64,000 bases of DNA from Auanema rhodensis (taxonomy: Eukaryota > Animalia > Nematoda): contig OZ059899.1 in NCBI GenBank assembly GCA_964057225.1, positions 12,152,001 through 12,216,000 on the forward strand, given 5' to 3'. Of the stretch, positions 1 to 64,000 are shown in pieces. The stretch's first letter is position 1; each line of letters begins with the position of its first letter. The position numbers were made by a program, and so were the translations under genes. The notes below the pieces were generated by a model. It made no database searches. It was not told where the DNA came from and worked only from the letters and a program-made list of their open reading frames with translations.

Positions 1-94
1 AATTAAAAACTATCTAAGCACTCTTTGAAGAATAACGATATTATTTTGCAGGTGTAATCACATTGGGTGGCTTGTGGAGCAATGTAGATATCTG

Positions 95-1290
95 CTAGGC
101 TGTTGTACATAAAGGGCTGGACGAGCGATATTCAGCTTGATTTGCTAGCAAATCGCGAATTCCATACTTCTCTTTAAGTATTTCCCTTACATCGCGCCTC
201 TGAACGAAATGTTCTGTTTAAAATATTATAACGGTAATACTTACTTCATTCGGAATGCTTTCTAACAGAGGAAGAAGTTTGAGAAGTTCAGTGTCATCTT
301 TTTCTTGGAACCAACTTTCAATAGGTATTCCATTATCTATTTGGTAAGCGAACGATTGAGGAGCGTTGTCAATGATGACGGTTCTGCTCAAATCCCTTCC
401 CAGAATTGATAAATCTTTAATATAATTGCCATAGACATAAACACAGTGTTCACGGAATAGTCTATGCCTAACAAGTCTCTTTTTGGGATCTAGTAAATTC
501 TGAAAAAAAAAGAAACTTATTTTATGTATCTTATAATATCCCATACCATCAATTTGTCAGCATATATTCTCTTACTTGCCGTGAACAATATTATCTCGTA
601 TTTTTCAGCCAGACGTTCCAAGAAAGTATGCAAATGAGGTCTTATTCGTACATATACCTTTAAGATATTGATTTTTTAAAGTTTCCTTAACTTAATAGTT
701 TACTTGGTATGTGTTGTTTTGAAAATGTACAGGAAAAACTATTGAGGCATCAGGCAAAGGGTTCAGACTGCAGTGAACCAATGTTTCATCCTGTATTTCA
801 AAAAATATGTGTGCATATGGAGAAAAAATAACTTACCAAATCAAGTACTAAGCTAAATTCCGGGGTTGATCTTGTTCGGAGTGGTAAGGCTGGACATTGA
901 TACCTCAATCGCCCCAGGGGGCATACGTTAGAAAGCATGATAACACTGTAAAATATGTATTAAAATGCTTGTTTACATCATTTTTATTTTTGGGAATAAT
1001 TTATATAGTTTCTTTATAACTTGAAATTATTTTATGTATGTTCGTCTGTTGAAATTAAAAAGATTGTCCGAACTAATACAAACGAGAAAGTAAAGCTGTT
1101 GGCAGTTAGCCAAGGGCAAACTACAGTAATCAAATAAATTAATATGTGAGGATAATTGAAAAAATCGATAAACTTACAGTTCATAGTCGAATGGACCTGG
1201 TCCTTGATGTTCGCCTACTTGAGATTCGTCGATCTTCTTGTCCTTTCCTTGCCATATCAGTATTCCGTCGTCACTCAGCTTGCGCTTCAT
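95..1290 (-). CDS. CTDSPL2: CTD small phosphatase-like 2 (CTDSPL2/SCP4, scpl-3-like), HAD-family FCP1 domain
   Basis: Spliced exons ~1290-1178, ~946-837, ~791-705, 657-~547, 499-245 and 199-95 give MKRKLSDD...[19 protein letters not shown]|DETLVHCSL...VYVRIRPH...[12 protein letters not shown]...RHRLFREHC...[14 protein letters not shown]...[21 protein letters not shown]. This includes the DLDET catalytic motif. The start codon is uncertain (see finding). Confidence 0.9.
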
Positions 1291-2804
1291 CCGCCGGCTG
1301 ACCGCTCGATCGATAAGTTCACTTGGTGTGTTGGCGTGTTGCCCAGACAAACTCCCGCCTCTCTCTGCGTCTCTGATCGTACTCTAGCTGTCTAACCACC
1401 ACCCGTCTGGCCAGGCGTAGAGGCGGGGTTGAGCGTTCACTATTGGAGTTATCAATAGGTTGATATCATACAGAAGTACCTTCCGATGAGGTGGTAATAT
1501 TTGAGAATGGAATGTGTGTAAAGTAGTCTGCAACTGTAATAAAACATAGTGCTTGTAAGATATATGTCGAAAATTAAAAAGAAACGAATAGAAAAGAAGA
1601 GCTCGTTGAAAGGGAAACTGTTATTTCAAAAACGGAACTTTGAAGTAATGGAGATATCAAAAATATATTCAAATGAGAAACGTCCAACATGTCACCAAAA
1701 GACAAATTATGAACATACATAGAAATGTGGCACACACGCTGTTTCAGCTGCCGCATGTTTTCAAAGAATGTCGCATCAGAAAGCAGCTAAGCCGGAGGCT
1801 GGGCAACATAACGGCTGCCATAAAAATCGTCCCCAAAATGGCGCTTCTCACGAGATAGATGATATTTAACTATTATCATTAAGGCATTCGTAACAAATTC
1901 ATTGCAATATACGGGATATACTGATTAAGAGTTTAAAAAAATTTCAAAAAATAGAAATATTTATTTCAACAAATTCAATCGTTATTGTGAAAACATCGAA
2001 AGCTGGTTGTAATGCTACCTGTAACATGAATTGGTAGAATTGATAAAATTACATTTAAATTTCATTAATAACACTTAAAGAGAAACACTCTGTAAAATTA
2101 TACAAATAGAAATTATCTTAACAATTTCAACTAGGACTCTTTTTTTTCTACAGTATTTCCTAAGATTGGAGCGTGGAGAGAAACCTCGATTAAGAGAATG
2201 ATTATGATAAATAATTAACTGAATTAATCATTTGTATCTATCTCATTAACTTACCAAAAATTGAAAGATTTCTAGCCATAAACACCAAATAACGAACAAA
2301 ACAGAATCCTCATTGACAAGCTCTGGGAGGGGAGGGGTTCTTATATAGTTATTGTCAATATAGTTGCAATACGTTAACTAAAAATATGATAAAGATTTTC
2401 ATAACATTTATAGTATTCAATGATATTTTAAAAAAAGATCACAAACGGTAAGATTCGAATCCTAGAATAATTTCCTCTTAAACATATAAGAAACAAAATA
2501 AAATTACATTATCTCACTAAAGTAAGATAAAACATATTTTATTTACACTGTGAGAATTTTTTACACAAAATGAGGAACAAAAGACATAAGAGTAACTTCA
2601 GGTCACAATTAGGCTTATGGGGTCAAGCACACATATTATTTCCAACGACAATAATAATTACGTAACTGCCAAAGGCAAATACGCATTTACCGCATCCCAT
2701 AATAGTGTATTATGCAGCTGATTCAAATTAGCGTCATGTATTAGTGCTTAGAAAGACTTCATTAATTTTAAATTTTGCAGTTTTTTTTCTTATGAAGTAA
2801 CACC

Positions 2805-5569
2805 ATGGTTGAAACAAGAACAAGAAGTGTGTCGAGGGTATGTTTACTTTTCTATTTGTTTTCACTTTGTTCATTGTTTCAGTCGAGAGAGAGAACGAGG
2901 AAACCCGTAATAACACAAGATAATTTGAAAATAAGGTGCGTCTTGTAGTTTTTTTTTCAATTTATTTTTGATTTTTTGTTATAGATTGAGAAAGAGTCAA
3001 ATACTTCGAGCAGTTCCAGTTGAAATTGTTGACAATGTATGTATTTGACTGTTTTGCTTATCTGTGATTTTCTTTGTAGGAACCTCCAAAAAAAATGAAG
3101 AAAAAAGAAGAGAAGTCTCCCTCACGTTCTCTGCGGAAATCTCGGTTAGAGTTTGAGGATGAAGAACCGGAGGTACTGAAAAAGACTCCCACACGCTCTG
3201 CTCCAAAAGCTCAAATCGAATCTAAAACTAAGGAAACCGAAAGGAGAACTCCTGCACGATCTGTACAATGCGTCCAAGAGCCCGAGAAAAGAACCCCCAC
3301 CCGCTCATCTCAGCGAGTTTCTCGGGAATCAAAAGTTAAAAGTGCAGAAAGAAAAACTCCAACCAGGTCTGCTCCGAGATCTAGGCATCAGTTAGAAATA
3401 GAAGAGCCTGAAAAAGGAACACCTACTCGCTTGGATTCAAGAACAAGGGCTCCATCCAAAGCAAGGGAATCAGAGAGAAGAACGCCTACTCGTTCAGCTG
3501 CAAGAACAACGAACACTTCCAAAGGAAGGGAACCAGAGAGAAGAACGCCTACTCGTTCGGCTTCAAGAACAAGGGCCACCTCCAAAGCAAGGGAACCAGA
3601 GAGAAGAACGCCTACTCGTTCAGTACAAAATTCTCGACATCTATTAGAAATTGAAGATACCGAAGCAAACTCCCATACGCGGTCGTCGCAAAGAACTCGC
3701 CCTGAATTAAAAAATGATGAAGCCGACAAGACACGTTCTGTAAGAAAAGCTCAAAAGAGATCGAGTGATGTCAGAAGTGACTGTAAAACTCCAACACGAT
3801 CTCAATGTCGTGTACAGGAAAACTCGAAGTCAAGTTCCAAGAAAGCTCTTCTTAGCAATAAAAAAGCAAATAATGGCATAAAAGAAAGTAAGGATCGTAC
3901 ACCTATTGCAAAACTGAGGTAAATGTTCAAAGGTTACACTTAAAAGAGTACTTATTATGTTTCCAGAGTCAGGAAAAGTTTAATTGCACGAACAAAACCA
4001 GTGCCTGTAAAGTTCGAGAGTGATGGTGACGAAGACGAAGACGAGAGTAGTGATAGTGATAGTCAAAGTGACCAAGATGACAGCGAAGAGGAATTCAGTG
4101 AAGAATTGGGAGAGATTGATTCAGACAGGGTTCCTCTCAAATTAGGTTTGTCGACTTTTGTTAAATTTTTAATCCTTCTAAGTTTTAGACCATACTGTGA
4201 AACCGTTGAAAAACAGGGAAAATGAGTTCCAAAGTTTGAAAGATTGGATTTCTTCATCTCTCATGACCAAAATTCCGTTGTCTGTGTATATAAGTGGACC
4301 TCCTGGAACAGGTATGATTTTGATATTTTCAAAGATATGACTACAATCTTTATTTCAGGAAAAACTGCGACTACAACTTTAGCACTTAAAATTTTTCAGT
4401 ACTGCAGTATCTCTGCCCACGTCAATTGTGTAACTACTAAAAATCAAAAGGATCTCATTAAATCTATTTTACTAGCATGCGACGTAAAACTAAATTTATT
4501 ATTATGATTAGTTTATTTAATTATTTTTCAGTCTGACGAAGACAATAGTGTAGCTGGTCTATCTAGTTGTCTCAAGTCTTTAAATAAACCCCTTATACTT
4601 ATCCTCGATGAAGTTGATCACTTATCAACTACCTCAAATAGTGTTCTTTATTCTGCATTCAAATGGCCTTTCGAAATATCTTCGAATCTTATCATAATTG
4701 GTATGCTTCATTTAATCGTGATTGACTAAACATTGCTCTTCTTAAGGTATTGCTAACTCTATTGATTTAACAGAAAGAGTTTTGCCAAAACTTAAATTAG
4801 TACAAACTCCAAAGCGTCTTTTATTTACTCCATATTCACAAGAAAATATAGCATCTATTCTCCAAGATAAAATGAAGAATGATGAGGTTTATTTCCTTTA
4901 CATTTGCTTTTGCTTAACTTTTCAATTCCAGAATAAGCTTGATTCCAAGGCTATTGAATTATGTGCGAGAAAAGTTGCAGCCATGTCTGGTGATCTCCGT
5001 ACCGCATTACTAGTATTTAAGCAGTCAAAGTAACGTTTCTGAGTTGAACAATTTATATTATTCTAGTATTGCAGAAACAAAATGGCAATAAATGCTATGT
5101 CTGGAACTGGTGCTCCTAGTAGTGGTGTACGTGAAGTTCTTGGTGTCCTTGGAAACGTATACTCTTCTCCTATCAGTAAAGCAAAACTTCCATTACAATC
5201 TGAGCTTTTACTAGCTGTTTGTTTGACTATGTCAACGAACAATAAGGTATTTCTTAATTTTTTTAAGATGAAAAGACTAATTACATTTTTAGACTCCGTT
5301 AACAGTCAATGGGTTGTTCAAATCTTATTCGAAAGCATGTGAACTAACTAACATTCCGGAATTGGACAGTGATGATCTAAATACTGCTTTTCAAACTCTG
5401 GAAAGTCAGTCTTTTATTACTGTGGCTAAAAATGGTCAAATTCGTCTGCAGGTTTCATATGCAATTTATGATAAACATACGGAAGTATTTTTAGGTTGAC
5501 GCAAAAACCGCACGGGGTGCAATTTCAAGTAATGGAATGATTGAACAAGTGAAACATATTCGTGTATAA
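2805..5569 (+). CDS. cdc-6: Cell division control protein 6 (AAA+ replication licensing factor)
   Basis: ATG at 2805 follows a ttttgcag acceptor. The multi-exon frame contains Walker A VYISGPPGT|GKT, Walker B ILDEVDHL, IGIANSIDLTERVLPKL, FTPYSQENI and the CDC6 hallmark ELCARKVAAMSGDLR. Stop TAA at 5567-5569. Confidence 0.92.
3439..3627 (+). repeat. Three-copy 63-bp coding tandem repeat (21 aa, RTRAPSKARESERRTPTRSAA-like) in the cdc-6 N-terminus
   Basis: Near-identical aagaacaa...gagagaagaacgcctactcgttc units recur with a 63-nt period. Confidence 0.9.
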
Positions 5570-5765
5570 TACTTACTAAAAACTTTTTATTTTAATTTGT
5601 ATTATCGCGGGTATATTGATATGTTTGATAACGAATTATAAATTTGATTTTTCCTTTAATGTTGTATTTTTTCGAAATGGCGGTTCAGTTTCCGTTATAT
5701 TTACTTTATATTTTTTAAAATAATTTTTCGTGATTAATTTTTTTTTCTTAATTTAGTCTTCAAGT

Positions 5766-6444
5766 ATGCGTCCATTAACAGACGAAGAAACCGAATTAGT
5801 TTTCGCCAAATTAGCTCATTTTATTGGAGATAATGTTGCTCTTCTTCTTGAGAGATCAGACGGTGATTACTGCTTTAGGAACCATAAGGTTGGTTTTGCT
5901 GTTTTCAAAAGTATCGCAAATTCTATTCTTCAGGAAAGAGTGTACTATTGCTCAGAAAATTTGATGAAACAAGCTAGTTGTATTGCTAGAGAGCCATTGC
6001 TATCTTTCGGAACTTGTCTAGGAAAATTTACTAAAACTAAGAAATTCCACTTACACATTACAGCTTTGGATTACTTAGCACCCTACGCCAAGGTTTACTT
6101 CAGACTTCGTTTTTATTTAATTATTGAATTTCTTTCAGAATCGTGTTTGGTTGAAGCCAAATGCTGAGCAACAATTTTTATATGGAAATAATATCTTGAA
6201 GTCTGGAATTGGACGCATGAGTGAGGGTACTCCCAGCCATATTGGAATCGTTGTATACAGTTTAAATGATACACCACTCGGGTTAGCATACAGTGAAATA
6301 ATTATTTTAGTATTCTAAAATTTCAGATTTGGTGTTTCTGCTAAGAGCACTGTTGATTGTAAGAAAGCAGATCCAACTGCTATCGTAGTTCTTCATCAAG
6401 CTGATCTTGGTGAATATATTAGAAACGAAAGTAGTTTGACATAG
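5766..6444 (+). CDS. nip7: 60S ribosome biogenesis protein NIP7
   Basis: [21 protein letters not shown]...[26 protein letters not shown]|...[24 protein letters not shown]...[17 protein letters not shown]. Four exons with GT-AG introns. Confidence 0.95.
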
Positions 6445-6550
6445 ACCTTTGAATTTGTTTTTCTTGTTGCTTGTTTTTTGTTTGTTGTTATGTTCTATTG
6501 TTCTACATATTAAACAATAAAAATTTATACAAAATCTGTAGATAAACTTC

Positions 6551-16317
<9,767 letters not shown>

Positions 16318-16744
16318 CTCTACGATACATACACTGCAAGAATGTGTCTGCTTATACGAATTTGACATAATGAATAGGTAGGAGCAGATATAAACGATTG
16401 GCAATTTGTTTAGAATTAGATATATAATTCTAAACAAATTACGGAATTTCTTGTATTTTATGTGATTCTAATAGCTTTTTAGAATAGAGAATACGTTAAT
16501 TCTTCAATAATTATCATTTAAACCTTAGTTCAATTCAATAATTAAAGGAGAGAAGGAACATATAATGCGAATTTCTATATAATTACATCAAAAACTTTGT
16601 TGAAACATCTATCTTCAACATACAATTTATCAAAAATTGAATTAAATTCATAAAAAAAACTTACATTACGAAAAGAACTAAGTAAAACTGAATTTTGGCA
16701 GGAATAAAAGTTTGTATATGAGTGTTAGTCTTGGGCTATAGTAG

Positions 16745-16830
16745 AGGCGGCTGAGCTGGTCCGCCCCCAGGTGGACAAGCTCCTTCCGGCCATTCAGAAG
16801 TGGTCAAACAACTGAGTTGGCAGGTGGCCA
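16745..16830. promoter_or_regulatory. GC-rich upstream element of trp-4 (two CAGGTG E-boxes, ETS core, hairpin)
   Basis: CAGGTG at 16768 and 16821, CCGGAAG on the - strand near 16783-16789, and an inverted repeat at 16753-16782, all in otherwise AT-rich DNA ~450 bp upstream of the predicted ATG. Confidence 0.35.
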
Positions 16831-18147
16831 GTATCTAGAAAGTACATGGAATAACGTCAGAACATTTTTATGTTTCCTTTGTTCTTTGATAAAGCTGATT
16901 ATTCAATCAACTTCGGCTCATTATGTCAAATTTTTTTCTTTTAAACCTACAGTAATCATCGATATATCTTGACTGTTTATTTATTTTCTGAGATAGATTT
17001 TGAATTTTTCATTTTGAGAAAACTTTTTTGATTTTTTAGTTCAAACTATTGCTTCTGGAAAGATTAAAAATCTGAATCTTCTTTAACAATATTGAAAACT
17101 TCTTGAAATAATCTTAAAGGTGGTGAGCATTCCATGAAATATGATTTTTATTTTGAAAAAATTGACCTCTTCCCCTGAATGAGAAGTCAACATGATCGTT
17201 AATTCAGAAATACATTTAAGAGATTGATATTTTATTCTTAAACAGATACTATTTTGATATTGCACTATATACATTGCATTTTTACATTGGCACTCCACCT
17301 GCTCTTTGCCGACCTTTAATTTTTCCTGTGCTTTCATCCGTAATAGAACGGAACAAAACTCAGTCGATACCTTTGCTACATAGAATACTAGTTCAAGAGT
17401 TGAGTGGAACTGAAAATAACTGGCTCTATACTAGAGAGATATTTGAAATAAACCAACAGACAAGCAGATATACATACATCTAGACGACATTATGATTCTT
17501 AAGGCATATTATGCTCTGATGTTGTGCAACGTAAAAGAATTAAGAAAACGAATAAATACAGAAAGGAAAGTTCATTATTCTCTAAAAATTATTATAAAAG
17601 AGAAGAAGAAGAAGAAGAAAGGAAACATGTTAGTAATATAACAATTAGAGTTAAAATTTCTATACAATGATACGGTTTATGTTATATGTATGTATGTAAT
17701 GGATGGGATAAATTTTACAAATAAAATGACCCCTGATATTTAGAAATAATCACAATTAGAAACGAAACAGGTACACTAGAATTTGAAATCCGTAAAAAAA
17801 ACAATAGCCGTATCTAAACAAGGAAATGACAAGGTTGAAGAAGTTATGTATAAAGGTAACTGAAAAGACTTTGATGTGTTTGCTAAAGGCAATTTCTAGG
17901 CTTCCCGTATGCTTATACGGATGAAATATCATGGATTTTCTAGAATGTTAAGGCGAATTTCTATAAAGGTTGATAGCTTTAAATAACCGAGAAAGAATTA
18001 TGGCAAACTAGTCTGAGTACAATTAATCACAGCACATTGAAGTTGAGTATCAAAAGGTTTCAATAGAAACTATTCCTGGTTATTAGGGTCTTTATATATA
18101 GATATAGAGGTCTACATATACTCGGCAAAAATTATAAAACATAAGCG

Positions 18148-19784
18148 CTAAGTAGAGAGAACCTGACTTAGCCTTTGAATTAGTGATGGATCTACTGAGG
18201 CAAGGTCTAAATCAAAAGATATTGATGACTTCGATGGTAACAACGTAGTCCCTTGCTGTGACAGTAAGATCGACGCAACTCTGGAAATGAGGGGAAATGT
18301 CGTGTTCAATGGTATCTTAATTGAATATTCAAAGACTTACTTGAATATTTGATCTTCACTAGTTAATGATAATATTTTTTTCTGCATTTCTTCAGCTGAT
18401 AAAATTCTATTTGGAGAGCTATACAATGAGTTTGCAGTGTCATTTGAGGAACTAGACATCGATGAAGAAGGCGAGCTTGATTCCTAACACAACAAAAATA
18501 ATATAAACGAGAAAAATTGGAAATTACCGAAGAATCTGAGAGTCGTACTCTGGCTTCAATTCGTGGAGAATTAGACATTTGAGGCTTTGACAAACTAGAC
18601 TGGTTCTTAACCAACAATGATACGCCATTAGGTGAAAGTTTCTTTTCTTCTTTTTCAGGCTTTTGCTGTTCCTTTGAGTTTTCACTCTTTTTATCATCTT
18701 TCACAACCTTAATCAAGACAAATTAATCTAAAGCAAAATGTATTTACACTTACGGTTTTTGGCGATCGTGCATTTAACGGTTTCTTATCCTGAAGCTTGT
18801 AGAACTCGAACTCTTTAAGGAGTTTATCTTTTCTTTCTTTAGGTTCCTTTTCTTTATGTTCTTTTTCCTTGGGTTCTTTCTCTTTAGCTTCACGTTCTTT
18901 GAAATCCTTCTTCTCCTTGTCCCGATCACGGTCCCGCTGATCAGAGCGATCTTTGTCAGATGGCTCACGGTCTTTAGCTTCACGATCCCGATCCTTCTCT
19001 CTGTTATCACGATCCTTATAGTCCCTAGGCCTGGGCTTCAACTTATTCTTGTCACTTTTTTTATCTTTTTTATCTTTTGAATCCCTTGATGGTTCTTGCT
19101 CACCAGAAGATTTTGCAAAACTAAAATTAAAAAAAACTAAATCAAAAAAAATATTTAAGAGAAACTCACTCTTCAACTCTCATCTTCTTATAAGGTAAAG
19201 CATCCTTTCCGGTAGAATCTCTTTTCTTCTTCCCAGCTAATGCTCCATGACGTTTAATAATATCAATGAAAGAAGTCGGAACATCTTTCAGTTCAAACAT
19301 AACTTCTTGTTGGTTATAACCATTTTGGTCTGTAAATATAAACGTGCTTACATATAAAAAAAAAGATAAGTACCTAATACTATTACCATATCGTAGTCAT
19401 ATTTGATGGGTTTTCCACCGCTATAGTTGAAGTGAATGGCAAGATGTACAACAAAAGATGAATGACCAGTTTCAGAAACCTCAAACGGTGGTTCCCTCAC
19501 CGTTTTCATAGGATTAGGAAAAGTTTCATGTAGACGAAATGTAACCTGTAGTAAGAACAGGATTCAACTTATTTCAATTTGTTGACTCACCTTATTGATA
19601 AAACTTCGATCAGTCAAATTTTCAGCTGCTTTCACGAAAACTGTCCATTTGAAGAGATGTCCATCAGGGTTAGGATTTTGAAGTAGAGAAGATTTGTGTC
19701 CGACGATTACCTGTTATCACAAGTTTCAATTGAATCAATCGATTGCAAACTAACCTTGACAAGAACACGTTCACCTCCTCCCAT
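18148..19784 (-). CDS. MLLT3: ENL/AF9 (MLLT1/MLLT3)-family YEATS-domain transcription elongation factor
   Basis: N-terminal YEATS domain MGGGERVLVK|VIVGH...KWTVFV...FINK|VTFRLHETFPNP...EPPFEVSETG; K/E/D/R-rich middle; C-terminal AHD-like ISFDLDLASVDPSLIQRLSQVLST*. Confidence 0.85.
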
Positions 19785-20746
19785 ATTCTATTCTCTACAT
19801 TAACTCTGAAAGAAAACATGTCGTTTCTTGAAAAAGTGCATAGCAATTAGAAATATGACTACATGCAAATGATTAATTAAGTAAAATTATTATTAATTGT
19901 AATTAATTAGGGCTGGAAGACAAGCTGAAGAGGAAGTGGTTCAGGTTGCGTCGCGAACTTGAACGCTCGCTGTCAATAGAGCACACTTTCACTATGATAA
20001 TCTGATTACGGTAAAATAATGTTTCCATAAATAGAATGTCTAGTTTTTTATACATTTTATCCATTTAAAAGCTATAACTACAACGTTTAAAATCGTATAG
20101 TTTCGTTTGCACATATTGAGATGATACGTTTAGATTATTGATTATGACACTCAAAAAATGGAAGATTGATAAAGAAAATTGGCAGAAAACTTTAAAGCAG
20201 ATGGCAACATAAGCCTTTTCAGTCTGCAGTGAAATATCTGCAAAGAAACTGATAAAGAAGGACAGTTCTTTTCTCACGCAACGCATGAATCACGCGCGGC
20301 GGCTAGCCATACAGTATCTGCGAGACGTACATCTTCATCCCATATGTGAAGAATGTTCCTTTTCGTCTGTGTTTTGAAGAGAGGAAATAGAAGAAAAACG
20401 AAGAAAATCCATTTATAACTGATTATGAAATAGAAAATATACAATGGGGAATGTATTATATGGGCGGAGTGTAACCAATACTGGTCGATTGTTAGACTCA
20501 TTGCAGACGACTTTCACGAAATGATCTTTGAAAGTACATCAAATAAATACCATTCGGGTTTATAATCTTTAAATACATTTATTCGTCCACTTTTAGAATT
20601 AGATATATCATTTGGAAATTTTATTTACAAATATGTACAAAAGGTGTGGAGTTTTAACAACAAAAAAAAGAAAAGAATTGAAAGAATTAACTATTAGAAT
20701 ATATTTATTCTATAAAAACAAATCATAGCTGATAGAGTATAGTATA

Positions 20747-21159
20747 CTAACAACCATGGTGATGATGATATCCATGATGTTCATGATGATGATGATGATG
20801 GTGGAATGGTTCAGTCATATGATGAACAGCTAAAATATTAATTATATGTTGATGATAATTAATCAAATTTACCATGAGAAATCGAATGGGCCATATGATG
20901 AATGGGATTGTGATGATGATGGCTATGGTGTTCATGATGGTGGTGACGATGCTCATAACCATGCTCATGATGGTGGTGATGATGCTCATACATTGGCTAT
21001 AAATAGATTCCAAAATAAGTAATTGATAATAGAAAATTAGAAGAATATTAATAAAAATTTTGTGAAAAAAAATCAAATAAGATGAAAGAAAGTGAAAGTA
21101 CAAACCTGTGGGTAAGCTCCGTGCCCAATGTATCCGGTATTGTATGGGTTATAGGCCAT
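20747..21159 (-). CDS. Small histidine-rich protein (86 aa, 38 His), putative metal-binding
   Basis: Three phase-consistent exons (21159-21106, ~20996-20873, ~20829-20747) give MAYNPYNTGYIGHGAYPQ|PMYEHHHHHHEHGYEHRHHHHEHHSHHHHNPIHHMAHSISH|AVHHMTEPFHHHHHHHEHHGYHHHHGC*. CAT and CAC codons are mixed, and a TATA box lies upstream. Confidence 0.8.
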
Positions 21160-21259
21160 AGCTATTGAATTTCAATATATAATATATAATTAGGAAGGAA
21201 ATTAGTTGCTCAAGCTGAATGCTCAACTCAACAGTGACGACTGATGTCTGGATGAGTCT

Positions 21260-21440
21260 TATATAGCGGAGACGATCCCCTTATCAAATGAAATACGTCA
21301 TATCGATAGTTTAAGCTTCACAATAAGGCGGTAAGATGAGTCAATGTCAATATTGCTCAATCGCCCACTTTCACACCGATAACTAAGAACAAGAGAAACA
21401 TCTACACTTCGATAAATGCTCAGCACTTGTGATAGATAAC
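21260..21440 (-). promoter_or_regulatory. TATA box plus GATA-site cluster upstream of the His-rich gene
   Basis: CTATATAAG on the - strand near 21260-21268, TGATAA at 21281-21286 (- strand), and further GATAA/GATAG sites at ~21379, 21411 and 21430-21439. Confidence 0.55.
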
Positions 21441-22262
21441 AGTAATCTTTGAATTTTTAATTTCCTTCATTCCATTCAAAATATTTTTATAGTACCCAAG
21501 TTTATCGATATAGCCACGTGACCTCCTATCATCAATCTCCGAATGTCGGCGACTTTATTTCTTCAAATTCAATGCTATAAAAAGACATTTTCAACAGTTT
21601 CTATATCACTGTATCACTATATCGATTTAATTCCTTCGCTGTGCCTAAGGGCATTCAGACAGAAATATTCAGACACAATGACAACCCCTGTTATCAGCAT
21701 TGAGTCTAGTCTGGTTAAATTGAACTCAAATATAATATTTTAATCCGTCTGATCAAATAGAAAATTCTTGGTTTAAACGAGTTTCGGGTTAATTTTTAAA
21801 CTTTTTCTCTTGTTTTTCTGATAATTTTCGATGAGATTTTCATGTAAATCGCATAAATAATTCAAGTAATTATTTCTTTGTTTCTTTTATTTTCATGTCA
21901 AATTCTTTAATTGTTTTTGGAGTATAATTGTGAAGAAGATCATTAACTATATGCACATACATAAACTAATTAAAAAAAAAGTTTTGATATATTCTATTCT
22001 TCCCTCATATACATATGTATATGTATTTTATGTTATTTTATATAAAATATACATAAAATTGAATCAATACATATATACATATATAGAATATTATATAATA
22101 TTATATTATAATAATAAGTTTTTTGTATGACTAAAGTTGATTTTAAATTATATTAAGTTCATATATCGAAGTATTATTACTACAAAATGTATTGCCCAAT
22201 ACGTATCCCTTGAGGAAAAAAACTTTCTTTTCCTATATTTATACATATTTAGCTACATCCAT

Positions 22263-22265
<3 letters not shown>

Positions 22266-22303
<38 letters not shown>
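22266..22303. repeat. (TA)n microsatellite
   Basis: Uninterrupted atatat tract. Confidence 0.9.
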
Positions 22304-22306
<3 letters not shown>

Positions 22307-25300
22307 CTATATGTATATTCATTTAACTATATATATATGGAATATAATACAATTTTTTTTATTTATAAACATTGTCATATAATTCAATAAATTATATTAA
22401 AAGAAAAAAAACTTAAAAACAAAATAATAATAATGAAAATGGAAATGGAAATGAGATGGGGGCTGTCGTCTGATGATGCCTTAAGGCTTGATTAACATTC
22501 ACGTCGAAATTACGTGAACACGTCACATTTCATTTTCTTTGACTCCTCAATGAGAACCGGTCGTTTCCGTTGTGTTTCTAGTTAAATATATAACATTTAC
22601 CAAAAAAAAAAGAAAAAAATTTTTTTTAAAAGGTAAAACACTTGTTTCCATATTTAAGAACGTAAATTCTTGAACTTTTGGAACCGCGTGAAGAAATGTT
22701 GATGTTTGATTTTTGAAGATCGAAGATTGTAGCTGAAACTTGGAATGAAATTTGAATTTTAGTTGACAAAACTTCAGAATAAATGTTCAAAACGACAACT
22801 ATGATGCAATGGAGTGCTTGAATTTCGACTTATCTTCTTTTCACTTTTTTTTTTCAAAATATTATTGTATGAAAGCTATATTTATACAAGAAAATAAGGT
22901 GATTGACCAGACATATATCATAGATAGATCTGCAAAATGGATGATGATGATGACGATAATGATGAGACAAGAATTTATATAAAAGATTGATAATAAATGA
23001 AAAAAAAAGAAGAAGAAAAAGAGAAGAACACGGAGAAGAAGATAATGAAATGGAATGTTTGATACATGGCCCACCCAGATGCATGTGACAAACCGATTTC
23101 AAATCAGTAAGATCAAAGGCCATGTAGTCTCACTAACTTTTTATAAAACCAATCAGTATAGATTTGCAAAAAAAAAGAAGGAAAAGAGAATATAATAAAA
23201 TCAAATGGAAATATTAAAAAATTGAATTTGTTATGGGAAAAATGAAGCTTTGAAGACAATACTACGACTGTCTGTTGAGGAGTTGGTTTTCAGTTCTTGT
23301 TGGAGTTTTTCCTTTTTTTTTTGTTTTTTTTTCCAATGAAAGTGAGAGAGTTTCTGTTATACTAATAGGTTTATACATTTGATCTGTGACTATCACATGA
23401 GGTGAACCTATTATGTTAAGCTGTTCATGTCTCATTTAGTCTAAAGAATTAGGTTTGAAGTTGGTTGAACTTGGATTTGTCACATTTTTGATCTCAACTT
23501 TCAGAAAAAAAAGCAAAATTTAGATTTGAAGGAGTATGATGAAACATCAGGTAGATGAAGAGAAATATATACCTGGAAAGGTGACAAGAGATCAAGTACA
23601 GGACCGAGAAAGATAGAGAGAGGTAAAGAGATACAAAGAGAGATTGGGGGGGGGGGGGAAGGGGAAGGGGAAGTGGGAGAGGAAGAGATAATAAGAGAGA
23701 CGAGGAAAAGAAAGTATGAAGAAGATGGAAGACGATGAAAGAGACAAAGATTGTCTTGATTATGCCAGTGCTCTCCGTCGACCTTTCCTGTCTACATCAT
23801 GTGTTGTCAGGAGATTCTGATGCCGAGAGCGTTTAGTATGTCATAGGCCGTTCATATAATGCCTCTCATGACCATCGATTACTTCAAATCATATATCAAG
23901 CAAAATTACTTTCTGTTCTACGCCATCATCGTCATTATCACATAACCTGGTGATAGTTTTCTTCTATTTTGTCATATTGCAGCAGAATGACGATAAATGA
24001 AGAGAAATGAAGAGATAGATAGAGAGAGAGAGACAGAAAAGAGAGATGAAATTTTAGAGAGATAGACAGAGAGAGAGGGAAGTAGAAGAAAGAGAAAGAG
24101 AAAATGGAGGGAAAGAGAAATAGAGAGATGGAGGAAAGTATATAAGAGGAAGACAGTAATAGAATTTTGTGAAGGAGAGAGCTTAATCAAGATGAAAAAG
24201 AGAAATACAGAAGACGTACAAGGCACCGGAAGATGAAGGAGATTGGAGTGACATGAAACGATTGAGAGAAAAAGAGAGCAGAAAAGAGGAAACGAAAAGA
24301 GTGAAATATAAGAGAATATGTAAGAGAGAAAAAGAAAAAAAGTAAAATTGAAAGAGAATGAGACAGAGATGAAAGACAAAAAAGGAAAATGATGCTGACA
24401 CAAAGACCACGACGTGAAAGAGTCTCCTGGTCGTCGCCTTTCCTTCTGCTAATTTTTCTCCATTTCTTTCTTCACTTCTTCTCATTTAGCTCTTACTAAT
24501 CATCTCTTAGGGCCACAAGGTGGGTTCCTGCTTCATCAGGCGCCTCGTACTTCAGTCAGCGGATAATTCTCAGACTCTTCCGTAAGTGGCAGAGACTGTC
24601 CTTCTTCTGTAGTTGATCGGTCATCTGGTGCCACTGACCATTTGAGAAAACAACACAGGCCGATTCAACGCTAATCTTCTTCTGAATCGTCCTGTTCCGT
24701 GTTTCACCTAGTTACTGTATTCCCTGATATTCGAGCTGTTAGCAGAGCACCTGTTCATCGGAATTATTCAACATGGGTATGTTTGTCTTATTTGATTTTT
24801 GTATTTTCAATATTTTAAAACTGGAAGAAGTATCATTTCACATTAAAAAAATTTCCAACATTCCTACCTCAGTGAGCTTAGGAAGTTTCATAAAACTAGT
24901 TGCCAGACATTCCATTTACAAGGTCTTTTTCATATTTAACAGGACATTTAATTAAATTATTTAATTAAAAAGGAGACCATGTCATAAATGCTTATGTTCC
25001 CACACCTGATTTAAATTTTTAGTAAAGAAAAACGTATTGTAAAAATGAGAACAAGAGGAAGTTAGAGAGAATGAGAAAGAGGAAGGGGGTAAAGAGAAAG
25101 AGAGAGAGAGAGATTAATATAATGAGAATAGAGAGAAAAGAGGAATTATAATAGAAATTGAATTTAAAAAAGATAAAAAATATCTTTTAAAGAGTTTAAG
25201 CTGGCTATTGAGATAGGAATACATCATAAGGTTTCAACAAGTTCAAAAAAATGCTATCCTGCAAAATTTGCGCGAATGACTTCCCTTTTCATCCCTTTTC

Positions 25301-26061
25301 CCAATTTTGAAAATGTTGGACTTATAGACCATAGAACTAAGAACATTTATATGTTCTAAATATACAAATATATACTATATATATGTATATAGTTTAGTTA
25401 GAATATAACATATCATATGTTATCTTTTCTCTATTTTCAAATATATTTCCATACAGAGCACATTGAATAGACCAATAGTGATTGTGAATATTTCGCTTAT
25501 AGTAGTAGTAGTAGTAGTGGTAGTAATAGTAGTAAAAGAGGAAATGATAATAATAAACTTAACTATACCATATAAACTTTGAAAACAAATTTCTTACCTT
25601 TCTTCATATTTACTCAGTAAACTCATAATACCATCAAAATATTCTGGAATAGACGTTATAACAAGACGACACATCGTTCAAACATCGTGAGAATCAGTAA
25701 AGAACTATGAGATGACATTAAGTTACAACTTGATGAAGTAATCGACTTCTATGATGTGTTCTCATCACATTTTCCTTTTTCTTCTTCTTCCTATTTGACT
25801 AATATATATATTTTCTATTAAAAATTAGCATAATTTATCTTAACTATTTTATTTTTTTTTATTCAATCCACCAAAATTTATTTCATTTTCTGTATTGAAA
25901 GAGGCAGGTCATGAACTATAGACTCTATTAATCCGATCATGTAATACACTTACATTTGTATTTTATATTCAATAGCATTTACCACAATTTTCATCAAAAA
26001 ACTTCTTTCTAATCGCATCAGTTTATGTTCTTTTATTATTTTTACAAATGTTTCATGAGAA

Positions 26062-26099
<38 letters not shown>

Positions 26100-27307
26100 C
26101 ACCCTCTCTCTCTATCACACACACAATCTCTTTATAACGCTTTCTCTTATTCTCTTATTCTCTCTCTCTCTCTCTCTCTTTTTAGAAAAACAAAACATTC
26201 CATGTGATTTCTACTATACTGTGATTACCGCCTAGTCAAGTTTAAGCTTATTGATGAGAGGGATTATATTGTTTCAAACTTGACCGTAAAAAAAAGTTTT
26301 TTTTTCTTCAATAACTGTACATGCCTATGAAAAAGTGTTTTTATTCCAAATTTTCTTCAGCAACTGGCAATTTTGCTGCAAATTTTCTGTTGACCTCGTA
26401 GGAAAAAATTGAAAATGTTTGAAGAAAAGTACATATACAAAGGGTGTAGATGAGAATTTTATACTATAATCCTACTTTTTAATTCAAAAACTATATGATG
26501 ATGATGATGAAAACGTGTAGTGTTTAGAGTTTGTAGCATAACATACTTAATTTTCATTTTTGAAATAAATTCATGATGACAATAGTTTTATCAGGAAAAA
26601 ACCCTCAAATATTCTGCCAGTATGAAATTTTCTGCATATTCTGATGAATGATGATGTTGATGTTCTACCCAAATAATTTTTTTTTTTTTTCAAATATTTT
26701 TATTTCATCTAATATCAAAGTAAGTACTTCAGTATATCTATGATATCTAGATGGATCTACTAACAGGGTGGTTAGTGAGGGTGAAAGAGGGAGGGAGCAA
26801 GGGGGGGGGAATAATGGAATGTTAGGGCTATATAACTGATGTTGACAGATAGACATATCCTCCACCAACCTAAAATATTTCAATTTTTGTTTTTAAGTTT
26901 GAAGATAGTACATGGATTTTTACTTTTATAATCCAAGAGAATTTATATATTTTTTTTTGATCTGACTTCAACATCATCAGTTCCATTTTTCCTTTTCTCT
27001 CCCTCCCATTGCCCCCTTCCCTTCTATCTCTCTTTGTCTCTCTTAGTAGAGTAGTACTTTCCAGTTATATACAACCCCGAGGTATATATGTTTGTATGTT
27101 CTAATGTCTTATGTCCAGTTTTTGAAGAATTTCTTGTACGTATAACACAACAAATAAAAATAAAAAATTTATGTTATACATGATCATGATCAACATATAA
27201 ATTTATTATTTTTCCTCATTTTTCTTCTAACGAATTAGATTAAAGCTTATTCATCTTCTTATATTTATTTTAAAATTCTTTGAGAGTAGATAAGAAGAGG
27301 AATAGAG

Positions 27308-27338
<31 letters not shown>

Positions 27339-27561
27339 GACAGTGGAAAGGCTTGTTGTGTTTTTCCCACTAAACACCTGGCTATGATTCATAAACAGTT
27401 AAGGAAAGTGAGATTTCATTAGCTTGTTTCTGTATTCATGTAATCATCTCCATATCTGGTTATCATCATCATCTTCATTATCAACATCTGATTTTTCATA
27501 TCGTTATATCTCTTCATTAATCCTTCCGAAAGACCATATCCTCTGCCGTTAGTTCTCTCCA

Positions 27562-27562
<1 letters not shown>

Positions 27563-27623
<61 letters not shown>
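27563..27623. repeat. (CT)n/(GA)n microsatellite; similar tracts at ~26063-26096, 27303-27339, 29743-29785, 55145-55180
   Basis: Directly visible dinucleotide tracts. Confidence 0.9.
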
Positions 27624-27628
<5 letters not shown>

Positions 27629-30600
27629 TATCTTTCTGTCTCTTGTAATTTCAAAATTATCGCTTTCAATATATCCTCTGGCTGATAGCAAAAACGACAT
27701 GTATCAACCCTGTAGACATGACATGAAGATGTTGACCTTCAATGGCCGGTTTGTTTGATAAAATACTTCGTTTTGACCGAATATAGTTTGCAACTCTTTC
27801 TTTCGTCCCTCTTTCCCTCCTTTCTTTCACCTTTTCGTCGATTTGTCTTTTCTCTCATCGTTTCTACTTCTTTCATTCACTCTCATTCCTCTTCTCTTCT
27901 CTTCTTAATGTCTGCCATTTTCTCTCTATCTCTGTGTTTTTCCGTTCTCAGTCAATTCCTTATATCTCTTTCTTCAATTTTCCTTAGACTGTTCTACTTG
28001 TGCCATTCGTGTTTATCCAGCTTCTTCCCCTTCTTCATCATTCAACTCGTCTCACATACATGATATAGCTCTTCATTCTTAGAGAAGATCTTGTTAGATT
28101 CAAAACAATCTTCTTTCTTCCTTTTTTAACCAAGAACTTCATCCAAATTCTTTTTTTTCATCTCATTCATCACCTCTTTATCTCTTTGCTCTTCTGTCTT
28201 TCCAATTCTCTCGCAATCTCCCAGTGGATTTTTTTCAATTTTGCAGCAAAAAAGTCGCGTCAGCTATTTTTTCACCCACAATTCTGCTTAAATGTCCTTA
28301 ATAAAATAAAATATAAACTTCTCGGATTCTTCTTTCTCTTCCCCATTCCATCGTCTTTTTCTTCTTCTTCAATTTGTTTTTAAAATTTTTTCTCTTCAAG
28401 CTACATCAAGACCATGAAGCCGGAGTATGTCATTCTCTTCAAGAAGGAAGTAATAAAGTCTTCTTTGATTCTGCGAACTTTACTCTTCATATCATCTTCT
28501 TCAAATTATTCTTTGCTGACTTTTTCTCTTTACAACTCTCCAAATGAATGTTTTGCTTTCTTTCTCATCCAAATTCCATTATGATACTCATACTTCAATC
28601 CATAGCCCCCCCCCCCCGTTCGTCAATTCTTCACCTGAAAAGATGTGTCCCGAACTTCAAATTAAAGTTTTCGGAAAAATCTCCCAAAAATCCTGTTTCA
28701 AAGTATTAATGGTCCAACAATTTTTGTAAAGCTTACTTCAATCACACTTATGAATTAAAAAAACGAAAAGAATCTGGTGTAAATGTACACATGGGTGTCT
28801 TCAGGAATGCCTTTTCTTTCTATTTTTTCTTATTTTTAGAAACAATTACATTCAATTTCTCAGTTTAGAAACGAGAAGAAAGTTCAAAATCATTATTTGA
28901 TCATCATATGTTTGATGTTTTTCAACTTTATAACATTCATATTCCATTTTTTGATGAAAAAAAAAATAAAAAAAGCAAAGTAAATATAAATTGATCTGAA
29001 TACAATTCATATTTGAAATTAACAAATCATCATAATCATTAGTAGATGATTTGAAGAAACATAAGATACACATACATACAGACTACATCGTCAACATCGT
29101 CATGTCGTCGACATCTTTTATTTCTTCTTCTTCTTCATTTTTTCTAATTTTTCTAATTTTTCTCAAATATTTAAAGATATAATATACTTATTATATATTA
29201 ATATATAAGATTATATATATATATAATAATAATACAAAATTTTATTTTGTTTCATTCAATTGACATATCAGTTTGATTTTAATTCGGCAAAAAACATTTG
29301 TCCTTCACTGGAACTAAACATCTCTCCATTTTCTTATGAATGACATCAATTCTCATAGATGATTTAATTATATTTTGAAAGTTTGACTTTCCTTTTGTTT
29401 CATTTTTTGAAAAAAAAAATTTTCTGCTCTCATTCTCATCTATTTCAATCATTTTATCTTCTTCTTTTTCCATAAACGAGCATCTCGCATTTCTAAGTTT
29501 TCTTCAAAGCAATCATGTTCGATCCACTTGGTTCTGAACTTGAAAAAATGGAAAAAGCATCTTGACTCTTAATTTGATCAAATAAAACATTTCTGCTTAT
29601 GGTGCTTATGTACTCACACACTTGCTTGCCCTTACAACAAGTCTTCTCACACAATTTGAAGCAATTTTCAAATTGTACGTGAAATTTCACGTGAATAACT
29701 TATTTTTGTAAGTGCTTTCTGATTGAAACGATTGTTTATGTATCTCTCTCTTTCTCTCTCTCTTTCTCTTTCTCTCTCTCTCTCTATCTTTTCTTTATTT
29801 CTATTTTTACTCATTCATATTTCCCCCCTCTTTCCTTTTATCAGCAACATCATCTCCTATCATGTTGTCGGTACTATTTCAAGCTCCTCCCTTTCTTTCC
29901 TCAATTCAGCTCCCTCTCTCACCTCTCTATCGTCTGTAACAACTCTTTCCCCTCCTTCAATTTCCACTTCAAAAGAAAAAAAGCTGACCATAAGAGGATT
30001 TTTAGAAATCAAGAACAGTATGTCTGTATGTGTGTGTGTGTGTGTGTGTGGTGTATGCAACAACATGAACATATTGCCATTCTATCGTAATCATTTCTGT
30101 ATGTTGATAGATATGAATGTTACTGACCTTCACTGAATTCCTCTAAACGTCAACCATACAGATGCTACTACACAACAGTATTCTGAATCACCTCTCTTCC
30201 ATACCCACAACTGTCCATCTTCTTCCATCGTACTCCCTCCTCTCTCTTCCATCACCAAACATCGGTCTCTACAGCCTTGCAGCATTATTTTGTAGCTTTC
30301 TCATAAAATAAAAGAGTATAAGTTTAAGAAATCTTCCCATCAAATGCGTTCTCAATTTATTTTTTTCTATTTTTTTCGTCAATCAAATTAACAATCTTCA
30401 TTCAATTCATTTAGATCCGAATCGTCATCTTATACAGCGAATTGTCTCATTTCATTTTAATAGATCTATTAAAACCTTTTTCGTTATGTTGTAACTTGTA
30501 AACTCAGGTTTCAACTTCCTCATGATGTAGGGGGTGGAGAAGAGAGAAGACAACACTCTTTCCTTTGCAGCTTTGTTATGTTATGGTATGATTGGTAACT

Positions 30601-31897
30601 AAGTCAGTCACTGCTTACCTTGCCACAGCCAAATCAACTCATTTCCTCTTCAAATTCTTTTGATATTATCTGATTACAAGTATATTTATTTGTTTTTTTC
30701 TTCTATCTTCAGCTATTCAAAAGGTTTTTAGTCTGTTACTCTCGTCATTATTCTTTTTATGTTTATTCCAATACAAGCAGCAATTTGTATTTGCACTTCA
30801 AAGTTGAAAAAAAAATGAACAAAACTTCTTCTTTGCAGTTCTGTTTACTTTCTTATTATTCTATTTTTTATTTTTTTTTTCGTCAAAGACCATCTGAAAC
30901 GTCTATTCTTCTTGCTTAACCATCACTCATTCAATCTTTTCATCTACCTTTAACCTTATAAGCTACACACATACACAATTCTCATTACAACTTTCTATCT
31001 CTCTCTTTCTCTCTCCCTCTCTCTCTCTCTCTCTCATTTCTCTGTTATCTCTATCTATCTATCTTTTACTTTCTCTCTACCAATCTCCTTTTTTCATTTA
31101 TCTTCATCTTATTCTCTTTTGATAATCCGGATCAGCTTCACCTAGTTCAAGTTTAGTGAAACAAAACAAAGATTTTTATGTGTATTTATCGTGTCAGGAG
31201 CATTATTTGCAAGCGAATTTCTATAAAATGATCTAAGTGAATGAAGAAGCATTTAAGTCAAAATTTAGAGGAAAAAGCAATTAAATATGAAATTTGCAAG
31301 TGAAATCATCTTACAACTTCAACTTTTTTAATCGAAAAATAGTTTTTTGCGCAACAAAAAACTTTATTTTCTATCAAAATACTCATATAAATATCTTATA
31401 TACTTAATATAGTTAGTTAGATTAGAATCAGAAAATATTCTGGTCTAGGCTTGTTAGTTCAAAACAGTCTTCAATCTTGTTTTTAAGAGCTGAAAGTATA
31501 AAATGAGTATCTTTTCTTATCTTTTTTTTTAGAAAATTAAAAATATTTAAAAAGTCTGAATCATATAATTGAGTAAATTCATTAAATTTTAATTTTATAT
31601 ATAAATAACTATAATAATATCCAAAGACTTGTTTCATTTTTTGATTAAAAATGAAGATAAAAGTTTTTTTTTTGTCTATTTTGAGGATATTTTTGATTTC
31701 AACAACTGGTTTACTAGTTTCTTTCTTACATATGAATAATAAAAGTAGAAAATATTTCAATTTGTATGAACTTTCATCGTTTTAGAACCTTTTTTTAATT
31801 TTTAAAAATATAAATATTTGTTAGCTGATACAATATATTTGCAGTCGAATCGGCACAGGATCAGACAGAGCCATTTCTGGCCGAAAAACGACCAAAA

Positions 31898-34800
31898 ATG
31901 GGTGGGGGATTAATTGATAACTTTAAATCGTAAGTTTTAATTATTATAATGACAAATCTTCAATTTTGATGTAAAACATCTAAGCTTACTCTATCTCAAG
32001 CTCTTGCGGTAGCCTTAACATCTCTAGTTCATGCTGTAACTGCAGGGCTTGCAAGTAGATCAACAAAAATCAAATAAAAAACTTAAAACTTGAATATATT
32101 ATATCTTATAGCTACCCAACTACTGTATTTCTTATGCTTGGAAATGAGTTCTGTGAACGTTTCTCATTTTATGGTATGAAAGCTATTCTAACATTATATT
32201 TTATTATTGAACATCATTATTCTCCAAGGTAATTAATTATAATTATATAAGATATTATATTTTTTTCTCTTAAAGCACTGCTACATTGATTTATCATGGT
32301 TTTACTTGTCTGGCTTATACAGCACCGCTGCTTGGTTCTATTCTAGCTGATTCATATTTGGGCAGATTCAAAGTTATTCTATATGGATCAATGATATATG
32401 TTTTGGGACATCTTCTATTATCATTGGGAGCTATTCCAACATTCGAATATTGTTTGTTTTTGCTTTTTTTCTGAAAATAATTTCTTATTTTCTTCTTTTC
32501 AGCTACAAGAACATTCTTCGATTTTGCTGGATTGATTGTAATTGCTTTTGCTACTGGAGGTATCAAACCGTGTGTCTCAGCTTTTGCTGCTGATCAAGTA
32601 ATTCAATCCATTTGTATTCGAGAATTTCAATCGGTTTCTTTAGTTTTCTGAAGAACAAGAAGATCTCAGAGCTCAATTCTTCTCATTCTTCTACTTTGCT
32701 ATCAACGGAGGTTCCTTCTTTGCCATCATCTTAACACCAATTCTTCGTGGACGTGTATCATGTCTTGGATCAGAATACTGCTTCCCATTAGCTTTTGGTA
32801 ACATTTTCTAAGAAACTTGATCAAACACTTTCAAATCTTCTTAGGTGTACCTGGAGTATTGATGGTAATGGCATTGCTTCTCTTCCTTAGTGGATGGAAA
32901 AAATTTAAAAAATATCCTCCAAGTCGTGAGAACGTTCTCTTCGCCGTCATCTCCTGTATCTCAACTGCTACCTACCGTACCCTATTCAAGTTTGTCTTTT
33001 CACTTATTTCCTCAAAAAAAAAAATTTTTTTTTTGCCCAAAAAGAGGATAAGAAAGTTAATTTTCAGCAAATCGTCAAAACCTGTTGTCCATTGGTTAGA
33101 TCGTGCTGCTCCAAACTATTCACCTGAAATGATCAAGGTGAGGCTTATCAGGTCATATGCGTTTTGAAAGAAGAAAAATATGTTTTAGTCAGTCAAAGGA
33201 TTTGTGAATGTTGCTGTCATATTCTCTCCTTTAGTCGTTTTCTGGGCATTATTTGATCAACAGGTTAATACATAATATATTCTATATATAATAATAATAA
33301 TAATAATAATTTAGGGATCAACATGGGTATTACAAGCACGTCGAATGGATGGACGTATTGGATGGTTAACAGTACTTCCAGAACAAGTTAATACATTAAA
33401 TCCATTAATTGTATTAATAATGGTACCAATATTTGAAGGATTTGTCTATCCAACTGCCAAAAAAGTATTTTCAAATTTAAAATTTTTTTTCTAAAATTCA
33501 TGTTTAAAGTTCACAAAAGTCACACCTTTACGTAAAATGGCTATCGGTGGCTTACTGACTGCTGTAGCTTTCATTATGGCCGGCCTTTTACAGGTAAATT
33601 TATATTTTTCATATGAAATTATTTATTATAATTCTTAAAAAAATAGATGGAAGTTAATAATACAATGGAAGAACCACCAGCACCTGGAAATGTATATATA
33701 CATCGTGTTGGAAATGCTTCAAATTTGGGAACATTTACCTCAGAAGATGGACAATTATTGAATGGAGGTAATATTCCTTCTCAGAGATTATAAAGAGATC
33801 TTCAACTTTCAAAATTAATTTTGAAGGTGTTCTATCGACTGGAAGAAGTGAATTACCTAGTGGAATGTATTCATTGCATATTGGAGCAACTCAACATCAA
33901 TTGAATTTAAGTCAACCTGGAATGGGATATGTCGTGGGTCTGTTTGAAGGATTTGAAGGAAGGTAAGATTATAAGAAAGAGAAATCATCAGTACTATATC
34001 ATATAATTTAGACCAAGACTTGATTTATTCACATATTCAACTGAAAAAGCTGATAATGGAGCTTCACGTATCTATCTAGTTGTACCATCAATGGAAGCTG
34101 GAAATCTATATGTTGTGGATAGCAAGTAAGAAGATATTTTCAATGAAAATGAATGTAAAATTAAATTTTTAGGGGAAATACGGTAGCAAAAACAATGTTA
34201 AAATCTGGTGAAAAGGTTGATATAAGACCTCCAATAATAGGAAAACCAGATTATACATTATATTATGGAAATAACTGTTCTGGCATAGATTGTCCAAGAT
34301 CTCAACCATTTACGGTAATTACAAATAAATATTATTATTATAGAAATATTTAAATATTATAGATTCACATGGGATCAGTACATGTTTTGCATATTCATGA
34401 TAAAAGTGAAAATATGGATTTCCAACAATTGGTTTGAACTTTAAAACTTGAAACAACTTGAAAACGTGAAATGGCTTTTAGGTTCGTCCTAATACAGTCT
34501 CAATCTTATGGATGATACCACAATATGTTGTTATAACATTGGGAGAAATTCTATTATCAGTTACTGGTTTAGAATTTGCTTATTCACAATCATCACCTAA
34601 CATGAAGAGTGTGTTACAAGTATGTTATCAACTCAAGCTTTAAGCTCAAGTTACATTATAAAACTTTTAAAGGCTTTATGGCTCTTAACCGTATTCTTGG
34701 GAAATGTGATCGACATGGGAATCAGTGGAACTCACATCATTCCAGAGCCAGCAACAGAATTCTTTGTTTATGCCATCTTGATGGTCTTAGTTATGGGAGT

Positions 34801-34952
34801 TTTCATACTTCTAGGTGAGATTTCAATCAAGTTCTTGAAGCAACTTGACAAACCTTATTTCAGCTATGCGTTATAAGTATGTTGACGATGATAAAGAGGA
34901 TGATATAACAGAGACAAAAGAACGTTTACCAACTGAAAGTTCAACTTATTAA
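31898..34952 (+). CDS. pept-3: Proton-coupled oligopeptide transporter (SLC15/POT family), pept-3-like
   Basis: YPTTVFLMLGNEFCERFSFYGMKAIL (ExxERF motif), GSILADSYLGRFKVI, GGIKPCVSAFAADQF, FFSFFYFAINGGS, FWALFDQQGSTWVLQA, PQYVVITLGEILLSVTGLEFAYSQSSPNMKSVLQALWL. Stop TAA at 34950-34952. The N-terminus may extend upstream. Confidence 0.92.
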
Positions 34953-36524
34953 TTTTCTTTTTTAAAAAAAAAGTTTAAAAATAATTTAAAAGTAAATTCC
35001 AAAAATATATAAACTGAATATTTAAAATAATAAAAAAAACGGAAAGAAATTTCATAAAATTTGATAAGAAAAATACTTACGTCATGTATTAGCCTTCAAA
35101 TCCTCTTCTCTCACTTCTTCCATTTGTATCATTCCTTTATTAATCAAATAATTTGTTGTTTATAATTATACTAATAGTATATTTTCTTTTCTTTTTTTTC
35201 AGTTTTTTTAAATCAATTTAACAATAGATTGATCTCGTATGTTCATATATTCAAATACATCTTCTTATCTTTTGCTGATGAATTCTTTTTAACAAAAAAA
35301 ATTTACTTTTCTTTCCTTTTTTATTTTTCGTTTTCAGTTGCTTTAGTAATCTTGAAAAGCTGTATTTCTTTTTCTTTATTTTATTATTCTTCCTTATCTG
35401 TGCACCTGACTCTTCACTCATCCACGAGAGATCATGATGCCGTGCACCAATCAGGGAGCCTCATCACGTACTCTATCAACTTTTTCTTCAAAAAATTAAA
35501 TATGTTATAGAGATATTAGATGAGAACATTCATGAAAAATAAAACTAACTATATGTATATATTATATAAATAATCTTATATATATATAGTATATATTATA
35601 CTTCATCTTATACTTACTTATATAGATTTGCTTCAAGTTTTTTTATTGTTTTTGTGAGATAAATGAACTTTTTTTTTCAACAAAACTGTTTTTTTCTTTT
35701 TAAATTTCAATAAAAATTGTATTTTTTCATAACATATAAGGAAGTTTAAACAGAAAAGATGAACAAAAACGGAATTAAATCAATTCAAGCCAATCAACTA
35801 CTGGTCAGTTTCCAGAAGAAACTCCTCGTATATTAACGATTGGATGTTCTAATCGCTGATGGTATGAAGAAGTTTTATTAGTAGACGTCGTTCTAATCAT
35901 TGAAAACAAATCTGCCAATCTTACTTCATTGTATTCTTCTATCGTGCCGATGCAAATCAACTTTCGATGAAAATCTCTGACGATACAGTTTGAAATCAAT
36001 ACCGTTGTTGAACGTGTTAAAGCTTCTAAAAGAGAAAATGATGATAAATCTGAATCGGATGCTGATGATGCAAATCATTATCTTCAATGTAGGTGAAGGA
36101 AGTTATAGCGATGTTGACAACTATATGATACAAGTTCTATCACCCTGTATATTCATATAACATCTAACTAGAAAACACAACATCTCAAAGAAAACAATGA
36201 TCAAATTGGAAAAAAAGATTCTGAATTATCAGAATTTTGCTTCAAATAATTTATTTTTATTTGAGTTAACACTTGTAAAGACAATTTTATAATAAAAACT
36301 TTCATTTGTGAAGAAAATCGGACAGGGTGAACGTCCTCAGAAAATGGTTTCAAACTACAAAAAAATTGGTTTCAAAATTTCATTGAACTTTTCTCTGAAA
36401 AGATTCAAAATTTGTTGAAAATAGACGTTAAATTGAACGAACAAATTCATTTGTGAAATTGAATTTCTTTTTTTCTATTATTTGATTGTTTTCAATACTG
36501 AAATATAATTTTTTTTATTTTAGG

Positions 36525-36929
36525 ATGGTAAGAGGAAAGAAAACGACTCCTGAAGTACGAGAAATCATACTTAACATGAAGTATAAAGGTATCAGCGTTC
36601 GAAAAATCAGTGACTTGCTGAAGGTTCCAAGAAGCACAGTTCATCATGTCTGGAAAGATGCCCATAAGCCACACAAAGTTGATTCAAGAATACGGAAACA
36701 AACACCAACGCCAGAGCAAGATAACTTAACAATGAAGCTGGACGAAACAGATCCTGTCATGATGCCTTCTGAACCTACTCAAGAATTCGTTAAGATGTTT
36801 CATGTTCTACTATATTCGTCTAATCTGATATTTCATATTGCTGAACTTTTGAAGAAGTTTGATGATGATATCAAACAATTATTAATGTTTTTCCATACAC
36901 GGATACAAAATCTTAATAAATGTGATTAA
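36525..36929 (+). mobile_element. Tc1/Tc3-transposase-like N-terminal helix-turn-helix ORF (134 aa) with no DDE domain
   Basis: MVRGKKTTPEVREIILNMKYKGISVRKISDLLKVPRSTVHHVWK matches the paired-like HTH pattern of Tc1-family transposases. No catalytic WSDE/DDE segment follows. Confidence 0.6.
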
Positions 36930-39378
36930 TTGATTTTTTTTTATTTAATAATCCGTTTTCTAACACTCAAAGAATTTTTTTTTTCAATTTTTGTAGTTTG
37001 TTTGAGTTATGATGGGGATATTGGATCGGAGTATCGGACGTTTATTGTTCATATCTGTCTTTATAAGTCTTTTCAAGTTGTTAACTTGACAAATAAATAA
37101 ATTTAAATATATAAGTTTAAACATAATTCGGAAAATACTGTGTGGTGACATGACATTTCTTCGATTATGAGCTGGTTGATTCTATGCCAAGAACTTTGTA
37201 AGCTGTGACTGATAACTTTGGTCACTATCCCCCCTTTCCTCCACAAAACGTCAATAAATATTTTTTAAATACCATTTAAGACCCTTTTTATTGAAATTGT
37301 AGTTTGAGCATAGTCGTCTAAAGGTGTCCAATGTGTAAAAAGAACTGGATAATCTTATTGATAGTATATAAGAAATTCTTTAAAACTTGAAAATTAAACT
37401 AAGATTCTTACTATCAAAATCAAACTCATCTTTGATATTCATATCGAAATATCAATAAATAACTTTGATCAAGTAGAACTATGAATATTCAGTCCCTATG
37501 ACCACAAATGTTTTCTTAATTAAATTTTAAAAAAAGAAAATTTTCATTTTTAAAAGAAAATCGTTAAGTTTCTGACAAATCGTTCAAAATTCTTCGTTTT
37601 TATTTGAAAAAGACATTTCGTTGAAATCTTAATGGTAGGTCTTGAGAACGGTGTGCTTTCAGGATGTTGTAATAAGCATTTCTCTTATACAAATCATTGA
37701 CCTCTTCAAGTTTTTTCCTGGTATTGAACAGTTGTTCAAGTTAGTTTTTGAGAAAAAAAACTTTTTGAACTTTTCAAACAAATATTATTTTGACTTTAAA
37801 AAGAAAAAAAAAACAATAAAAAACCTTATAATATTCGTATATCGTTATACTAACATGCACTCTTTATCGATTTGAATAACTACTACTGAAAGCTTTGATA
37901 TAAGTAGCATCTTAGTGAGTCCCTATTCTTCTTCTTCTTCTTCTTTTTCTTCTTCTTGTGCTTCTAATCAAAATAATTCGTTTATCTTCTTTTCCCTCAT
38001 TTCCGACATATTCTACCTTAGTTATCGAATTAGATAAATGAGATTTTACACTTATTTCTTCTTTTCTTTTTTTACGTCGGCATCTCTTCATCTGTCATTC
38101 AAAATAATTAACTATATTTTAATGACAGAGTGAATTGAAAAAATAATATTTCTTTCTTAAAATAATATTATTTTAAATGTTTTATCTATTTCAACTTTAT
38201 AATGACGTATCAGCCATAAACTTTTTCTAAAGTTTAAGACCTCCCCTTCTTTCTTATCTAAATTTTGCTGGAAAGTTGGATTGAAATCGTAGTATAATCA
38301 CGAAATTAGCTGTTTCCGACCTTTGAAACTGAATATACAGACATATAAAAATCATCTTTATGAAATTATATATGATGAAACGATAAAAACAGATTGACAG
38401 AATACAAGTAGAAACAAAATTTTGTTTTTGTTTACAAAAAAAAAACATATGTGCTTATATGTATATGTATAAAAATAAAAAGTTATAGACAACATAATAC
38501 GAAATAAGACAGTAGACAACCATATGAGCATTTCTAGATTATATATTCTGAGGTTTTTTCGAGGAATTCAAGGAAAATTCTTAATTTCGTTGTTCCTTAT
38601 TTCCATTATAGGATAAATTTCTTTGATAATGAAGAAATGGGCAGGGAAAGGGTGAGGAATGGGATATCCATACTTGATTCAGGAGCTAATATATGAAAAG
38701 CAAGTAGAAGTAAAGGTTATATTTATTGGTCCCGCATGGATGCTGGCTATATGTGATGTAGGCAAGAAGTAACATTGAATTGGTAAAGATGTAAAAGCAA
38801 AAGGAGAAGGAAAAATATTTAAACCGGCCCTATGTTATAAGTAAGTAAATAAGTAGATTATTTATAGGAAATACACATAATTTAGAAGAAATAAAAGGAT
38901 AATTCTTTGACAGATTTTTACAAAAATAGGTAAGTGACTGCAAGTAACGACAAAACAATAGAAAGAGAACATAACATGGCAATGACAAAGCATATGAAAC
39001 TATGGTTATTCGCATAAATCTGAGATTTCCTGTGAACATGTTGAAGACAAAGTTTCAAATTTTGTCTTATTTCAACTTAAATAGCCCACAAACTATTTTA
39101 AGATAGATGAAGCTCCTGAAACAAATATGAAATTTCCAAATTGAAAAATGAAGTCAGTAAAGGGAAGGGGAGGGGGAGTGAAAATAGATCATAATTTTAT
39201 ATTTTATATTCAATTAGATAGATATATTATATATAATTTGTAAAAGTTAATCGAAAAAATTCTGTTTGAGAGTCAAAATTCTTAGGATACTTTTATCTAA
39301 GAATTTCCAATAAGATTATTTGAACTCTTCTTCTGCTTCTAATTCTTTCTTGTTTGAGGGATTTCAAACTGAAAATTC

Positions 39379-42300
39379 TTATTCACTACAGCTTGGTGAT
39401 GATAAATCTGATGTATGAAGATGAGGTGAGTATTCGTGATGATAACCAGGTGGTGGAGGTCCTCCTGGTGTCATGTAGCCCATGTCAGGAGGTGCTACTA
39501 GGTCAGCATATCCCTAAAAATAAGACGATGAAGAAGAAAAATGATTAAAAGTCTTGAAAATTGTAGTTTTTTGATTTTGTTTATACAGCTGCCTTTAAGC
39601 GTTTTTCAAGTTCAAAAGGTAAGCAGGTGTTATAGTTAACACTTACCTTAATTATGCTTAACTGTATGAATATAAATAAGAATCAAATAACACATTTGTG
39701 CATGAAACCGCAAAAAAACATTGAAAACTTACAATTCCATTGGCAGGATATCCAGGATCCATCGGTACATTAGGATCCATGTGCGTTGGAGCAGCAGCTG
39801 TAGCTCCAGGCCACTGTTGGAAATGTTGAATGTCAATTGGCTGTCCAAGACTGTCAATGTGCGTAGTTGGAGCAGAAGCAATCATAGGTCCTACACCGCC
39901 AACTCGAACGTGGTTCAAAGCTCTTTCCTGTAATAAATCATATTACCCTCATAAAAATTATTGTTGTTGTTTTCTTAGTAAATTATGAAATTTTAGTTAA
40001 TTTGAGTTTAGAAGGAGCATCTTTCTTTCTATGTATATGGTATTGTGTAAGAGTGTATTACAATACCGACGAAAAAAAGAAATTAATTACTAGCTACCGT
40101 GCTCCATTGCTAATTAGATTCCGCGACCGCCTTTAGATGCATCACATCTATAGATGATCTAATGGTGTAAAAATACAAAAACAAGCCGATAGCTATACTA
40201 AACCATCTGTCAATTATCTCACTACCTTATAATAACTATATAATGTTTATTATATTATTATATTCTATACATATATATAGTCTTTTCAAAAGAAAATAGG
40301 AAAATGGCATTATGAGGACACATGCATACATAGCGGAAGATACAGTTGCCTTTTGTTTTCATTCTATCCAGTCCAAACAGTACCGACAAGTAATTAATCT
40401 ATTAACCGATATAAGAATTCATTGAACCTTTTCAAACCATTAATACTCTCCCTCAGCTAAGGCTGGTTAAGTTTTAATAAAGTTTAGAGACAGATAATTA
40501 GGATGTTTTAGATTAAGACAGAGAGAGAATAAGATAATCATCTATCTATTCATAAAGACAAGAATATAGACAAAAGTTACATACGTGAGAAGGTCATTAA
40601 CTATATCTACATCATCTTAACTATATGTAATTCCCGGATATTTAATTTGTTACAGTAATCTGGTTTCATAAACAATAATCTGCGAATGTTTTTCCTACAT
40701 TTCGATCAATTATTAAGGTTTTCCTTCCTTTTTTTTGAAAAAAAAAAGTTTTTTCAACAAATTTACCCGATAAATCTGTTGAATTGACTTTTGTTGGGAA
40801 AAAAGAGTATGAGGGACATTCAATCAAAAGATTTCTATATTTGGTTAACAACTATCTCACCATTTTAATTCAACTTTGTAAATAATTCAAACTTTTCGCC
40901 GAGTCATCATTAACCTTTATCCAAAAAGATTTTTTTATAAACATCTGGAATGAATAACTTGTTTACTAGTATTACTACTTAAACATCTGACTATCAATCT
41001 TATCTTTGTTTGTTTATATCAATATTACCAGCTTAACTATACTAACTATATACATATTCCATCATATTACCATATGGTTCGTCTTTCTTTTTTTTTCAAA
41101 AAATACTTCAGGAAGATAAAGATCTACATACATGTATATACATACTATGTATTACTTCAATTGACCATACCAAGCTGTTCCTTTCATTTTTCGTGACAAG
41201 ACCAATAAGTTCTGAACTTATGTTTGCTTTGTATTTCTTTCAGCAGATTATGGTGCAACACCCGTTCATATACTGTATTGTAACCCCCAATTTTTTGTTT
41301 CCTGGATTTGAAGGATTTACTGTTATTACTGCCATTGGTAGCAATACGAGAGATGATTTAGAGTATAAGATAGAGAGATAGGGAAGGGGTAGTGGATTAC
41401 ATGGAAATGGTCATCTTCTGACACCAGTGTGCTTCTTTAGATCATAATCTGATGACCGGAACCATCGAGATGGCATCGAATTTCAGAGTTATGTGACCAT
41501 ATACAACCAGCCGATTATCTGAGCTTAGATACTTCATTGACCTACGATTAACGATAAGTATTAGCACCTTTAGAATACAAATCATCAATATATATCATTA
41601 AATGAGCATAAAATACTATTTTATATTTGAATTTAAAGTATTTTCTTCAACAATATTCTGCTTTTGAAGATACTTCTGGGCAAAAAATCCTTATTTTCCT
41701 TCTGATTTTACATTTGATAACAAAACTTGAAAATCTGGTGTTTGTAGCATTTTTTCCATTTTTTTACTTAAAATGATCACAAAATCCCTCATTTGGTTGA
41801 GAAGGAAATAATGATTGTCTAGGAGATGTATAATCTTTAGGAAATACATATCTGGCTTGCGAGTAAACAGTGTTTTCGTGAATCTGGGTAGCCTCTTCTC
41901 TAGCATACCACATATGGTGTTTCCCAAGCCGACACTTGGAAGAGTAAGATCCCAACAAGAAAAGAAGATGAACATATCTCAAGATTTTACTGAGAGAAAT
42001 AGAAGAGAGTGAAAGAGAGAGAAAGATAGAGAGAGAGCGATGAAGGGAAAGCAGGCTGTATGCATTGAATGAGTTAAACTTGATACTCATCCAACTTGAA
42101 AAGATATAGTTAATTCAACTAATATGTGTGTAGTCCTTTAAAGAATTATTAATCAATATACATATATTCGAATTATTGATTTAAAGGCTTAATGTGAACT
42201 AAATTCAAGTTGAAAGCACATGTATTAGAACATGAAAATACTGATTTAGTAGGAAGATGAGAAGACAATCGGCCGTCGTCAAAGCATTGATGACAGATGA

Positions 42301-45300
42301 CAACCATCTTCAACGACAAATTGCCTTCGGCAGTTTATGCTCCTCTAATTTGACCCATCACCCATTTAAAAATCTTTAATTCTTTATCTTTTTTCTGTCA
42401 ATATGCTATTTCCACAACTAATTTTTCCGAAAAAAACAACAATTCGAACCATGTTCGTTATCGTTTTTTTCACTTTTTTTCATTCAAAAAACTTAAATTT
42501 TCAGTTGAAAAATGACAGATGTTCAACTACATAGCAGTTAACTTTCTTCCAATTTTTTGACTAAAAAAAGAAAAAATCTCGAAACGGCTATATCAATCTC
42601 CCCCCCCCTCTCCCTGTGTTCTTTGAAGATTCCATATTTCTTACTTTTTTCTTTTTCTTCTTCTTTTTTCATCTTCAAAGCAATAAACAAGAAAGTTGTG
42701 CTCGTTTTCACACAATTCTCCAACAAACTTCTAAGTAAATCTGGTCTCATATGGATAAAGGATAACACACATGAAAACATGTATATATTTTACAATCAAT
42801 TTCTATATTCAATGAAAAAAATTTTTTTTTTTGAATTCTATTTGAAGGTAGCAAGTATGATATAGGCTGTTGAGTTTAACATGAATCTTCTGCTTTTTTT
42901 TCTCAGAAAATGAATGTGATGGTCCCTCAACCTATCTCATTCTATCTCTGTTTCTCGTGTATCTGTGCTATGTATGTATGTTACTGCTCAAAATCCTCTG
43001 AAGCCGTCGTGGAAAGGAATCTGAATGAATGACGTGAACACAAGTATAGAGAGAGAGAGAACGAGAGAGAGAGAGAAAGAGGGAGTGAGAGAAGGTAGAA
43101 TAACAGAGATATTCTGAGAACAATCTAAACACATAGATAGCAGAGTGATGAAGGTAGGGAGAGAGAAGAGAATAAGCCAATGATGGAGAGTACAAACTGC
43201 CGAGGGGTATCAGGATGGGGACAACTACACATTGATGATCGAATTAAGCAGGCCAAGCGGTCTGCGTCAAATTCATTTAGTCAATCTTCTACAAAGCATA
43301 CTGTATCTTCTCTTTCTGTCTAAATATATTTCTCTCCCTCTCTCTGTCTCTCTCTCTCTTTCTCTCTCTTCTTTCAAAACCACCACCAATCACCTCTTTC
43401 CAGTATTTTCGATAAATTTATAATCATTGTCTTGTTCTGATTCCATGAAATGTATTATGGAAATCTAGAAGATACAAATGATTACGGTATTGTCTGTTAT
43501 CAAAGACCTTAATTTGTCTTTTGTGAAATCAGTCGTTCCATTAACCTCTACACATTCACCTCACTTTCTCTCCAAGAACCTTCGTCCCTCATTCCCTTCC
43601 CTCAAGCAATACAGTGGAACTACATCGCGGAAAATCTATCTTCTTACATGTTTTGAAGGAAAGCATAAAATGAAAATGACTTATACCAAGATAACTTAAA
43701 CCAAAGCGTTAATATGTCCCTCAGGATGATAAACATCTCATTTATCTTTCTCCTCATTCCCATCTTTTACCTTTCAATCAATTAGTCTTCCGTTTCCTGT
43801 CATCTTCCTGCTTTTTAGTTTCTTCATCAAATCTTCTTTTAACCTTTTCCTTCCTTTCCCTCTACATCCAACTTTCTCTCTCTCTCTCTCTCTATCAAAC
43901 TATCTATGTTCCTCTCTATACATCTCTTTTTCCTCCGAATCGTTCCCTTGGAGATACAACCAGAAAAGACTTTCTTGTTTACAATCCCTTCTTGTTTCTT
44001 AAAACAAAGATTTTCTCAGGAAAGGAATAAGGAGCAAGCCACATATAGAACGAGAGAGGTAGAAAGATATTCCATAGTATAGTCCTTGAAATAACCAAAA
44101 CACAAGGCTTTAAATAAGAACGTAACTTCAACAACTCTTGACATTTTCAAATATATGATACGACATACGTGTTAAAGAATATACAAGATGTCTTGTTACG
44201 ACTGACCAAAATAACTATTTTCTTCTCAAAATAAAGTTAAAGGAAGAACAAGTTCAACAAGAAGTTACAGTAACCCTTTAACTATGACTATGGTTCCAAA
44301 TTAGGAAATATAGAGAGAGAGATAGAGAGAGAGAGGGATGTAGAGATAGAGTTAGAGAGAGAAAGAGGGAATTCCGCTTCGAACGTATAAAACAATATTA
44401 TTAAAGCTTATATAATAGAAAGAAAATAGTTAATGGAAGAAACTGGTTCATTTGATATAATTTGTGCAAATAAGCAGAAAAGTTTCCAAATACAACTATA
44501 CATACGTTACGTGTATAGTTATGAGTAAAGTCATGATATACATAGTTTAGCTTAACTATGCTAACTATGCTAACTATTATGCCAAAATGAGTAAACTGTT
44601 ACATAATCATCAATAGTTGATATCAAGTGGATTAGAAGGATTAGTTGTTTGATCAGCTACTTGAATGACCAAAAAAGAAAAAAAAACAGAAGGATTATGT
44701 GATTCAATCAGTCTTCGTTATATTTAACTTATATATATAGTTAATATTAAATAAATAGTAATTTTCCAATAAAGTACTTGAGATAAGAGAGGATTAGAAA
44801 GAGTTAGTCCAAAAATCTAAATGGCAGTAGTTATGCACATACATACATATGTATGTGATCATCTAAGTAAACAAAAATCACATAATTGTATATTATTATA
44901 TACATTTAAGGTTATTTATCTATGTAAATAAAGTTTTCAAGTTTTGAATTAAGTTGTATAATGTTTCTAAAGAAGCGTACCTTTTCAGCATTTGCTTGGT
45001 AATCCCTCATTTGAATTTGACGTTTCTTATCTTTACAACGCTTATTTTGGAACCAAACCCTAATAACACGAGCGTTTAAGCCTGAAACAAGTTGCTTATA
45101 AGTTGAAGTTGTAAATATTATATTGAACCTGTCATTTCAACTAGTTGCTCTTTGAGCATAGCATCTGGACGAGCATTATGTGCATAACATTTCTTTAAAA
45201 GACTTAATTGCGTTTCATTTAGTACTGTTCGGACACGAGTTGTCTAAAATTTATATGTTAACTATATGATATAGTTAAGAATATAATCAATACTTGTTTA

Positions 45301-48300
45301 TCTTTCTTCTTTTTTGGATTTGATGTGTTGTTTGTTGAGGATGTATTATTGCCAGATGATGCTGATGGTGCTCCATATGATGAATAGCCTGATGGCATCA
45401 TTTCCTCAGACTTTGGTGACCTAGATATACTTTACATATAAGCTATATGATATAGTTAGACTAACCGAACAGATAATGGTGGACTTGTACTGTTAGTGTG
45501 ATCTAGACTGACCATTGTACATGAATCCCAGTTGTCATCATCAGCATACATCGATGGTGTTGCTGTACTTGTCATCATAGCGGATGGTGGACGACAATTC
45601 AGATCCAACGATGCTGTATTGGATGGAGGACCAACAACAGGAGTTACAGATGATGTATGAGCAGGAGCAACCGAGTTTCTCTGAAATAGGATAAAGACGT
45701 AAGAATCATAGTCACAGAAATGATTAAGAAGATCGACGTACTATCACATCCGCAGGGGACACGCCGGGCATGTGAGCTAGGCCAGGAGGAACGGAGTTTT
45801 GCATCAGATTACGACAATCATCTTTACAGTATAATCGATCGCCTTTAATCTGAAAAAACGATCAAACTTTGTTATTTGAAATCTATTTCAGGATAAACGA
45901 ACCTGAAATTCGTCTCCAGTTTTCAGCAGTCGTTGGCATGCTACGCATGTGAAGCAGTTTACATGAAACACAACATCACGAGCTTTCATCACCATCTCGT
46001 GTCGTCCGAAAAATTGATCACAACGTGAGCATTTGGTGGCAAATAATCTGGAAAATTATAATTAGCATAGTTAACATAATTTCTATGAAAACATATATAA
46101 AGGTTCAAAAGATGTAGCTAAGATTATGAGGAAATACAAGTGAAAATCTTTCTCAGCTTCCTAGGTAAATATACTTTTCCGTTGTTCACATCTTCTACTA
46201 CCACTTCTACTCTTATTTCCTTTTCTTGTACCCCCCAGCCTGTGATTCTAAATGAATCTTCGTAACAGACGGAACAAGTCCATCAGATTCACAGCTTCCG
46301 TTCATGCTCCAAAACTCCAAATTGACGAACCTTTGATGATACATAAAGCCGCCAGTAACCTATAATCAACATCACCAGCAATTTTCCAATATACCAGATG
46401 ATGATGTAATAGACGTTGAGTGTGTGATGCTCTCGCTTTGGAGCTCGACCATCTGACATCAAAATCTTGACTTCAACCCAAAGGTATCGGCTAGATTGCG
46501 CTCTGTCATTAGGTGATGACGTCATTTAGATGAGGTAGTAACAGACATCTGAACAGCTTCCTCCAATCAATTCAATAGAATTGACGACCGGAAATGCATC
46601 TGAATATCTACCGTCACCAGCAAGTAGAAGAAGAGCTCTACACATCATCTTTCCTAAGGACTAGTATCACCAGCTGTCATAATGAAATGCAAAAACCTAT
46701 GAGACAGAATTGAAAAAGCTTCTTCTTCCAATTTGCTCGTTTGTTCTTTCAGATTGACTGAACTGCAAGTTTATTTTGCAAACCAGAAAAAGATGGAAAT
46801 GTTGCCAAGTTTGCAACATTTCTGCTTTTTTCCTTCTATTCATTCTCGCTCCCCTTTTCCACTTTTTTAGGTTTCAGCCTCCTTCGATTGGCTGTTTACC
46901 CAATTTCCTCAGAAGGTATACGATCATCAAGTCAGTACCGTCAATTTCATCGTTCGTCTTCAATTCGTGTCTTTTTCTCTTACTATTTCTCGTTTTTTTA
47001 CACTTATTTCTTTCTGTATTTCCCATAACTGGCCTTGGTGTGATCAGCCAGCCAAGCACTAGATGACAACCGAATTACACGCTAATTACGCTAAGGATTA
47101 CGGTAAAGAAGATGATGGAAATACATGAAGTTCAGTGAGATATATAAAGAAAAGAAGGAATAGAGAGTGTATGGAAAGAGAAAAAGAGAGAAAGAGAGAG
47201 ATAGAAGGGGGAGGGAGAGGGTAATAGAAGGTGGACAGTTCAATGAAGATGTGCTGATGATGAAGAGAACGAAGTTTTGAAGAAAATAATGAGAAATGAC
47301 CAAAAATACTAAAGACAGTTAAGAGAATTAGAAGGAAAAAGAAAAGAAAAACTGGTGAAATAAGCAAGAGATCTGAAAATAAGAAAGACAAGAAGAGGAA
47401 CAAGAAGAACATCAAAGAAGCCACTCTCGCCCACCCGTATGATGGTAAGGGTGTCAGATACCGTAATCCTTTTTGTACAAAAAGAAAACAAATCAAGGCA
47501 ATCAATTGATTTCAAGTTCAAGATATATACTATATCTAGCAACATTTCAATTGAATTAATTAATTTTTAACAAAAATTAGCAAAAAAAAAAGAAAAAAAT
47601 TCCAAAATATTTCAATGAATGTTGACTCCATCTCTTTTCATTGCTTTTCCGGTAATCAAATAGCTGAGTAGATTGAATAAAAGGAAATATCAATAGAAAA
47701 TAAGAGAGTTTAGAGATAAAGAGTAATTGTTGAGCAAGTTGGTTGCCCTTTGACGGTTCTCTTTCCCTCGCTCCTAGACCACCCCCTAACCTCTTTTCTT
47801 TTCAATTTGCTTCCGGTTCGTTCATCTCAAAAGAGTGATTTGACCAGCACAATCTCTTTCCCTCTCTTACCCTTTTCTCTCTCTCTCTCTCTTCAGTTAT
47901 CCATAACATTCATACAATTGAAGAGAAGGAATGCTGATGATGAAGATGAGGATGATGATGATGATCACAAATCACAACATACATTCAGCAGATTCTATGG
48001 AATATTTCCTTAATCATACATTTTCCTCCAAAATTCATGCAAACTCCTTTCTTAAGATATTCATAAGACAATCTAACTTATCTCTTTTTCATATTAAAAG
48101 TCCCAAAGATGATTTTTCGAGAAAAGAAAACTATTATGTGTTGCTCTTGCACTGGGAATACGACCCAAACGAAACGAAATCTAAGCCGAAGTCAACGGCC
48201 ATGGGAGCTGCTACATGTCTATATTCTCCTCCTCTTTAGGAATTGAAGAAAAGATGACATGACATAGAGAGAGATAGAAAGAGAGAGGGAGTTTGATCCT

Positions 48301-51300
48301 CTGGGCTTCTAATTCAATTGTAGGGATTTGCATTGAAAGTGACACCTCTTGAAGCACAGCGAATAGTCATCCAGAAGAATCAGAAGAAACAACTCAACGA
48401 AGTTTTTTTTGTGAAAAACAAAGAAGTAAGAGAACAAGTATATAGAACAAAGAAAATTAAGAGGGAGAGAGAGGGAGAGACAGAGAGAGAATGTTCAAAA
48501 ACTAAAACGACGACTAACCTCATATAGTCGTCTCGGCAGAATGTTCGTCGATCTCGTACAAAAGTTGTACATGATTCATCTAAGTTACGTTGGCATTCAT
48601 AACACTGAAAATAGAAAAAATTAAATAATTTGGATAATATTTCAATGAAATTAATTTTGAGAATAAGCTGTTTGAGTAATTATCTTTGAATTATCTTCAT
48701 ATTCTACTTCATGATCATCATTTGTCATCATGTACTTGTTCATGACCCTTAACCTCATCATTATCCTCATCGTTCCCTGCTACTACAAACCAACCCCCTC
48801 TTCCTGCTCTTCTTACCCTTATAACCATCACATCATACATCCCTTATCCTTCTATATCGTCGTCTCAAACATATTAAGACGAATGGTGGAAAGAGTAAAG
48901 GAGGTGAGAGAGAAAGAGAGAGAAAGAGGAAGAGAGAGAGAGGTCAGTTAGTCCCTGTACTAACTTGCTCACTTTCTCAGTTCCTTATATCAACAATTGA
49001 GCCAGACATATACACAGATACCTTCTTGTACATTCACGTCTTTCACGTTTTGTTCGTCCACCATTCATGGCTAATACTATATTGAAGACTTAGAGCAGTA
49101 GATAGAAGAGAGAAGTAAAGGCAAAATCAGAGAAGTATGAGAGTTTGTGTAGCAGAGAGAATAAGAAATTAGATGAATCGAGGAGAAGAGGGAGAGAAGG
49201 GAAGTCAACGAATACAGAAGGAAAACGAGACAACTACAACGACGGACAGACTACGATGATGTTGATGATGATGATGATGATGAAGAGAGTCGTGGTATGG
49301 TGATGGAAGTAGCGGCACATACATACACACATAGACGACGTCAAAGGTGTCGGATTTCACGACCATCACGTCGGAAGATAGACGCACGTAGGATTCTGCT
49401 GTTGGCGCTTGTTCTCTCTATTGTATACACCTTGTCTGGCATCATTGTATACGTGTAATACTTGAGATTCGTGACAGCTTGATACTAATATGCTCGAAGA
49501 AATCATCATAATCATCGTTTCGAGGAAAATTCCTGAGGGCATGTAGATCAGATAGAATCTCCGAATCCCGATAACCTCATGTAATCTTCTTCTAATCCAT
49601 ACGCAATTTGAAAAAGAAGTTTAGATTAGAAGTTCATTCAAAGTATTTTATGACTTGTAAAGGTTTTATAGAACAAAACCGTTCAGAGCCACTGTTGTAT
49701 GCCTGACAGCATCAGATGTACCTAACTACGAGTGAACCAAAAGGGGAAGAGAGAGAAGGTGTGTGTAGTTATATATTGATAGAGAGGTGTGTCTAGAGCC
49801 CTTAGTCAAGTAAATGTATTCATTTAGCCCGTTTAGCACATACACACATGGTTATAAGCCACACACATATATGAAACAGGTGTGACATAAAGAAAATAGC
49901 GTACATATTGAAGAGAGTTTAGAGAATTAGAATCGCGAAACATAAGCTGAATATTCAATGTCCAGTTTGGACTTCTTCTCTATCTAGCACTCTCTCTCTC
50001 TTTTTCTCTCTCTTTCTCTTTATTTCCGTCTTCCCTGCCCAGTAATACAGACTAGTAAAGCACGCAACGACGGTGGACTAGATAGGAAACAGGGAGACAG
50101 ATGTGCTGTGAATGATTGAAATTCATCCCGGTATTCGTGCGTATAGAAACAACACCAAAATCTCAAATTAACCGGAAAACCGGAGTTAACTACAAGCTTA
50201 ATTAGGTTCTGTCTGGAATTATTATAAACGAGGAAAATAGAGTATAGATGTATATAGCTTATTGATATATGTAGGGATGTATGTATACTATAAAGGAAAG
50301 TTCTGTAAAACGTCTATTTCTTCTTCAAAATTTTAAAATTTATTCGATTAAAAAGGTAAAAAAGATAATCTTTTATTCTATTTTATTATTTATAAAGTTA
50401 TAAACATTCTATGAACGTACCTTGAGACATGAAGCGTGAAATTCCATATCGGGATTAACTCGTAGAATGAATTGGTCGGCTATTTCTGCAACAAAAATTG
50501 ATTGTATTTTAAGGAAAGTAAAAGAAAGGAACTTTTTTTTGTAAAAAAACTCAAAAAAACTAGGTTGGCTCCATAGTTCAGAGACAAGAGATACAAGGGA
50601 GAAAGAGGAAGATGATGAGTTGATGAGCAACAACATCATCAAGGTAATAACGCTCGAACAAAACTTCAAACTTATCATCTTTTTGTCTTTGAACAAAAAA
50701 ATTTTTTATTTGTTTTGGTATGGAAAATAAATATTTTTTTTCATGTCAAGACCGATTAATTGAAAAAAAAAATAAGAAAAAGAAAAGAGAAACAAACCTA
50801 AATTACATAAAGCACATATGGACATCCGTGGTTCTGAAATAAAATAAATTTATATTTATAAAAATATATTTATTGATTTTTTTTTCTAAGATTACATATC
50901 TTCTAATAAATATCTTTTTTTTTCTTTTGATTCAATACATCAGGATTTTGTTTTTGTTTGATAAGATTTTGGGAGAAAGAAAGAGAAGATGAAAATATAA
51001 TGAAAAAACCCAATTTCATAAAAATTTCAGCTTTTAAACTTGATATATAGCTTGATTATCTGTTAAGAATCATAGTAGAAGCATTATTTACTTAAATGAG
51101 TTATAGTAATATGAAAGGAATTAAAGATAATGAATGAAAACGTCAAGAATTTTACTTTTTCTTTCCCGAATATTCTTATATTTCATCTAGTTTTCACAAG
51201 AAAAAGATAAAACTTGAAAGCATGTTGATTAGATAGTTCTGTTTCCTATTAAGGCTTAAGTTAGCTTACAGCTTACTTACTTTGTCTCTGTTTAAAATAG

Positions 51301-52431
51301 AAAATTTTATTTAATACCTTGAAAGGATATTTTCGATTTTAGACTCTGTTACTCCCCTGAGGGAACTATAAAATTCCGGCTGTAAAACAAACGAAATGAC
51401 ACGAGATAGAGGTACCGAATTGAGTCAAATCAGATTGGAAAAGCTCAAAAAGCTAGTTATTCGAATGAAAATGAAAGAAAAAAGATACAAGTAGTGTATT
51501 AGAAACCATTTCTCTATCTAATATTTTGTCTTTTACTCTTCAAAATTACCTGGAGATGAAGAGAAATATGAAACTCCTTCCCATCCCCCCCCCCCCAGTC
51601 CTACCTCCCTACGCTGGAAACCTTCAAATTCTCTTCTTTTCTTCCAGCCTTTTCCTCCTTTTCAATCCTACATCCTCTTTTCCATCTTAGTATATCTATG
51701 AGAGATTTTGGATTGAAGAAATCTTTTTCAAAATTTGAGAGATCAGTTCAGAAAGAACATCGACGATCATCAGAACATTCATATGAATAATGAAATTTGA
51801 GATGTTTGTTTCGATCCCTATAGGGTAAGAGGAAGAGGAAGAGTTGAGGTTGAGGTGGGAAGGTAAGTCAGAAAACATACGATAAAGCTCCTAACTAAGT
51901 CTCAAATGATTCATCTCGACCATCATGTCCTAATAGTCCCTTTCTCTCTCTCCCTCTGTCTCTCTTTCCCTCTACTTATAGGTTTTGACTTCTTATTGAG
52001 GCTGGCTGAGTGACAACTTAACTATGGCTTTCGTGAACTGCCCCAACGAACCCTAGATGACTTTTAGCTCTATCTCGTTTCTTAGCTTTTCTCTCTTTTT
52101 TCTTTCCTCTCCTCATCTTTCTCTCTAAGTCTCTATCTTGCTTTCCCTCTTCATCATCCTCCCTCTATCTTCGTTGTGTTCATGTAGATCCTTTTATGGC
52201 AACCGGCTAAGGAGTGGGTGCCAAAAATGATGATTAACTGGACTCGTCGTACCCTAATGACCATATATGTTAGCTGACGACGTCGTCCACAACTGCGACG
52301 AAACAGGCAGTGGCGAGAATGCAATGCAACGAAGATGAGAGGAAATGAAGACAGAAGTAGGAGGTAGAACAAGAACATCATGTATGTGTACTAGCTAAAG
52401 AAATATAAAAAATAAGAAAAAGAATAAGGAA

Positions 52432-52479
<48 letters not shown>

Positions 52480-53754
52480 GTGTAGCTTGATGTTGGGACA
52501 GCTGGTTGTTACTGGCTGGTGGTCCCTTAACCGCTTCGGCGCCATCTTGTTCGATGTTTAGCCATCAATGTGCAAAAGGTTTTGAAAGAATGTTTGAATG
52601 TTTAAATGAAAAATAAATTTTGTCCTCTAAATTCAGTGGAGAAAAGATTTTTCTGTGTGTGTATGTGTATCTTTCACAACAAATTCTAAGCATCACAGTT
52701 CAAAATTTCTCAAACAGGGACGCACAATGACGACAAACGACGTCGAGAAGGTGGAAGACGACGATGACGACGATCATGACAACGAAGACTATCAGAATTT
52801 GCATCATCATTCGAGTTATCTGATGCTCATATGAAAATGATAGAAATTGACCGAAAAAGAATATCAGAATACTCTCTAACACTATGAACACGCGATATTC
52901 AGAAGAAAGCTAAATTATAATAAATTCATGACTTCCTAATCTGGCCCCTTGAGCACAAGTTATCATGAAAAAGTTGAAAAGACAATTTCACAATGAGCAA
53001 GTTTAGATGAATTAACTTTCAGAAAAAAGAAAAAATAAGAAAACGAAAATGAAGATGAAGAAAAGGATAAAAAGCGGATAAAGAGCCAATTCTTGGAATA
53101 TTTCACCAATCATCAGGTGAATACAGTTGAGAAACGTAGAAGCAAGTTGTTTATATGTCTATGCTTAATGAGAATTGATATCATAGTTGGGGAAAAGATG
53201 CTCGTATAGAGTTGGGAAACAGGTAAAATCGATGAAAAGATCGAGAAAACAAAAAAAAGTGGAGAACGACGAGGCAGAAGATATGGAACAAGCTAGGGGC
53301 ATATGGGATAGACAGGGGCGGATTTGCCTGCCTTGCGGCGGATATCCGATGATAATCCACAGCCTAGACAAGAAGACAACATCACTCAACTGTGATTAGT
53401 TGTGATTAGGATGATAGGAGAGGAATGGTACTGAAGGACGAAAAAGACAAGAACCAAACGAATAAAGTTTGAAAATGCTTAATACTTACTTTGAATATGC
53501 ATCAGATCATCGGAACCCAAACTGATTATCGTGGATGCTGGGGTAGTTGTCGTGCCGGCAGGGCTGGCTTCAGAATCTGCTAGACAGCCGACTGATGTTA
53601 ATTCGGTTGCTGTTGGCGTACTCCAATAATCATGGACGATACCAATGGGCATAGAGCCAGAAGCAGAGCTGGCTCCAGAAGAGACCTCGGATGACGAAGG
53701 AACAACTTCTGATGGACCAGGTGGCAAATCAAAGCGCTCAAAGCCACCGCGCAT
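39379..53754 (-). CDS. lim-7: Islet-class LIM-homeodomain transcription factor
   Basis: Exons 53754-53490, 50833-50798, 50485-50421 and 48604-48519 give LIM1 ([42 protein letters not shown]). The ~46047-45741 region gives LIM2. The homeodomain is [13 protein letters not shown]...[35 protein letters not shown] (~45243-44981). The 3' exons are ~39927-39733 and ~39513-39379 (...SSPSCSE*). Confidence 0.93.
52432..52478. repeat. (GAT)n trinucleotide microsatellite in lim-7 intron 1
   Basis: About 15 consecutive gat units. Confidence 0.9.
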
Positions 53755-55139
53755 ACAAACTATATTGGCAGCCAGGATTGAAGATTTTGTTGAAGAAGTT
53801 GACAGTATAATCGATATATCCACCAAAGGGATTCAATGAAGTAAAAAAAGTAAACGAATAATCGTAGATTATAAATAAATAGTTATCTTTTAAAATGAAT
53901 AGTTAGTTGGAATGATGAGATCTTAATATATAAGATACAGTAAGATCTTGTGCCAATTTGGGAAAAAAGTTGTTCTCAAATATGTTGACACGTTTTTTGA
54001 ATATTTCTATCAATTTGAATATCCAAATAGCCTTATATCAATAGAAAATTATCTTTTTTTCTCGCTTTGCACGATCAAAAAGGGCTTGAGAGGGGAGGAG
54101 GCACGCGAGACAGAAGCACTGGTGCTGACGTTAAAGGAGGCGGAGCCTGGACAGGGCACACTGCCAGCACCGGTAGGCGGGGGTTTGTCCACCCCGCCTA
54201 CTTGGAAGGAAGAGAGGGGTTCGCGAAACGAACATTGAGGGATCTGTCGTCTGTCTCTTACTATAAGGTTTTTGAGTTCTTTGCCTAGTTTTTAAAAAGA
54301 AAATAATGATAATATATGAAAGAAAAAACTGAAAAAAGATATTTTTGTATTGAGAATGTTGGTAACTTTAAGAGTTGAGAAAGGAGAATGAATAAGGCTT
54401 TATGGTGTTAGAAAGTCATAAGCTATAAGCTTGTAGATGTATGATTTTCTTAAATTCTTGGAAATAAAATGAGCAAATGCCAAGAAGTTTAAAAACAAAA
54501 AGAATCTAAAAAAATAAGTTGAAGTATAATGATGTCTGATACTAATCTTCAAATTTCTGCTTTTGATGAGGATTATTTACCGTTTTTTCTCTTTTTTTTT
54601 CTAATTTATAATAAAAACTGAATGTCACAGCATAGTTTCATAAAGATTTGGGCAGATTATGAGGATGTTGCTTCTGCTGATTCGAATGTAGTTGCTGATG
54701 GTTGATGCTGTTGTGGGTGATGAGCCGATGCTGTTGTCGTAGATGATGATGAATCAAATATTTAAAAATTTCTTGTAGAAATTCATTATCAATATGCTTT
54801 TTAATTATTTTCTGTTAATTTGATGACGTAATGTTCTGCAATCTAATGATTTAACCGCTTGTTCTATCCTGAAATCTTGATTCGATTCGATTTGTCATAG
54901 AATTTAAGCTTAACGATATTTTTTCGATAAAAATGACCTTTTTGCAAAAAAAAAATTGTTTATCTCCTGATTACTCTCTTAAATATGATATCATATAGTA
55001 TATGGCATAATAGCATAATAAGAAAGTTGAAATCTCAAACTTTGCCAATTCATCTAAAAATATTTGAAAAGCTAATGAGGCAAGAGAAGTCCATTGGAGT
55101 CAATTAGGAATGTATTGATTTTTACTGTTTTCCAAAGAA

Positions 55140-55183
<44 letters not shown>

Positions 55184-58172
55184 TAGAAGGAGAGGGAAGA
55201 GTTGGACAGAAAGAGAGAAAATGAAGTCAACAAGAAGAAAAAGGTAAACGATGATTAAGGTTTTCTCTTTATTCGTCGTCATCCAGCCGAAAATCATTCT
55301 TCTTCTCTCTTTCTCTCCGAAGCTTTTCATTCTTCCTCATTTCATTCTATGATTTTAGGCCATACCCTTCATCCACAAATTCAACTCCATTAATAAATTT
55401 TCTATTTTTTCTCTCGATGTATCTCCAAAGTAAGAAAATAGAGATAAATCATAAAAAGTAAAAAAAAGAAAGAAAAAAGCAAAAAATCATAATAGCCACG
55501 TTGTTTTATAAGGAAAAGTTTTTTTTTGTATAAAAATAACAAAAAGAATAAGATTAATGTTGTAACTGCATTGAGAAGCTCAAAGAACGTAATGAGGATT
55601 ATCCTTTTTTCTTTATGTAAAAGAACTTTTAATAACTGTTTCTATAATATCAGAAGAATTTCCTTGTTACTTAGCATATCTTACTTCTGAAATTCAGATA
55701 GATGACGTTCACTATTCCACATGTATGCAACATCGTCAACTGCACTGCCTTCGACTACCGTAATCTATTGCGAATATTTTGGTTTAAGAGATTGATCTCA
55801 CCGAATGATCAGAGGGACCAGCCAATGAATGATTTGTAATCTCATGAGAACGAATTCAAAGCAAAACTTTGAATTTCAGATGTTTTTACCTTTTTTTTCT
55901 TTTTTTTTATTGGCAATTATGAGGAAGATGATGATGTAACTGTCAACCGTTTATAGTCTCATGTTTCTTCATTTCTCAATCTCATTCCTTATTTACTAAA
56001 TTAGAGCATTAATCGGGAAAATGACAGCTGGTTGGTTATGTTTGGATGTGCCTAAGCTCGTGCTTCTTCTCTTGTTTGGATACATCGGAAAGCAGAGCTG
56101 TAGCTCCTGAAATCTTGTCTCTTCTCATCTCTCTCTCTCTTCTCTTTTTCTCTGCTCATTCGTCGCACAGCTTCTGGAGCTCGGCAGCCAATGGCTATGC
56201 TTCAGATCGACGCCAGTCGAAGCATCATATCGAATTACAGGACCGAACCGCTTCGGGTTTTTCCTTTTCCTATCTACCACATACATACATAGACAGACAG
56301 ACAGACATACGCATGAACCTCATACTGCTAGAATCCGAAGGCATTCTCGCATGCCGTCGGGGACTCATCTTCTTTACTGATTTCTCTCTCGCATTCTTAC
56401 GTTTATTCATATACATACATTAGGTATTAACGCCTATATAGAGAGTGTATAACCATTATAGTTCATGATACTCCTCCTCCTACTTCTTCTTTTTCTTCTT
56501 CTAATTCTGCTTTTCATTTGTCAATTCAACTTCCGGTCATGTGAAATCACGCAAGGACGTAGGAAAATACGAAAAAGAAACTGATATAACCAGAGAGTCG
56601 TGCACATGATTCTGTGAGCACAAATATTCAGCTCAGATAGCAGTTCAAAGGGATATGGTAACTGAGATTCTAGGATCAGCGATCAATTCTTCTCAAACGA
56701 AATCGGGAAGTTTGACTACTATATCTGCTTCATAGCATTAAGTTGAATACGGTTCTAAATCGATGTCAGCATTACCTTCAACTCAACGTCGAGATTTGTG
56801 AATCTTTATGTTACTTCTTGATGAATAAGACAAGACCACGGCGTCAAACGTGACATCCTTTCTTCTGATTGCGGCTGACAGACTTCAATTATCCTATAAG
56901 GCCAGTCATGGCTCTTACCAATATACAGCTTGAACCGACACAGACCTTATTAGGCGAATTAAAAGAGCAGATGGACTACCAACAGTGCCCTGCGTTGACA
57001 TTCTAAATCTTTCTCCTGCACATGTGTTGTTGGTCCAATTTGATGAAAAAAAAAGATTGTTTTCGAAGCTTATTAACACAGATGAGATTTGTAATTGTCA
57101 ACTCATACAAATGTTAATAAATGATTTGGTCTCAAGTTTTAAGTTTTAAGCTCCAACACATATAGATTCTAACTATCTATGGGATATTACAATAATCCAT
57201 TATATTTATAATAAATTTGTATACAAAGACGGTTTAATTCTTAAATGATTCATTAAGCGGCATATAGAAGTCACAAGAACTCCGAGATGTTATCTTCAAG
57301 TTGTCTTCATTGTTGGTTGTTATTTTAAATTTTTTTACAAAAAAAGAACTTTTCATTTTTGGCTAATCACTTTTAATTATATGTATATACATGTATATAT
57401 TTATATATATATATATATAGTTAAACATATTTAAGTTATTTATCAAATGTAAAACAAATTAAATCTTTATGCGAATATAACTGGAAATACCAAAATGCTT
57501 CAATTATTTTATTATAATAATAGTTAATACTAAACAAAATAATATTATTTTATTATATTTGTATTAATAACTACGTCTACACCTAATTCGATGTCGTGTT
57601 CTTTTTAACTTTGGTTTTTCTTCTATGATCAATTGATAAATAAAATTGACATTTTTATCACTTAAATGTCATTTTTCACGGTGATATTGGATTGCCGTGA
57701 GACAAACGACAGATGAAGCCTCGAATTTCCCTTATTTAAATTTTGAAAATTTGATTCTTTCTTAACTGTTTGAAATCAAATGCTTAAACATTCGTTTAAT
57801 TTCCAAAATCTTTCAGATTTTCTTTCTTTTTTCTTCAAAATTTTAGATTCAGCACTGGCTTGGGTATAAGAACAATGTGAGGTGACGATATGATGAGCTT
57901 ATTGAGATATATAATATACATTATGAATTATATATAACTAACTGTTATTAGCTATTTCCAAATGAGGACTTTACCAGTTTCTTTGTTAATAATTCATTCA
58001 ATCTTCTGTCTTGACATGTATCTTCAATATATTAAAAGTTATTTCTGGGATTTTGTGTTGTATTCTAGTATAGAATACAAGAAAGTTCGAGTAATCATTT
58101 AGTTACAAACTTGTTCAATAGTTATTTTTTAAAAATATTTATATAAAAGTTCAACATAAAAACAAAAACTAA

Positions 58173-58254
58173 CGCAGCGAGCAGGGTTCGAACCTACGCG
58201 GGCAATGCCCATTAGATTTCAAGTCTAACTCCTTAACCACTCGGACATCGCTGC
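58173..58254 (-). tRNA. tRNA-Ser, anticodon TGA
   Basis: Reverse complement GCAGCGATGTCCGAGTGGTTAAGGAGTTAGACTTGAAATCTAATGGGCATTGCCCGCGTAGGTTCGAACCCTGCTCGCTGCG (82 nt). It shows an acceptor stem, D loop GG, anticodon stem TTAGA/TCTAA, long variable arm and TTCGAAC T-loop, with an oligo-T terminator downstream. Confidence 0.97.
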
Positions 58255-59235
58255 ACATTTGTCTTCATTTTTTAACATTAACAGTTGTTTAATTACAAAA
58301 CACACATGCGAAAACAATTACAAAAAAAAGGGAATATACACCTGATTTTCAGCATTATGCAACAATTCAAATTAAATTAAAATGTTTGCAGAGTCGAAAA
58401 ATTATCAAATGAAAAAATAATTGTGTTCATTTCCAAAATACAACCGTTCTTCAAAAACTACAACAAAAAATGATTGGAGAGTCACAATCGTATCACGTGA
58501 AAGTGCACGTGTGGTCAACGTCATTCTCATTTCAAAAAGTGCCTATCATGTACTTTTAAAATTCAATTATGAAAACTTTGAATAACCTTACCGTATAATA
58601 TTTTATGCAAAATTCCCTTTTAATAAAATTTTTCAGCACATGATCATTGTTATGGAAATATGTATGCTTATTGTTCAAAATGGAAAAAATTGTATTTATT
58701 TGAATCCAATGATGGCATTTTTATCAAAAAGCTTTCAAATTTTTTCTAATAGTACACCGAATCCCATAGATTTTTTTTTCATGGATAAAGAAAATTTTGT
58801 GTATATTATTATGATAATCTGTGAGCGAATAATGGATAAATTCATCGCGACTGATTGGAGAGAAAAAAATATCTGAGGGATAAAGCACAGTAAGATAGAA
58901 TCTTTAATAAAATTATTCATTTTCTCAATACCTCTTACTTTCATTTTATTTTACTATTTTGATATTTCAGTTAAAGTTTATTAGTTTCGATTTTGATAAG
59001 AGGGAAACAAGAAAATTTCAGTTGAAATTACACGTTCACCATTTTATTGGCAACGAATTTCTTAATGACAAAATGACTGCACTCTCTTTACAGCGTCATG
59101 ACCAAATATTGTAGTAAACATCTGACGCAAATTTTTATTTCAAACGATTTTTTTTCTTTAAATTCTTTAGAATAATGTATTTAAGTTGCTCTAAAGACTT
59201 CAATAATTTCAGTCTTCGAACGGTAAATAGTATTT

Positions 59236-61422
59236 ATGGCTAATATTACAAATTTGAACAAACCCAAAGGTTAGCCTTTGATTTAATTTTTCTTGGGCAT
59301 AGTTTCTTATTTTTAGACGCATTCGAGCAGCTTGAAGACGAAGAGGGCTCACGTCAAGGTTTCTGCCACATTAGAATTCAACAACGTACCGGAAGAAAGA
59401 CTATTACTACAGTCCAAGGTGTTGGTACTGAGTACGATCTCAAGAAAATCGTTAGATATTTAAAGAAGGTATGAGTAATTTTTTTGAATTTTTTAAAAAT
59501 GGCCTGAGTTATTTCCCTGTACTGGTGGCTGTATGTGTCTCATTATGCCTCCTGTTGCAGTGAGATGGCGTTTCTGTTGTGGACCCTTCTTGCTACATTC
59601 CGTTTAATATCGGTGGTCTTGGTGCAATCATGGTTTGTACCTGACGAAGTCTACCAATCGAGCGAAGTTGCCCATCATCTTATATTTGGGAAAGGCCATT
59701 TGTCATGGGAATGGCATCACGCTCTTCGTTCGTTCATTCATCCTGGAGTTTTATCTCTGTTATTCAAGTTACTTGAACTTGTTGGATGGGACTCGCAAGT
59801 TACACTTGTTAATGCACCCCGTATTTTCCATGCTTTACTATTTTCTTTTGCTGATATCTCATTTTATTCGCTTTGTAAGAGATTATCAACCACCTCTAAA
59901 GAAGCTTGGTACTCTTTTCTTACCTATATTTCTTGTTGGTTCATCTTTTATTGTGCCCCCAGAACTTTATCTAATTCTTTAGAAACTGCTTTAACATTAA
60001 TAGCTTTGAATTGGTTTCCCTTTGAAGGTAGTCGTTATCGAGGGTCCGTATATCCTTATATTTTACTTGGTAGCATAACTATAGTCATTAGACCAACAGC
60101 AGCTCTTATTTGGCTCGTTCTGGGTATATATCACTTGTTCACTTCTTCTAATCCTATTGGTCTTCTTCTCGCTGTAGTTTTACCCACCACTGTTCCAGTT
60201 ATTGCAGGTGCATTTCTGCTAGATTCTTTCTCTTATGGTCACCCAACCTTTTCTCTTTGGAACTTTTTGTGTTTTAATGTTTTTGAAGGAGGTAGTGCTC
60301 ACTTTGGAGTTCATCCCTGGCACTGGTATTTCACCCAAGGAATTCCATCAGTTTTCACCATCCAACTTCTTCCCATTATTTTAGGTTACCACTATTCAAG
60401 ATCCGTCACTCGTTTACCATTCTATGTTGCAGCGTTTTATGTTCTTTTCCATTCAATACTCCCTCATAAGGAACAACGATTCCTTCTACCAATTCTACCT
60501 TTCTGTTGTCTCTATGCTGGGTCCTTCTTTAGCTCCCGTTCATATCAACGTTTGCGTAAATTTTTGTTTTGGTTCATGCTGTTGTCGAATATTATCATAG
60601 CCCTCTACACGGGACTTCGTCATCAAATTGGCCCTTTTACTGCCTCTGGTTCGATTATTCAGAAGTTAAAAGTTGACCAACAGACTAATTTACTTGTTCT
60701 TATGCCTTGCTATTCGATTCCTGGTCACAGTTTCTTCCATAACTATGCAGGAGAGATTCGTCAGCTCGATTGTTCCCCTGATTTGAATGGGGTCGGAGGT
60801 CTAGATGAAGCCGATCTATTCTATTCGGATCCTGAAATGTGGCTTGATAAAAACCCTCCATCGAACTATTCTCATATACTTTTGTATGAAAAATTGTATA
60901 AAACATTGGATTATGTTCTCAATAGATTGCATTATACTGTTTGTGATCGCATTTTCCATTCTGATTTCTTAACATCTTCTCGTCAAGACCATTATATGAT
61001 TGTATTATGTAAAAGTTGAATTCTTCTACCTCTTCTTCTTAGTTTCCTGTGTGTTGTTCTAATGTTAAATTTCGTGAAAGTGAATATGTTAGTCAGAGAT
61101 ACATTACCTTTTTCTAATGTCCTTGGTGACTTCACATATACATCTTTAACCCTTAACAATCAAAGAAAAATGACTTGTACGAAAACCAATATAACCTTCG
61201 TTCAATACCTTTCATTTTAATTTTTTAGGAATACAGTTGTAACGGAACTGTTGTTGTTAATCCTGAATATGGAGAGGTTATGCAGTTCACTGGAGACCAA
61301 AGGCAACAAATCAAGGATTTCCTTGTAAAGGTTTTCAATATTTCAATCTGACATCATCTTACAATAATTTTTTACAGGTCGGAATTGTGAAAGAGGATAA
61401 CTGTAAAGTTCACGGTTTCTAA
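59236..61422 (+). CDS. eif-1: Eukaryotic translation initiation factor 1 (SUI1), 110 aa; exons 59236-59269, 59317-59468, 61229-61330, 61378-61422
   Basis: MANITNLNKPK|DAFEQLEDEEGSRQGFCHIRIQQRTGRKTITTVQGVGTEYDLKKIVRYLKK|EYSCNGTVVVNPEYGEVMQFTGDQRQQIKDFLVK|VGIVKEDNCKVHGF*. A TTTCAG trans-splice-like acceptor ends at 59212. The gene is absent from the ORF track because its exons are short. Confidence 0.96.
59565..61019 (+). CDS. PIGB: GPI mannosyltransferase 3 (PIG-B/Gpi10, GT22), single exon, nested in eIF1 intron 2
   Basis: 484-aa polytopic ORF with WFVPDEVYQSSEVAH, SWEW...LRS, RTLSNSLET, IRPT, FGVHPWHWYFTQG, HKEQRFLLP, LMPCYSIP and LDCSP...DEADLFY. The first true ATG is 59565; the track's 59535 start is a GTG. 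Confidence 0.93.
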   Translation: MAFLLWTLLATFRLISVVLVQSWFVPDEVYQSSEVAHHLIFGKGHLSWEWHHALRSFIHPGVLSLLFKLLELVGWDSQVTLVNAPRIFHALLFSFADISFYSLCKRLSTTSKEAWYSFLTYISCWFIFYCAPRTLSNSLETALTLIALNWFPFEGSRYRGSVYPYILLGSITIVIRPTAALIWLVLGIYHLFTSSNPIGLLLAVVLPTTVPVIAGAFLLDSFSYGHPTFSLWNFLCFNVFEGGSAHFGVHPWHWYFTQGIPSVFTIQLLPIILGYHYSRSVTRLPFYVAAFYVLFHSILPHKEQRFLLPILPFCCLYAGSFFSSRSYQRLRKFLFWFMLLSNIIIALYTGLRHQIGPFTASGSIIQKLKVDQQTNLLVLMPCYSIPGHSFFHNYAGEIRQLDCSPDLNGVGGLDEADLFYSDPEMWLDKNPPSNYSHILLYEKLYKTLDYVLNRLHYTVCDRIFHSDFLTSSRQDHYMIVLCKS

Positions 61423-63712
61423 GCTTTTCACTGTTATTTTGTTTCGTTTTTTCTTGCTTTTTTTCCATCTATTGTATCTTTCGCAGTAGTTTTTATTGGT
61501 TCTTTCTTACCTATTTGGGCTGAACCTATGTGGGATAGCCTTCTCTCAGACCTTTTTCTATTATAATGTAATGTGTTTGGGCTAAAGGATAAATCTCGAC
61601 TTGTTTGTTTTTGATCATACACTTGTATTAATGATGTGCGATTTTGAATGAAGAAAAAAAAAGAATTCCGGAATTTCTTTACCAACTTAAGACGCATAAT
61701 ACCGAGACACTTGAAAGGGGCGTGGTACTATTGCTTGGGGGCCTCCTCCTTCCTCGTACAAACATACGCCAGTCATATCCTACCCGCACTTATTTTCAAA
61801 TACCTTCCTTATACAGATTGATACTGCTTCTGATGCAGTAACGACTTAGTAGAATGTGAGTGTTTTTCTCCTTTTCTAGCTTCTCATATGGACTTTCCCC
61901 ATATGTTTACTGAACTGTGAACTATACTAGTTGGGAAATCTTTGAAAAACTAGCTGCTTCATCTATAGAATTGTTGCAAAAAACGTTTAGTAACGTAGAA
62001 GCAACAAACCTTTCATTCAGTTTGTTAGTATTCGTTGAACTTTTATAATTAATTCAAAAAAATCTTCAATTAAACATATGCATTTTCTCAGAAATTTAAA
62101 TTTCTCCTGCTTCATCTGTGTGGACATGACTCATCTTACAAGTATAAGGAGAACATCCTCCAGGAGACGAAGGAAATTTGAAACAAATCTAAAGGTATGC
62201 ATCTCGTTATCTTCTTCACTTCCTTAAATGTTCTAAATCAGACGTTTCTCCCCATTCCTCCCCTATCAATTCAAATGAAATCACCGTCAAAGTACAGTTT
62301 TCCATCAATCTTATTGTCCATCCTGAAACGATTTGAACCAAATAGAAGACGTTCGTTCGTTCTCAAAAGGAAGGAATTTTAAATTAGACTCATAAACCTG
62401 AGTTAGGTCTTCTTTCGAGATTATTCATTAACACATCAAAAAGATTCCGCTGCTGGTTTTCTGAACCGAGTTACACCACTTGCATGATTCTTCTCCGATA
62501 AATACTTTTTTTCACAAAGAATATACTCATCAACAAGCTTCGAATAAGGTTCAAAAACACTATTTCGTCATCATTCTCAACAGAAAAGATAAATATAGTC
62601 GCTTTGGTATATGAAATTGACTATAAATCATACGATTTTATTGTCCTCTGCGCCCACCTTCTTGTTTTATTCGTCCATTTTGTCCACAAATGGTAATCAA
62701 ATTTCAGTATTTCTTAGCATCAATATGTGATCTAGAACTCTTTATGTCAAATTCTCAATTGGGAATTCGATATCCTAAAGCACCAGGTAAGCAGCGACCA
62801 TTTCCCATATGATCTCACCTCCATATATGAATCCAGAAGTATTTGAATTACTGGAAAAACTTGAAAAGTCCAAGTTATCAGCACATGACCTAATACATGT
62901 TCACCCAAATGCCATATTATCCGTCCTAAAGGTGATCTTCGACAGCTAGCTATAGCATCATGTTTATTTATTCAAAATTTAGGAAATAGTGAGTATCATT
63001 TCTCCCGTATTTAACCATGAAGAATTTGTTTGCATCTCCGAAAACATGTCAGAAGAATTATTATGCGTCTATCTTAAAGGGTATAACAAAAAACTCTGTA
63101 TATCCCCCTTATTCTAACTTTATTGTTATAGATTAATGGATTGCTTATCGTACGAACATAACATCACCCTTCAGCTTGTTTGTCAATCCCTTTCAAAATT
63201 AATCAAAATGTCTAAACCTAAGATGACCTCACTTACAGGTAACATGCAGGCAATTAATACTTGAAGCATGCTTCGTTTATTTAGATGTACTGATAACCTT
63301 TACACCCTTGTTCTTTCCCCAGTGTCGGACAACCAAGTCATTCCTTTGTGCAACTAGAGCTTTGCTATTGATGATTGAAAAACCAGAAATTATTTTTGAA
63401 GATCACCTTATTGAGAAGGGAGATTTCGAAAACTTCCTAGGTTTTGTTATTTTTAAGAAATGAAATCAAATACTTCGCATCAGATCTAATTGAATCTATG
63501 GAAAACGACGAAGAATATGACAGTGGAAATGAAACTTCATCGACACCTGATGAAATGGAAGAGATTACACACACTAACCTCCAAGATTCTTCCCCATTTT
63601 ATGTGATTACGTTTGATATATAATTGAAATAAACAATTTTAATAAACAGTCCTTCATTCACTTACGTTAACAAAAAACAAAATGAACGAGAACATATTAA
63701 CATATAACCACC

Positions 63713-64000
63713 TCAATACTTCTTAACGGCTTTCTGGTCATCAACAACAACATTGGGGAGAGCAATCTCCTGAAAAAGATAAAATAATTATAACAAAACG
63801 TTTGAAAAATACTTACCATCTTGTCAATCATAGCCTTGGTGGTTGGGTCAACCTTAAGGATTCCGATTTGAGAAGGATCAACAATAGAGATTTCTGGCAT
63901 GTAGTTATCTCTTCTCTCACGCTCCTCTTCTTGAAGCTTGATGGAGATACCGCGGACTGGTCCTTGCTCAATTCTCTTCATAAGATGAGTGATGTATCTG
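63713..64000 (-). CDS. rps-17: 40S ribosomal protein S17 (3' part; gene continues beyond the window)
   Basis: [35 protein letters not shown]...; intron 63816-63770; last exon [18 protein letters not shown] with stop at 63713-63715. Confidence 0.95.

What the first reader, a model, noticed from the sequence alone, without database searches (positions are those of the whole stretch)
59236..61422. eIF1-PIG-B splice switch: candidate bicistronic mRNA that couples start-codon stringency to GPI-anchor synthesis
Seen in sequence: (1) The whole PIG-B ORF lies on the same strand inside eIF1 intron 2 (59469-61228). (2) An acceptor ttgcAG ends at 59560 and is followed by TGA-G-ATG-G. Splicing the phase-0 eIF1 exon 2 donor (59468) to it stops eIF1 after codon 62, and PIG-B starts 1 nt after that stop. 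(3) The eIF1 AUG has a weak context (ttt-ATG, U at -3), while the PIG-B AUG has a strong one (G at -3, G at +4). (4) The 183 spliced nt between the eIF1 AUG and that stop contain no AUG in any frame, whereas the removed 92-nt intron contains several. (5) No AATAAA follows PIG-B, but a GTTAGT donor sits at 61088, so PIG-B may be a giant cassette/poison exon. Established: eIF1 autoregulates through its poor-context AUG, and high eIF1 promotes scanning past weak AUGs. Inference: on the PIG-B isoform, truncated eIF1 acts as a stringency-sensing uORF, so high eIF1 increases PIG-B translation (or stop-restart reinitiation occurs), and exon choice simultaneously removes functional eIF1 mRNA. From memory, C. 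elegans eif-1 and PIG-B also share a locus, so the nesting may be known and conserved; the translational logic is the new hypothesis.
Basis: partly seen in the sequence, partly recalled or inferred. Interest (0 to 1): 0.92.

Follow-up and report, generated by a model that had tools for sequence, protein, structure and literature searches.

The report
eIF1–PIG-B two-gene messenger RNA
In this nematode the only gene for a GPI-anchor enzyme (PIG-B) sits inside an intron of the only eIF1 gene, and RNA data show it is spliced onto the first two eIF1 exons, a layout conserved across distant nematodes that appears to make PIG-B translation depend on ribosomes skipping the deliberately weak eIF1 start codon.

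Summary
An intronless PIG-B ORF (59565-61019) lies on the same strand inside eIF1 intron 2. An acceptor AG (59559-60) is followed by TGA-G-ATG.

RNA-derived contigs from four runs of one study carry the predicted cis-splice 59468|59561. They run unbroken through PIG-B and the rest of the "intron" into eIF1 exon 3. The locus therefore makes two mRNAs by choosing between two 3' splice sites: eIF1, or eIF1(1-62)-stop-PIG-B. The proposed 61088 donor is not used.

- The nesting after eIF1 codon 62 occurs in C. elegans, Auanema, strongylids, Pristionchus, Steinernema, Toxocara, Dirofilaria and Strongyloides. The acceptor is followed at once by an in-frame TGA in 10 of 10 loci outside Strongyloides. 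A second species also shows the cis-spliced junction in RNA.
- The shared eIF1 exons contain no AUG between the two start codons in 8 of 9 species. ATG-forming codon pairs number 0/27 there and 10/26 in the rest of eIF1.

This supports translation of PIG-B by leaky scanning past the weak eIF1 AUG. Regulatory coupling to eIF1 level is untested. An SL1 trans-spliced PIG-B mRNA is not excluded. The nesting itself is already annotated in C. elegans.

The parts
59205..59235 (+). eIF1 5' UTR; RNA contigs begin at about 59205-59215
   Evidence: table 8. The AUG context is gtatttATGg with T at -3.
59236..59269 (+). eIF1 exon 1 coding part (codons 1-11 plus 1 nt), shared by both mRNAs
   Evidence: The joint 59269|59317 is seen in RNA contigs.
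59270..59316 (+). eIF1 intron 1 (47 nt, GT..AG)
   Evidence: joints table: skips 47.
59317..59468 (+). eIF1 exon 2 (through codon 62, ...RYLKK, phase 0), shared by both mRNAs; holds no ATG
59469..59560 (+). Short alternative intron (92 nt, GT..AG) removed in the PIG-B isoform. It holds four ATGs. Its last ~35 nt are conserved with Auanema.
   Evidence: joint skips 92, all 4 runs, no contig cover of 59469-59560.
59561..59563 (+). TGA stop of the truncated eIF1 reading frame, directly after the acceptor AG; conserved in 10/10 loci outside Strongyloides
59565..61019 (+). PIG-B (GPI mannosyltransferase III-like, GT22) ORF: 484 aa, intronless, single copy in the genome
61020..61228 (+). Rest of eIF1 intron 2. 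It is retained in the PIG-B isoform as part of its 3' UTR. It has conserved non-coding blocks, among them the 5'-splice-site-like GTTAGT at 61088-61093, which is not seen spliced.
   Evidence: the 1726-nt contig runs 59561-61256 without a break.
61229..61330 (+). eIF1 exon 3. It is coding in the eIF1 mRNA and 3' UTR sequence in the PIG-B isoform.
   Evidence: joint 59468|61229; the PIG-B contig reaches 61256.
61331..61377 (+). eIF1 intron 3 (47 nt)
   Evidence: joint skips 47, all 4 runs.
61378..61422 (+). eIF1 exon 4 coding part, with the stop TAA at 61420-61422
61423..61605 (+). eIF1 3' UTR. RNA contigs end at 61536-61605. There is a GATAAA variant signal near 61589 and no AATAAA.

Best explanation
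One transcription unit makes two mRNAs by choosing between two acceptors for the eIF1 exon-2 donor (59469).
- The distal acceptor (61228) gives the ordinary eIF1 mRNA.
- The proximal acceptor (59560) gives a bicistronic mRNA. It reads eIF1 codons 1-62, an immediate TGA, one spacer base, then the PIG-B ORF. The unspliced remainder of the intron and eIF1 exon 3 (presumably exon 4 too) follow as 3' UTR.

On this second mRNA the truncated eIF1 frame acts as a 62-codon upstream ORF. PIG-B is most likely translated by 43S complexes that scan past the weak eIF1 AUG (U at -3). They meet no other AUG for about 190 nt and start at the PIG-B AUG.

What is shown: the splice junction and contiguity in RNA; conservation of nesting and of AG|TGA; AUG avoidance confined to the shared exons.
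What is inferred: leaky scanning as the route of translation.
What is speculative: that PIG-B output therefore tracks eIF1 activity, and that acceptor choice also tunes eIF1 mRNA supply.

The intronless state of PIG-B in all nested loci suggests it began as a retro-inserted copy that captured the host gene's promoter and donor.
For: RNA evidence in the window's species:
- In all 4 RNA-like runs a 1726-nt contig joins the last 28-30 nt of exon 2 to 59561 (GT..AG, skips 92). It continues without a break to 61256.
- No contig covers 59469-59560 or the intergenic flanks, and introns 1 and 3 are removed. The runs therefore behave as mature RNA.
- Mean k-mer depth of this contig is 35, 100, 41 and 26. 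The canonical 59468|61229 joint has 146, 855, 125 and 210.

Single copy:
- PIG-B and eIF1 are each single copy in the genome, and no processed copy exists.
- Only 92 nt separate exon 2 from the acceptor, which leaves little room for a separate promoter.

Conservation:
- PIG-B is nested after the same eIF1 codon in C. elegans, Auanema, N. brasiliensis, two further strongylid-like contigs, P. mayeri, S. carpocapsae, T. canis, D. immitis and S. stercoralis.
- The acceptor AG is followed directly by an in-frame TGA in 10/10 loci outside Strongyloides. The spacer to the ATG is 1-15 nt and is otherwise unalignable.
- A Logan contig of another species (L021) starts with 30 nt encoding LKRIVRFLKK joined directly to TGA...ATG of PIG-B. 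That is the same cis-splice in independent data.

AUG avoidance:
- There are zero ATGs between the two start codons in 8 of 9 species.
- Under synonymous resampling the joint probability is 10^-10.6 with PIG-B codon usage and 10^-4.5 with eIF1's own usage.
- ATG-forming codon pairs number 0/27 in codons 1-62 and 10/26 in codons 63-110 (Fisher 2.7e-4).
- NAY codons before G are 0 T-ending of 19. NAY codons elsewhere in the same exons are 18 T-ending of 32 (p 3e-5).

Start context and established knowledge:
- The eIF1 AUG has T at -3 in 6 of 7 species.
- eIF1's poor-context AUG is bypassed more when eIF1 is high, and reporters behind poor-context upstream AUGs are stimulated by eIF1 (PMC3326321).
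Against: - No translation data exist. Leaky scanning is inferred from sequence alone.
- Contigs cannot show mRNA 5' ends or rare forms. The genome has thousands of SL1 genes, so an SL1-PIG-B mRNA using the same acceptor may exist and could be the main translated form.
- D. immitis has three out-of-frame ATGs in the shared exon, so the AUG-free rule is not universal.
- S. stercoralis lacks AG|TGA.
- The PIG-B AUG context is not uniformly strong. The -3 base is G, A, G, C, G, G, A and T across species.
- The species are related, so counts over species overstate independence.
- eIF1 genes of non-nematodes could not be fetched as a control for general AUG depletion after a weak start.
- All four RNA runs come from one study, and they are labelled RNA only by guess.
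- The isoform has a premature stop and a long 3' UTR containing an intron, so it may be an NMD substrate.
Confidence: 0.62

Rival explanations
1. The translated PIG-B mRNA is monocistronic and made by SL1 trans-splicing at the same acceptor (59560). The cis-spliced eIF1(1-62)-PIG-B RNA is then a by-product of donor/SL competition, or an unproductive NMD-prone isoform that merely lowers eIF1 mRNA. On this view the TGA is kept to end the eIF1 frame at once in that by-product.
For: - Canonical SL1 is present in thousands of tandem copies.
- An AUG 1-15 nt after the acceptor is the usual look of SL1-accepting nematode genes (established knowledge).
- D. immitis tolerates three upstream out-of-frame AUGs, which implies another route to PIG-B translation there.
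- C. elegans annotates PIG-B as a separate gene.
- C. elegans, S. carpocapsae and the strongylids have AATAAA soon after PIG-B.
Against: - There is no loose end or branch at 59561 in any of four runs. In each, the PIG-B contig is fused to exon 2 through the junction. Contig building can drop short minority tips, so this is weak evidence.
- The model does not explain the ATG avoidance confined to the shared exons in 8 of 9 species.
- The established C. elegans rule is that an acceptor with an upstream donor is cis-spliced. This is from my own knowledge and was not looked up.
Confidence: 0.22
2. PIG-B is translated from the cis-spliced bicistronic mRNA by termination-reinitiation. Ribosomes translate eIF1 codons 1-62, stop at the TGA and restart at the AUG 1-15 nt downstream.
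For: - The stop and start are very close in all species, and the TGA is invariant.
- The arrangement resembles the stop/start junctions of viral termination-reinitiation (from my own knowledge).
Against: - A 62-codon upstream ORF and a 1-15 nt spacer are both unfavourable for ordinary reinitiation (established knowledge).
- The spacer varies in length and sequence, so no conserved tethering motif is apparent.
- Reinitiation gives no reason to purge out-of-frame AUGs from the upstream ORF.
Confidence: 0.1
3. The junction is an artefact: an assembly chimera, genomic DNA, or a processed copy elsewhere in the genome.
For: - The runs are labelled RNA only by guess.
- All four come from one study.
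- The same contigs show odd back-joints at the eIF1 5' end.
Against: - The same GT..AG joint appears in 4 runs with exact k-1 overhangs.
- Introns 1 and 3 are removed, and there is no cover of 59469-59560 or of intergenic DNA.
- The locus is single copy.
- An independent run of another species shows the equivalent joint.
- The in-frame TGA is conserved.
Confidence: 0.03

Closest known systems
C. elegans eif-1 (T27F7.3) / T27F7.4 (PIGB) locus
   Same: It has the same architecture. An intronless PIG-B sits on the same strand in the intron after eIF1 ...LKK. The acceptor reads ttttcag|TGAGA ATG. The shared exons are AUG-free and the eIF1 AUG has T at -3.
   Different: - It is annotated as two separate genes.
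- It has an extra intron in the shared part, a 2-nt spacer and an AATAAA about 90 nt after PIG-B.
- No paper in the searchable library describes a shared transcript or its translational logic.
Cholinergic gene locus cha-1/unc-17 and the unc-60A/B locus of C. elegans (shared 5' exon, downstream gene nested in the first intron, alternative processing)
   Same: One promoter and shared 5' exon(s) serve two unrelated proteins, made by alternative acceptor or processing choice. One gene lies inside an intron of the other (PMC3875643).
   Different: There the shared exon is untranslated (cha-1/unc-17) or, from my own knowledge, carries only the start codon (unc-60). Here the shared exons encode 62 residues that end at a stop, so the nested gene lies behind an upstream ORF with a weak AUG.
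Stringency-sensing upstream ORFs of eIF5 (and of BZW1/2, Hox mRNAs), and eIF1 autoregulation through its poor-context AUG
   Same: An upstream AUG in conserved poor context gates a downstream ORF. High eIF1 favours bypass (PMC3326321; PMC5823381 and PMC8892498, seen by title and abstract only).
   Different: The upstream ORF here is the eIF1 coding sequence itself, truncated by splicing. The downstream ORF is an unrelated ER enzyme. No functional test exists.
Nematode SL2-type operons
   Same: Two genes come from one promoter in a nematode that has spliced leaders.
   Different: The downstream gene lies inside an intron, not after the upstream gene's poly(A) site. The mature RNA seen is cis-spliced and still bicistronic. 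No spliced leader is seen at the acceptor.
Poison exons / unproductive splicing of RNA-processing and translation factor genes
   Same: Alternative splicing puts a premature stop into the host gene's frame at codon 62 and takes away productive eIF1 mRNA.
   Different: The 'poison' segment encodes the genome's only PIG-B and is conserved as a protein-coding ORF. NMD sensitivity was not tested.

Membership tests
eIF1 / SUI1 | SUI1 domain in a ~110-aa protein orthologous to eif-1 | tested here: met
   Pfam PF01253 matches exon 2 (1e-9) and exon 3 (4e-6). The spliced CDS gives 110 aa. Residues 1-62 are 100% identical to the Auanema eIF1, and residues 11-46 are 86% identical to C. elegans eif-1. 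It is single copy.
PIG-B (GPI mannosyltransferase III, GT22) | Full-length Glyco_transf_22 domain; best named relatives are PIGB rather than ALG9/ALG12/PIG-Z; conserved N-terminal luminal DE motif | tested here: met
   PF03901 matches at 3e-82 over profile positions 2-414 of 414. Named hits are GPI mannosyltransferase 3 and C. elegans T27F7.4 (PMC3302757, PMC6742230). D27 and E28 in WFVPDEVYQ are invariant in the alignment. Enzyme activity was not tested.
Bicistronic mRNA read by leaky scanning | Both ORFs lie on one mature mRNA | tested here: met
   A 1726-nt RNA contig joins exon 2 to the whole PIG-B ORF in 4 runs. The exon 1-exon 2 joint is seen in 2 runs. Contiguity of exon 1 with PIG-B on one molecule is inferred.
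Bicistronic mRNA read by leaky scanning | Upstream AUG in weak context and no AUG between the two starts | tested here: met
   T at -3. There is no ATG over the 187 nt between the two start codons, against four in the removed 92 nt. This is conserved in 8 of 9 species, with site-specific avoidance.
Bicistronic mRNA read by leaky scanning | Downstream ORF translation depends on bypass of the upstream AUG | not testable with these tools
   Needs ribosome profiling or reporters.
Nematode SL2 operon | Downstream gene follows the upstream gene's 3' end and receives SL2 | tested here: not met
   PIG-B lies inside eIF1 intron 2. No spliced-leader loose end is seen at 59561.
Shared-exon nested locus (cha-1/unc-17 type) | Common 5' exon(s) spliced either to the nested gene or to the host's downstream exons | tested here: met
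   Both joints, 59468|59561 and 59468|61229, are seen in all 4 runs.
Cassette / poison exon with donor at 61088 | Splice 61087|61229 | tested here: not met
   No such joint is seen. The contigs run straight through 61020-61256 in 4 runs. A rare form cannot be excluded.
Termination-reinitiation | Short upstream ORF, or a conserved tethering element upstream of a stop/start junction | tested here: inconclusive
   Stop and start are 1-15 nt apart. However, the upstream ORF has 62 codons and the spacer is not conserved. No motif search was done.

The most novel reading that the evidence does not exclude
Across chromadorean nematodes, the eIF1 gene doubles as the sensor upstream ORF of an essential GPI-anchor enzyme. 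A conserved choice between two acceptors converts eIF1 pre-mRNA into an mRNA whose PIG-B output is set by how often ribosomes skip the eIF1 start codon. eIF1 activity (start-codon stringency) would then be wired directly and positively to GPI-anchor synthesis, and the same splice choice would feed back on eIF1 supply.
Probability: 0.3. Interest if true: 0.85.

Novelty: new variant of a known kind. Interest (0 to 1): 0.72.

Why it matters
eIF1's weak start codon is the textbook sensor of start-codon stringency, but known downstream targets are mostly short upstream ORFs in other mRNAs. Here the eIF1 coding exons themselves act as the upstream ORF for an unrelated essential enzyme. The arrangement has been kept since the common ancestor of nematode clades III-V, with sequence signatures (an immediate in-frame TGA and AUG-purged shared exons) that point to selection on translation of the second ORF.

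It is a rare conserved cellular bicistronic mRNA in an animal that normally resolves polycistrons by trans-splicing. It is directly testable in C. elegans, which has the same layout.

It also explains why many nematode genome annotations wrongly fuse SUI1 and mannosyltransferase domains into one protein.

Tried and rejected
- Cassette exon via the 61088 donor: no joint is seen, and the contigs run continuously.
- Second genomic copy or processed pseudogene as the source of the junction: the locus is single copy.
- A novel spliced leader to explain the 11-nt loose end CTAATATTACA before 59205: the only genomic match is eIF1 exon 1 itself. This, and the 59269->59215 back-joint with microhomology, look like template-switch chimeras of an abundant mRNA. 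They were not resolved.
- Absence of AATAAA after PIG-B as evidence: uninformative, because no + strand AATAAA exists anywhere in the locus.
- More nematode loci from metagenome contigs: eight hits at 25-40% identity over their matched segments and no close (nematode-level) relative, so not useful.
- Logan contigs L019, L020 and L022-L024, fetched as possible RNA evidence:
  - L019 and L020 carry the unspliced upstream intron.
  - L022 has neither TGA nor eIF1 sequence upstream.
  - The S. stercoralis contigs run exon 2 - unspliced 155 nt - PIG-B - exon 3 and have no AG|TGA.
- Literature searches for a published description of an eIF1/PIG-B shared transcript found none. One search was rejected for a syntax slip.
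Full report
**1. What is in the sequence**

The window carries a four-exon eIF1 (SUI1) gene on the + strand. Its coding exons are 59236-59269, 59317-59468, 61229-61330 and 61378-61422. All introns are GT..AG, and the product is a 110-aa protein. Pfam SUI1 matches both exon 2 and exon 3.

Inside intron 2 (59469-61228), on the same strand, lies one uninterrupted ORF from ATG 59565 to the stop at 61017-61019. It encodes 484 aa and matches Pfam Glyco_transf_22 over the whole profile at 3e-82. Its named relatives are GPI mannosyltransferase 3 / PIGB, including C. elegans T27F7.4. Two papers list T27F7.4 as the worm PIGB (PMC3302757; PMC6742230).

An acceptor ttgcAG ends at 59560 and is followed by TGA-G-ATG-G. 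Exon 2 ends in phase 0, so splicing 59468 to 59561 stops the eIF1 frame after codon 62, and the PIG-B AUG follows one base later. The eIF1 AUG has T at -3. The PIG-B AUG has G at -3 and +4.

Exons 1+2 contain no ATG besides the start; 3.4% of shuffles are ATG-free. The 92 nt that would be removed contain four ATGs.

One point carries no weight. There is no + strand AATAAA anywhere from 59236 to about 63150, including after eIF1 itself.

**2. The organism**

The assembly has 181 Mb in 112 contigs and carries thousands of tandem copies of the canonical nematode SL1 sequence. The closest PIG-B is that of Auanema sp. JU1783 at 76% identity. The window and the Auanema locus also align through the flanking DNA on both sides. 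This is a rhabditid nematode. Both PIG-B and eIF1 are single copy, and no processed copy exists.

**3. RNA evidence**

Four runs of one study were laid on 58900-61900. They are stored as Logan contigs and labelled RNA only by guess. They behave as mature RNA:
- Introns 1 and 3 are cleanly removed.
- The intergenic flanks and 59469-59560 have no cover.

In all four runs a 1726-nt contig joins the last 28-30 nt of exon 2 to 59561 (GT..AG, skips 92). It then runs without interruption through the PIG-B ORF, through 61020-61228 unspliced, and into eIF1 exon 3 up to 61256. The canonical joint 59468|61229 is present as well.

Mean k-mer depths of the PIG-B contig are 35, 100, 41 and 26. Those of the canonical joint are 146, 855, 125 and 210. 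These figures are rough, but the isoform is not a trace.

No 61087|61229 joint is seen, and no loose end that would mark a spliced leader appears at 59561. The locus therefore produces two RNAs by choosing between two acceptors for one donor. The PIG-B form shares at least exon 3 with eIF1 as 3' UTR. Contigs end at 61536-61605.

Limits of this evidence:
- Contigs cannot show 5' ends or rare forms, so an SL1-PIG-B mRNA is not excluded.
- Continuity from exon 1 to PIG-B, and from PIG-B to exon 4, on a single molecule is inferred.

**4. Conservation**

C. elegans has the same layout: eif-1 with an intronless PIG-B nested on the same strand. Its sequence reads ...TTGAAGAAG|gtatg ... ttttcag|TGAGA ATG.

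tblastn of the window's two proteins against fetched loci places PIG-B after the same eIF1 residue (…LKK, phase 0) in these species:
- Auanema
- N. brasiliensis
- a second strongylid contig (L018)
- P. mayeri
- S. carpocapsae
- T. canis
- D. immitis
- S. stercoralis

Many automatic annotations across clades III-V fuse SUI1 and Glyco_transf_22 into one protein, which reflects the same nesting.

In all ten loci outside Strongyloides the acceptor AG is followed directly by TGA. The spacer to the ATG is 1-15 nt and shows no other sequence conservation. Such an invariant in-frame stop makes sense only if the eIF1 frame is read across this junction, that is, if cis-splicing happens in all these lineages.

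Independent RNA support comes from contig L021, from a different run and a different, strongylid-like species. It begins with exactly 30 nt encoding LKRIVRFLKK joined directly to TGAAAACCCATCG-ATG of PIG-B.

Exceptions:
- S. stercoralis contigs run from exon 2 through an unspliced 155 nt into PIG-B, and only 24 nt later into exon 3, with no AG|TGA.
- In the one Aphelenchoides locus fetched, PIG-B has introns and no eIF1 lies within 4 kb.

**5. A test of the translational idea**

If PIG-B is reached by scanning past the eIF1 AUG, the shared exons must stay free of AUGs. They do in eight species: the window species, C. elegans, Auanema, N. brasiliensis, strongylid L018, S. carpocapsae, P. mayeri and T. 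canis. None has an ATG between the two start codons.

Resampling synonymous codons gives, per species, a probability of no ATG of 0.002-0.18 with PIG-B codon usage (jointly 10^-10.6). With eIF1's own usage it is 0.06-0.30 (jointly 10^-4.5).

The avoidance is site-specific:

| Class of site | ATG-forming or T-ending |
|---|---|
| Codon pairs that could form ATG, codons 1-62 | 0 of 27 |
| Same, codons 63-110 of the same gene | 10 of 26 (Fisher 2.7e-4) |
| NAY codons before G, shared exons | 0 T-ending of 19 |
| NAY codons elsewhere, shared exons | 18 T-ending of 32 (p 3e-5) |
| NAY codons before G, 3' exons | 10 T-ending of 20 |

The first ATG-forming site appears five codons after the exon-2 boundary. 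The eIF1 AUG has T at -3 in six of seven species.

Caveats:
- The species are related, so the counts are not independent.
- I could not obtain eIF1 genes from animals without the nest as an outside control.
- D. immitis has three out-of-frame ATGs in the shared exon. All of their ORFs end before the junction. Filariae must therefore use another route, or tolerate low output.

**6. Mechanism**

The best-supported reading is a conserved bicistronic mRNA in which the truncated eIF1 frame is a 62-codon upstream ORF. PIG-B is translated by leaky scanning past the weak eIF1 AUG.

The immediate TGA keeps eIF1-frame ribosomes from running over the PIG-B start. A 62-codon upstream ORF and a 1-15 nt spacer both disfavour ordinary reinitiation, and reinitiation gives no reason to purge out-of-frame AUGs.

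[quoted passage not shown] It is also established that eIF1 overexpression stimulates reporters placed behind poor-context upstream AUGs (PMC3326321). On that basis PIG-B output should rise with eIF1 activity. This is an inference and has not been tested.

A simpler reading is equally compatible with the data: a low-abundance housekeeping enzyme rides on a strong housekeeping promoter and is kept low by inefficient access to its AUG.

The main rival is that an SL1 trans-spliced mRNA is the translated form and the cis-spliced RNA is a by-product or an NMD-prone isoform. It remains open at roughly one in five.

**7. Other observations on the locus**

Between the window and Auanema, intron 1 and the 5' flank are barely alignable. 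Two other non-coding stretches are strongly conserved:
- the last ~35 nt before AG|TGAG;

These are candidate regulators of acceptor choice, or 3' UTR elements.

PIG-B is intronless in every nested locus. That fits an origin by retro-insertion into the eIF1 intron before the split of clades III-V.

**8. Known or new**

The nesting is already annotated in C. elegans as two genes. The C. remanei PIG-B protein even carries the name CRE-EIF-1, which hints that curators once treated the two as one gene.

Shared-exon nested loci are known (cha-1/unc-17 and unc-60; PMC3875643). So are stringency-sensing upstream ORFs.

I found no paper describing the following:
- the shared transcript;
- the invariant AG|TGA;
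- the AUG-purged eIF1 exons;
- the idea that eIF1's own start codon gates a second gene.

I class it as a new variant of a known kind. It is of real interest to translation-control and nematode RNA-processing specialists, and it is directly testable in C. elegans.

Noticed in passing
window 59205-59330: RNA contigs show odd back-joints at the eIF1 5' end. X1 joins 59269 (+ACGCA) back to 59215. X14 and X2 carry exon-1 sequence (CTAATATTACA...) in front of 59205, with one changed letter in the laid piece. Both joints sit at about 5-nt microhomologies. They are probably template-switch chimeras of an abundant mRNA. No SL1 is seen on eIF1, although tttcag|TCTTCG at 59212/13 looks like an acceptor.
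   Followed up: partly
window 61020-61228 and 59525-59560; L011 4453-4611 and 2960-2996: Non-coding blocks are strongly conserved with Auanema. They include an 18/18 match around the 5'-splice-site-like GTTAGT at 61088 and TTTAACCCTTAAC. Intron 1 and the 5' flank, by contrast, are not alignable. These blocks are candidate splice-choice or 3' UTR elements.
   Followed up: partly
L014 4480-4600 (D. immitis): The start of the eIF1 exon carrying DAFEQLE is locally repeated about three times (…GAGCAGCTAGAAGAATTTACAG…). The shared exon carries three out-of-frame ATGs, unlike all other species examined.
   Followed up: partly
L023/L024 (S. stercoralis Logan contigs): The whole eIF1 intron is only 155 nt + the PIG-B ORF + 24 nt. 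The contigs begin 29 nt (L023) or 7 nt (L024) before the exon-2 donor, and both end 28 nt into exon 3. This suggests an intron-retaining RNA path beside the spliced eIF1 mRNA. There is no AG|TGA before the PIG-B ATG.
   Followed up: no
L017 (Aphelenchoides bicaudatus): PIG-B here has introns, is only about 37% identical, and has no eIF1 exon within 4 kb. Either this lineage lost the nest or this is the older intron-bearing copy.
   Followed up: no
one search hit list: About twenty nematode gene predictions fuse SUI1 and Glyco_transf_22 into one protein, and the C. remanei PIG-B protein is named CRE-EIF-1. These are most likely annotation errors caused by the nested layout.
   Followed up: partly
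window 61783-61855 and ~63700-64000: A neighbouring spliced transcript starts near 61783-61855; its contigs carry a 255-nt loose end after 61855. The stretch near 63700-64000 aligns to the part of the Auanema locus that holds its RPS17 gene, on the opposite strand. N. brasiliensis also has RPS17 beside eIF1, so local synteny is kept.
   Followed up: no
G000:C3:6741531-6766485 and C3:14134320 onwards: There are very large tandem arrays of the SL1 sequence with 252-nt and 341-nt periods, giving more than 3600 matches.
   Followed up: no
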